Source: Synechococcus elongatus PCC 6301
GTDB taxonomy: Bacteria; Cyanobacteriota; Cyanobacteriia; Synechococcales; Synechococcaceae
Assembly (NCBI RefSeq): GCF_000010065.1
Contig: NC_006576.1
Coordinates: 540,001 to 572,000 of the forward strand
Length of the DNA stretch: 32,000 nucleotides
Direction: 5' to 3'
Shown here: in pieces, positions 1-32,000 of the stretch
Position numbering within the stretch: position 1 is the stretch's first letter
How the letters are laid out: each line of letters opens with the position of its first letter
Made by a program: the position numbers and the translations under genes
The notes under the pieces: generated by a model
What the model was told of the DNA's origin: nothing
The model's input: only the letters and a program-made list of their open reading frames with translations
Databases searched by the model: none

Positions 1-30
1 CAGATCCGGCCAACGCAGTGCGTCGAGTAA

Positions 31-1326
31 TTAGAGGGTCAGGCTTTCGGGGCGGTTTTCAATCAGGTCGGCCAAGTCCTTGAGGAAGGCAGCCGCATGA
101 GCGCCGTAGATGTGGCGGTGATCACAGGTGAGGTTAACTTGCATCTGCCGCTTGACGCCAAACAGACCGTCAGCCGTGGCCACGAGGGTCGGTTTGGAAG
201 CCCCAATCGCCAGAATCGCACCGGTGCCCGGCGGCAGAATCGCATCGAAGCGATCGACACCAAACATCCCTAGATTGGAGAGGGTAAAGGTGCCGGTGGT
301 GTATTCCTCGGGTTTGAGTTGCTTGGTGCGCGATCGCGCCACGAGATCCTTCCAGTTGCGAGCCAAGCTATAGAGATCGGTTTGATCAGCACGACCCAGT
401 ACGGGGGTCAGCAGACCGCCATCATCCATAGCCACCGCGATCGCCACGTTGATGGCTTCGTTGTACTGGACGCCAGTTTCTGTCACCCGAGCATTGAGCA
501 AGGGATGCTTGGCGAGGGTTGCAGCGACGGCTTTGGCCAGCAAAACCGTGATTGTCACGCCTTTGGGCTTGAGCTGCTTGGCCAAACTATCGATCGCATC
601 GGTGGTGATCGTGTAACCGACGCGGTAGACCGGCACGTTGAGGCTCGCTTCCATGTTGCGAACCACGGCCTGCTGGAAGGTGCTGTAGGGCACGAACTGA
701 CCCGGCGCGATCGCGGGAGTTGGCGCGGGGGCAGCAGGAGCCGTAGCAACGGGAGCAGCAACCGGTGCGGTGACAACGGCAGGAGCCACAGGGGTAGCGA
801 TCGCGGGTTTGGCAGTAACTCCTGCGGCGGCTTCGACATCGGCTGCCACAATTCGACCGTGGGGACCACTGCCGGTAAGGCTACCGAGGTCAACGCCCAA
901 GCTCTTGGCGAGTTTTTTGGCACGCGGGGAGGCAACCAAGCGATCGCTGCGGGTTGCTGTAGGAGCAGCGACAGGTTCAGGGCTCACAGCGACGGGTTCG
1001 GGTGCCGCCGTAGCAGCAGGGGTTGCAGGGGTCGCTGCAGCGGAACCAGCACCGGCTGCCTGTTGCTTCGCAACTTCAATTTCGGCTTCAGTTTCTGCAA
1101 TCAGAGCGATCGCTTCGCCCACGGGAGCATTGCCGCCTGCCGGCACAATAATCGTCGCGAGGTAGCCTTCATAGAAAGATTCCACGTCCATGTCGGCTTT
1201 GTCCGACTCGACGATCAGGACTGTTTCACCTTTCTCGACACGATCGCCCGGAGCCTTCACCCACTCGACGATCTTGCCCTCGGTCATAGTGGAGCTGAGG
1301 GCGGGCATGAAGACTTCGTGGATCAT
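31..1326 (-). CDS. pdhC: Dihydrolipoamide acetyltransferase, E2 component of the pyruvate dehydrogenase complex
   Basis: 431-aa ORF with an ATG start. N-terminal lipoyl domain with the lipoyl-lysine motif VESDKADMDVE. Ala/Pro-rich flexible linkers and a peripheral-subunit-binding segment (ASPRAKKLAKSLGVDL). C-terminal acyltransferase domain with the catalytic DHRHIYG motif. Confidence 0.93.
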   Translation of the reverse strand: MIHEVFMPALSSTMTEGKIVEWVKAPGDRVEKGETVLIVESDKADMDVESFYEGYLATIIVPAGGNAPVGEAIALIAETEAEIEVAKQQAAGAGSAAATPATPAATAAPEPVAVSPEPVAAPTATRSDRLVASPRAKKLAKSLGVDLGSLTGSGPHGRIVAADVEAAAGVTAKPAIATPVAPAVVTAPVAAPVATAPAAPAPTPAIAPGQFVPYSTFQQAVVRNMEASLNVPVYRVGYTITTDAIDSLAKQLKPKGVTITVLLAKAVAATLAKHPLLNARVTETGVQYNEAINVAIAVAMDDGGLLTPVLGRADQTDLYSLARNWKDLVARSRTKQLKPEEYTTGTFTLSNLGMFGVDRFDAILPPGTGAILAIGASKPTLVATADGLFGVKRQMQVNLTCDHRHIYGAHAAAFLKDLADLIENRPESLTL

Positions 1327-1521
1327 GAGCGAGTTCCGAAGGGGTAGCGCAGCAAACGTCCGCCAACCGGCGGTTCAATCAACAGCCGATCTTATCGCGA
1401 GCCGTGGTCCGGACTAGTGGCGATCGCTGCAGATTTTCGCGAAGGGCAATCGCGCTAGGTACCAACCCAAAGGAAGAGGGTATAGGGCAGTAGGAGGCTC
1501 CTGTCGCCAGATTAAGGTCAG

Positions 1522-2070
1522 TTAGTGAAAGCGGACGGTGGCTCGCGGACGGAAGGGGGTTTGCAGTGAGGTGCAGGCATCGATAAAGGCAGCCAAAATG
1601 GTCACCAGCAAAATGAATTCGCGATCGCTGGTGCCAATCGCCACATTGTGCTCATCGAAGACTTGCTCCAGCGGTAGCCAGAGCGGATTTCGGCGAGCAG
1701 CTTGATAGGACTTGGCGAGGCGCTTTTGGTGGCGGGCTTCGCTCAGGTTGGTGTCACTGGCACTGTGGGCAAAGTCATTGCGAACGGCCCGAATGCCATG
1801 CAGGGCTTTCTCGACTGTGGGATCCAGTAAGCCGAGCCGAGCTGCGAGAGTAATCTTGGCGGCAAAGCTGCCCAGGGAGCGATCGGGGGTGAAGAGAACG
1901 TCTTCTTCATCGCCAAGGGGAGCCATGACGGATTGCAACAGGCGTTCGAGGGCCAGATCTAAACGGGCAGCACCAACAAGGACGACACCGCGGCCCCGTT
2001 CGGCCATCATTTGCAAGACCAGAGCTTGTGCGGCGGTCGCCACTTGTGTGGGGTCAAAGTTGGGTGTCAT
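1522..2070 (-). CDS. Hypothetical helical protein, MtlR/DUF4145-like (LGSFAAKITLAARLGLL...IRAVRNDFAHS signature)
   Basis: The ORF track gives 186 aa from a TTG at 2082. The first ATG is at 2070 (MTPNFDP..., 182 aa). The pattern 'LF..(G)pLGSFaaKI.LA..LGLl....l..iR.vRN.FAH' resembles the MtlR / DUF4145 helical families as I remember them. It lies 250 nt downstream of hsdR on the same strand. Confidence 0.55.
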   Translation of the reverse strand: MTPNFDPTQVATAAQALVLQMMAERGRGVVLVGAARLDLALERLLQSVMAPLGDEEDVLFTPDRSLGSFAAKITLAARLGLLDPTVEKALHGIRAVRNDFAHSASDTNLSEARHQKRLAKSYQAARRNPLWLPLEQVFDEHNVAIGTSDREFILLVTILAAFIDACTSLQTPFRPRATVRFH

Positions 2071-2319
2071 GGGCGATCGCAATACTGAGGGTTGTTGGGA
2101 TCACTGGTTGGAATCACTGCAGCCGCAGGGAGAGATCGGAAAAGGGGCGAACAGCCGGTTTTGTGGGGATGATTGCGCACCCCCACGCCCACGCACTGGG
2201 GGACTCGACTCCCCCAGCCCCCCGCAACAAGAAAGATTTCGGATAAGACTGATCGGCTGAATTGCGATCGCTGCGGGTAAAACAAGCTGGTGATGACCTT
2301 TGGTGCGAGGCGCATGGGG

Positions 2320-5300
2320 CTAGGCGGCTTGCGATCGCAGTTCTTCGTAGAGGCCGGTTTGGTTGAGCAGGATGTTTTTGATGCCGTCCTGTACCTGCTT
2401 AGAGTTGAGGGCTTGGCTACTCATGGATTGGTGAGCGTCGAGGGCGCTGATGATCGCTTCGAGCAGTTCTTGGGCAAAGTCGGGGGAGCTCGCAAATTGC
2501 TCTTTACTGTTGGCGATCGCTTGCTGACGCAGGGTGGGGGATTCGAGGAGTTTGCTGCGGAGGACAACGCTGACGTAGTTGACCTTGTCCGCGTCGGTGA
2601 GATCGCCTGTGAATAGTTCGTTCAGTTTGACGATCAGGGCTGAGAGCCAGACTTTCTCTTGGTCTTGGACAACACCTTTGCCGGGTTGGAGGCCGGGGAC
2701 GGGGATGGCTTCGCCCTGTTGGAGATCGAGGCGGCGATCGCCTTGGTGGCGGACTTGGTAGTGAGTCAGGACAACTTTGGAGAGGTCGATGCTGCCGACT
2801 TCGCGCTCAAATTCCAGCAACGGGATCAGGCGACGGAAGACGATCGCGCGTTTTTCGTAAGCGGTGTTGCCGTAGTCGAAGATTTGCGAGAGGAAGGTGT
2901 AAAGACGGACGTAGGTGCCTAGGTCGCTGCGGAACAGGGTGAGGGCGGCGAGTTCGTCTTGGGCGGTTTTGAGGGCGGCAGGGTCGTTTTGGGCTTCGGC
3001 GGTGCGGGCGGCTTGGCGAGCGTTGCGGTATTGATACAGCAAGCGTTCGGCGATCGGTTCTAGGGCTTTTTGCAGATCACTTTGTTTGGCGTTGGGGTTG
3101 AGGACAACTTTGACAACGCGATCGATTTCGTATGCGTCGTAATGCTTCTGAGCATCGAGCTTGAGCCGCAGATCCAAGATCAGGTTGGGATCGGTGGCGC
3201 TGGCGAGTTCAGCGGTGGTGTAGTAGGTCTTGAAGGCGGCCAGAATCTCAGCGGGATCGTTGCTGAAATCGACAATATAAGTGGTGTCTTTGCCGGGATG
3301 GCAGCGGTTGAGGCGCGATAGAGTTTGCACGGCTTGGATGCCCGCAAGACGCCGATCGATGTACATGCCACAGAGCAAGGGTTGGTCGAAGCCGGTTTGG
3401 AATTTGTTGGCGACGATCAGGATTTGGTAGCGATCGCTTTTGAAGGTTTCGCGGATGTCGCCTTGTAAGTTGGGGTTGAGGTTGGGGCTGGTTTCAGTGA
3501 ACGGGTCGGGGCCAGAATCGCGATCGCGGACTTCGCCACTAAAGGCAACAAGGGTGCCGAGACGGTACTGTTTTGCTGCAATGTAGCGATCGATCGCTAG
3601 TTTCCAGCGCACGGCTTCTTTGCGGGAACCGACCACGACCATCGCTTTGGCTTTGCCATTCAGCAGTGGCGCGACGTATTGCTGAAAATGCTCAACCACG
3701 ATCGCGACTTTCTGGGCGATGTTGTGGGGATGCAGCTTGACCCAGCCCATCAGCTTTTTGAGGGCAGCGTTGCGCTCCACTTCTTGATCGCTAAACTGCT
3801 GGCCTGCTTGGGCAAGGCGGAAGGCGACTTTGTAGCTGGTGTAGTTTTGCAGAACATCGAGGATGAAGCCTTCCTCGATCGCTTGCCGCATTGAATAGAC
3901 GTGGAAGGGCATGGGCAGATTATCAGGGCCAGCCGGTCGGTTGGGATCGGGACGTCTGCCGAATAATTCCAGCGTTTTGGCTTTGGGTGTGGCGGTAAAA
4001 GCAACGTAGGTGATGCCGCTTTCGCGGGCACGATCGCTCATTTGGGCCGCAAGGACGGCTTCGAGATCCACTTCGCCGCCGTCGTTGAGATCGGCGAGTT
4101 CGGCAGGAGAAAGCAGTTGTTTGAGTTTGCTGGCGGCTTCGCCGGTTTGAGAACTGTGGGCTTCGTCGGCAATGACAGCAAAGCGTTTACCTTCGGTGGC
4201 GGCCAGTTCGCGTACGGCTTGCAGAGCGAAGGGAAAGGTCTGAATCGTGCAGACAACAATTTTCTTATCGCCCTTGAGGGCTTCGGCAAGTTTGCTGCTT
4301 TTGCTGCCGTCGTCGCGGGTGATGGCAGCAACCACGCCTTTGTGCCGCTCGAAACTTTCGATCGCTTCTTGCAGTTGCGTATCAATGACGTTGCGATCGC
4401 TAACAACGATCACGGAATCGAAGACTTTGCGGTTATCGGCGTCGTGGAGTTCACTAAAGAAATGCGCTGTCCAAGCGATCGAATTGGTTTTGCCAGAACC
4501 GGCGGAATGCTGCACTAAATACTTGTGGCCAGCCCCTTCTTGCAGGACCGCCTCTTGCAGTCGCCGCGTCACGATCAGTTGGTGATAGCGCGGGAAGAGC
4601 AGGCGGGTGATTTGCTGTTTCTTGTTGCGCTCGGTGATGCAATAGCGCCCCAGAATTTCCAGCCAGCTATCGCGTTGCCACACCTCTTGCCAGAGATAAG
4701 CGGTGCGGTGACCACTAGCAGAGCTGACAGGATTCCCCGCGCCACAATCGGGCGCACCTGGATCACTGCCTTGGTTAAAGGGTAGGAAAACAGTAGCAAA
4801 GCCCGCCAGCTTGGTGGTCATTTGCACTTCGCGATTACTGACGGCGAAATGCACGATCGCGCCACTCGGGAAACTCAGCAACGGTTCTGGCGATTGTCCG
4901 GCGGGTTTGGGGTTGCGATCTTGTTTGTATTGATAAACGGCGTCGGCGATGTTTTGGGTGTTATCGGTTTTGAGTTCGACGGTGGCGACGGGAATGCCAT
5001 TCAGGAACAGAACGAGATCAATACAGTTTTGATTGTGGAGGGAATAGCGCACTTGCCGAATGACGCGCAGCCGATTGGCTTCGTAGCGATCGCGAATTTC
5101 GGCATTAGTAGCAAAGGCGGGTTTGAATTGCGCCAGCTTCAGCGATCGCGGCAGTCCGAGGACTTCGAGGCCATAGCGCAACAGATCGAGGGTGCCGACT
5201 TGATCGAGTTGTTGCCGGACTCGTTGCAACAGAATCGCTTCGGCTTGAGTGCCTTGTTTTTGTTGCAGAGTTTCCCAAGCTTCCGGTTGGGTTTGTTGGA

Positions 5301-5439
5301 GCCAAGCAAACAGATCGGGTGGATAAAGCGCTAAAGCGCGATCGTAGTCAGCGGCTGCGCCTTCCTCATAAATCCAGCCTTGCTGGGCGAGGTCTTGGCA
5401 AATTTCTGCTTCAAAAGCACTTTCTAAATGCACAGTCAT
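2320..5439 (-). CDS. hsdR: Type I restriction enzyme, R (endonuclease/translocase) subunit
   Basis: 1039 aa. N-terminal PD-(D/E)XK nuclease motif (IDLVLFLNGIPVATVELK). SF2 helicase motifs: Walker A SAGSGKTNS and DEAH box IADEAHSSQ. Long C-terminal helical region typical of HsdR. The start codon overlaps the hsdS stop in ATGA (5436-5439), implying translational coupling. Confidence 0.95.
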   Translation of the reverse strand: MTVHLESAFEAEICQDLAQQGWIYEEGAAADYDRALALYPPDLFAWLQQTQPEAWETLQQKQGTQAEAILLQRVRQQLDQVGTLDLLRYGLEVLGLPRSLKLAQFKPAFATNAEIRDRYEANRLRVIRQVRYSLHNQNCIDLVLFLNGIPVATVELKTDNTQNIADAVYQYKQDRNPKPAGQSPEPLLSFPSGAIVHFAVSNREVQMTTKLAGFATVFLPFNQGSDPGAPDCGAGNPVSSASGHRTAYLWQEVWQRDSWLEILGRYCITERNKKQQITRLLFPRYHQLIVTRRLQEAVLQEGAGHKYLVQHSAGSGKTNSIAWTAHFFSELHDADNRKVFDSVIVVSDRNVIDTQLQEAIESFERHKGVVAAITRDDGSKSSKLAEALKGDKKIVVCTIQTFPFALQAVRELAATEGKRFAVIADEAHSSQTGEAASKLKQLLSPAELADLNDGGEVDLEAVLAAQMSDRARESGITYVAFTATPKAKTLELFGRRPDPNRPAGPDNLPMPFHVYSMRQAIEEGFILDVLQNYTSYKVAFRLAQAGQQFSDQEVERNAALKKLMGWVKLHPHNIAQKVAIVVEHFQQYVAPLLNGKAKAMVVVGSRKEAVRWKLAIDRYIAAKQYRLGTLVAFSGEVRDRDSGPDPFTETSPNLNPNLQGDIRETFKSDRYQILIVANKFQTGFDQPLLCGMYIDRRLAGIQAVQTLSRLNRCHPGKDTTYIVDFSNDPAEILAAFKTYYTTAELASATDPNLILDLRLKLDAQKHYDAYEIDRVVKVVLNPNAKQSDLQKALEPIAERLLYQYRNARQAARTAEAQNDPAALKTAQDELAALTLFRSDLGTYVRLYTFLSQIFDYGNTAYEKRAIVFRRLIPLLEFEREVGSIDLSKVVLTHYQVRHQGDRRLDLQQGEAIPVPGLQPGKGVVQDQEKVWLSALIVKLNELFTGDLTDADKVNYVSVVLRSKLLESPTLRQQAIANSKEQFASSPDFAQELLEAIISALDAHQSMSSQALNSKQVQDGIKNILLNQTGLYEELRSQAA

Positions 5440-6797
5440 GCGGCCACCTCCGCCAAGCCCCGCACGTCAATTTGTCCGGTCACTGCCGCCGAAATTAATG
5501 CCGATCGCCGCTCTTGCAAAAGAGAAAGAGACTTTGTTGATTCATTCTCAAGTGATGTGATCTCTTCTAGTTGAGAATGAATGTGTTTGACAATTAGAAT
5601 CTGTTCATCTAGTGGAGGCAAAGCAAAAACTGTATCTCGCACAAGCTCTTGGCTAATATTGCCGGCTTTACGAGCACTAACAGCTCGCTCCATCCAAAAA
5701 GGTCTAAGGAACTGAATATATCTAAATGTAAACATTGGAACGGCATAATATGAGGGTAAAAGAGCACATAGCGCTTGATTTATAGCAGCAGGGAAAGTAA
5801 GAATTCCATTTTTTCCTACGGTTCCACCTCCGCCATACAAAGCAACTAGAACAGTATCCACTGGCAAGATTTCACAAGCAGTATCTTGAATAGCTTGATT
5901 TGTGATAGATACTTCAGCAGATCTTACTTCTTGATTTTCGATATCTGTTGTTCTTACCCAAGGAATACCTGAGTCAGAGTCAGCATAATAAAGAGCTTGC
6001 TCTTCAGTATTAGGTGTCCCGCCACTAGAAGTTTTGAAGTAATGCTTAATCTTTCCTGTTTTCCAATGGGCGGGGACTTGGCCGAGCCACTCAATGCCCG
6101 AATCTTTCAGCGGCGCATCGGGGTTGAGTCCTTTGGTGACTGCGTGGGAAATGACCGCTTGGCGTTTTTCTTGCAGCAGCGCAATCAGACGTTGTTGTTC
6201 TGCGATCAGTGCATCAATTTTTGCCGTTTCGCGATCGAGAAAAGATGCGATCGCTATTTGTTCTTCATCACTAGGTACTGGGAGAATAAATGACAAAAAA
6301 TTATCTTGACTAAGGTTTTGCATACTGGAAGAGGTTCCAGAGCAAACCATTTTTACCTGATCTCTATAAATTTGTGTCTGTGTCCAATAGTAAGCAAAGT
6401 TTGGATAGACATTGCTAATTCTTACTTGCCATAAGCGATCAGGCAGAAAAACACAGTCATAATCAACCAAGCTTAAACCAGCAGCACCTACTAAATCAGG
6501 TGTATTCATCCTGCTAACAATAAGTCTTCCAGATTTAACAGGACAAGCAGCTCGGTCAATATCTTCTTGAATAATTTCTTTCCTTTCCTCTGGACGGAAA
6601 GAACCTGTGTAGACACAGCTAGTTTTAAGTACAGATGGAATTCCTTCGTCTGGAGCATGATCAAGAGCATTAACACTGACTCCAGACTCTATTTCTGGTA
6701 TTAGTCGCCGTAGTTGTAATACATTCCAGTGAGAAGGAAGTTTTTCAAGCCATTCAATACCGCAATCTTTGTAAGCCGGATATCGAGGAAAACTCAT
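5436..6797 (-). CDS. hsdS: Type I restriction-modification specificity (S) subunit
   Basis: Two target-recognition domains are separated by a central coiled-coil conserved region (IAIASFLDRETAKIDALIAEQQRLIALLQEKRQAVISHAVTKGL). A matching C-terminal conserved region follows (LLQERRSALISAAVTGQIDVRG). The ORF track starts at a TTG (6827). I prefer the ATG at 6797 (MSFPRYPAYK...), which has GGAGA 9 nt upstream. Confidence 0.9.
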   Translation of the reverse strand: MSFPRYPAYKDCGIEWLEKLPSHWNVLQLRRLIPEIESGVSVNALDHAPDEGIPSVLKTSCVYTGSFRPEERKEIIQEDIDRAACPVKSGRLIVSRMNTPDLVGAAGLSLVDYDCVFLPDRLWQVRISNVYPNFAYYWTQTQIYRDQVKMVCSGTSSSMQNLSQDNFLSFILPVPSDEEQIAIASFLDRETAKIDALIAEQQRLIALLQEKRQAVISHAVTKGLNPDAPLKDSGIEWLGQVPAHWKTGKIKHYFKTSSGGTPNTEEQALYYADSDSGIPWVRTTDIENQEVRSAEVSITNQAIQDTACEILPVDTVLVALYGGGGTVGKNGILTFPAAINQALCALLPSYYAVPMFTFRYIQFLRPFWMERAVSARKAGNISQELVRDTVFALPPLDEQILIVKHIHSQLEEITSLENESTKSLSLLQERRSALISAAVTGQIDVRGLAEVAA

Positions 6798-7061
6798 TCC
6801 AAACTGTCTCCAGCCCAACGCCGTCAATCACAACCACCTCTCTCTGCACACTACAGATTGAAGTCTTGTCCTAGCTTAGCCCTCGCATCCCCGCAGCACC
6901 AAAACCCACAGCGCGATCGGCCTACTTCCCAGCCGCACCAAACAACATTCCCAGCAACTTCCGGCGGCGCTTCCGTCGTTGTCCCTGTTCCGTACTAGAT
7001 TGCGGCGGATCCAGCTTCGTCTGGCTCATCCCTAACCCCCTCCAAACCGCGATCGGGCCAC

Positions 7062-7310
7062 TTACTGCTGATTCAGCCAATCTTCTAAATCTTGAACATC
7101 GGCAAAATCCAACAACGCCTCACATAGATCTTCTAGTTGCTCAAGAGATAGGGCTTGAACTTGCTCCAGTAACTCTGGTGACAGCACCCCACATCGCTTT
7201 GGTAGCAAACGAAGAACAAAAGCCGTTGCCACCTCTAGCCGGCCTTCTTGAAAACCCTGTGCAAAGCCTTCTTTCCGAGCAATGCGTTCAACGCTGGTGA
7301 TGTAAGGCAT
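7062..7310 (-). CDS. Stand-alone DUF4351-like small protein (module A, 82 aa), paralogue of the C-terminal domain of the adjacent Rpn-family nuclease
   Basis: ATG preceded by AGGAG-N6. The protein starts MPYITSVERIARKEG and ends QALSLEQLEDL..LLDF..VQDLEDWLNQQ. It is colinear with residues 242-311 of the 311-aa ORF at 7591-8526. Confidence 0.7.
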   Translation of the reverse strand: MPYITSVERIARKEGFAQGFQEGRLEVATAFVLRLLPKRCGVLSPELLEQVQALSLEQLEDLCEALLDFADVQDLEDWLNQQ

Positions 7311-7323
7311 CGGTTACTCCTGC

Positions 7324-7551
7324 CTACAACTGCTGATTGAGCCAGTCCTCTAAATCTTGAATGCCAGAGAAATCCAACAAGTCATCTGCTAGATTCTCCA
7401 TCTGTTCGAGCGATAGGGCTTGTATCTGCGTCAGCAAAGCAGGTGAGAGCGTGCCACAACGTCGGGTAAGCTGCCGGAGAACTAAAGTATCAGCTTGTTC
7501 CCTCCGGCCTTCCTGTCTGCCAATGCGTTCAATGCTGGTGATGTAAGGCAT
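7324..7551 (-). CDS. Stand-alone DUF4351-like small protein (module B, 75 aa), paralogue of the C-terminal domain of the adjacent Rpn-family nuclease
   Basis: The ORF track starts at a GTG (7581). The ATG at 7551 is preceded by AGGAG-N6 and gives MPYITSIERIGRQEG...DLEDWLNQQL. The 5' end, plus 28 nt upstream, is 60/61 identical to the internal segment 7771-7831 of the upstream nuclease gene. Confidence 0.7.
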   Translation of the reverse strand: MPYITSIERIGRQEGRREQADTLVLRQLTRRCGTLSPALLTQIQALSLEQMENLADDLLDFSGIQDLEDWLNQQL

Positions 7552-7590
7552 CCGGCGCTCCTGCTCATAAGCCGACAGCACTTTCCTCCG

Positions 7591-8526
7591 CTACTGCTGA
7601 CTCAGCCACACCTCCAGATCATCAATCGTTGAGAAATCAAATAATGCTTCTCCCAGTGCTTCCATCTGCTCGATAGACAGCGCTTGTACTTGCGCTAAAA
7701 GACTTGAGGACAGAGTTCCATAGCGCTTCGTCAGTAAACGAAGAACAAAAATCTTCGCTTCCTCCCGCCGGCCAATGCGTTCAATGCTGGTGATGTAAGG
7801 CATTCGGCGCTCCTGCTCATAAGCCGACAGCTCACTCCTGAACTCTAGCTCAAGACCTTCGGGAAGGCTCAAGAGCCAGTCAATGAACTTGAAAAGGCCA
7901 ATAATGCGCTCTCGACTCAGGCCCCGCTCATACAAAAGTTTCAACAACTCCAGCTTCCATCGCTTGCGCAGTTGCCGATCTTGCTTCGTCTGAATCGCCC
8001 GTAAATGCGCAGCCACCGCGATCGCAAACGGATTCTCATCCTCCAAGAGTTGATCAAGGCGATCGAGATAATCCAGCAACTTAACGCTGACAAACTCACT
8101 GAGATCACGACTGCCCCAAAGCGCTGTCTCAAAAGCATTGGGTCGCCACGTCGGTGACTCATCCGCCAAAATCGCCACACTCGCGATCGGCACCGCAAAG
8201 CGATCGAAGATGCGATAGCGATAGACATACATCCGCTCCGCAAAGTTCGATTCCCTCGCGCCCTGCACCTCAATGTGTACCAGCACCCACGCTTCTTGAC
8301 CGGCTTTCGTCCAAACCTTAACGAGCTTGTCCGCATAACGTCGGCCAGTCTCCGCCTCGGCTGTAATCTGCTGGAGCTCCTTATCCAGAAACTCATAGCC
8401 GCGATCCCAATCAATGTCGGGATCCGCGATCGGCAAAAAGAAGCGAATGAACTCTGGGAAGAAAGCCTCAATTAACTCCTTCCACGGTGAATCGCTCTCG
8501 GTAAGGGGCAGCGCAGAATCGGTCAT
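7591..8526 (-). CDS. Rpn/YhgA-like PD-(D/E)XK recombination-promoting nuclease / putative transposase, with a C-terminal DUF4351-like module
   Basis: 311 aa with an ATG start. The N-terminal region has the Rpn/YhgA-type nuclease core signature (YADKLVKVW...AWVLVHIEVQG, i.e. D...hhhE.Q). The C-terminal 70 aa (MPYITSIERIGRRE...DLEVWLSQQ) form the module that is repeated twice downstream. Confidence 0.75.
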   Translation of the reverse strand: MTDSALPLTESDSPWKELIEAFFPEFIRFFLPIADPDIDWDRGYEFLDKELQQITAEAETGRRYADKLVKVWTKAGQEAWVLVHIEVQGARESNFAERMYVYRYRIFDRFAVPIASVAILADESPTWRPNAFETALWGSRDLSEFVSVKLLDYLDRLDQLLEDENPFAIAVAAHLRAIQTKQDRQLRKRWKLELLKLLYERGLSRERIIGLFKFIDWLLSLPEGLELEFRSELSAYEQERRMPYITSIERIGRREEAKIFVLRLLTKRYGTLSSSLLAQVQALSIEQMEALGEALFDFSTIDDLEVWLSQQ

Positions 8527-8529
8527 GCT

Positions 8530-8730
8530 TCATTCCTTGCGATCGCTCCAATAGCGGTCATCTTCCAACTCCTTACCTGAGAGCATCCGCAGCTCCCCAT
8601 CAATCACAACGGAAAGCCCAGTCCCTGTTTGTCGTGCCAATTCCCGTGCTCGCTGTGCCGCCCGCAATAAAGCAGGCATTACTTTTTGCATATCTGAATC
8701 ATGATCTTGAGATTGCGACTCTTGGGTCAT
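8530..8730 (-). CDS. Small hypothetical protein (66 aa), tightly coupled to the Rpn-like gene
   Basis: ATG preceded by GAGGAAG. Its stop is 3 nt from the Rpn ATG, and AAGGAA lies inside its 3' end. Acidic N- and C-termini flank a central Ala/Arg-rich helix (ALLRAAQRARELARQTGTGLSVVIDG). No family recognised. Confidence 0.5.
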   Translation of the reverse strand: MTQESQSQDHDSDMQKVMPALLRAAQRARELARQTGTGLSVVIDGELRMLSGKELEDDRYWSDRKE

Positions 8731-8751
8731 GACTAACTTCCTCTCTTGTCT

Positions 8752-10779
8752 TTAGTGAGATAAGCCCCCGAGCATTGTCAGAATGCGATCGGTGACTTGC
8801 TGTAACTCCGCATCAATTTCCTCCAGCGATCGCGGTGGCGTAAACACATAAAAATGCCGGTTAAAGGGAATCTCGTAACCGACTTTGGTTTTCTCTGGGT
8901 CGATCCAAGCATCCGGCACATGCGGCAACACTTCTCGCTGGAAATAGGTGTCTACATCCTCAGTTAGCGGCACATTCTCGGTATCCCGTAAGCTGGCATC
9001 CGCCACAGGCTGCCCCTTAGTCTTGCCCCGCTGCGCCAGTACGACATTCCCCGCCTCATCTCGCTGCGGACGCTCCACTGTAATCGTGCGATAGCCAAAC
9101 TCTTCATTGCGAAAGATTTTGCTAACGGGTTTCCCATCGCGATCGGCTTCCTCAAAGTTGCCGAACAACCGCGTAATCTCCGCAATCTGCTCCTCGCTCA
9201 GTTCCTTGCGCTTACTGCCCAAACTCTTGCGCATCTTCTGCCAAAAACCACTGGCATCAATTAGCTGAACTTTGCCTTTGCGGCTTGCAGGCTTCCGGTT
9301 ACTCAGAATCCAGATATAGGTGCTGATACCTGTGTTGTAGAACATGTCCGTGGGCAAAGCGATAATCGCCTCGACCAGATCGTTTTCAAGGACATAGCGG
9401 CGAATCTCGCTCTCGCCAGACCCAGCCCCGCCGGTAAATAACGGTGATCCATTCAGCACAATCCCCAGACGGCTGCCGCCTTCACTAGCAGGTCGCATCT
9501 TCGAGATCAGATGCAGGAGAAAGAGCAACGAGCCATCACTGACGCGAGGTAAGCCAGGACCAAAACGACCGCTGTAGCCCAACTGTTCAGCTTCTCGCTG
9601 GACTTCCTTCTGAATCTTTTTCCACTCGACGCCGAAGGGAGGATTCGACAGCATGTAGTCGTACTTGGCATCGGGCAACTTGTCATCGGAGAGCGTGTTG
9701 CCAAAGCAAATATTCTGGATGTTTTGTCCCTTGATCAGCATGTCGGCTTTGCAGATCGCATAGGACTCTGGGTTCAATTCCTGCCCCGACAGCACCAATC
9801 GCGCCGAAGGATTCAGCTCCGTTAGATGTTCCTCGGCCACACTGAGCATGCCGCCCGTGCCTGCAGTGGGGTCATACAGACTGCGGACAATTCCAGGCTG
9901 AGTCAGCGCGGCATCATCCTCAATAAAGAGCAAATTGACCATCAGCCGAATCACTTCGCGGGGCGTGAAGTGTTCCCCAGCCGTTTCATTCGAGAGTTCG
10001 GCAAATTTGCGAATCAGCTCCTCAAATACCAAACCCATCTCGGCATTGCTAACCGTATCGGGATGGAGGTCGATCTGCGCAAAGCGTTCAGTGACAAGGT
10101 AAAGCAGACCCGCTTTTTCGAGGCGATCGATTTGTAGATGAAACTCAAAGCTATCGAAAATGTCCCGCACTGCTGGCGTGAAGCCTTGGATATAAGCACG
10201 CAGGTTCTCGCCAATGTTGTCGGCATCACCCATCAGCTGCTTGAGATCGAGCGGTGAGGTATTGCAGAAGTTCTGCCCTGCTTTCTTCAGCAAGAACGGT
10301 TCTGGAGCTAAGCCTTGGCTTTCGCGTAGGACTTTCTCTTCAAGAACAGCGGCTTTCGTCGGGGCAAGCACACAGTCCAAGCGCCGCAGCACCGTAAACG
10401 GCAGGATGATTTTGCCGTAGTCACTCTGTTTGTAGTCGCCGCGCAGCAGGTCAGCCACACTCCAAATGAAGGCCGAGAGATTCTGGCGTCCAGTCGGTTG
10501 CGGTTCTAGAGGAGCGGCCATTGGGAGGTCTGGTGGCGTAGCGATCGCAATTCCCTGACTATCCATCAACGTCACAGACCCGCCGCGTCCCCGTCCTGAT
10601 TGAATCCGGCCTTGCAGCATCAGTTCTGCTTTGACCGACTCGTAGCGAGCATCATCCCACGCCAACAACTGTTGCAGCTTGCTATTCCCCGCTGAGCCAC
10701 CGAGGGCTTGAAGCACCCCGAGGAACTCAGCTTGAAGACTGCTGATTTCGGTCGTTGATTGGGAGGATTCAAACGTCAT
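8752..10779 (-). CDS. hsdM: Type I restriction-modification DNA methyltransferase (M) subunit, with a roughly 100-aa N-terminal extension
   Basis: HsdM_N-like segment ([35 protein letters not shown]). AdoMet motif [10 protein letters not shown] and catalytic motif NPPFG. The ORF track extends to 10911, but that extension begins in the terminator T-tract of the upstream gene. I use the ATG at 10779 (MTFESSQ..., 675 aa). Confidence 0.92.
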
Positions 10780-10909
10780 AGCAAGCGGGTTGAGAGGGTT
10801 AAGTAAGGCCAATGAAGTCTGTTGTATTGTCTTTGATTTGGGATGTTCTGGCCGCCCAAGAGACTGGTGCCGGCCGACGCACCCATCGTCTTTTGACCTC
10901 GTCCAGCAC

Positions 10910-10939
10910 AAAAAAACCGGAGTCCCCTAGAGGCTCCGG
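10910..10939 (-). terminator. Rho-independent terminator downstream of the DUF1517 gene
   Basis: Minus-strand RNA: CCGGAGCCUC-UA-GGGGACUCCGG hairpin (about 10 bp with one bulge) followed by U7. It starts 31 nt after the stop at 10971. Confidence 0.75.
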
Positions 10940-10970
10940 TGGCGGATAGATTGGAGATTCGCGATCGCGT

Positions 10971-11903
10971 TTAGAGGACGCGCAGGTCAGGATAGTTTGC
11001 CATCACGTCGTCGCGAGTCAAGCTTTCGGATTCCGAATCGGGACTCCAGAGCACTTCTACAGCCAGCAGACTTTCACTACCGATCGCCCCAATTTGGCGC
11101 AAGGCTTGCTGCAAATCGCTAGTACTGTTCAGAGCGGGAAGCCGCAGTTGCGTTGTCGCTGCGACCAGTAATGTCACCACAATGTACTCCGCAGGCGCTT
11201 GGCTGAGCGGGTCGATCGCGGTTGCCGTGTGCGTGGCCTGTTTGACTTGACCATCGACGTTTGAAACACCTTCGCCCGAAAACTTGCTGCGCTCCATCAG
11301 GGTCAGCCGGTTGAAGGCATTCTCGGCGGTGCCCCAAGTCACTTTTTGCGCTTCGGCGCTGCCGTAGGCCCAGTATTCGGGGTGGCGCAGCAGAGCAAGG
11401 GTCGTCTCTTGCAGAACGTTAGCCAGCCCTGTTTTGCTGTTGGTATTCGCCCGCATCGCCAGCGCTTCAAGATCACGTTGCAGCGATCGCGCACCGGCTA
11501 GCAACCCGACTTGAACTTGGGCGATCGCCACTTGGGAGTTGCTGACTGGTGCCAAACGAGCATTGTTGCCCTCACCCCCACTCGCATTTTGGAAGGCTCG
11601 CAGCAGGAAGCCAGCGATCGCAATCATGATTAGGAAGCCAAACAGGCCCCCGCCACCGCCAAAGAACAGCGGCAACACGAAGGGGAAGCCAAAGCCGCCA
11701 CCACCACGGTAGTAGCCACCGCCACCACCGCTGTACGATCGCGACGGGCTACTGAAGCTGCGAGACGGAGCTGAGAAAGAGCCACCGCCGATCCGCCCAC
11801 CACGGGCAGCCCAGGCAGACTGAGCGGCACTGAGGGTCAAACTGCCCACCAGTAGAACGACTACCAACAGTCGTCCGATCGATTTGAGGAATGGCTTGCG
11901 CAT
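10971..11903 (-). CDS. DUF1517-family membrane protein with a glycine-rich region
   Basis: 310 aa. It has a signal or TM segment, then an RGGRIGGGSFSAPSRSFSSPSRSYSGGGGGYYRGGGGFGFP glycine-rich tract, then a TM helix. The conserved C-terminal domain ends ...VEVLWSPDSE.ESLTRDD. This resembles the cyanobacterial/chloroplast DUF1517 family. Confidence 0.7.
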   Translation of the reverse strand: MRKPFLKSIGRLLVVVLLVGSLTLSAAQSAWAARGGRIGGGSFSAPSRSFSSPSRSYSGGGGGYYRGGGGFGFPFVLPLFFGGGGGLFGFLIMIAIAGFLLRAFQNASGGEGNNARLAPVSNSQVAIAQVQVGLLAGARSLQRDLEALAMRANTNSKTGLANVLQETTLALLRHPEYWAYGSAEAQKVTWGTAENAFNRLTLMERSKFSGEGVSNVDGQVKQATHTATAIDPLSQAPAEYIVVTLLVAATTQLRLPALNSTSDLQQALRQIGAIGSESLLAVEVLWSPDSESESLTRDDVMANYPDLRVL

Positions 11904-12015
11904 AGTCTTGTGGAATGCGGCGCTGAGGCAGACAGACTGCGCTCTCTCTTACTGTAGCGGCTGGCTTCGAGGCATTTCTCTCACCAAAGGCTAACCCAAG
12001 GCGAGATAGCCGTAC

Positions 12016-12228
12016 CTAGCCGCCCCCAACGATGGTGACAATCTCAAGGCGATCGCCCGTGGCAGGCTGGGTGTTCTCCCAGAATTGACGGTGCAGGATC
12101 TCCCCGTTGTACTCGACAGCAACGAGGCGCGGCTCTAGGCCAAGACTGCGAAGTAAGTCAGGCAAGTTAAGGCCCGCTGGACAGTCGCGCAACTCTCCGT
12201 TGATCTGGAGTGAAATGGGTTCAGACAT
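12016..12228 (-). CDS. thiS: Thiamine biosynthesis sulfur-carrier protein ThiS
   Basis: 70 aa ending in the characteristic C-terminal GG (IVTIVGGG). The body matches ThiS (AVEYNGEILHRQFW). It lies immediately downstream of thiE. Confidence 0.88.
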   Translation of the reverse strand: MSEPISLQINGELRDCPAGLNLPDLLRSLGLEPRLVAVEYNGEILHRQFWENTQPATGDRLEIVTIVGGG

Positions 12229-12245
12229 AGACCAGGACTGAGAAT

Positions 12246-13277
12246 CTAAAGCATTTGTAAAAGTTCTGCCGTAGCGGCCTTCGGGTCGGGCGCCTCCATG
12301 ATCGCGCGGACCACGGCGAGGCGATCGGCACCGGCTGCAACCACCGCAGCGGCATTGCTGACATCGATTCCACCAATCGCATAAAACGGCTGCTGAGCCT
12401 GCTGGCGGGCATAGCCTAAATAGTCAAAGCCCGCTGCTGCTTTGCCGGGTTTCGTGGGTGTGGCAAAGATGGGCCCCACGCCGACATAGTCCGCCCCTTC
12501 AGCATTGGCACGGGCCAACTCTTCAGGACTGGTCGTCGATCGCCCAACAATGCGATCGGGGCCGAGAATGCGGCGAGCCACGTCCATCGGCACATCCTGC
12601 TGACCAAGATGAACGCCATCAGCCCCGCAAGCAAGTGCTAGATCGACGCGATCGTTGACGAGGAAAAGGGCTCCGTAGCGCTGGCAGAGTTCCGCCAAGC
12701 GGCAGGCGGTTTCTAGGCGGGTTGCATCCTCCTGCTGCTTGTCGCGGTACTGCACCAATTTCAGCCCTGCCGAAAGAGCCGCTTCAACGACCTCCAGCAA
12801 GCGAGGATGGGGCGAGGTCACAAGATAAAGCCGTGCCTGTCGCAACCGACTGAGGCGATCGCGACTTTGCAGCTGAGACTCCAAGACATAGATCTGGTAG
12901 CGCATTGCCTTAGCGCGATCGCTGAGATCCCCCTCGATCAGCTTGCCGTATTCCTCAATCACCCGCAGGGCTTCCTGAACCCGCGCACAGTTCGCCAATA
13001 AAACGGCATTGAGGTCAGTCCGCTGTCGCTCTTGGGGATGACTCAAGCTCGTGCCGGGATCGTGGGTTGTGTCGCGAGCTTGACGAAATTTTGGGCGATG
13101 CCAACTGCCGACTTCTTGCCGAAGCGCCTTGCAAGTCGCGCTCAAGTCAGCGCGCTCGAGGCCAAAGCGGCACCACTCTTCCAGAATGCGCAACCCTTCA
13201 CGGGCGCGATCGAGGTTGGCATCCAGAATGCGGTGGCAACGGGTTTCAACCCAATCCATGCTCGACTCAGACGACAT
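12246..13277 (-). CDS. thiE: Thiamine-phosphate synthase (cyanobacterial long form with an extra N-terminal domain)
   Basis: The C-terminal roughly 210 aa match ThiE (RLYLVT...VQYRDK...FLVNDRVDLA...ADGVHLGQQD...ADYVGVGPIFATPTK...AIGGI). The N-terminal roughly 130-aa extension is seen in cyanobacterial ThiE proteins. Confidence 0.9.
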   Translation of the reverse strand: MSSESSMDWVETRCHRILDANLDRAREGLRILEEWCRFGLERADLSATCKALRQEVGSWHRPKFRQARDTTHDPGTSLSHPQERQRTDLNAVLLANCARVQEALRVIEEYGKLIEGDLSDRAKAMRYQIYVLESQLQSRDRLSRLRQARLYLVTSPHPRLLEVVEAALSAGLKLVQYRDKQQEDATRLETACRLAELCQRYGALFLVNDRVDLALACGADGVHLGQQDVPMDVARRILGPDRIVGRSTTSPEELARANAEGADYVGVGPIFATPTKPGKAAAGFDYLGYARQQAQQPFYAIGGIDVSNAAAVVAAGADRLAVVRAIMEAPDPKAATAELLQML

Positions 13278-13315
13278 CCCTTCGACTCTAGCCTGAGGGC
13301 TAGGACCCGCGAAAG

Positions 13316-14098
13316 TCAGCGATCGCCCACTGCAGGGTTAGGCTCTGAACTGGGGTCTGCTTGCACCGAGATCCGATAAAGCTGAACTTGGCTGATCGTA
13401 CCAAGCGGTTGCGCTGCTTGCCCAGCGCGACTCAACCAAATCAAATCGGGGCGACCGGGATTGATCGTCACTTCTTGTTTGGGCGAAAACGAGAGCTGCT
13501 GACCAGCGGTGCCCATACCCGAGAACACGACTTCTCCATCCACGCTAATTTCCGCCCAAGCAGGCCCACGGAAGGCGATCGCAACAGTGCGCGGCTCCGG
13601 TTCTAGAGGCGTTGTTGAGAGCGCAGCCTCCGGTGGCGGCGGCGGTTCAGGGGCAGTCGCAGTCGGGGCAAAGGCGATTTGTTGCCGCCAGTTCCAAACG
13701 GTGACCCCAGTGCCTGCGATCGCGGCCACAATCACCACAACTAGGCCCAATAGCCCCAGAGAGGCTTTAGAGGGTAGCGCGATCGCCACTTTAGATCGCT
13801 GGGTCGCAGCAGCCGTTGCTGGAGTTGCAGCCAGATGGATGTCTGCCAAGGAGAGATCCGCGAGAAGCGTATCGGGATCGAGGCCCAAGCTGCGAGCGTA
13901 GGTGCGAATGAAACCCTGCACAAACACGGGCTCTGGCAGGCGCTGAACTTCGCCACTCTCAATCGCCTCGAGGTAGCTTGACCGCACGCGACATTGAGCA
14001 GCGACCGCAGCGAGATCTAAACCCTGAGCTTCCCGCGCGGCGCGCAGTTCTGCCCCAATCCGGTACAGCTCTTCTGTGTAGACCAGTGACTCAGTCAT
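13316..14098 (-). CDS. RodZ-like helix-turn-helix (XRE) membrane protein with a DUF4115-like C-terminal domain
   Basis: 260 aa. N-terminal HTH (LRAAREAQGLDLAAVAAQCRVRSSYLEAIE), a central TM helix (LLGLVVVIVAAIAGTGV), a Pro-rich linker and a C-terminal beta-rich domain. Confidence 0.7.
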   Translation of the reverse strand: MTESLVYTEELYRIGAELRAAREAQGLDLAAVAAQCRVRSSYLEAIESGEVQRLPEPVFVQGFIRTYARSLGLDPDTLLADLSLADIHLAATPATAAATQRSKVAIALPSKASLGLLGLVVVIVAAIAGTGVTVWNWRQQIAFAPTATAPEPPPPPEAALSTTPLEPEPRTVAIAFRGPAWAEISVDGEVVFSGMGTAGQQLSFSPKQEVTINPGRPDLIWLSRAGQAAQPLGTISQVQLYRISVQADPSSEPNPAVGDR

Positions 14099-14124
14099 GA
14101 ATCCTTGGGCGCAGCGATATCCTT

Positions 14125-14748
14125 TTATACACCACCGGCTAGGCGTCGCTCGGCTAAACGCGATCGCGCCTGAACGGCTCGTTCCTCATCGCTGTGAGCC
14201 TGCCGGTTGAGAGTTTCTGCAATCGCAGACTGGAGCTGGGTTGCAGCCGGAGCTAAGGTTTCCAGTGCCGCTGCTGCTGCATAGCGCACCACCCATTCCG
14301 GATCGTACTGAAGGCAGAGCTTCAGGGTTTCATAGCACTGCTGTTGTTGGGCAAGGCGATCGCTCTCGGACAGATCTGCCCAGCGCACTCGCCCCAAGCC
14401 GTAAGTCGCCGCCCGCCGCACACTGAGCGAAAAATCTTCCCGCGCCGCTGACAGGAGCAGGGGCAGGGCTGCCGGTTCTCCAATGCCAGCTAAGGCGCGC
14501 AGAGCCCAAGCTCTTGCGCCGTAGTTATAGTCATCCAGATTATTGAGAATGGCTTGTGCCGCTGGAGAACCCAGTTGAATCAGACCATCGACCGCAACCA
14601 CCGCAGCCCCTGGGTTGTTGAACGCTAAAACGCTAATCAAAGTCGGGATAGCCGCATCAGTACGAGCCGCCGACAGTGCCGCTACCGCCCGCACCAGTCC
14701 TTCCGCCGAATCAGCGGCTTCAACAGCAGCGATCAATTCCGTGCTCAT
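14125..14748 (-). CDS. cpcF: Phycocyanobilin lyase subunit CpcF (HEAT-repeat)
   Basis: 207 aa of HEAT-like repeats, immediately downstream of cpcE in the cpc operon. Confidence 0.88.
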   Translation of the reverse strand: MSTELIAAVEAADSAEGLVRAVAALSAARTDAAIPTLISVLAFNNPGAAVVAVDGLIQLGSPAAQAILNNLDDYNYGARAWALRALAGIGEPAALPLLLSAAREDFSLSVRRAATYGLGRVRWADLSESDRLAQQQQCYETLKLCLQYDPEWVVRYAAAAALETLAPAATQLQSAIAETLNRQAHSDEERAVQARSRLAERRLAGGV

Positions 14749-14754
14749 AGGTGC

Positions 14755-15576
14755 CTACAGCAAACCATCCATCAAATCCATCAGCGCGATTGCCGACTCA
14801 TCCAACTCTGCGATCGCCTCGGGGGTCTGTTGCCGCAGATGAGTATCGAGCAGCCCTTTGAGCGAGATCAGTTTGAGACTATTCTCGGCAAGCGTCTGGG
14901 CAATTTGCGGTGCAGCGGGCAAATAGCCGATCGCCCCTAAATCCATCAGGGCCGACCGCCGGCGCTGTAATTTCGGGTCACTCAAACCTTGAACAACCCG
15001 CTCAGCATAGTGATCGTCGCCGGTGAGCTGATAGAGCGATCGTGCGGCTGCTAGGCGAATTTTATCGATCGGATGCTCCAGAAACGCTTGCACCACAGGG
15101 ACAGCAACCGTTGCTCGCAGTTGTCCCAGGGTTTCCATCACCGCATCCGCTGGCTGAGTCAGATGGGGTTTACCCGGAATCGCGGCGATCGCCTCAGGTC
15201 CGCCCTCTAACAGTTTCAATAACGCTGGAACCGCAACTGTGGCTTGCAACTCACCTAAGGACTGGGTTGCAGCCTCGCGAACGTAGTAGTCCTCGCACTG
15301 CAAGCAGGCAATCAACGGTGCGATCGCCTCAGGACTTTCCAGTTTTCCCAATGCGCGTGCGGCATTGCGCCGTAGGGGATAGCCGCCATCAGGTGCGCGA
15401 TCGAGGCTATCATCTAAGGCTTCAATCAACAGCGCGATCGCCTCTGGCTGCTTCATCCGAAACCGACCCAGCCACCAAGCTGCGTAGTAGCGATCGCCCG
15501 TATCTGCTGTCTGTCGGAGATTCGCGATCGCTTGTTCGTAGGTCAGCGCCTCAGCTGGCGTCCCCGCTTCACTCAT
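14755..15576 (-). CDS. cpcE: Phycocyanobilin lyase subunit CpcE (HEAT-repeat)
   Basis: 273 aa. The N-terminus is typical of CpcE (DTGDRYYAAWWLGRFR) and is followed by PBS-lyase HEAT-like repeats. It follows cpcA2. Confidence 0.9.
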   Translation of the reverse strand: MSEAGTPAEALTYEQAIANLRQTADTGDRYYAAWWLGRFRMKQPEAIALLIEALDDSLDRAPDGGYPLRRNAARALGKLESPEAIAPLIACLQCEDYYVREAATQSLGELQATVAVPALLKLLEGGPEAIAAIPGKPHLTQPADAVMETLGQLRATVAVPVVQAFLEHPIDKIRLAAARSLYQLTGDDHYAERVVQGLSDPKLQRRRSALMDLGAIGYLPAAPQIAQTLAENSLKLISLKGLLDTHLRQQTPEAIAELDESAIALMDLMDGLL

Positions 15577-15605
15577 TCCAGAAGTCGGCTCACAAAATCA
15601 CTGAT

Positions 15606-15645
15606 TTAAAAAGGGAAGCCCAGCTCCCCTGAGAGACCTGGGCTT
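15606..15645 (-). terminator. Intrinsic terminator/attenuator after cpcA2
   Basis: Minus-strand RNA: AAGCCCAG...CUGGGCUU (8 bp, extendable by 4 inner pairs around a UCAG loop) followed by CCCUUUUU. It begins 21 nt after the cpcA2 stop and lies upstream of cpcE. Confidence 0.6.
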
Positions 15646-15666
15646 GAACAATGCAGCAGCTAAAAA

Positions 15667-16158
15667 CTAGCTGAGGGCATTGATGAGGTAGTCGATGTAG
15701 GAGTTGGCTTCATCGCGAGAGTCACCACTCAAGCCATGATTCGCTTTGATGTACTTCAGCGCTTCCACATACCAGCTCGGCGCCAAGTCGAAGGTCTTGT
15801 TGATCTCATCAAGACCTGCCAACAGGTACTCATCAATCGGACCCGTGCCACCCGCAACCAATGCATAGGTCACAATCCGCAGATAGTAACCAATGTCACG
15901 CGCACACTTCGCTTTGCCTTCCGGCGTCGATGCAAAGTTGTTGCCAGGCGTGCTGGTGGTGTAGGGGAACTTGCTGTAAACAGCGTTCGCTGCACCGTTG
16001 ACCAAGCTGTCAGCATTGTTTGCCAACGCCTTAGCCGCTGCCAAACCAGAAGCAGCTTGACGGAAACGACCAAATGCAACTTGCAGTTCAGTGCTGCTCA
16101 GAAAACGCCCTTGCGAATCAGCAGCAGCGACAGCTTCGGTCAGAGGAGTCTTGGACAT
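15667..16158 (-). CDS. cpcA2: C-phycocyanin alpha subunit (copy 2)
   Basis: 163 aa, unmistakably phycocyanin alpha ([21 protein letters not shown]...[11 protein letters not shown]...). It differs from copy 1 at one residue (T23 versus A23). Confidence 0.97.
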
Positions 16159-16209
16159 GATTCCCTATTTCTCTGAAAAAAGGTCTGTTATCTCAATCCC
16201 AGTCGATGA

Positions 16210-16731
16210 CTAGGCAACTGCAGCAGCAGCTTTGTCGAAGTAGCTGCCCAGCTCGGAAATGATCGCTGAACAGTCACCTTGGGTGATGCCGTTGCGGTCG
16301 CTCACAATCGCCACAGCTGCGTCTTTCATCTTGCGAACGCCTTCTGCCACCGATGCACCGGGCACGCCCAGAGCCAAGTAGGTCTCACGCAGACCGTTCA
16401 AACAGCGGTCGTCGAGAATGGAAGCATCGCCGGTGAAGACCGCGTAGGTCACGTAGCGGAGAATGATTTCCATGTCGCGCAGACAAGCCGCCATCCGACG
16501 GTTCGTGTATGCGTTGCCGCCAGGAGCAATCAGAGAAGGTTGCTCTGCAAACAATGCACGCGCTGCGTTAGCGACGATCGACGAAGCATTACCGGTGATG
16601 CGGTTGACCGTATCAATCCGTTTGTTGCCTTCTGCAACCAAGCGGCTCAGCGCGTCCAGTTGGGCGTCGCTCAAAAATTCGCCACGGGCATCGGCTTGTG
16701 CCACCACCTTGGTGAAAGCATCAAAAGTCAT
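16210..16731 (-). CDS. cpcB2: C-phycocyanin beta subunit (copy 2)
   Basis: 173 aa, phycocyanin beta ([21 protein letters not shown]...[19 protein letters not shown]...). It differs from copy 1 at one residue (A74 versus V74). Confidence 0.97.
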
Positions 16732-17240
16732 TCAACCAGTCTCCTGTTCTCGACTTTTTCGTCGTGTTTTGTGAAAGCGGGTCGTAACCGACAAACAGCG
16801 GCTGAGTTTTGATCACGCCAACCTGTGATGGCATTGCACCGAATCAATCTAGGCAGCTGACCAAACCAACCAAGAAATATTTTTAGAGAAAAGAGAGACA
16901 GCGGACGCTTTTTTAATAATGGTTAACCATCCACCCACAGCAAACCTGCCCTCATACGCTTGGGGCCAAGCTGGCTGCTGGGAAAGTGAGGTCGCGTCTC
17001 AACCTGATCGATGCTGAGAGTATTCCCACGACTCGCCAGCAACAGTCATCTCTGATACAGATGCTGCCCAGTGCGATCGCGCTTCATAGCGGGCTATGGT
17101 CTCAGTCGTCCCTAGCAGCGGTCACAGCAGCATGGCAAAAGCCGCCTCATCCCTGCGCATTAACGAGGAAGGAAGCGGCTTAGGGGGCTCGATGCTCCCA
17201 AACACGACTGAGAGTCGTCAGGAATCTGCGGCGGGGCAAC

Positions 17241-17486
17241 CTAGTCTTCAGCTTCAGCCGTGAGTGGCTTAATGCTGACAATACGGGCACCCAAACGATT
17301 GATGCGACGCAATTCTTCGTTCATGCGTGCGTAGGGCACCTTGAATTGAACCGTGCCACTCTGGCGCACGGGGTAGCGATTCAGATCGGTCTGATCACTT
17401 TGATGAAGGCCTTCAACTTCGTAGACAAAGACTCGACTAGCGACGGCACCACTACGGGCGCCGACCAAAGCAGATTGACCCAACAT
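17241..17486 (-). CDS. cpcD: Phycobilisome rod-capping small linker (about 9 kDa), CpcD
   Basis: 81 aa from the internal ATG at 17486 (MLGQSALVGARSG...). It has a CpcD/allophycocyanin-linker domain (RVFVYEVEGL...FKVPYARMNEELRRINRLGARIVSIKPL). The upstream part of the 122-aa track ORF looks non-coding. Confidence 0.88.
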   Translation of the reverse strand: MLGQSALVGARSGAVASRVFVYEVEGLHQSDQTDLNRYPVRQSGTVQFKVPYARMNEELRRINRLGARIVSIKPLTAEAED

Positions 17487-17577
17487 GCGTGCAGAACCTC
17501 TGGAGAGACGGAGAAGACAACAATAGGGGCAAAAACTGGGATGCTCGCCCAACCCACAGCTTTTACCCCCAGAGAGG

Positions 17578-18447
17578 CTAGAGGCTAGCCGGCGCCACGC
17601 TGACAACACGACCGCCGCTGCGGTTGACCTGTTGCAAGGTGTTGTTCAGTTGCTCGTAGGGCACCAGGAGCGAGCGATTACTGCGGCGCACGCTGGGGAA
17701 GCCCGGTTTGCTAATCGCCGCGATTTCAACGCGGAAGATCCGGCTGGCCGTTTGGCCAAAGGGCGTCGAGCCACCCAAGGCCCGCATCGGGGCTTCACCC
17801 TTGGTCGAAGCAACGTAGTTGGTGCCAACGCTGGGGGCCACGACCGGTGCCACGGATTTGGCCGCCAAGTTTGCCGCTAGGCGAGAATTGTTACCGCCCA
17901 AGGAGGTGCGATCGCTCGTAGCATAGCCCCGGTAGAGCGAGAACAGGCGCGGCAGACCGACGCTCTGCTGACCGACGTGGTACTCAATGTCTCGGTAGTA
18001 GGGAACGATGCTTTCGCCGAAGGTTTCCAAGTACTCCGAAGAATCGATGTAGGAGTCGACATCTGCGTCGTAGCCTTGGGTTTCGTAGCGATCGAGGTGC
18101 TCGATCACTTCGGCCTCGCTATAGGGTGCACGACCCAACAGATGTTTGCAGTGCAACTCAATGACACGGGTTTGGAAGTTGTTGTAGAAGAACTTGGTCT
18201 TGTACAACTCTGACTTAGCCACAGCACGGACAAAGTCGCGCACGGAAATCGAGCCATTGACCAGCAAGGATTCAGCGGCCGTCAAGCGCTCCGACTTCAT
18301 GATGTAGTCGTTGCCAAGCACTTGGCGGTAAACCGCGCGGATTACCGCTTGTACTTGGTCGCGATCGCCATCAGGACGCAGCTCAACCGGTGCAGCATTG
18401 CTGAACGGTGCTGTTCCGAGACGAGAGGATGCAACAGTAATTGCCAT
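17578..18447 (-). CDS. cpcI: Phycocyanin-associated rod linker polypeptide (about 33 kDa)
   Basis: 289 aa. PBS-linker domain ([20 protein letters not shown]...[25 protein letters not shown]) plus a C-terminal CpcD-like domain. The gene name follows the published S. elongatus order cpcB1A1-cpcH-cpcI-cpcD-cpcB2A2, recalled from memory. Confidence 0.9.
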
Positions 18448-18494
18448 CGGGGGCAGACCTCAAAAAAGGGAGAAACGAGGAGCTGAGCGAAGGA

Positions 18495-19316
18495 CTAGGC
18501 TGGAGTGATGCTGACGATGCGGCCACCTTGGGCATGAACCCGTTGCAGAGTTGCATTCAGCTTTTCGTAGGACACGAAGTAGGTAGCGTTGCTACGACGA
18601 ATCCGATTCGAAGTGCGAGCCGTCACGCCTTGCTGCTGTACTTGAACGCGGAAAAGCTGATCACGGCTTCCGCCACAGGTGCCGACAAGAGCACTATCCG
18701 TCGAGCCGATCAACACTGGTGACGCTGCATTGCGTGCCACTTCTTGATCGAGCCGCGATCGCTGGCTGGTGGCTGAGCGATCGCTCGTTGCATAGCCGCG
18801 ATAGAGCTGAAAAATGCGGTTGAAACCAACCGTTTTTTGAGCCCGAATCGTTGCAAAACCCCGGAAGTAAGGAACGACATTATCCCCAAAGCTTTCGGTG
18901 TATTCAGCAGAATCAATGTAGGAATTGATATCTGCGTCATAGCCGTGACTGTGATAAGTCGCAGCATGGGCAGCAACTTCAGCTTGATCGTAGGGAGCAC
19001 GACCCAGCAGGTGTTTAAAGTTCAGCTCAATGAATCGATTGTGAGCATTGTTATGGAAGAATTTTTCGCGATACAGTTCGGAAAGAGCAACTGCCCGAAC
19101 AAAATCACGAACCGAAATTTCACCACCGCGCAGCAAAGATTCGGCACTGGTCAAGCGCTCGGTGCCCATGACGTAATCATTGCCCAGCACTTGTCGATAG
19201 ACAGCGCGAATGATGGCGTTGATTTCATCCGAAGATGCACCCGCACGCCATTCTAAAGGAGCTGACTCACTATAGGCCGAGAATCCGAGACGACGGGCTG
19301 CTTCAAGACTCGTCAT
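18495..19316 (-). CDS. cpcH: Phycocyanin-associated rod linker polypeptide (about 30 kDa)
   Basis: 273 aa from the ATG at 19316 ([12 protein letters not shown]...); the track start at 19328 is a TTG. PBS-linker domain ([20 protein letters not shown]...[16 protein letters not shown]) plus a C-terminal CpcD-like domain. Confidence 0.9.
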
Positions 19317-19334
19317 ACTCAACTCCAAAAGCTT

Positions 19335-19398
19335 TTAAAAAAAAGCCCGGAAGAGAGCAGGCAACCTCTGCACGAAAACAGAATCTGCTCTTTCCGGG
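19335..19398 (-). terminator. Strong intrinsic terminator/attenuator between cpcA1 and cpcH
   Basis: Minus-strand RNA: CCCGGAAAGAGCAG...CUGCUCUCUUCCGGG (14 bp with one bulge) followed by C-U8. It starts 24 nt after the cpcA1 stop, and the U-tract ends about 20 nt before the cpcH ATG. Confidence 0.8.
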
Positions 19399-19421
19399 TT
19401 GATCATGATTTCAACTAGGGA

Positions 19422-19913
19422 CTAGCTGAGGGCATTGATGAGGTAGTCGATGTAGGAGTTGGCTTCATCGCGAGAGTCACCACTCAAGCCATGATTCGCT
19501 TTGATGTACTTCAGCGCTTCCACATACCAGCTCGGCGCCAAGTCGAAGGTCTTGTTGATCTCATCAAGACCTGCCAACAGGTACTCATCAATCGGACCCG
19601 TGCCACCCGCAACCAATGCATAGGTCACAATCCGCAGATAGTAACCAATGTCACGCGCACACTTCGCTTTGCCTTCCGGCGTCGATGCAAAGTTGTTGCC
19701 AGGCGTGCTGGTGGTGTAGGGGAACTTGCTGTAAACAGCGTTCGCTGCACCGTTGACCAAGCTGTCAGCATTGTTTGCCAACGCCTTAGCCGCTGCCAAA
19801 CCAGAAGCAGCTTGACGGAAACGACCAAATGCAACTTGCAGTTCAGCGCTGCTCAGAAAACGCCCTTGCGAATCAGCAGCAGCGACAGCTTCGGTCAGAG
19901 GAGTCTTGGACAT
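19422..19913 (-). CDS. cpcA1: C-phycocyanin alpha subunit (copy 1)
   Basis: 163 aa, identical to copy 2 except A23. Confidence 0.97.
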
Positions 19914-19964
19914 GATTCCCTATTTCTCTGAAAAAAGGTCTGTTATCTCAATCCCAGTCGATGA

Positions 19965-20486
19965 CTAGGCAACTGCAGCAGCAGCTTTGTCGAAGTAGCT
20001 GCCCAGCTCGGAAATGATCGCTGAACAGTCACCTTGGGTGATGCCGTTGCGGTCGCTCACAATCGCCACAGCTGCGTCTTTCATCTTGCGAACGCCTTCT
20101 GCCACCGATGCACCGGGCACGCCCAGAGCCAAGTAGGTCTCACGCAGACCGTTCAAACAGCGGTCGTCGAGAATGGAAGCATCGCCGGTGAAGACCGCGT
20201 AGGTCACGTAGCGGAGAATGATTTCCATGTCGCGCAGACAAGCCGCCATCCGACGGTTCGTGTATACGTTGCCGCCAGGAGCAATCAGAGAAGGTTGCTC
20301 TGCAAACAATGCACGCGCTGCGTTAGCGACGATCGACGAAGCATTACCGGTGATGCGGTTGACCGTATCAATCCGTTTGTTGCCTTCTGCAACCAAGCGG
20401 CTCAGCGCGTCCAGTTGGGCGTCGCTCAAAAATTCGCCACGGGCATCGGCTTGTGCCACCACCTTGGTGAAAGCATCAAAAGTCAT
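19965..20486 (-). CDS. cpcB1: C-phycocyanin beta subunit (copy 1)
   Basis: 173 aa, identical to copy 2 except V74. Confidence 0.97.
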
Positions 20487-20629
20487 TCAACCAGTCTCCT
20501 GTTCTCGACTTTTATTGACTCTCGATTCCTAAAACGAGAACGCGGTTTTTTCGCATTCTCTAGCAGGGAAACCCTGCACCTGAACCGTCCCCATCATTCT
20601 TCAAGAAAACTCTCGATTGTGAGAGACTC

Positions 20630-20647
20630 TTAACAATGATTTACATT
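20630..20647 (+). promoter_or_regulatory. HLR1-like (RpaB-type) direct-repeat motif upstream of cpcB1
   Basis: TTAACAAT-GA-TTTACATT compared with the HLR1 consensus (G/T)TTACA(T/A)(T/A)-N2-(G/T)TTACA(T/A)(T/A). The second half is a perfect match and the first half has one mismatch. It sits inside an imperfect AT-rich inverted repeat (TTAACAAACGATTTA / TAAATCATTGTTAA), 144-161 nt upstream of the cpcB1 ATG. Confidence 0.3.
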
Positions 20648-21114
20648 AAATCGTTTGTTAAACGAGAGGGGCCTGTCAGGCAATTGGCGCAGTTCACTGT
20701 CGCTTAGCAACGATTAGTGAACCTTATCCAGTTGCCTTGGCATTCTTATACAACGATCGCGGCCACAAGATTCGCTAAAAATTGTGAAGCTCTGACTGAC
20801 GGGGATTTAGAGCGATCGCGATCGGGATTGGCCGTATCAATCCTGAATCTGTAAGTCGTCCACGACTAGGGTCAATCTCTAGCTTTGTAAAGATGCTTTA
20901 AGTTGATGGTCGACGATCGCTTGAGAAGTTGAAGAAAAACTTATGGCTGACCCAACAGCTACATCTTTTGGATCTGAAATCGTTACGAGCTGAAGGTTTG
21001 TAATATTCATTTACATTCTTGAACTGAGCGATCGCTGGCTCATGGGACCGGCAGCAGGGCAAGCAACCAGCATGCAGCTGAGACTGAGAGTCATGAGGAA
21101 CCCAGGCTGTAGCC

Positions 21115-21543
21115 TTAACGCAGTCCGCCCAAGCGCCAGCACAAAAAAGCAGCGATCGCAACGACCAAGGAGACGATAAAGGCGTTTTCAGTCGAGGATT
21201 GAACTGTGGCATCGAGGCGCTCTTCCTCGTTGGTTGCCCGCTGAAAGCGCTGTTCCTTGAGGCGAAAGTAAATGAGCTGAGACAGGACGAGCAAGGCTAG
21301 CGGGATTAAGACCCACTGGCTGCTAAGGATCAAGCCAGCGCCACTCATGAAGGTCAGCACGGAGCCAATGAGCAGAAACCGACTGGTGAGGCGATCTTCC
21401 TTTTCTTGGCTGAGGGCTTCGAGCAAGTTGTCCATTAGATGGGCTTGCCGCGCTTGCTGTAGTGCCAGCAGCCCGCCCATGAGCCAAAAGCAACCAAACA
21501 GCCGCAGACCCCAAGTCAGAGCGGTCGAGATTAGGGTGAGCAT
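21115..21543 (-). CDS. Hypothetical integral membrane protein (about 4 TM helices)
   Basis: 142 aa from the ATG at 21543; the track start at 21558 is a GTG. It has several hydrophobic helices (LFGCFWLMGGLLAL, FLLIGSVLTFMSGAGLILS, VLIPLALLVLSQLIYF, FIVSLVVAIAAFLCW). No family recognised. Confidence 0.55.
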   Translation of the reverse strand: MLTLISTALTWGLRLFGCFWLMGGLLALQQARQAHLMDNLLEALSQEKEDRLTSRFLLIGSVLTFMSGAGLILSSQWVLIPLALLVLSQLIYFRLKEQRFQRATNEEERLDATVQSSTENAFIVSLVVAIAAFLCWRLGGLR

Positions 21544-21689
21544 CTCATCCTGGAGCACAACAAAGACAGAGACTTAAGACAAGGATTTTTAGCCCTGAGG
21601 GCAGTCTAGCGGTCGAAGGAACGGATCGCTCCAGCGGCCTGTCACACTTAAAAAGCTCTGCTCGAGCATTTGCTGCTGTCTCTAAAGCC

Positions 21690-23261
21690 ATGCTGAAACT
21701 TTGGGCTCTTCCCCTAGCGATCGGGCTGGGACTTTTTCCGTCGGCACCGGTGACCCAAGCCCAAGCACCTCTCAACCCAACATTACGAGTGGGAATTGTC
21801 CAGCGCTTTGGTCGGCAGCCGAGCGATCGCCTGCAAATTGTGGCTGGTGCCCAGCGATCGCTGACGCTCCGATTCACGGTCAATGGTCAACCGCGTCAGT
21901 TTCGGGCCCAACGGCTGACGGTGGCGATTGCCCCTGTCCCCCTACCGACCCCCGAGCAGCGATCGCAATTAGTCATTAGTCAGCACCGCAGCTTTGAGAG
22001 TGCTGAGGCCAGCGCCGCGCAATGGCGGGCCAAGGGGTTTGACGTCGAAATCGCCCAACCGCAGGGCTGGGAAGTCTGGTTAAAACCGACCCCAGACCTA
22101 CCTGATGCCGCCCTACCGAGGTTGCTGCAACGGTTGCGCAGTGAAGGAGCCGCGTCTGCTCTGCTACGCAGCGAGACACGCAAGACACAACCGCAGTTGG
22201 TTTGGCAGCTAGGGGATCAACGCTTTCAGGGCGATCGCCTCGAGATTGAGAGCAATGGCCCGATCACCGTTGCTGGCATTCCCTACCCGGGTCAGCTCAC
22301 CCTGCAACCCAATGCCCACGGCGACTTTACCCTCGTCAATACCGTCACAGTTGAAGACTATCTGAGTGGAGTCGTTCCCCACGAAATTGGTGCGGGTGCT
22401 CCTGCCCAAGCGATCGCCGCCCAAGCGATTCTGGCGCGGACCTACGCTCTGCGCAATGTACGGCGTTTCCAAGTCGATAACTATGAGCTCTGTGCCGATG
22501 TGCGATGTCAGGTCTATCGCGGCTGGGAAAGCCGGCTGCCGACAGTCGAGCAGGCAATTCGTCAAACGCGAGGCTTGGTGCTGAGCTACAACAACCAACT
22601 CATTGATGCAGTCTATTCTTCGACAACTGGCGGGATAACGGCTGGGTTTGAAGATGCTTGGCTGGGCCAGCAGCGGTCCTATCTCCAGCCGCGCCTCGAT
22701 GCTCTGCGACCGCTCTGGAATCTACAGACGAAACCACTCAATCAAGAAGCGAATCTCAAGGCGTTTCTGCAACTACGGGAGGGCTTTAATGAGACTGGTC
22801 AGCCGCGCTTTCGGTGGCAGCGCCGTCGCAGTCTGGCCGAGATTCAGGCAGAACTAAAAGCCTATCTCCGCGATCGCCGCGATCCAAGGGCAGAGTTTCA
22901 GCAGATTCAATCAGTAGCCGTGAGTCAGCGATCGCCAAGCGGTCGGGTCTTAGAAGTAATCGTTCAGAGCGATCGCGGGCCGATCGTCATTGGTCGCGAT
23001 GAAGTCCGGCGGGCCTTTGCGGGGCTATTCAGCACCTTGTTTTATCTCGAACCAGAGCAGGATGGCCAGGGACGTCCTGTGGCCTACCGTTTTGTTGGTG
23101 GCGGCTTTGGCCATGGGGTTGGCCTCAGTCAGACCGGGGCGATGGGCTTGGCACGCCAAGGCTGGAATTACGATCGCATCCTTAAGTTCTACTATCCCCA
23201 AACGCAACTAGAGCCGCTCCATCCAACCATGCTGCAGTCAGTCAACGCCCGAAAGCCTTGA
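21690..23261 (+). CDS. SpoIID/LytB domain-containing protein (peptidoglycan-remodelling amidase enhancer family)
   Basis: 523 aa with a signal peptide. SpoIID-type motifs: AQAILARTYAL, LCADVRCQVYRG, AVYSSTTGGIT and GGGFGHGVGLSQTGA. Confidence 0.85.
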   Translation: MLKLWALPLAIGLGLFPSAPVTQAQAPLNPTLRVGIVQRFGRQPSDRLQIVAGAQRSLTLRFTVNGQPRQFRAQRLTVAIAPVPLPTPEQRSQLVISQHRSFESAEASAAQWRAKGFDVEIAQPQGWEVWLKPTPDLPDAALPRLLQRLRSEGAASALLRSETRKTQPQLVWQLGDQRFQGDRLEIESNGPITVAGIPYPGQLTLQPNAHGDFTLVNTVTVEDYLSGVVPHEIGAGAPAQAIAAQAILARTYALRNVRRFQVDNYELCADVRCQVYRGWESRLPTVEQAIRQTRGLVLSYNNQLIDAVYSSTTGGITAGFEDAWLGQQRSYLQPRLDALRPLWNLQTKPLNQEANLKAFLQLREGFNETGQPRFRWQRRRSLAEIQAELKAYLRDRRDPRAEFQQIQSVAVSQRSPSGRVLEVIVQSDRGPIVIGRDEVRRAFAGLFSTLFYLEPEQDGQGRPVAYRFVGGGFGHGVGLSQTGAMGLARQGWNYDRILKFYYPQTQLEPLHPTMLQSVNARKP

Positions 23262-23341
23262 GTGATCTATCAGTCTTTGACAGCGTAGAGCCTGGGTCGC
23301 AGGCGCATAAGCTAGTAGAACCTGTACTGTCGATCGCCGTC

Positions 23342-24064
23342 ATGAATCGCTTCCGCGTTGAGGTTATCAGCTGCACTCCTAATCCTCAGCAGACGATTTA
23401 TGCGGCCATGCACCAGGATTACAGCGAGTCTTTTGTGGTGGAAGAACGCGATCGCTGGCCCGCTGAAGCACAAGCGGGAGAGGTGATCGTTAAACGCCTG
23501 CTGGCCGGAGAGCGTGGCCACTATGGCCCCCTCGAACACGCGATGATCGTTTTCAACGTGGGCTATTTCCCCCACAGCGTCATGCAGCAGGCGCGCACAC
23601 ATCGCATTGGCGTCAGTTTCGATGTGCAGTCGATGCGGTATACGGGGCAGCGAGTAGCGGATGCGGCCGCGGGCAAAATTGACCTCGAAGACATCTTCTA
23701 CCTACGCCCCGTAGGCCAGTACCTCGATCGCCAGGGCAAGAAGTACACCTACACCGAGACTGACCGCGCCAAAGACTTGGAATTGTGTCGTCAGGCAGCT
23801 CTGCGCTACCAGGAATTGTTGGAGGCTGGCTATGCCGAGGAACATGCGCGGGGCATTTTGCCGTTTGACTATCGCCAACATTTTGTCGTCAGCTTCACGC
23901 TGCGATCGCTGATGCATTTCCTGGATTTGCGCAGCAAAAAGGATGCTCAGATTGAGATTCAGCAACTCTGCGATTTGCTCTGGCCGCATTTCCAAACCTG
24001 GGCACCGGCGATCGCTCAGTGGTACGCCAGCACCCGACTAGGGAAAGCTCGGCTTGCCCCTTAG
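23342..24064 (+). CDS. thyX: Flavin-dependent thymidylate synthase ThyX
   Basis: ThyX signature RHR...S....S.RY is present as QQARTHRIGVSFDVQSMRY. The track ORF begins at a TTG (23258) that overlaps the SpoIID stop. The ATG at 23342 (MNRFRVEVISCTPNP...) looks like a typical ThyX N-terminus. The start remains uncertain. Confidence 0.85.
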   Translation: MNRFRVEVISCTPNPQQTIYAAMHQDYSESFVVEERDRWPAEAQAGEVIVKRLLAGERGHYGPLEHAMIVFNVGYFPHSVMQQARTHRIGVSFDVQSMRYTGQRVADAAAGKIDLEDIFYLRPVGQYLDRQGKKYTYTETDRAKDLELCRQAALRYQELLEAGYAEEHARGILPFDYRQHFVVSFTLRSLMHFLDLRSKKDAQIEIQQLCDLLWPHFQTWAPAIAQWYASTRLGKARLAP

Positions 24065-24181
24065 GCGATCGGGCCCTCTCACCTTTGCGGCAAACTACCG
24101 GCAAGCAATGCAAGGTCGGCGCGGTTCCTTCAGAAGAGGGCGAGAGCGATAGGCTAGAACGCGAGGTGTGGGCAGGCAAGG

Positions 24182-24835
24182 GTGAGCGGCATTCTAGCGG
24201 TCGTAGCGTGGTTAGGATTGGTGGGCTTGCTGGCGTGGCTGGCCAGTCGTCATCCCGACATACCCAATGAATGGGTGCGCAAAATTGTCCACATCGGCAC
24301 CGGCAACGTCATTCTGATTGCTTGGGCGTTTCAAATTCCGGCTGCGATCGGAATTGCAGCAGCGGTGCTGTTCTCGGGTGTGGCGTTGCTCTCCTTCTGG
24401 CTACCGATTTTGCCGGGGCTTCAAAACGTTGGCCGCCATAGTCTCGGAACCTTTTTTTATGCTGTCAGCATCGGCCTATTGATCGCTGGCTTCTGGCATT
24501 GGGCACCTCGCTACGCAGCGCTCGGCATCTTGGTGATGACCTACGGTGATGGACTTGCTGCTTTGGTGGGGCAGCAGTGGGGACGCCACCGCTTTCACCT
24601 ACAAGGGATTGGCCAGAAAAGCTGGGAAGGCAGCCTGACGATGATGGCCGTCAGCTTTTTGGTAGCGGTGATTTTGCTGGGGTTAACCCAAACCCCTGGC
24701 ACGATCGCGATTAGCTTGGCAGTCGCGATCGCGGCACCCTTGTTGGAACTCTGGTCTTGGTATGGCATCGACAACCTCAGCGTGCCGCTGGGCTGCGCGA
24801 TCGTGGCCGCTGGCGTTAGCCACCTATTCAGCTAA
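24182..24835 (+). CDS. Phytol kinase / dolichol-kinase-like CTP-dependent polyprenol kinase (integral membrane)
   Basis: 217 aa with a GTG start and multiple TM helices. Motifs WVRKIVHIGTGNVI and MTYGDGLAALVGQQWGRHR are typical of the phosphatidate cytidylyltransferase / VTE5 phytol kinase family. Confidence 0.7.
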   Translation: MSGILAVVAWLGLVGLLAWLASRHPDIPNEWVRKIVHIGTGNVILIAWAFQIPAAIGIAAAVLFSGVALLSFWLPILPGLQNVGRHSLGTFFYAVSIGLLIAGFWHWAPRYAALGILVMTYGDGLAALVGQQWGRHRFHLQGIGQKSWEGSLTMMAVSFLVAVILLGLTQTPGTIAISLAVAIAAPLLELWSWYGIDNLSVPLGCAIVAAGVSHLFS

Positions 24836-25159
24836 CAAGGCGTTGAGATCGTTGCGGTAGGCCTGTTCATCTCCGAGCCGTGCCACCAGCAAACATTCCC
24901 GTCCCGATTCCAACAAGCGTTGCTGCCAGTGATTGACCGCTTCGGCGTTGCGCAACCAGTAGCGAACAACACTATCAACCGCTTGATCGACATTCCAACC
25001 GCGATCGGGTGAGACTTGGCGCGCAGACTCCAAAAAAGGATCCAAACGCGCTTCTGGGGCACTGAGATAGGCCAGCCCTTGGGGATGCTGCCGAAAAGTT
25101 TGGTGCTGGAAGACGTCGAGAACGGGGGAAACGCCTAACAATTCAAAGACAAAGCCCAT
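24824..25159 (-). CDS. Hypothetical protein (111 aa)
   Basis: ATG-initiated ORF with native codon composition. It is convergent with the kinase gene and overlaps its 3' end by 12 nt. No family recognised. Confidence 0.5.
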   Translation of the reverse strand: MGFVFELLGVSPVLDVFQHQTFRQHPQGLAYLSAPEARLDPFLESARQVSPDRGWNVDQAVDSVVRYWLRNAEAVNHWQQRLLESGRECLLVARLGDEQAYRNDLNALLAE

Positions 25160-25260
25160 AGCAACTGCGCTGTAACCGTGAATTGGCAGTCAGTGTAGGC
25201 AGCAGAATTTTCTGTGACCAGAAATTATTACATTTCGTAAAAACAGTTGCCGTCTTGCTG

Positions 25261-25407
25261 TCATCTGGCCTGTTCGAAGGTTGGGCTGCTAATCCGGTTT
25301 TCGGGCTGCGGGCGCTTCTGCCAACTCCAAGTACTGATGGCAATAAGGGCGAGACTGGTCAGCACCATCGTCCAGCAGCGATCGCGCAGTCGATCTGGGG
25401 GCTGCAT
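25261..25407 (-). CDS. Possible small single-pass membrane protein (48 aa)
   Basis: It falls below the ORF-track cutoff. The context is ATG preceded by GAGGAC-N7. Translation: MQPPDRLRDRCWTMVLTSLALIAISTWSWQKRPQPENRISSPTFEQAR, with one clear TM helix flanked by basic residues. Confidence 0.3.
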   Translation of the reverse strand: MQPPDRLRDRCWTMVLTSLALIAISTWSWQKRPQPENRISSPTFEQAR

Positions 25408-25524
25408 CAGTCAAGTCCTCGTATGAGATCTAGTGCTAGCCTACTGGCTTGCTAGATTCATGAATCGTCAGCGATCAGATCTGACCTAATCTCGGGGCGG
25501 CTCAGGCTGGCAGATTAGCCGGCG

Positions 25525-26082
25525 CTAGGGAGTGATCACGCTGACGGTGGGGCGATCGCTCTTTAAGGTCAGTCGGCCCAGTTCTTTTTGTTTGGGATCA
25601 AAGCGTAGAGACTGCCGCACGCCTCGGGCAGTCAGTTGAGCCAACAATTCAGTTTCCCAGCGGCGTGCCGCTGCTTTGAGTAGTTGCGGTTGCTCAAAGT
25701 CTGAAGCGGTCAGGATCGCAGTCAATTCCGATTCTGGTAGCCATTGCCGGACGTCTAGGCGTGGCTCCCAGTCAGCCGCTTGGTCTCCATTACCGGGCGG
25801 AACTTGAAGCTGTTCCGCGAGCCACGCTTGCTGCAGGGCTTCCAGTTGCTGGCGATCGGGGCGATCGCAGCGCTGGGCTCGGAACCAATAGCAGCGATCG
25901 GGTTGTCGCAGCAGGTGTTGTTGCAAGCTAAGGCTGACATTACGGGAGTAATGAATCAGTTGCAGCTGGCGATCGCGGTCGTAGATCGCATAGATGCCAA
26001 TGCCCTCCAGCTCAGCGAGTGGGAGCTGCCCCTCCGCATCAACGAATGGCTGGAGTGGGAGTTCGTTTAGGGCTGGGGTCAT
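25525..26082 (-). CDS. Hypothetical protein with a degenerate GIY-YIG-like N-terminal domain
   Basis: 185 aa. GIGIYAIYDRDRQLQLIHYSRNVSLSLQQHL resembles the GIY...YIG beta-hairpin of GIY-YIG nucleases, with YIG replaced by IHY. The assignment is tentative. Confidence 0.45.
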   Translation of the reverse strand: MTPALNELPLQPFVDAEGQLPLAELEGIGIYAIYDRDRQLQLIHYSRNVSLSLQQHLLRQPDRCYWFRAQRCDRPDRQQLEALQQAWLAEQLQVPPGNGDQAADWEPRLDVRQWLPESELTAILTASDFEQPQLLKAAARRWETELLAQLTARGVRQSLRFDPKQKELGRLTLKSDRPTVSVITP

Positions 26083-26450
26083 GACTGGCGTGATCGAGCA
26101 AGCAGCGGTGGTTCTAGCGTGCCCTTAATCCTCTCGGCATCAACGTTGAGCGATCGCGCCTAGATCGAGAGTCATCCTGAATTGCAAGCAGTTCATGGCG
26201 ATCGCAAAGGCTGGAGTGTGACCTCGATTCACCATGAATTGAGTAGGAAGCTAAGCCGAACTTTCTGAGAGGAATTGAGCCCCAGCAATCACCAACGACA
26301 ACGCCTGTTGGTTGTGTGTGCATGGGGAGTGACCGCCACTCATTCGTAGCCTTGCTTACACTTTGCCGATCTGGCCTCTTCTAGGATGCCAAAGCTGTGG
26401 CTTAGCCGAAATGAGGCCACAACAGTCATCTCCCTGTTGATTCTGCTGAT

Positions 26451-26927
26451 ATGAGCACTGATGCCCCCCGTCCACCGCTGCCGCCGTTTACTGCGGAGAC
26501 AGCTGCCCAGAAAGTTCGTATGGCGGAAGATGCTTGGAACCATCGCGATCCAGAGCGAGTTTCCTTGGCCTATAGCCCCAACAGTGTTTGGCGCAATCGA
26601 GCTGAATTTTTGCAGGGGCGCGAAGATATCAAAGCCTTCTTAATTCGCAAGTGGAACAGAGAGCTAGACTATCGCCTAATTAAAGAAGTTTGGGCTTGGC
26701 ATGACAATCGAATTGCTGTTCGTTTCGCCTACGAATATCACGATGATTCTGGTCAGTGGTATCGAGCTTATGGCAATGAAAATTGGGAATTTGATGAACT
26801 GGGCCTGATGAAGCGACGCATCGCTAGTATTAATGACTTGGTAATTTCAGAAAGCGATCGCAAATATCATTGGCCTTTAGGCCCCCGACCGCTTGATCAT
26901 CCGGGCTTGAGTGATCTTGGCCTCTAG
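26451..26927 (+). CDS. DUF1348-family protein (NTF2/SnoaL-like fold)
   Basis: 158 aa. [27 protein letters not shown]...S.WRNR.EF..GRE.I..FL.RKW..E..YRL.KE.W...[10 protein letters not shown] matches my recollection of DUF1348. The gene is noticeably more AT-rich than its neighbours. Confidence 0.7.
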
Positions 26928-26952
26928 CCTGTGAAACAGCAGGGCTAGAGCA

Positions 26953-27540
26953 CTAGCCCTCGCCACTGGAATTGGTGCTCAAAGATAGCACTTGGAACGA
27001 TCGTAAAATCTGTCGATAGTGTTGGGGCTGCCGCTCAAATTCAGCGGCTGGCAGGGAAATCACAAACGTGTAGAGTTGTCCTCGAGCAAGGGCAATCGCC
27101 GCTAGATCATGACGGGATTGCTGCTCCAATTGCACAGCATATTCCAGCAAATATTCTGGCCCTAAGGCGGTTTCTTGCTGTTCGGCGGCTAGTAACTCAA
27201 CCTGTCGACCCCGATCGGGACGGTTCAGCCATTGGGTTTGGAGCTCGTAGCCAACAGTTGTGGGATCGCCCAGATCGGACAGCTGACTGGTATCAGGCAC
27301 TGGACTGATCAACAAACTCAGATTGCGATCGGGGCTGAGGGGATCGCGAAAGGCGATCGTGGCAAGGCCGGGATTCTCGACGGCAATCCAAGCGGGTGGG
27401 TAAGAGAACTGCCAGTTAGCCCCTTGGTAAATAGGCAGGCTGATCGTCTGACAAGCAGTTAGCACAAGGAAACTAGCGATCGCAAAACTCAGCCCTAGTC
27501 GATTCAAAAGCATCGAGATGATACGAGCGAACGCCAGCAT
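26953..27540 (-). CDS. PsbP-like (CyanoP-type) lumenal lipoprotein
   Basis: 195 aa from the ATG at 27540. Lipoprotein signal ending LVLTAC. The PsbP-like body includes WQFSYPPAWIAVE...IAFRDP...NLSLLISPV...LSDLGDP and LLEYAV. Confidence 0.6.
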   Translation of the reverse strand: MLAFARIISMLLNRLGLSFAIASFLVLTACQTISLPIYQGANWQFSYPPAWIAVENPGLATIAFRDPLSPDRNLSLLISPVPDTSQLSDLGDPTTVGYELQTQWLNRPDRGRQVELLAAEQQETALGPEYLLEYAVQLEQQSRHDLAAIALARGQLYTFVISLPAAEFERQPQHYRQILRSFQVLSLSTNSSGEG

Positions 27541-27549
27541 CAATTATCC

Positions 27550-29493
27550 CTAATCCAAGCTGAGATAGGTATACCGCTGTAGACCCTCTTCATAATGGCG
27601 AAGCAGCCGCTGGGCTTCATCTAAACTGATTTGATCCTGTTGCAAAGCAGCTTCAGTTTGCTGGCGTAGACGTTCTAGAAGCTGTTCCGTATCGTATTGG
27701 ACATAGCCCAAGACTTCGCCCATCGTGTCACCTTTAACCACATGCTCAATGCTGTAGCCCTTAGGCGTCAGTTTGATATGGACGGCATTGGTATCCCCAA
27801 ACAGGTTATGAAGATTACCCATAATCTCTTGGTAGGCACCGCCTAAAAACATCCCTAAAACGTAGGGTTGGTCGGGCTGGAGCGAATGAAGTTCTAACGT
27901 AGATTTGACATCTAGCAAGTCAATAAAGCGATCAATTTTGCCATCGCTATCACAGGTCAGATCTGCAAGCGTTACCCGCTGATTAGGCTCTTCATTCAGA
28001 CGATGAATCGGCATGATTGGGAAGAGCTGATCGATCGCCCAAGTATTGGGAGCTGATTGGAAGACGGAGAGGTTGACGTAATAAATCGACGCCATCACCC
28101 GTTCTAGATCTTCGAGATCTTCAGGAATGCGGTCGAGTTGCTTCAAGAACTCCTGAATCCGATGGCAGCAGCTCCAAAAGAGTCGCTCTGCTTTGGCGCG
28201 CTCTGTCAAACTCAAATAGCCCAAGCGGAAGGCAGAAACCGCATCTTCCTTGAGTTTGAAGGCATCGTGATAGCACTCCTGCAGATTCTCAAGGGCGATC
28301 GCTTCCAAGACTTCGTAAAGGGTGCGGACGATCGCAGAATCCTCTTCCTGAGGTGGTTCCACGGCAGCCCGAGGCACCTCGCTACTGCCCAACACATCAA
28401 ATACCAACACCGATTGGTGAGAGGCGATCGCGCGCCCACTCTCACTCGTTAAGGTCGGGACAGCCAGCCGGTGTGCCTGACAAGCATCCTTAATCGTGGC
28501 AACCACATCGTTGGCGTAGGTCTGCATGTTGTAGTTTTTCGAGGCGTGGAAGTTGGTCTTCGAACCGTCGTAATCGACCCCCAAACCACCACCAACATCG
28601 AGATAACGCATGTCTGCGCCCAAGGCGGCCAGTTGCACATAGATCTGCGCTGCTTCTTGGATCGCATCCTTGAGCACGCTGATATCAGAAATTTGCGAGC
28701 CGATATGGAAGTGCAGCAGTTGCAGACAGTGCAGCAGGTTCGCTGCCTGAAGTTCCTCGACTGCCGCCACAATCTCGGGCATGGTCAGACCAAACTTGGC
28801 GCGATCGCCTGCCGAACTGCCCCAGCGCCCCATTCCTCTGGCGTTGAGCTTGGCACGCACACCTAAAATGGGTTCGATCCCCAAGCGCTGGCTGGCGGCG
28901 ATCGCAACGTCCACTTCTTCCAGTTGCTCAATCACAAGGATGGGCGTTTTGCCCAAGCGCCGTCCCAGAATCGCCGTTTCGATATAGTCCCGATCTTTAT
29001 AGCCGTTGCAGATCAGCAACGCCCCCGGCGTATCCAAGTGCGCCAGGGCAATTAATAGTTCCGGCTTTGAACCCGCTTCTAGCCCAAATTGAAAAGGACG
29101 CCCATAGTTGACCAAACTTTCGATCAAATGGCGCTGCTGGTTGCACTTGACGGGGAAAACGCCCCGATACTCACCGGCATAGTTATAACGAGCGATCGCT
29201 TTGGCAAAGCAAGCATTCAACCGCTCGATCCGGTCTTCCAAAATATCGGGAAAGCGGATCAGCAAGGGCAGATTCAGGCCCCGCCGCCGCAGCGCTTCTA
29301 CGAGTTCATAAAGGTCGAGGGAGCCGCCGCGATCGCCTTGGGGTGAAACGGTAATGTGACCGGCAGCATTGATACCAAAGTAAGGCTCACCCCAGCCCTG
29401 AATCCGATAGAGCGCTTCGCTGTCTTCAATGCGCCACTGCTGCGACTCAACAGCTACCGCCAAGGGTGCGATCGCCGTTTGTTCAGCCGCCAT
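27550..29493 (-). CDS. speA: Biosynthetic arginine decarboxylase
   Basis: 647 aa from the ATG at 29493; the track start at 29508 is a TTG. SpeA hallmarks include YRIQGWGEPYF, the PLP-lysine motif FPVKCNQ, HFHIGSQI, YLDVGGGLGVDYDG and a conserved C-terminal domain. Confidence 0.95.
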   Translation of the reverse strand: MAAEQTAIAPLAVAVESQQWRIEDSEALYRIQGWGEPYFGINAAGHITVSPQGDRGGSLDLYELVEALRRRGLNLPLLIRFPDILEDRIERLNACFAKAIARYNYAGEYRGVFPVKCNQQRHLIESLVNYGRPFQFGLEAGSKPELLIALAHLDTPGALLICNGYKDRDYIETAILGRRLGKTPILVIEQLEEVDVAIAASQRLGIEPILGVRAKLNARGMGRWGSSAGDRAKFGLTMPEIVAAVEELQAANLLHCLQLLHFHIGSQISDISVLKDAIQEAAQIYVQLAALGADMRYLDVGGGLGVDYDGSKTNFHASKNYNMQTYANDVVATIKDACQAHRLAVPTLTSESGRAIASHQSVLVFDVLGSSEVPRAAVEPPQEEDSAIVRTLYEVLEAIALENLQECYHDAFKLKEDAVSAFRLGYLSLTERAKAERLFWSCCHRIQEFLKQLDRIPEDLEDLERVMASIYYVNLSVFQSAPNTWAIDQLFPIMPIHRLNEEPNQRVTLADLTCDSDGKIDRFIDLLDVKSTLELHSLQPDQPYVLGMFLGGAYQEIMGNLHNLFGDTNAVHIKLTPKGYSIEHVVKGDTMGEVLGYVQYDTEQLLERLRQQTEAALQQDQISLDEAQRLLRHYEEGLQRYTYLSLD

Positions 29494-29546
29494 GAGTTTC
29501 TCCACCAATGCCCTGCTAGTCTAGCCTGCGGCTCAGTCTGGCACGG

Positions 29547-30050
29547 CTAGGGCAGCTCAATCCACTGGGTTTGTTCAGGGGTGAGCAAGTAGGCCGACAG
29601 ATGGGAAACACTGGAGAGGAAGGCATAGCGCAGACGATGCCCTCCATCAATTAAGACAGGCAGTACGGTCGCTGGATGTTCTTGCCGTGCTTGCGCCACA
29701 ATCAAGGGCCGACTGAGGTCAAAGTCTTCGAGTCCTTTCAGGGCGCGATCGATCCGTAAATCATTGATCGACCGTCCCTTTTCCAGCCGGTTTTTGTCGC
29801 GAAAAGGACTGGGCTGCTCAGGATGAGGATAATCAATGCCCTCAAAACGCGCCATGGCCGGCACATGGATGTGATTACGTAGGCAAGCCACTTGGCCTTG
29901 GGCAATTAGAGATTTTGCCTTGGCAACGCTCCAGACTCGACGGTAGAAGCGAAATTGCTCATCACACTCGGGATAGGGCAGGGTTTGGCGAAAGCGCTCG
30001 TATTCCAGCTCACTCGGTAACCAGCGGGTTGGGGCAGTCAGGATGGGCAT
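29547..30050 (-). CDS. Hypothetical protein with a ParB/sulfiredoxin-fold-like motif
   Basis: 167 aa. The motif PVLIDGGHRLRYAF resembles the (I/V)DG.HR signature of ParB-like nuclease/Srx-fold domains. It is divergent from the Anbu gene. Confidence 0.4.
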   Translation of the reverse strand: MPILTAPTRWLPSELEYERFRQTLPYPECDEQFRFYRRVWSVAKAKSLIAQGQVACLRNHIHVPAMARFEGIDYPHPEQPSPFRDKNRLEKGRSINDLRIDRALKGLEDFDLSRPLIVAQARQEHPATVLPVLIDGGHRLRYAFLSSVSHLSAYLLTPEQTQWIELP

Positions 30051-30243
30051 CGCGTTAACCCTGAAAGTGCTTAACCATCCAAGCTAGGCTGGCACCAGCT
30101 TTCAATTCGTAGCTGTAGCTACTGTTTGCGCTGGCAGCGCTAGGGTTGTTGCAAGTCTTATTCAAGTTCGTGGCGATCACTGACTTCACTTAATCTGTTG
30201 CAAGCTGAAGTTGAGTGCTTCCCCGTCCGTTTCCCCCCTTTGC

Positions 30244-31038
30244 ATGACCTACTGCCTCGGCATCGTCACCCAAGCTGGCCTGATCATGGCGGCTGACTCT
30301 CGCACCAATGCGGGCATCGACTACATCTCGACTTATCAGAAACTGTTTGACTTTTCGCTGCCGGGTGACCGCACCATTGTCATCTGCTGCTCGGGTAACC
30401 TCTCGATTACCCAAGCGGTGCTGAGTCAACTCCGGCGGGATCTCGCCGGTCATTTCGACATCAATCTGCACAGTCTGCCAACGATGTACGACTTGGCTCG
30501 CTACCTCGGCCAAAAAGTGCGGCAACTGCAAGAGAGCGACCGCGATTGGCTGAAGCAAGATGGCATCGACTTCTATTGCAACTTCTTGCTGGGCGGACAG
30601 ATTCGCGGCGGCCCGATCGAGCTTTACTTGGTCTACGGCCAAGGTAACTGCATCCACGCCACCCCCGAAACGCCCTATCTCCAGATCGGGGAAACCAAGT
30701 ACGGCAAGCCCATTCTCGATCGCACGATCAGTTTTGATACCTCCCTCGACATGGCCGCCAAATGTGCGCTGATGTCCTTAGATTCCACGATGCGATCGAA
30801 TCTTTCCGTCGGGCCACCCCTCAACCTGGCTCGCTACGAACGCGATAGCTTGGTGGCTCCGATGCTAGTTCAGTTCCCCGCCGGCCATGAATATTTGGTG
30901 GAAATGCGCCGTCGCTGGGAAATTTCCCTCAAGGATGCCTTCATGCGGCTACCAGATATCGACTGGAGTCGACAGTTAATGCGATCGCTCAGTCCAGTAA
31001 GCGAGTCAGTGCCACTTGATAGTTCAGAGTTGAACTAA
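30244..31038 (+). CDS. Anbu-type proteasome-like protease (ancestral beta subunit, Ntn hydrolase)
   Basis: 264 aa from the ATG at 30244 (MTYCLGIVTQAGLIMAADSRTNAG...). The threonine directly after the Met is the presumptive N-terminal nucleophile. The track start at 30211 is a TTG. The neighbouring transglutaminase and alpha-E genes fit the known Anbu gene neighbourhood. Confidence 0.75.
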   Translation: MTYCLGIVTQAGLIMAADSRTNAGIDYISTYQKLFDFSLPGDRTIVICCSGNLSITQAVLSQLRRDLAGHFDINLHSLPTMYDLARYLGQKVRQLQESDRDWLKQDGIDFYCNFLLGGQIRGGPIELYLVYGQGNCIHATPETPYLQIGETKYGKPILDRTISFDTSLDMAAKCALMSLDSTMRSNLSVGPPLNLARYERDSLVAPMLVQFPAGHEYLVEMRRRWEISLKDAFMRLPDIDWSRQLMRSLSPVSESVPLDSSELN

Positions 31039-31852
31039 TTCCAGGGGCGTAGTAAGTGCCCTCAGTGGGTGCTGTCTGAGCTGGTAGGGGAGCACTGGCC
31101 ACAGCAATGTGGGTTTCGGCCGTGGCGAGGCCGATGGTTGGATCAAAACCTCGCCAGCCTGCTCCTGGCAAATAGATTTCGGCCCAAGCGTGGAGGTCGA
31201 ACTGCTCTGCTTCGGGGCCACCCCAGTGGTAGCCACTGACAAATCGGCCTGCCAGTCCCACAGCCCGACAGACCTCTAGAAAGACCGCCGTAGTATCTCG
31301 GCAGGAGCCTTGACCCAGGGCTAGAGTTTGACCGGGCCAACGGGGATCGCCGAAGGGGCGCTGAACGTAGCGGATTCGCTCGTAGAGGTATTGATTGAGC
31401 AGCAGCAAAAACGAGATCGTGTCGTTTTTAGCCTGCTCCAAGAGCTGCTGAGCCAAGCGCAAACAGGCTGGATCAAACCCGCCTGGTAGGTAGCTCTGGC
31501 GATAGGGCAGCAGGCGATCGCTCTGGGATTGCGCCTCAGAGCGCAGGGGTAGGCGAACGGCCCAAGGCTCTAGCAGGAACTCAAACGGATTTTCGAGACA
31601 GGTCACGACTTCAGCGATCGCTTGCAGCTTGACATGATCGCAGGGGTCATTGAACCAAGCGCGCTGACAGAGATTGCCGTCGAGCTCTTGAACTTCGAAC
31701 AAGCGATCGGGCTGGGGCTGAATTTGCAACTGAAACGATCGCAATTGCTGGAAGTGATTGCCACGCGGTTGCAGCCGGATCCAGTGAGGATGAAGGTCGA
31801 CCGGAGCATCGTAGTAATACTCAATCTGATGCTGAATGCGAAAGTGGGGCAT
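30989..31852 (-). CDS. Transglutaminase-like cysteine protease family protein with a Bact_transglu_N domain
   Basis: 287 aa. The catalytic triad context is GQGSCRDTTAVFLEVCRAVGLAGRFVSGY (Cys) and DLHAWAEIYLPGAGWRGFDPT (His, Asp). The N-terminus is typical (FRIQHQIEYYYDAPV). Confidence 0.9.
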   Translation of the reverse strand: MPHFRIQHQIEYYYDAPVDLHPHWIRLQPRGNHFQQLRSFQLQIQPQPDRLFEVQELDGNLCQRAWFNDPCDHVKLQAIAEVVTCLENPFEFLLEPWAVRLPLRSEAQSQSDRLLPYRQSYLPGGFDPACLRLAQQLLEQAKNDTISFLLLLNQYLYERIRYVQRPFGDPRWPGQTLALGQGSCRDTTAVFLEVCRAVGLAGRFVSGYHWGGPEAEQFDLHAWAEIYLPGAGWRGFDPTIGLATAETHIAVASAPLPAQTAPTEGTYYAPGISSTLNYQVALTRLLD

Positions 31853-31855
31853 AGG

Positions 31856-32000
31856 TTACGCCACAATCGCATCGAGCGTGAAGAAGGTCTCAAAAATTTG
31901 CTGATCAACGTGGTTCATTTTTTGTTCGAGATCATCGAGAAATTCATGTAAGCCAATCTCAAAAATTTCAGCCATTGTTAAATAGCCTAATTCAGCGCTG
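31856..32000 (-). CDS. Alpha-E domain protein, C-terminal fragment (continues beyond the window)
   Basis: Manual translation of the minus strand gives ...SAELGYLTMAEIFEIGLHEFLDDLEQKMNHVDQQIFETFFTLDAIVA*. This is a typical alpha-E (DUF403-like) C-terminus. The stop is 3 nt upstream of the transglutaminase ATG. Confidence 0.6.
   Translation of the reverse strand, partial: SAELGYLTMAEIFEIGLHEFLDDLEQKMNHVDQQIFETFFTLDAIVA

Follow-up and report, generated by a model that had tools for sequence, protein, structure and literature searches.

The genes lying between hsdM and hsdS in a type I restriction-modification (R-M) operon of Synechococcus elongatus are probably accessory cargo in a variable slot of a horizontally acquired R-M island, with a self-contained toxin-antitoxin/defence module of the RpnL/RpnS type, not under R-M control, as their core. 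The window, by which we mean the whole 32,000-nt stretch of S. elongatus PCC 6301 DNA that was analysed, has the sequence of S. elongatus PCC 7942/6301/UTEX 2973. On its minus strand, hsdM is followed by a 66-aa ORF and the gene for a putative 311-aa nuclease; next come a pair of small DUF4351 genes, a 35-aa ORF, hsdS and hsdR (Table 1). The block is not a chance arrangement, as it occurs, with variations, in three genomes of the S. elongatus complex.

Table 1. Features of the type I R-M island in the window, listed in the direction of transcription.
Feature	Position	Strand	Product	Evidence or remarks
Terminator-like hairpin with U7 run	10911..10939	-		direct reading; 3' of the upstream DUF1517 gene
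hsdM, methyltransferase subunit	8752..10779	-	675 aa from ATG	Pfam HsdM_N 4.6e-27, N6_Mtase 8.2e-59; PADLOC MTase_I 5.8e-274
66-aa ORF	8530..8730	-	66 aa	small conserved family, core ALLRAAQRARE..T..VV.DG
RpnL-like gene (predicted nuclease)	7591..8526	-	311 aa, module A at C-terminus	DUF4351 (PF14261) at residues 252-308, 3.9e-23; Transposase_31 (PF04754), E = 0.0046, 17 bits vs cut-off 21
61-nt direct repeat, copy 1	7771..7831	-		encodes LSAYEQERRMPYITSIERIG, SD, ATG
Predicted internal RpnS-type ORF	7591..7803	-	70 aa, begins MPYITSIERIG	in frame in RpnL-like gene
61-nt direct repeat, copy 2	7519..7579	-		head of module B; 60/61 identical to copy 1
Module B, predicted RpnS-like gene	7324..7551	-	75 aa from ATG	DUF4351 1.9e-24; AGGAG-N6-ATG
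Module C, predicted RpnS-like gene	7062..7310	-	82 aa	DUF4351 4.6e-24; AGGAG-N6-ATG
35-aa ORF	6922..7029	-	35 aa, MSQTKLDPPQSSTEQGQRRKRRRKLLGMLFGAAGK	GGAGG nine nt upstream
hsdS, specificity subunit	5436..6797 (alternative start 6827)	-	453 aa from ATG	Pfam Methylase_S, two stretches; PADLOC Specificity_I 6.8e-113
hsdR, restriction subunit	2320..5439	-	1039 aa	Pfam HSDR_N, SWI2_SNF2, ResIII, T1R_D3-like
186-aa ORF	1522..2082	-	186 aa	last gene of shared island; window-L166 homology spans 1529-10781

Organisation of the R-M operon

All three type I R-M subunits are present with intact signature domains. The hsdM product is identical to ABB57090.1 and contains an NPPF motif, while HsdR contains a DEAH motif, and hsdR and hsdS overlap by 4 nt. 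The GC content of hsdS is low (0.43) and its target-recognition domains vary among strains, where the central region alone can be aligned.

A first-pass annotation of this DNA had described an Rpn/YhgA-like nuclease and DUF4351 genes within a type I R-M operon, with all genes from hsdM to hsdR co-directional. This parts list was right, and ORF coordinates and Pfam matches placed every gene on the minus strand. The four ORFs that it counted between hsdM and hsdS are also present, but the 35-aa ORF had been overlooked. Similarly, the tiny gaps it noted (3-39 nt) hold inside the block, where the gaps are 21, 3, 39 and 13 nt, but not for the distance from the last DUF4351 gene to hsdS, which is 234-264 nt. 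When the 35-aa ORF is counted, this stretch splits into gaps of 32 and 124 nt.

The absence of a terminator inside the locus was confirmed by a consensus scan, which returned 11 terminator-like sites where 10.9 were expected by chance. Upstream, the R-M transcription unit is bounded at its 5' end by a terminator-like hairpin near 10911-10939 that reads CCGGAGCC-UCUA-GGGGACUCCGG-UUUUUUU. It had been called a strong terminator (10910-10939). The hairpin and U7 run can be seen by eye, but the scan did not list them and the fold of the surrounding 56-nt stretch was not more stable than that of shuffled sequences (z = -0.63), so that this terminator is confirmed by eye only. The host-like composition proposed for the block was borne out in part. 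Two exact HIP1 sites occur in its 1.67 kb, but this density (~1.2 per kb) is under the 2.7 per kb of the upstream flank, and the GC content of 0.47-0.53 is likewise below that of the two flanks (0.556 and 0.596). We consider the block to be probably co-transcribed with the R-M operon and long resident.

A putative distant Rpn-like nuclease with a predicted internal start

In the 311-aa protein, a helical linker joins a predicted PD-(D/E)XK nuclease domain at the N-terminus to a DUF4351 domain at the C-terminus. Of 22 homologues, all matched DUF4351 and all share residues D66, H84, E86 and Q88, while eight matched Transposase_31 (best E-value 8.7e-6), which in the 311-aa protein covers the catalytic core. 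No match was found in NCBIfam (including TIGR01784) or PADLOC. An hhalign comparison with a single E. coli RpnA sequence aligned the D...ExQ core with the SD...IEHQ of RpnA (E = 0.018, probability 2.5%), and the likeness was confined to this catalytic core. Searching solved structures by sequence with a profile of the family yielded none. In the AlphaFold model (pLDDT 85.9), a helical C-terminus comes after an alpha/beta core, and the best Foldseek matches of this model were mostly PD-(D/E)XK nuclease-containing proteins (Cap4, CinB, NucS/EndoMS, McrBC and type II enzymes), all with E > 0.01. Our search identified 2610 homologues, mostly cyanobacterial. In some sources, individual homologues bear such names as "Rpn family recombination-promoting nuclease" (P0058) and "TIGR01784 family" (P0050). 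The D/E/Q core and DUF4351 thus agree with the Rpn/YhgA-like PD-(D/E)XK identity first given to this protein, but the Transposase_31 score is under the Pfam cut-off and NCBIfam and PADLOC are silent. The protein appears to fit the Rpn/YhgA-like nucleases as a distant branch, rather than as a threshold-level match.

The 311-aa gene also contains a predicted internal start. An AGGAG at 7810-7814 lies six nt 5' of the internal ATG (7803), and Met242 is invariant in the 22 homologues. Across the family, a Shine-Dalgarno (SD) core was found at -18..-5 of the internal ATG in 69 of 69 loci, against 10% at control positions. Glu codons before this ATG are GAG in 83% of cases versus 27% elsewhere in the same genes (Fisher p = 5e-42, ignoring kinship). 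Both statistics derive from related sequences, many of them from Nostocales, that are not phylogenetically independent. In the window, AGGAG-N6-ATG is found 5' of all three DUF4351 modules. At the sequence level, an internal start for a separate C-terminal protein thus seems to be kept across the family.

Zhong et al. (2023, PMC10400941) showed that DUF4351 is the RpnS antitoxin domain of RpnL/RpnS. In that system, translation of RpnS begins at a start within the nuclease gene, or RpnS has genes of its own downstream (ypaA/rpnESs, rpnCSs), four-residue repeats tune the pairing of RpnL and RpnS, and a plasmid Rpn is protective against T-even phages (PMC10400941). The window locus resembles the E. 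coli systems (RpnA-E, RpnP2; rpnE-ypaA) in its nuclease (PD-(D/E)XK by prediction in the window), whose C-terminal domain is variable, in the internal SD and ATG for separate production of that domain (predicted from sequence in the window), and in the extra DUF4351 copies just 3', with a varying number of four-residue repeats in a long helix. Siting near other defence genes is common to E. coli rpn (PMC10400941) and the window module. Unlike in E. coli, the N-terminal domain is distant, with Transposase_31 below threshold and no TIGR01784/NCBIfam match, and a type I R-M operon surrounds the module. The window also has two downstream copies that are 59-65% identical to the C-terminus of the nuclease, whereas E. 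coli downstream copies cluster with their own upstream partner. The cyanobacterial subfamily is known from its sequences only.

Stand-alone DUF4351 modules and their shuffling

Besides module A at the C-terminus of the nuclease, the window contains two stand-alone modules, B and C. Module B has been annotated both from its ATG (ABB57092.1, 75 aa) and as a longer version from a GTG at 7581 (BAD78676.1, 85 aa). The modules are 65% (A-B), 59% (A-C) and 63% (B-C) identical, and they contain one (A, RREE), two (B, RQEG RREQ) and four (C, RKEG FAQG FQEG RLEV) of the four-residue units. Repeat number varies elsewhere too: the RQEG unit of locus L167 occurs twice in the nuclease versus once in the downstream copy, and homologues such as P0008 reach five or more units. 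Because of the 59-65% identity and the differing repeat numbers, modules B and C may not neutralise this nuclease, as such differences weaken pairing in E. coli. One or two stand-alone DUF4351 genes are also found 3' of the nuclease in L167 and L166, and all five stand-alone modules across the three genomes are intact ORFs with SD and ATG. Among 80 family loci from other genomes, six have a stand-alone DUF4351 ORF just 3' of the nuclease gene.

The 61-nt direct repeat (Table 1), which has a 33-nt exact run, is the junction for exchange or deletion of C-terminal modules. These modules are 42-73% identical between types, in contrast to 92-99% for the N-terminal nuclease domains of different strains. 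Aligning the window to L167 revealed a clean ~240-nt module indel at the junction, the window having one extra module. The L167 nuclease bears a B-type domain, for which PCC 7942 has a gene of its own. In the downstream copy of L167, a B-type core is set between module C flanks, suggestive of gene conversion. Logan contigs with 99.97% identity to the window elsewhere contain a deletion of the kind that recombination between the repeats would leave. This variant may have arisen in assembly, since the 33-nt exact run exceeds the Logan k-mer of about 31 and the correct 311-aa form is on record from no Logan source.

From its homology with the Rpn proteins of E. coli, we propose that the 311-aa gene would encode a DNA nuclease toxin, with a D66...E86-x-Q88 core in its PD-(D/E)XK domain and DUF4351 as oligomerisation domain, and that the same gene would give a 70-aa RpnS from the internal AGGAG-N6-ATG. 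By binding to the C-terminal domain of the complete nuclease, this RpnS would hold the enzyme inactive until its release by infection or another cue. Modules B and C would be stand-alone RpnS paralogues that act as extra or alternative antitoxins. Because each begins with the same 61-nt junction, they would also be recombination partners through which the C-terminal domain of the nuclease is swapped or deleted. The module would probably share a transcript from the hsdM promoter with the three hsd genes, and may provide a second layer of defence beside the restriction enzyme, independent of its control.

One extension of this explanation, with which it is compatible, assigns the stand-alone genes mainly a role as donors. 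With possible help from the Rpn nuclease itself, recombination at the 61-nt junction would re-programme the C-terminal domain together with its matching RpnS, and phage counter-defence would drive the variation. The common junction at the start of every module (60 of 61 nt shared by the first two), the single extra module and B-type nuclease domain in the comparison with L167, the mosaic L167 downstream copy and the Logan deletion are all in line with it, as is the suggestion of Zhong et al. that RpnL may initiate module recombination (PMC10400941). Still, the comparison covers three genomes only, the Logan variant may be artefactual, and every stand-alone copy has retained an SD and an ATG, as would be expected of genes that are expressed rather than of silent cassettes. 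We regard a main role as donors as unlikely.

The hsdM-hsdS slot carries variable cargo

We surveyed orthologous R-M operons (HsdM 72-87% identical) and the surroundings of Rpn-like genes. The spacing between hsdM and hsdS exceeds 300 nt in 25 of 67 orthologous operons, and that between hsdS and hsdR in 29 of 46. Toxin-antitoxin, Abi or nuclease cargo occupies the same slot in 25 of the 67. Among the cargo of these operons are PIN, Zeta_toxin, ParE with its antitoxin, YhcG, Abi_2, RhuM, AbiEii, GmrSD, PDDEXK_4, a KAP NTPase and a deaminase, which makes the slot a generic, variable cargo site. None of the 67 operons, however, carries Rpn or DUF4351 genes.

Of the 80 Rpn-like family loci from other genomes, two have an HsdM-like gene within 10 kb, and hsdS or hsdR could not be detected within that distance using the window proteins; the searches, here and in the 67 operons, were phmmer runs with single query sequences. 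R-M families were also absent from the 25 commonest neighbour families of Rpn-like genes. The nearest homologues outside S. elongatus are found in unrelated contexts (glycosyltransferase and others), and the S. elongatus plasmid paralogues are located away from any R-M system. Embedding of Rpn in an R-M operon is limited to the S. elongatus complex, where it is seen in three genomes with the island at two chromosomal sites. In the PCC 11801-type island, a BrnA antitoxin gene adjoins the Rpn modules. The enrichment of Rpn and DUF4351 genes between hsd genes, which the first-pass annotation had named as a check, was not observed in these operons and loci. The R-M/Rpn linkage it proposed is conserved inside the complex, but outside it the 67 orthologous operons lack the block. 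Since the S. elongatus embeddings belong to one island lineage, they count as a single event, and co-inheritance of one island explains the linkage as well as functional coupling would.

These observations bear on the analogy with PrrC, in which contact with HsdM, HsdS and HsdR would keep the Rpn nuclease inactive until a phage anti-restriction protein disables the R-M system and the nuclease fires. The position of the block within the operon, where gaps are short and internal terminators lacking, agrees with such a guard, and PrrC and other guards are an established precedent (Payne et al. 2024; PMC12707154). The persistence of Rpn in the R-M island of three S. elongatus-complex genomes, at two chromosomal sites, could also reflect functional coupling. 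In EcoprrI (hsdM-hsdS-prrC-hsdR), as in the window, a gene for a toxic nuclease, predicted to be so in the window, lies amid type I subunit genes and is probably co-transcribed with them. PrrC, however, combines an ABC-ATPase with a tRNA anticodon nuclease and has no antitoxin of its own. In the 311-aa protein, Pfam, NCBIfam and PADLOC found neither ABC-ATPase nor anticodon-nuclease domains. It is predicted to be of the PD-(D/E)XK DNA-nuclease type and comes with its own antitoxin domain in three copies (the internal RpnS and the two stand-alone copies), so that an R-M partner would be unnecessary for latency. Furthermore, PrrC is almost exclusively embedded in type I systems (Payne et al. 2024), whereas the window nuclease, which lies between hsdM and hsdS, belongs to a family that is almost never beside R-M genes (0/67 operons; 2/80 loci; none among the top 25 neighbours; plasmid paralogues and nearest outside homologues elsewhere). 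Latency imposed by the R-M complex is thus without comparative support and, with the S. elongatus cases counting as one event, we consider it very unlikely.

A broader two-layer reading has Rpn wired to R-M, for example by release when restriction is blocked, and/or RpnS cassettes that switch C-terminal domain and antitoxin specificity at the 61-nt junction in a phase-variation-like manner. We think this improbable as well.

Finally, it is very unlikely that the block is a decaying selfish insertion, i.e. the functionless remnant of a partly duplicated, possibly inactive Rpn "putative transposase" with the small ORFs as duplication debris: the family has long been annotated as transposase, S. 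elongatus strains carry truncated (P0007, 242 aa; P0021, 224 aa) and frameshifted (P0033) paralogues, and block GC and HIP1 density are under the host level, but the catalytic residues and the five stand-alone ORFs with their SD and ATG are all intact, the N-terminal domains are 92-99% identical despite ~80% DNA identity of their islands, no terminal inverted repeats or target duplications were found, and Zhong et al. saw no evidence of transposition by Rpn (PMC10400941).

Comparison with other embedded defence modules

A self-contained RpnL/RpnS-type module would join other defence cargo embedded in type I operons, described as "guilt by embedding" (Payne et al. 2024). Like those cases and DarTG2, the window has a predicted toxin-antitoxin or defence module in an inter-subunit slot that is a recombination hotspot with interchangeable cargo. 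We found no report of Rpn or DUF4351 as cargo of this slot, and the terms are absent from Payne et al. 2024. DarTG2 lies between hsdS and hsdR of the EPEC type I system with a dedicated repressor, RptR (PMC12255303); no regulator of this type was seen in the window. The immigration control region of E. coli contains brnAT, symER and rpn alongside its type I hsd families, according to an EcoSal Plus review (PMC12707154), and both this region and the S. elongatus island combine rpn-family and type I R-M genes in one defence island. There, rpn lies beside the hsd genes and insertion between the subunits is not described (PMC12707154), whereas the window module is inserted.

By itself, the locus reveals no new defence principle: self-contained cargo in a type I slot is of a known kind, and stand-alone RpnS copies have already been described in E. 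coli. What it offers is a functional prediction for a mostly cyanobacterial family of > 2600 homologues. These proteins, whose annotation does not go beyond "DUF4351 domain-containing protein" or "putative transposase", would be toxin-antitoxin nucleases of the RpnL/RpnS type in which the internal start is conserved. As a model, S. elongatus PCC 7942 is easy to manipulate genetically, is naturally transformable and has known cyanophages, so that the locus lends itself to studies, outside enterobacteria, of how Rpn proteins work, what spare RpnS copies do and whether embedding in an R-M operon has a functional meaning.

Other small ORFs of the island

The 66-aa ORF, initially counted as part of the nuclease block, appears to have a different origin. 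It has no match in Pfam, NCBIfam or PADLOC, and 11 homologues were found. In five orthologous R-M operons, a P-loop gene comes after hsdM and the homologue lies directly 3' of this gene; the single P-loop copy scanned (L095) is a Zeta_toxin/AAA_33 protein (Zeta_toxin 1.2e-8). No Zeta_toxin or AAA_33 gene lies beside the ORF in the window, where hsdM ends 21 nt before it. The ORF is also absent from the PCC 11801-type island, although Rpn is retained there. It is thus probably the orphan, antitoxin-like partner of a lost Zeta-toxin cargo module, and would be a remnant of cargo different from the Rpn module.

The reading frame of the 35-aa ORF and its RRKRRR-LLGxLFGxAGK core are kept in PCC 7942, L167 and L166, and the surrounding DNA is only ~71% identical in L166. 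At the far end, the 186-aa ORF is the final gene common to strains that have the island at differing chromosomal sites. It is called as 182 aa in L166 and L167, and the L167 copy alone has a weak match to DUF4145.

Gene order and composition of the island

The window matches S. elongatus PCC 7942, PCC 6301 and UTEX 2973, and the proteins of the block between hsdM and hsdS are identical to ABB57090-ABB57093, BAD78675-BAD78678 and AJD58389-AJD58393. Pfam and PADLOC searches showed an intact type I restriction-modification (R-M) system. The gene order that the first-pass annotation placed inside this operon is real and its parts were rightly named. Intergenic distances, in order from hsdM to the 186-aa ORF, are 21, 3, 39, 13, 32, 124, -4 and 237 nt. 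The tiny gaps noted earlier thus apply within the block (3-39 nt) but not before hsdS, where 234-264 nt hold a small conserved ORF.

Coordinates of features in the window and of their copies in two other finished genomes of the S. elongatus complex, L167 (CP033061.1) and L166 (CP168031.1)
Feature	Window	Strand	L167	L166	Basis or remark
Terminator-like hairpin and U7 run	~10911-10939	-			behind DUF1517 gene; by eye
hsdM	8752-10779	-			Pfam and PADLOC
66-aa ORF	8530-8730	-			no library match
311-aa ORF	7591-8526	-			DUF4351 at C-terminus
First DUF4351 ORF	7324-7551, or to 7581 from GTG	-			Pfam
Second DUF4351 ORF	7062-7310	-			Pfam
35-aa ORF	6922-7029	-	~10230-10340	~10480-10590	frame conserved in three strains
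hsdS	5436-6797	-			Pfam and PADLOC
hsdR	2320-5439	-			type I R-M subunit
182-186-aa ORF (186 aa in the window)	1522-2082	-	15155-15703	16197-16745	weak DUF4145 match recorded for L167 copy

A scan for promoters and terminators inside the locus gave nothing beyond chance (11 terminator sites, 10.9 expected), in line with the earlier view that no obvious internal terminator is present. The strong terminator placed at 10910-10939 fared less well: a hairpin with a U7 run can be seen by eye, but the site is missing from the terminator-scan list and is no more stable than shuffled sequences. No RNA family was found by an Rfam search of the whole window.

The composition of the block had been described as host-like, which our measurements bear out only in part. 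GC content is 0.47-0.53 compared to 0.556 and 0.596 in the flanks, and the density of exact HIP1 sites is also under the host level (~1.2 per kb in the block versus 2.7 per kb in the upstream flank). A literature search with Synpcc7942 locus tags yielded solely an earlier study's classification of the strain's type I R-M gene as a xenologue. Transposon-like insertion of the block was rejected, as it is surrounded by neither inverted repeats nor target duplications. The hsdS region (5436-6827) has a GC content of 0.43, much lower than the rest of the island. Between strains, only the central conserved region of hsdS aligns (86-92% identity), which fits swapping of target-recognition domains. 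In each of the three strains, the mobile island includes the 182-186-aa gene that directly follows hsdR.

A putative distant Rpn-like nuclease with a predicted internal start

DUF4351 was identified at the C-terminus of the 311-aa protein and in both small ORFs, with Pfam E-values of 1e-23 to 1e-24. The 2610 homologues of the 311-aa protein found in our search are mostly cyanobacterial "DUF4351 domain-containing" proteins. In an alignment of 22 sequences, residues D66, H84, E86 and Q88 are invariant. Among Pfam models, Transposase_31 (the YhgA-like family) is the sole one to match the N-terminal part of these proteins; it was detected in 8 of the 22 members (best E-value 8.7e-6), and the window protein itself scores below threshold (E = 0.0046). 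The Rpn/YhgA-like nuclease of the first-pass annotation was correctly identified as a part, but its YhgA-like match is weak. Using hhalign, the D...ExQ core was placed on SD...IEHQ of RpnA with low probability (E = 0.018). In the AlphaFold model (pLDDT 85.9), helices follow an alpha/beta core. PD-(D/E)XK nuclease domains occur in most of the best PDB matches to this model, each of which has E > 0.01. Searching all PDB chains by sequence with the family profile gave no match at E <= 10, and exact-sequence look-ups of two homologous proteins (P0003 and P0122) returned no contigs. Because the catalytic core is invariant but the Transposase_31, RpnA and structure matches are weak, we call the 311-aa protein a putative distant Rpn-like nuclease, short of a threshold-level family member.

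The Rpn proteins of E. coli are toxin-antitoxin systems: RpnS, the C-terminal domain of the nuclease, blocks the full-length PD-(D/E)XK enzyme, RpnL (Zhong et al. 2023, PMC10400941). An internal start yields RpnS as a protein of its own, and downstream genes annotated as DUF4351, such as ypaA after rpnE, can also encode it; a variable number of four-residue repeats in a long helix tunes RpnL-RpnS pairing (Zhong et al. 2023, PMC10400941). The same study found that rpn genes cluster with defence genes and that a plasmid Rpn gives protection against T-even phages. At the level of sequence, the S. elongatus protein shows hallmarks of these systems.

The evidence for an internal start extends across the family. 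Met242, the first residue of MPYITSIERIG, is invariant in the 22-sequence alignment, and in the window AGGAG-N6-ATG precedes this internal ATG as well as the ATGs of both stand-alone DUF4351 genes. A Shine-Dalgarno (SD) core lies 5-18 nt before the internal ATG in all 69 homologous loci from other genomes, compared to 10% at other positions of the same genes. Glutamate codons just upstream of this ATG are GAG in 83% of cases versus 27% elsewhere, a bias whose p-value overstates independence as the sequences are related. Such conservation at the nucleotide level, beyond that of the protein, is what a conserved internal ribosome-binding site would predict.

Exchange of C-terminal modules between strains

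We compared the modules in the window with those in L166, which carries a PCC 11801-type island, and L167. Homology between the window and L166 spans window positions 1529-10781, indicating that the whole unit including the Rpn block is one island.

Gene order of the island in three S. elongatus strains
Locus	Site	Gene order
Window (PCC 7942)	reference	hsdM, 66-aa ORF, Rpn (311 aa), two DUF4351 genes, 35-aa ORF, hsdS, hsdR, 186-aa ORF
L167 (CP033061.1)	same	hsdM, 66-aa ORF, Rpn (320 aa), one DUF4351 gene, 35-aa ORF, hsdS, hsdR, 182-aa ORF
L166 (CP168031.1)	different	hsdM, Rpn (316 aa), two DUF4351 genes, 35-aa ORF, BrnA antitoxin gene, hsdS, hsdR, 182-aa ORF; without 66-aa ORF

The nuclease N-terminal domains are 92-99% identical between strains, while the C-terminal module types share merely 42-73% identity. 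In PCC 7942, the nuclease ends in a type A module and is followed by types B and C. In L167, the module on the nuclease is of type B, lengthened by one more RQEG unit, and the next module is a second B with the flanks of module C. All three modules of L166 are of other types. Aligning the window with L167 revealed a clean indel of ~240 nt, the length of one module, bounded by a 61-nt direct repeat (60/61 identical; 7519-7579 and 7771-7831) that encodes the junction, SD and ATG. Three members of the 22-sequence alignment (P0014, P0034 and P0040) have two DUF4351 domains fused in tandem in one protein, so module duplication also occurs in frame.

Four Logan short-read contigs (L001-L004) are exactly one 252-nt module short at the 61-nt repeat, matching the indel seen with L167, and are 99.97% identical to the window elsewhere. 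Either laboratory stocks truly contain this deletion, or a de Bruijn-graph loop collapsed at a 33-nt exact repeat; collapse is possible because the correct 311-aa form was recorded from NCBI-type sources alone and never from Logan. We therefore do not treat these contigs as a clean natural deletion variant of PCC 7942, and the comparison rests on L166 and L167. Users of Logan-type short-read assemblies should be wary of tandem modules.

Rpn as probable cargo of a type I operon

Recurrence of Rpn and DUF4351 genes in type I R-M loci had been proposed as a check on a functional link, and was not borne out from either side. Neither gene occurs in the orthologous loci that we sampled (80 metagenomic loci with HsdM 72-87% identical to that of the window). 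Their hsdM-hsdS gap exceeds 300 nt in 25 of 67 operons and their hsdS-hsdR gap in 29 of 46, and these gaps hold 35 Pfam families. The cargo includes PIN, Zeta_toxin, ParE with antitoxin, Phd/YefM, YhcG/DUF1016, PDDEXK_4, Abi_2, AbiEii, RhuM, Bro-N, GmrSD, KAP NTPase, dCMP deaminase, IrrE with DUF4411, DUF4357, DUF4268 and SLFN/AlbA_2. Conversely, we looked at 80 loci of other genomes, each encoding a protein with 45-56% identity to the 311-aa protein. An HsdM-like ORF lies within 10 kb of the Rpn-family gene in two, and hsdS or hsdR, as detected with the window's proteins, in none. Immediate neighbours of Rpn-family genes are spread over 167 Pfam families, and none of the 25 most frequent is an R-M family. 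The closest Rpn homologues outside S. elongatus are found in a glycosyltransferase cluster and beside unrelated genes, and S. elongatus plasmids carry Rpn paralogues with no R-M genes nearby. The genes most often found directly beside them in these 80 loci (7/131 neighbours, with one more in locus L170) encode Uma2 "putative restriction endonucleases", which also form a PD-(D/E)XK family that is abundant in cyanobacteria.

Cargo embedded in type I operons is an established pattern, termed "guilt by embedding" (Payne et al. 2024). DarTG2 sits within a type I system of EPEC (PMC12255303), and rpn, brnAT and symER accompany type I systems in the E. coli immigration control region (PMC12707154). 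Read most simply, the slot is a hotspot for cargo, and Rpn happens to be what a single island lineage has in it. In L166, a BrnA-antitoxin gene (10763-11092) with no adjacent BrnT toxin called lies between the Rpn modules and hsdS, echoing the brnAT/rpn/type I association in E. coli.

The position of the nuclease had been likened to that of PrrC, which would imply that it is kept latent by the R-M complex. PrrC is found almost solely inside type I systems (Payne et al. 2024). It lacks an antitoxin and relies on EcoprrI to stay latent. The Rpn module resembles it in gene position only: the module includes three copies of its antitoxin domain and no domain of PrrC, and belongs to a family that almost never adjoins R-M genes. 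The Rpn-R-M linkage is conserved within S. elongatus, which keeps the probability of such a mechanism above zero, but we consider it very improbable. Instead, the existing RpnL/RpnS model explains the mechanism best, with the module placed in a cargo slot of a known kind. What the locus adds is modest: a candidate subfamily of Rpn in cyanobacteria, for which the evidence of an internal start is family-wide; an Rpn instance embedded in a type I operon; and strain-level evidence for C-terminal module exchange at a conserved junction.

Two small ORFs flanking the nuclease module

The 66-aa ORF had been counted as a member of a four-gene nuclease block, from which our results separate it. It has no match in Pfam, NCBIfam or PADLOC, and is one of a small family that shares the core ALLRAAQRARE..T..VV.DG. 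Seven orthologous R-M operons contain homologues (L091, L095, L097, L100, L108, L099 and L107). In the first five, the homologue directly follows a P-loop gene of ~165-175 aa that is itself directly downstream of hsdM; the one of these five P-loop genes that was scanned, from L095, is Zeta_toxin/AAA_33. Together, the P-loop gene and the homologue resemble a cargo pair of two genes that is as yet undescribed. The small domain of the L099 homologue reads in frame into nucleotidyltransferase-like sequence. We rejected the 66-aa ORF as a partner or regulator of Rpn, as the 80 other family loci and the PCC 11801-type island all lack it, and its homologues elsewhere follow Zeta-toxin-type genes. S. 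elongatus lacks the Zeta-toxin-type gene, and L166 the 66-aa ORF as well. With low confidence, we suggest that the 66-aa ORF is an orphan left from a cargo pair that was present earlier.

An unannotated 35-aa ORF (MSQTKLDPPQSSTEQGQRRKRRRKLLGMLFGAAGK) with a strong SD separates the last DUF4351 gene from hsdS. It was seen in S. elongatus loci only and was not called in the Logan loci. Its sequence contains RRKRRRK and then LLGMLFGAAGK, and both the frame and this basic-plus-hydrophobic core are kept in all three strains.

Follow-up and report, generated by a model that had tools for sequence, protein, structure and literature searches.

A 61-nt near-identical repeat in a 32,000-nt stretch of Synechococcus elongatus PCC 7942-type DNA (hereafter the window) probably marks the 5' boundary of the C-terminal module in a toxin-antitoxin gene of the Rpn family, with its second copy fronting the first of two spare modules. 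We consider the arrangement to be the likely outcome of ordinary homologous recombination in a defence gene that is hypervariable, and not the work of a dedicated switch. No evidence was found in support of a programmed or frequent switch.

The Rpn gene and the module array sit within a type I restriction-modification (R-M) operon, with hsdM and hsdS on either side (Pfam, gene calls); the Rpn gene, modules A, B and C, hsdM and hsdS are all encoded on the minus strand. A literature search for Synpcc7942_1061 to 1063 returned nothing. The features of the locus are as follows.

8752..10779, minus strand: hsdM, upstream flank of the insertion site (Pfam HsdM_N and N6_Mtase; gene calls).
8530..8730, minus strand: a 66-aa ORF that ends 3 nt ahead of the Rpn start codon.
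7591..8526, minus strand: Rpn-family gene, putative RpnL toxin of 311 aa (ABB57091, Synpcc7942_1061-type), with a constant N-domain (aa 1-232) followed by module A.
7771..7831, minus strand: repeat copy 1, within the Rpn gene, with the LSAYEQERR linker, SD GGAG (7810-7813), in-frame ATG (7801-7803) and 11 codons (MPYITSIERIG).
7591..7803, minus strand: module A, resident at the C-terminus; 70 aa as the putative intragenic RpnS-A, containing a single GRRE unit.
7519..7579, minus strand: repeat copy 2, past the Rpn stop, with 28 nt of former linker coding sequence that is now non-coding, SD GGAG (7558-7561), ATG (7549-7551) and the first 11 codons of module B.
7324..7551, minus strand: module B, a free-standing DUF4351/RpnS-like gene (75 aa, ABB57092; Pfam E=2e-24).
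7311..7323, minus strand: short junction ahead of module C, where the module B stop is followed directly by GCAGGAGTAACCG; SD GGAG at 7317-7320.
7062..7310, minus strand: module C, the second free-standing DUF4351/RpnS-like gene (82 aa, ABB57093; Pfam E=5e-24).
5436..6797, minus strand: hsdS, downstream flank (Pfam Methylase_S; gene calls).
2320-5439: hsdR, next after hsdS.

The two copies of the repeat (7519-7579 and 7771-7831) are offset by 252 bp and identical at 60 of 61 bases. Their sole mismatch (7552 C / 7804 T) is synonymous (CGA/CGG) and lies at position -1, and the longest exact run is 33 nt. Each copy comprises 28 nt 5' of the ATG and the 33 nt (11 codons) from there on; the upstream part consists of the last base of codon 232 and nine linker codons (LSAYEQERR), and GGAG is located 6 nt 5' of the ATG in both copies (GGAG-CGCCGA-ATG, 7813..7801, in copy 1). 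The description of the repeat in the initial annotation was confirmed. A third, weaker copy (7278-7310; 30/33, three mismatches) forms the first 33 nt of module C, and a 33-mer search gave three matches versus none in 100 shuffles. Inverted repeats were not found near the locus.

After the Rpn stop codon TAG (7593..7591) come three codons and then an in-frame GTG at 7581, and module B does share the Rpn frame, as had been noted. Readthrough of this TAG into a tandem A-B protein, which had been suggested on the same grounds, is barely credible. Although B begins in the Rpn frame four codons past the stop, frame sharing is not conserved, with module C out of frame and, in PCC 11801, also the second module (241-nt spacing), and no readthrough signal is known at this site; we found nothing else in support of such a protein. 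The related proposal, that recombination between the repeats would replace the resident module in frame by virtue of the 252-bp spacing, holds in its first part: removal of the 252 bp in silico produces an in-frame fusion of 316 aa, which has a natural counterpart in CP033061 (see below). The frame is not owed to the spacing, since a crossover anywhere in the repeat stays in frame because the repeat contains the module's own ATG, and divisibility of 252 by 3 is not needed.

The gene at 7591..8526 is predicted to encode a DUF4351/YhgA-like Rpn protein, a putative RpnL toxin with a distantly YhgA-like N-domain. Its product matches Pfam DUF4351 at aa 252-308 (E=4e-23, module A), and its score against Transposase_31/YhgA-like is 17 bits (E=0.0046; cutoff 21 bits); PF04754 (YhgA-like) is matched by 22 of the 64 homologues, with a best E of 8.7e-6. 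In an hhalign comparison with E. coli RpnA the D...ExQ core was aligned (RYAD...IEVQ with SYSD...IEHQ, E=0.064), and across the 64 homologues D66 and Q88 never vary, with conservation of E86 at 90% or more. The best Foldseek matches were PD-(D/E)XK nucleases, all non-significant (E>0.04; AF2 model with pLDDT 88.9), RpnA-S, a helical-bundle dimer in its crystal structure, was not retrieved in the fold searches, and the Rpn protein had no match in NCBIfam or PADLOC. In a contig search with the Rpn protein, none of the relatives returned exceeded 57% identity and S. elongatus itself was not among them, and a free downstream module is present at about 2 of 21 loci of such relatives. The conserved residues point to a PD-(D/E)XK-like nuclease motif in the constant N-domain. 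The variable module, referred to at first as the nuclease C-terminal domain, is by its Pfam assignment DUF4351 (PF14261), an RpnS-type oligomerisation/antitoxin domain and not a nuclease or toxin.

The RpnL toxin, a DNA endonuclease, and the RpnS antitoxin by which it is bound and neutralised form a "gene within a gene" with an internal start, separate RpnS genes carry the DUF4351 annotation, and their 4-aa repeats start 8-20 residues past the initiating Met (Zhong et al. 2023, PMC10400941). In the modules studied here, the internal start, Met242, is at least 90% conserved among the 64 homologues, the first helix is predicted at module residues 4-32, and the 4-aa repeats begin at module residue 11. 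Module B has two units (GRQE GRRE, from dodecamers at 7498-7521) compared with one in module A, and the repeat region of module C is 12 aa longer than that of A and 8 aa longer than that of B; length gaps between the modules are thus 4, 8 or 12 aa. By analogy with the E. coli system (Zhong et al. 2023, PMC10400941), full-length RpnL would consist of a constant PD-(D/E)XK-type nuclease domain and the helical module A. The internal GGAG-ATG within the repeat would also give module A alone (RpnS-A), which would bind the matching module of RpnL and block it, while B and C, equipped with the same start signals, would be made as free RpnS paralogues. From module to module the first helix varies by entire units of 4 amino acids, and such a difference, which sets partner specificity in E. 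coli, may do the same here; in E. coli a mismatch in repeat number abolishes inhibition (Zhong et al. 2023, PMC10400941). Because every module comes with an internal start of its own, crossing over within the repeat would yield an in-frame toxin with an automatically matched antitoxin.

The spare modules B and C each possess GGAG 6 nt ahead of an ATG and are under purifying selection (dN/dS 0.04-0.2). Therefore, they are not silent cassettes, contrary to one of the original suggestions. The gaps between modules are only 13-39 nt, which leaves no space for ORFs between them.

Outside the repeat, modules A and B have diverged strongly, as first described, sharing 65% of nucleotides and 39 of 60 amino acids, and synonymous sites in their bodies are saturated (pS 0.80). 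At conserved residues, identical codons are used at 17 of 18 positions in the repeat and at 12 of 37 in the body (Fisher P = 1e-5; binomial P = 6e-8); conservation of the 61-mer thus exceeds the synonymous expectation, the comparison that had been recommended for it. One could suppose that this identity is held by selection on the nucleotides themselves, as an internal promoter, start-site context or RNA structure, given that the segment includes the SD and start codon and that transcription also starts inside the rpn genes of E. coli (Zhong et al. 2023, PMC10400941). However, only 6-11 of 17-19 codons are kept at the orthologous junction in other strains, and synonymous sites of the repeat segment differ at 8-11 codons between strains, which largely refutes this explanation. 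Folds of 120-nt windows at the junction were no better than shuffled sequences (z = +0.3 to +0.8), and a promoter/terminator scan of the junction gave nothing informative and no promoter-like site. Since the synonymous match is high in the repeat and low in the body, and the same segment is free to vary across strains, we regard nucleotide-level selection as very improbable. Junction variants cluster partly by genome and not by module type. On these codon comparisons, the near-identity of the 61-mers is attributed to recombination, either duplication or gene conversion.

Module number, order and identity vary among strains, the comparison proposed at the outset, with arrays of two to three modules at this locus in all S. 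elongatus strains examined, as well as on a plasmid. The alleles form a series, in which N-A is followed by B and C in PCC 7942, N-B3 by B2 in CP033061, N-m1 by m2 and m3 in PCC 11801, and N-m2 by m3' and m4 in CP144288. The legacy strains PCC 7942, PCC 6301 and UTEX 2973 have one and the same architecture. In CP033061.1 (probably UTEX 3055), an N-domain with 97.4% nucleotide identity is joined through the same 61-mer to module B, and the 252-bp unit is exactly absent; compared with the window minus this unit, identity is ~97-99% across the N-domain, the 61-mer and module B. Module B and the resident module of CP033061 share 99% identity in the body and are one 12-nt unit apart (an extra dodecamer in CP033061). 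The dS values between PCC 7942 and CP033061 (0.11 for the N-domain, 0.07 for module B) are consistent with descent from one ancestral locus, and the two strains could differ either by deletion or by insertion of A. In CP033061, the second module differs from module B by seven synonymous changes and one nonsynonymous change and combines the flanks of module C with a B-like body, which indicates gene conversion.

A second strain pair shows the same relation. Between the resident module of CP144288 and the first spare of PCC 11801, DNA identity is ~99% and the protein sequences are the same. In PCC 11801 itself, the two junctions concerned are, as read from their sequences, only ~75% alike; therefore, this exchange probably proceeded via longer flanking homology or foreign DNA and not via the short repeat. 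Spare modules keep upstream coding fragments of different length (-28 in the window, ~-24 in PCC 11801, ~-39 in CP144288), and these differing breakpoints imply repeated events. Together, the alignments indicate that modules were deleted, inserted and converted at the repeat boundary during S. elongatus evolution, and the idea of the repeat as a recombination boundary of the C-terminal module is borne out by both strain pairs.

A plain young tandem duplication, now decaying and with a repeat of no role, would agree with the finding that downstream rpnS copies are duplicates of the resident gene (Zhong et al. 2023, PMC10400941) and with the two CP033061 modules, which are 94% identical to each other. 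We consider it improbable, as the saturated A and B bodies and a 61-mer with one difference cannot both follow from a single duplication date, and module B dates back to the divergence of PCC 7942 and CP033061.

Two proposals assign a function to the spare modules. It is possible, though doubtful, that they are working antitoxins against other RpnL toxins, plasmid-borne or incoming, like orphan immunity genes, the repeat being a by-product of their origin. Their SD and ATG and low dN/dS agree with this role, and the E. coli ypaA protein is produced (Zhong et al. 2023, PMC10400941). Moreover, the UTEX 3055 plasmid CP033063 encodes an Rpn protein with a B-like module (85% identity to B, repeat region of the same length), and this module of 74 aa equals the chromosomal spare module of UTEX 3055 in length. 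Against this role, the PLSDB plasmids of PCC 7942 yielded no Rpn relative, and a search with module C among 5.8 billion clusters found no full-length protein with a C-like tail.

The second proposal, which we hold to be rather unlikely, is that the DUF4351 array between hsdM and hsdS is a working specificity reservoir of an RpnL/RpnS defence. Junction recombination would rotate spares into the toxin gene, and spares would be kept because a lineage could thereby switch RpnL/RpnS specificity fast, e.g. in escaping a phage factor, with polyploidy, natural competence and the Rpn nuclease as possible stimulants of the recombination. If so, each rotation would alter the toxin dimerisation code and the intragenic antitoxin together, and the reservoir would correspond, inside the cell and for a toxin-antitoxin system, to the orphan-cassette diversification of polymorphic toxins. 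The recurrence of the arrays in all strains examined and on a plasmid, the two independent strain pairs in which the resident of one strain is the spare of another, the repeated events and the strong diversifying pressure argued for this domain (Zhong et al. 2023, PMC10400941) speak in its favor. However, the locus has no special recombination site or nearby inverted repeats, and no recombinase gene was found between hsdM and hsdS. Furthermore, a deletion cannot be reversed, the legacy strains share an unchanged architecture, the spares are expressed-type genes under purifying selection, no phage-encoded relatives were found in INPHARED or IMG/VR, and short-read contigs contain no reliable within-culture recombinant.

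Recombination at a module boundary, as we prefer to read the locus, has precedents: module gain, loss and swap at this boundary is a pattern known for Rpn genes in E. coli. As in rpnE-ypaA (rpnE and the downstream rpnE-Ss) and in rpnC with its downstream copy, a nuclease-type N-domain is combined with a small helical C-domain that has an internal SD and ATG. In both S. elongatus and rpnE-ypaA, a second copy of the small gene lies close downstream and a near-identical repeat spans the SD and ATG together with the first codons (97% over 72 nt, with a spacing of 183 nt, in E. coli K-12 rpnE-ypaA). A first helix with a variable count of 4-aa (dodecamer) repeats and the defence-island setting are also shared with Rpn systems, and loss of the downstream rpnS by fusion to the N-domain has already been reported (Zhong et al. 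2023, PMC10400941). In contrast to rpnE-ypaA, there are two spare modules here instead of one, they are old and divergent (body 65% at the nucleotide level) and not recent copies of the resident (84-97%), the resident of one strain is the spare of another, and the array is inserted within a type I R-M operon behind an N-domain that is only distantly YhgA-like.

The resemblance to polymorphic-toxin orphan cassettes, raised in the initial annotation, applies in part. As in CDI cdiA-CT/cdiI and Rhs loci, a constant N-terminal part precedes a variable C-terminal module, downstream orphans retain a short conserved upstream coding piece (28, ~24 and ~39 nt in the three strains), and strain differences resemble displacement or fusion at a conserved boundary. 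The variable module here, however, is an oligomerisation/antitoxin domain and not a toxin, there are no intermodule immunity genes and no secretion apparatus, and the orphans have their own SD and ATG and are probably translated. The start signals and low dN/dS of the spares, and the lack of a recombinase, likewise distinguish the locus from silent-cassette antigenic variation and shufflons. In EcoR124I/II-type HsdS, gain or loss of a dodecamer (4 aa, 12 bp) alters helix length and hence specificity, and HsdS 12-bp repeat variation is cited as a parallel by Zhong et al. (2023, PMC10400941); the protein and function are different, and the parallel is limited to the in-module repeats and does not extend to the 61-nt junction. 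The locus brings the RpnL/RpnS "antitoxin within a toxin" into a model cyanobacterium that is amenable to genetics, and its natural allele series shows how a hypervariable C-terminal module is exchanged. The origin of downstream copies and repeat-number variants was left open by Zhong et al. (PMC10400941), and the S. elongatus series makes it testable with simple constructs and phage challenges.

Among short-read assemblies, 18 Logan contigs encode exactly the predicted fusion (P0001); they are PCC 7942-type and carry the three CP000100 SNPs. We rejected them as proof of an in vivo 252-bp deletion. Logan is assembled with k=31, each 31-mer being allowed once per accession, the longest exact run within the repeat is 33 nt, and 9 of 9 contigs examined carry the junction base or variant that a collapse would give. 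Runs of the same series with nearby accession numbers have an intact module A, then the junction, then B. The true 311-aa Rpn protein was never found in Logan, no match was obtained for the expected loop product of module A, and a metagenome pattern scan for the junction gave no matches. The fusion contigs are probably assembly collapses, and they carry a practical warning that planet-scale k=31 assemblies can create precisely the recombinant that is sought.

Finally, the 66-aa ORF ahead of the Rpn gene (8530..8730) may be part of the Rpn system. In CP033061 it is conserved together with Rpn, and L034 and L035 have a 68-aa ORF at the equivalent position.

The genes of the locus are arranged on one strand in the order hsdM, a 66-aa ORF, the Rpn-like gene, module B, module C, hsdS and hsdR. 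The Rpn-like gene ends in a resident C-terminal module (module A), and modules B and C are free-standing spare genes:

7591-8526, minus strand, Rpn-like ORF of 311 aa
7324-7551, minus strand, module B, with the ATG start used and an in-frame GTG upstream at 7581
7062-7310, minus strand, module C

DUF4351 was identified in all three modules (E = 4e-23, 2e-24 and 5e-24 for A, B and C, respectively), and the Rpn-like, B and C proteins are identical across PCC 7942, PCC 6301 and UTEX 2973. The window is DNA of the PCC 7942 type and differs from CP000100.1 (PCC 7942, ~1.07 Mb) by 3 SNPs in 12.9 kb, located at 14135, 13091 and 6454, where PCC 7942-type contigs from the Logan short-read assemblies have the CP000100 bases; its origin is therefore a sister legacy strain or a different assembly. 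The N-terminal part of the Rpn-like protein scores 17 bits against the Pfam Transposase_31 (YhgA-like) profile, under the 21-bit threshold; the same family is matched by 22 of 64 homologues (best E 8.7e-6). When the family profile was aligned with E. coli RpnA (hhalign, E = 0.064), RYAD...IEVQ paired with SYSD...IEHQ, and D66 and Q88 do not vary among the 64 homologues, while E86 hardly does. The AlphaFold model is confident (pLDDT 88.9), and its structural neighbours are PD-(D/E)XK nucleases only, all at non-significant scores. Homologue matches, profile alignment, conserved residues and model together putatively link the N-terminal part to the YhgA-like family.

The near-perfect 61-nt repeat described in the initial annotation was confirmed: segments 7519-7579 and 7771-7831 share 60 of 61 positions at a spacing of 252 bp, the sole mismatch (7552 C versus 7804 T) being a synonymous CGA/CGG difference. 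A third, weaker copy of its 33-nt core is located at 7278-7310, and the 33-mer search yielded 3 matches in the window versus 0 in 100 shuffles; the repeat is far above chance. On the gene strand, the 61-mer comprises the final base of codon 232, followed by nine codons (LSAYEQERR) and an ATG that opens an 11-codon stretch (MPYITSIERIG), with an SD-like GGAG 6 nt ahead of the ATG. The reported layout of the Rpn stop codon, three further codons and module B in a shared frame was likewise found.

This arrangement resembles the toxin-antitoxin "genes within genes" of the Rpn family, in which the C-terminal domain of the full-length nuclease RpnL is also translated by itself from an internal start, as RpnS, and inhibits RpnL; RpnS is in some cases a separate downstream gene annotated DUF4351 (PMC10400941, Zhong et al. 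2023). The first helix of RpnS contains a variable number of 4-aa repeats, starting 8-20 residues past the initiating Met, and RpnS no longer inhibits when the repeat numbers do not match (PMC10400941). In our data, conservation of the internal Met reaches at least 90% over the 64 homologues, the 4-aa repeats of the window modules begin at residue 11, modules A, B and C are separated by alignment gaps of 4, 8 or 12 residues, and the module is predicted to consist of one long and then three short helices. The window thus fits each RpnL/RpnS feature that can be read from sequence, and the variable part, previously taken for a nuclease C-terminal domain, corresponds to the antitoxin/oligomerisation module (DUF4351) of a known system. 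The closest known case is rpnE-ypaA of E. coli K-12, where a 72-nt repeat (97% identity, 183 nt apart; L049:7620-7691 and 7803-7874) extends over the SD and start codon into the first codons of the internal rpnE start and of ypaA; its anatomy is that of the window 61-mer, making it a direct counterpart. Unlike rpnE-ypaA, the window array consists of three modules, is older and divergent, has members rotating between resident and spare positions, and is inserted in a type I R-M operon.

Beyond the 61-mers, nucleotide identity between modules A and B drops to 65%, with saturation at synonymous sites (pS 0.80). Where A and B encode the same residue, the codon itself is also the same at 17 of 18 positions in the repeat versus 12 of 37 in the body (Fisher P = 1e-5), so that conservation of the 61-mer exceeds the synonymous expectation, as the initial annotation had proposed to check. 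Such an excess could stem from selection at the nucleotide level. However, the orthologous junction in other strains retains just 6-11 of 17-19 codons, junction variants cluster partly by genome (CGCCGR in PCC 7942 and CP033061, CGACGT in PCC 11801, CGTCGT in CP144288), and RNA folding of the repeat region gave no significant fold, which together speak against this explanation. Since nucleotide-level selection fails to explain the codon excess, the identity of the 61-mers reflects recent recombination (duplication or gene conversion) overlaid on much older modules.

We compared orthologous hsdM...hsdS loci from complete genomes. The CP033061 locus (probably UTEX 3055) contains hsdM, the 66-aa ORF, Rpn (320 aa), a single DUF4351 gene and hsdS. 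It aligns with the window minus the 252-bp unit at ~97-99% identity through the N-domain, the 61-mer (of the B type at its one variable base) and module B, which has exactly one additional 12-nt unit; the two loci therefore differ by an indel of module A whose limits are the two 61-mers. The dS values (0.11 for the N-domain, 0.07 for module B) are as would be expected from one ancestral locus. Either a gain of module A by the PCC 7942 lineage or its loss from the CP033061 lineage would fit. The second module of CP033061 combines module C flanks with a B-like body, which indicates a probable origin by conversion. In PCC 11801 (CP168031), Rpn is followed by two spare modules. The first of them encodes the same protein as the resident module of CP144288, the two being ~99% identical at the DNA level; once the 241-nt first unit of PCC 11801 is left out, the two loci align at ~99% over this module and the junction that follows it. 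Since the relevant PCC 11801 junctions, as read here, are just ~75% alike, a longer stretch of homology or DNA from outside was probably involved in this exchange. The upstream coding fragments left at spare modules vary in length between strains, suggesting repeated events. Thus, the architecture of the locus is not fixed, module number and order vary among S. elongatus strains, and, judging from these alignments, a module resident in one strain occurs as a spare in another. The recombination previously proposed is therefore upheld as the evolutionary history of the locus, and no evidence for a programmed switch was found.

The predicted product of the 252-bp deletion is exactly P0001, a protein found on 18 Logan contigs in the right genomic context. 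However, Logan was assembled with k=31, each 31-mer being allowed once per accession, and the 61-mer contains a 33-nt exact run; therefore, no Logan contig can carry the true arrangement, and the genuine 311-aa Rpn protein does not occur in Logan. The nine contigs that were examined all belong to the PCC 7942 type and have the junction base expected from graph collapse, and contigs from runs with adjacent accession numbers start at the repeat or within module A and extend into B. On these grounds, we rejected the P0001 contigs as evidence of in vivo recombination.

The spare modules had been likened to silent cassettes, a view contradicted by the GGAG, 6-nt spacer and ATG preserved in every module and by signs of purifying selection. 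Module B and the second module of CP033061 differ by 7 synonymous and 1 nonsynonymous substitutions, and dN/dS is 0.04-0.2 in other module comparisons. We found no full-length protein with a C-like tail among 5.8 billion clusters searched with module C, no Rpn relatives on PCC 7942 plasmids in PLSDB, and no phage-encoded relatives in INPHARED or IMG/VR.

Several further modules and ORFs were observed. The second module of CP144288 (L035:~4480-4560) is 24 nt longer than in PCC 11801, the length of two 4-aa units; the insert contains an in-frame TGA, and the module thus looks like a pseudogene. On the UTEX 3055 plasmid CP033063, a spare module that starts with TTG and lacks annotation (L048:3465-3662) lies downstream of a plasmid Rpn paralogue and is itself followed by further degenerate junction-like sequence. 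At a different locus in S. elongatus IITB4 (CP143853.1, L036:4001-4981), a CGA->TGA change two codons before the internal ATG breaks an Rpn paralogue in two, leaving an ORF of 242 aa for the N-domain and a free-standing module of 82 aa.

The 66-aa ORF (8530-8730, minus strand) ends 3 nt ahead of the Rpn start codon and has no match in Pfam, NCBIfam or PADLOC. In CP033061 it is conserved together with Rpn, in loci L034 and L035 (the latter CP144288) a 68-aa ORF takes its position, and PCC 11801 lacks it; the ORF may represent a third part of the Rpn system. Between module C and hsdS lies a conserved 35-aa ORF, MSQTKLDPPQSSTEQGQRRKRRRKLLGMLFGAAGK (6922-7029, minus strand), whose product has a basic stretch and then a short hydrophobic tail; counterparts are present in CP033061 (L033:5234-5341) and CP144288 (L035:5245-5352), and similar sequence is visible in PCC 11801 DNA. 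The hsdM-hsdS gap of the type I R-M operon (window 5436-10779, minus strand; loci L032 and L035) seems to gather defence and toxin-antitoxin genes: it contains the Rpn array here, an additional BrnA antitoxin gene in PCC 11801 and, in CP144288, where hsdM and the Rpn gene are both split, a HEPN/nucleotidyltransferase pair.

Follow-up and report, generated by a model that had tools for sequence, protein, structure and literature searches.

Does the 311-aa open reading frame on the minus strand of this stretch of Synechococcus elongatus DNA (32,000 nucleotides in full, hereafter the window) hold a second, smaller gene in its own frame, and might the protein made from it restrain the nuclease that the whole frame is predicted to encode? 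The reading frame (Table 1) is an exact match to positions 1072278..1073213 of CP000100, the gene Synpcc7942_1061, and combines an N-terminal PD-(D/E)XK-type domain with a C-terminal region that matches Pfam DUF4351 with an E-value of 3.9e-23. Proteins of this subfamily are annotated today merely as 'DUF4351 domain-containing protein', and none of the PADLOC 2023 models matches the proteins of the locus.

Table 1. Positions of the genes, candidate signals and repeats at the Synpcc7942_1061 locus, given in window coordinates.
Feature	Position	Strand	Basis or detail
Full-length Rpn-like gene (RpnL-like, 311 aa; Synpcc7942_1061)	7591..8526	minus	ORF list, Pfam, AlphaFold model
Predicted catalytic motif D66 ... 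E86-V-Q88	8263..8331	minus	codons 8331..8329, 8271..8269, 8265..8263
Internal Shine-Dalgarno AGGAG	7810..7814	minus	codons Q238 (CAG) and E239 (GAG)
In-frame internal ORF (module 1, RpnS-like, 70 aa)	7591..7803	minus	candidate start Met242
Junction repeat, copy 1 (61 nt)	7771..7831	minus	nine codons preceding Met242 (with the SD), the ATG and 30 further nt
Junction repeat, copy 2	7519..7579	minus	upstream of module 2, extending into it
Free-standing module 2 (Synpcc7942_1062, 75 aa from ATG 7551)	7324..7551	minus	SD AGGAG 7562..7558
Free-standing module 3 (Synpcc7942_1063, 82 aa)	7062..7310	minus	SD AGGAG 7321..7317
hsdM, type I restriction-modification operon (Synpcc7942_1060)	8752..10779	minus	Pfam N6_Mtase, HsdM_N; annotated start c1070025
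hsdS (Synpcc7942_1064)	5436..6797	minus	Pfam Methylase_S; annotation
hsdR (Synpcc7942_1065)	2320..5439	minus	Pfam HSDR_N, ResIII, SWI2_SNF2

With regard to family placement, PF04754 (Transposase_31/YhgA-like) scored 17 bits against Synpcc7942_1061, below its cut-off of 21 bits, and no NCBIfam model matched the protein. Among 64 close homologues (48–93% identity), the TIGR01784 'Rpn family' model matched 36 (best E-value 2.4e-11) and PF04754 matched 24, with scores that, where shown, were below the curated cut-offs (16–33 bits against 52 for TIGR01784). Synpcc7942_1061 is therefore best placed, by these models, as a remote relative or sister subfamily of Rpn and not as a member by curated definition; the TIGR01784 alignments span the full length, both with the close homologues and with RpnA and RpnE. 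The candidate catalytic residues are well conserved, with D66 and Q88 invariant across the 64 homologues and E86 kept in at least 90%, and a weak hhalign match (E 0.076), which pairs YADKL...HIEVQ with YSDVL...LIEHQ, puts D66, E86 and Q88 on D63, E82 and Q84 of RpnA. PD-(D/E)XK nucleases were the best matches in a Foldseek search of the PDB, every one with an E-value above 0.03. The AlphaFold model of the protein has a pLDDT of 88, which falls to 60–69 at residues 241–260, a flexible break separating a confidently modelled nuclease and helical body from a confidently modelled helical C-terminal domain (CTD).

The initial annotation had proposed that codon 242 is an ATG preceded by AGGAG at six nucleotides, that the same layout recurs at two modules downstream, and that initiation at the internal site would give a 70-aa protein identical to the CTD. 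These coordinates and sequences checked out: the ATG of Met242 is at 7803..7801, separated by CGCCGA from AGGAG at 7814..7810, and AGGAG-N6-ATG is found at 7562..7549 for module 2 and 7321..7308 for module 3, while the predicted product of initiation at 7803 is the 70-aa MPYITSIERIGRRE...EVWLSQQ. For module 2 the original annotation has the start at c1073253, which is window position 7551, and a GTG at 7581 is an alternative start, from which the protein would have 85 aa. All three modules match DUF4351 (PF14261) with E-values of 4e-23 to 1e-24, and where the gathering score is 25 bits, the in-gene copy scores 81.7 and the two free copies score 86.4 and 84.7.

The internal AGGAG has an anti-SD duplex of −6.6 kcal/mol, stronger than that of the gene's own start (−5.2 kcal/mol) and than those of most annotated starts in the window; about 6.6% of the positions on the minus strand match the anti-SD equally well. 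The exact AGGAG-N6-ATG pattern occurs three times in the 32 kb, all at module starts, against an expectation of 1.09, and three matches were reached in 9 of 100 shuffles of the window. Taken by itself, the SD signal within the window is weak evidence and statistically not compelling, and it reads as clearly non-random only once homologues are added. The ribosome binding site (RBS) contexts of modules 1 and 2 are also not independent, because the 61-nt junction, with its nine codons upstream of the Met, is duplicated: its two copies (7831..7771 and 7579..7519) form a direct repeat with 60 of 61 positions identical, compared with approximately 65–70% for the module bodies. The proposal of a conserved RBS context was borne out in so far as AGGAG-N6-ATG precedes three modules, whereas within the window it comes down mostly to one duplicated junction.

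A 316-aa variant of the protein (P0001, loci L081–L088) lacks exactly 252 bp (7803..7552), with the remainder 99.97–100% identical. We rejected it as a strain polymorphism, as it is probably an assembly collapse: the variant is confined to short Logan contigs and the 311-aa protein to NCBI records, being absent from Logan, and the exact stretch common to both junction copies is 33 nt, longer than the 31-mers used by Logan. The variant was excluded from the evidence, and strain variation was taken from two complete NCBI genomes.

The family search returned 2610 matches at E ≤ 1e-5, and the subfamily is mostly cyanobacterial, with members also in the Acidobacteriota, Desulfobacterota and Chloroflexota. 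Whether Met and SD would be missing from the domain boundary of homologues was a point raised by the initial annotation, and they are retained: of 121 homologues, 116 have Met at the boundary and four have Val, making 120 of 121 start-capable with Val as GTG. At the DNA level the boundary codon of 74 homologous genes is ATG in 68 and GTG in six, every Val codon there being GTG, compared with 42 of the 113 Val codons that these six genes have at other positions. At codons −5 to −3 of the 74 genes there is clear selection for GAG and CAG, as Glu is encoded by GAG/GAA in a proportion of 134/29 vs 698/1657 among the remaining codons, and Gln by CAG/CAA in a proportion of 43/0 vs 500/1256. When redundancy was removed by collapsing the genes to 34 clusters at 80% nucleotide identity, these proportions were 61/18 vs 390/658 elsewhere for Glu (Fisher p 6e-12) and 9/0 vs 286/469 for Gln (p 2e-4). 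Anti-SD duplexes of −6 kcal/mol or stronger were found at 95% of the internal sites vs 10% of control in-gene positions, and MPY[IV]TS is the exact N-terminus in 18 of 23 aligned DUF4351 small proteins, an alignment which includes the three modules of the window itself. The comparative evidence for an internal start is strong, and comparative genomics by itself shows that the site is subject to selection at the nucleotide level throughout a large subfamily.

The modules also differ in length in a regular way. Counted from the Met to a conserved Gly, helix 1 is 28 residues long in module 1, 32 in module 2 and 40 in module 3, so that modules 2 and 3 have one and three additional four-residue repeats relative to module 1, and the differences (+4 and +12 residues) begin at residue 11–13. 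Across the family, 130 of 143 modules have a Met-to-Gly distance of 28, 32, 36, 40, 44, 48 or 52 residues (28 + 4n). Variable four-residue repeats at 8–20 residues after the Met are a hallmark of the small RpnS proteins of E. coli and set the specificity between RpnS and RpnL (Zhong et al., PNAS 2023, PMC10400941).

We consider it likely, from sequence and by analogy with E. coli, that Synpcc7942_1061 is a divergent gene-within-gene of the Rpn superfamily, with an internal start whose small product holds the nuclease in check. Ribosomes starting at ATG 8526 would produce the 311-aa RpnL-like nuclease, and those starting at AGGAG-N6-ATG (7814..7801) the 70-aa RpnS-like protein, which is the DUF4351 CTD. 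As in the E. coli Rpn proteins, the long first helix of the small protein may pair with the equivalent helix of the full-length protein and so keep the nuclease inactive until infection, and the number of four-residue repeats in helix 1 would decide which small protein suits which nuclease. The two downstream genes would be displaced module copies, which arose from duplication or recombination at the conserved junction. We infer use of the internal start in S. elongatus and toxicity of the nuclease; by the E. coli analogy the 70-aa protein would inhibit it, and the pair would defend against phage.

The conservation data speak for initiation only and not for inhibition, and the nuclease might instead require the small protein as a subunit or be regulated by it, for example in its oligomeric state or choice of target. 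Cas11d, which is translated from within Synechocystis cas10d by way of an internal start, offers a precedent for such a complementary role, and neither sequence nor fold comparison linked the DUF4351 CTD to RpnA_S: phmmer and hmmsearch against the PDB gave no match, hhalign of the CTD against RpnA_S was null, and Foldseek of the CTD model against the PDB gave no significant match, with 7TH0, the RpnA_S structure, not among the results. While RpnA_S is a 49-aa three-helix bundle, the CTD here is of the DUF4351 type, has approximately 70–82 aa and is predicted to have four helices, one long and three short (module 1, pLDDT 77). Conversely, the DUF4351 modules have the same helix growing in quanta of four residues that is experimentally tied to inhibition of RpnL by RpnS, and the family is collinear with TIGR01784 along its entire length, which together make the subunit reading improbable. 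The hhalign comparison of the CTD with YpaA, a small protein encoded downstream of E. coli rpnE, reached a probability of no more than 42% (E 2.7e-4), across the repeats and helix 1.

We regard it as very improbable that no separate protein is made and that GAG-CAG-GAG and the Met are kept for the sake of the full-length protein or its mRNA, be it as an SD-like pause site between the domains that would help the protein to fold as it is translated, or as a recombination site. The site does lie exactly at the predicted flexible linker, and the first 33 nt of the S. elongatus modules are nearly identical, synonymous sites included, which suggests recombination or gene conversion. Neither a pause nor recombination predicts a start codon at a fixed spacing of 6 nt, however, and the Met is replaced solely by GTG codons. 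Furthermore, the free-standing copies, which are necessarily translated from SD-N6-ATG, retain that signal, and the identical arrangement in E. coli rpnA is a proven start.

Returning to the proposed gene-within-gene, its surroundings in S. elongatus are those of a type I restriction-modification operon (Table 1). There is no family-wide tie to such systems, as HsdM/S/R-like neighbours were found at 0/80 loci, and the hsd association is specific to S. elongatus. A 66-aa ORF upstream of the gene (8530..8730) was considered as a conserved partner and rejected, with a homologue at 0/80 family loci; it has no Pfam or PADLOC match, and its few homologues are in unrelated contexts. A literature search for the tags Synpcc7942_1060 to _1064 gave only _1064, which is named in a paper on genomic islands and on conserved vs variable genes.

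In published RNA-seq data for PCC 7942, a separate 5' end was mapped 46 nt upstream of Synpcc7942_1061, by a method that could not call starts within ORFs, and coverage in reads/nt amounts to 7.1 (_1061), 17.6 (_1062) and 10.9 (_1063). ChIP of RNA polymerase gave a peak (p 8e-6) within _1061, some 400 nt upstream of Met242, and a scan for sigma-70-type promoters upstream of the internal start found none. A search for TIS-profiling or N-terminal proteomics data sets of S. elongatus turned up none. These RNA-seq and ChIP data are compatible with translation from the internal start, and modules 2 and 3 appear to be co-transcribed with hsdS and hsdR.

The syntenic loci of two other complete S. elongatus genomes contain the in-gene module with one or two free modules, every one of them preceded by AGGAG-N6-ATG. 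Helix-1 lengths are 28/32/40 in PCC 7942, 36/32 in CP033061 and 32/36/28 in CP168031, and at every locus examined the modules within one locus all differ in repeat number; in-gene and free copies are three repeats (12 aa) apart in L045 and one (4 aa) in L054. Module bodies and upstream contexts have been re-assorted among the S. elongatus strains around the junction (SD, ATG and first 33 nt). We also regard as very improbable a decaying locus, in which the nuclease would have lost its activity and the modules would be functionless debris of duplication. The name 'inactive recombination-promoting nuclease-like protein' given to E. coli RpnE, the annotation of ypaA as a pseudogene in K-12 and the mismatch in repeat number between free and in-gene modules might suggest it. 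Against it, all ORFs are intact, D66/E86/Q88 are conserved, the genes of the locus are transcribed, and the architecture is retained in three S. elongatus genomes with flanks that are 82–95% identical.

The free-standing modules could also serve not as antidotes for the adjacent nuclease, but as a library of 'spare keys', with recombination at the junction swapping the CTD of the nuclease, a possibility that we find rather doubtful. As the antidote would be read from the same DNA, a single recombination event would re-key toxin and antitoxin jointly. If so, this would provide an escape route from phage-encoded RpnS mimics or from cross-inhibition by paralogues, and transcription of the spare modules together with hsdS-hsdR could further link re-keying to the restriction system.

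Finally, we compared the locus with known systems, foremost the E. coli genes rpnA-E and rpnP2, where RpnL and RpnS form toxin-antitoxin genes-within-genes (Zhong et al., PNAS 2023, PMC10400941). Common to both are a nuclease of approximately 300 aa of the PD-(D/E)XK type with a conserved D...E.Q, an internal start (a candidate here) that lies in frame at about residue 242–244 and has [A/C]AGGAG-N6-ATG, a small product (predicted here) consisting of the C-terminal helical domain, four-residue repeats in helix 1 that vary from about 10 residues after the Met, and a patchy distribution with adjoining defence genes. E. coli rpnA has AAGGAG-N6-ATG at M244, in the same geometry as at Met242, and mutation of K240/E241/M244 abolished RpnA_S (PMC10400941). 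The small gene downstream in rpnE-ypaA (RpnE_Ss) and in rpnC-rpnC_Ss duplicates the in-gene module, as is the case at Synpcc7942_1061, and ypaA, which also has AAGGAG-N6-ATG, has one repeat more than RpnE_S, just as module 2 has relative to module 1. The similarity to E. coli Rpn that the initial annotation had pointed to agrees with the geometry of rpnA M244 and ypaA and with the four-residue quanta of the helix. In contrast to rpnE-ypaA, there are two tandem free copies here, with +1 and +3 repeats. The module differences among S. elongatus strains match what is described for E. coli, where copies of RpnS can be lost by deletion or by fusion to an N-terminal domain (PMC10400941).

The E. coli proteins have been validated experimentally, whereas Synpcc7942_1061 is known here from sequence and predicted models, and the CTDs of RpnA and RpnE, unlike that of Synpcc7942_1061, have no Pfam DUF4351 match. 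The DUF4351-type CTD was at first taken as a departure from the known system, a view which does not hold, as free-standing RpnS genes carry the DUF4351/PF14261 annotation in some species (PMC10400941). With this link already published, the gene-within-gene at this locus would be a further member of the known Rpn design, and no new mechanism is revealed, the toxin/antitoxin design having already been described in E. coli. It would nevertheless place an unannotated intragenic gene in Synpcc7942_1061 of a genetically tractable model cyanobacterium and extend the principle to a lineage sparing in its use of Shine-Dalgarno sequences, while the modules with helices of 28, 32 and 40 residues offer a natural specificity panel.

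A second comparison is with Cas10d/Cas11d, which Zhong et al. cite for an intragenic product that plays a complementary part (PMC10400941). The type I-D CRISPR system of Synechocystis is a cyanobacterial precedent for an internal start in a larger defence gene giving a small subunit, although Cas11d cooperates with the large protein instead of inhibiting it and is unrelated to the proteins described here. With regard to gene context, there is a likeness to the prr locus, where the gene for the PrrC anticodon nuclease sits within an E. coli hsd operon of type Ic, and PrrC, which cuts tRNA, is masked by the restriction enzyme itself. Both loci have the gene of a latent toxic nuclease (predicted as such here) among the hsd genes of a type I operon, and they differ in the mask, which is the restriction enzyme for PrrC and presumably the intragenic small protein for Synpcc7942_1061.

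The coordinates that the initial annotation gave for an internal start are all correct: codon 242 of the Rpn-like gene Synpcc7942_1061 is the ATG at w7803..7801 (w, window coordinate), preceded by AGGAG at w7814..7810 and a 6-nt spacer, and the same AGGAG-N6-ATG arrangement is found at w7562..7549 and w7321..7308 for the two free-standing DUF4351 genes downstream (modules 2 and 3; module 1 is the in-gene C-terminal domain, CTD, from Met242). The 32 kb contain only these three matches, all at module starts (1.09 expected), while three or more matches occurred in 9 of 100 shuffles, and an equally strong anti-Shine-Dalgarno (SD) match is present at about 6.6% of positions. Modules 1 and 2 have a 61-nt direct repeat in common (60/61 identical), which takes in nine codons 5' of the Met together with the SD, then the ATG and 30 nt beyond it, and their ribosome binding site context therefore represents one duplication and not two independent observations. 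Within the window the earlier claim of a conserved context is thus largely that of one duplicated junction, and the window sequence does not by itself establish the internal start; across homologues the context is conserved in the form of codon bias.

Features of the locus and its surroundings in the window, with mean transcript coverage (reads/nt)
Feature	Coordinates (w)	Strand	Remarks	Coverage
hsdM	8752..10779	minus	first in gene order of locus	1.8
66-aa ORF, unannotated	8530..8730	minus	between hsdM and rpn-like gene	
311-aa ORF, Synpcc7942_1061	7591..8526	minus	C-terminus matches Pfam DUF4351, E about 1e-23	7.1
module 2, Synpcc7942_1062	7324..7551	minus	Pfam DUF4351, E about 1e-23	17.6
module 3, Synpcc7942_1063	7062..7310	minus	Pfam DUF4351, E about 1e-23	10.9
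36-aa ORF	6922..7032	minus	Arg/Lys-rich, from ATG 7032, GGAGGGGG upstream; in 265-nt module 3-hsdS gap	
hsdS	5436..6797	minus	downstream of module 3	7.2
hsdR	2320..5439	minus	last in gene order, after hsdS	3.6
ORF pair	15667..16731	minus	163 aa + 173 aa	
ORF pair	19422..20486	minus	163 aa + 173 aa	

The boundary is maintained in homologues. A database search gave 2610 relatives at E <= 1e-5, with those named by source nearly all cyanobacterial and labelled 'DUF4351 domain-containing protein', and when the best 120 of these were aligned with the query, the boundary position held Met in 116 sequences, Val in four and a gap in one. When 80 genomic loci were fetched and read as DNA, the boundary codon in the 74 full-length genes was ATG (68) or GTG (6), and in the six GTG genes only 42/113 of the Val residues elsewhere use GTG. 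The three codons overlapping the SD (-5 to -3) were compared with the rest of the same genes: Glu is encoded by GAG 134 and GAA 29 times, versus 698 and 1657 in the remainder, and Gln by CAG 43 times and never by CAA, versus 500 and 1256. After collapsing the genes to 34 clusters at 80% nucleotide identity, which limits non-independence from kinship, the bias persisted for both Glu (GAG/GAA 61/18 vs 390/658, p 6e-12) and Gln (CAG/CAA 9/0 vs 286/469, p 2e-4), with third positions of the adjoining codons free to vary. This is selection at the nucleotide level that keeps a purine-rich GGAG at constant spacing to the start codon; the amino-acid sequence alone is an insufficient explanation for it, and the idea of the initial annotation predicts it. 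The initial annotation had proposed to drop its idea should homologues lack the Met and SD at the domain boundary; both are kept, and the idea survives.

An AlphaFold model of the 311-aa protein (built on 64 sequences) has an overall pLDDT of 88, falling to 60-69 at residues 241-260, right at the internal Met, where the helical CTD joins the nuclease body and its helical region. Beyond this Met the window modules differ by 4- and 12-residue insertions from residue 11-13 (GRRE, GRQE-GRRE and ARKE-GFAQ-GFQE-GRLE in modules 1, 2 and 3), and the distance from Met to the conserved Gly closing helix 1 is 28, 32, 36, 40, 44, 48 or 52 in 130/143 modules. This lengthening of helix 1 in four-residue repeats is just what is described for RpnS, the small antidote translated from an internal start of the E. 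coli nuclease toxin RpnL, where repeats starting 8-20 residues past the initiating Met extend helix 1 and decide which RpnS can inhibit which RpnL (Zhong et al. 2023, PMC10400941).

Two other complete S. elongatus genomes (CP033061 and CP168031) have the same hsdM-rpn-modules-hsdS-hsdR locus, with AGGAG-N6-ATG ahead of every module in all three. The helix-1 lengths are 28 in-gene and 32 and 40 in the free copies of PCC 7942, 36 in-gene and 32 free in CP033061, and 32 in-gene with 36 and 28 free in CP168031. CP033061 has a free module with 99% identity to window module 2 but with the upstream context of window module 3, and an in-gene CTD that corresponds to module 2 with one repeat added. Across all S. 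elongatus modules the leading 33 nt are nearly identical, synonymous sites included, with bodies of 44-74% protein identity, and together with the re-assorted contexts this indicates that modules are probably shuffled by recombination at the junction. One regularity stands out: at each locus examined (L045, L054 and E. coli rpnE/ypaA among them) no free copy has the repeat number of its in-gene counterpart. Under the published specificity rule the free copies should then be unable to inhibit the nuclease next to them, and only the intragenic product would be a cognate antidote. A 316-aa variant (P0001, L081-L088) lacks exactly 252 bp (w7552..7803, one module) and is otherwise 99.97-100% identical to the window. 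It looked like a natural deletion, but was found only in short Logan contigs, where the 311-aa protein never occurs; it is probably a de Bruijn-graph assembly collapse over the 33-nt exact stretch shared by the tandem junction repeats, is not relied on here, and is a warning regarding protein clusters from short-read assemblies.

Since hsd neighbours were present in 0/80 family loci elsewhere, it is specifically in S. elongatus that the gene is placed within a type I restriction-modification operon. The hsdS genes of these strains (453, 442 and 445 aa; compared with L099 and L100) can be aligned over just two short stretches (about w6281..6061 and w5516..5001), and the unalignable remainder fits the expectation for swapped target-recognition domains. 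In CP168031, which lacks the 66-aa ORF, a BrnA-antitoxin-like gene (L100, 5763..6092) separates the DUF4351 modules from hsdS; the hsdM-hsdS slot seems to collect small defence or toxin-antitoxin genes. The 66-aa ORF ends 3 nt ahead of the rpn ATG and has SD-like GAGAGGAAG upstream. The original annotation of PCC 7942 does not include it, and NCBI now has a 49-aa version; its few small homologues have unrelated contexts, one adjoining a Zeta-toxin-like gene. Neither this nor the 36-aa ORF had a match in Pfam or PADLOC. Other S. elongatus strains carry paralogues with 74-75% identity (L092-L094) on small replicons or contigs of 24-50 kb, of which one is labelled plasmid. One of these paralogues adjoins a phage-type integrase gene as well as Peptidase_S24 and IMS (UmuD/UmuC-like) genes, and another a large helicase/MZB gene pair. 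Elsewhere in the window, the two ORF pairs of identical lengths, about 3.75 kb apart, suggest a duplicated two-gene block near HEAT/PBS-lyase genes.

The 311-aa protein exactly matches that of S. elongatus PCC 7942 (CP000100, 1072278..1073213; genome coordinate c = 1,080,804 - w). In the published transcriptome of that strain, Synpcc7942_1061 is a separate transcript, of which the 5' end maps to c1072232 (w8572, 46 nt ahead of the gene and within the 66-aa ORF) and the 3' end to c1073241; another transcript was called that runs from c1073253, the module 2 ATG, through hsdR. Newer gene calls start module 2 at GTG w7581 (minus strand, 85 aa; GGAGG upstream with a spacer of only 3 nt), while ATG w7551 (75 aa) is favoured both by the original annotation and by the alignment of the family. 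The transcriptome method was unable to place 5' ends within ORFs and is hence blind to a promoter inside Synpcc7942_1061. An RNA polymerase ChIP peak (no. 880, p 8e-6; Vijayan et al. 2011, Table S3) does lie inside this gene at c1072553-1072660 (w8144..8251), roughly 400 nt ahead of Met242, and could reflect an internal promoter or a pause; a scan for a sigma-70 consensus ahead of the internal start found none. The E. coli rpn genes have internal promoters.

With regard to E. coli Rpn, the validated internal start of rpnA is M244 with its ribosome binding site at K240/E241 (Zhong et al. 2023, PMC10400941), and the DNA there reads AAGGAG-N6-ATG, the geometry seen at Met242. Similarly, ypaA, the free copy 3' of rpnE, has AAGGAG-N6-ATG and one repeat more than the in-gene RpnE_S, resembling modules 2 and 3. 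Free RpnS copies arise independently by duplication, can be lost by deletion or fusion to the N-terminal domain, and carry the DUF4351/PF14261 annotation in some species (Zhong et al. 2023, PMC10400941), so the CTD, previously presented as being of a different type, is no departure from the published system. The 311-aa protein scores below the curated cut-off for PF04754 (17 vs 21 bits) and has no NCBIfam match, while among 64 close homologues 36 match TIGR01784 'Rpn family' (16-33 bits vs a cut-off of 52, in alignments that run from end to end, which is also the case with RpnA and RpnE) and 24 match PF04754; the predicted catalytic residues D66/E86/Q88 are conserved, and a weak profile match pairs them with RpnA D63/E82/Q84. 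Sequence searches of the CTD against the solved RpnA_S structure (7TH0) gave no match, Foldseek did not recover 7TH0, and a profile alignment with YpaA covered the repeat and helix-1 region at a probability of just 42%; unlike the window modules, RpnA, RpnE and YpaA do not match Pfam DUF4351. Because of these scores and the CTD not being tied to RpnA_S, we file Synpcc7942_1061 as a putative remote relative or sister subfamily working like Rpn, and not as a member by curated models. The reading of Met242 as a putative intragenic antidote start is supported by strong comparative evidence. The locus thereby appears to be an unannotated case of a known design, with Rpn toxin, intragenic antitoxin and free-standing RpnS copies. 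This is unsurprising after Zhong et al. 2023 (PMC10400941), but is directly testable, and the genes belong to a type I restriction-modification operon of a model cyanobacterium.
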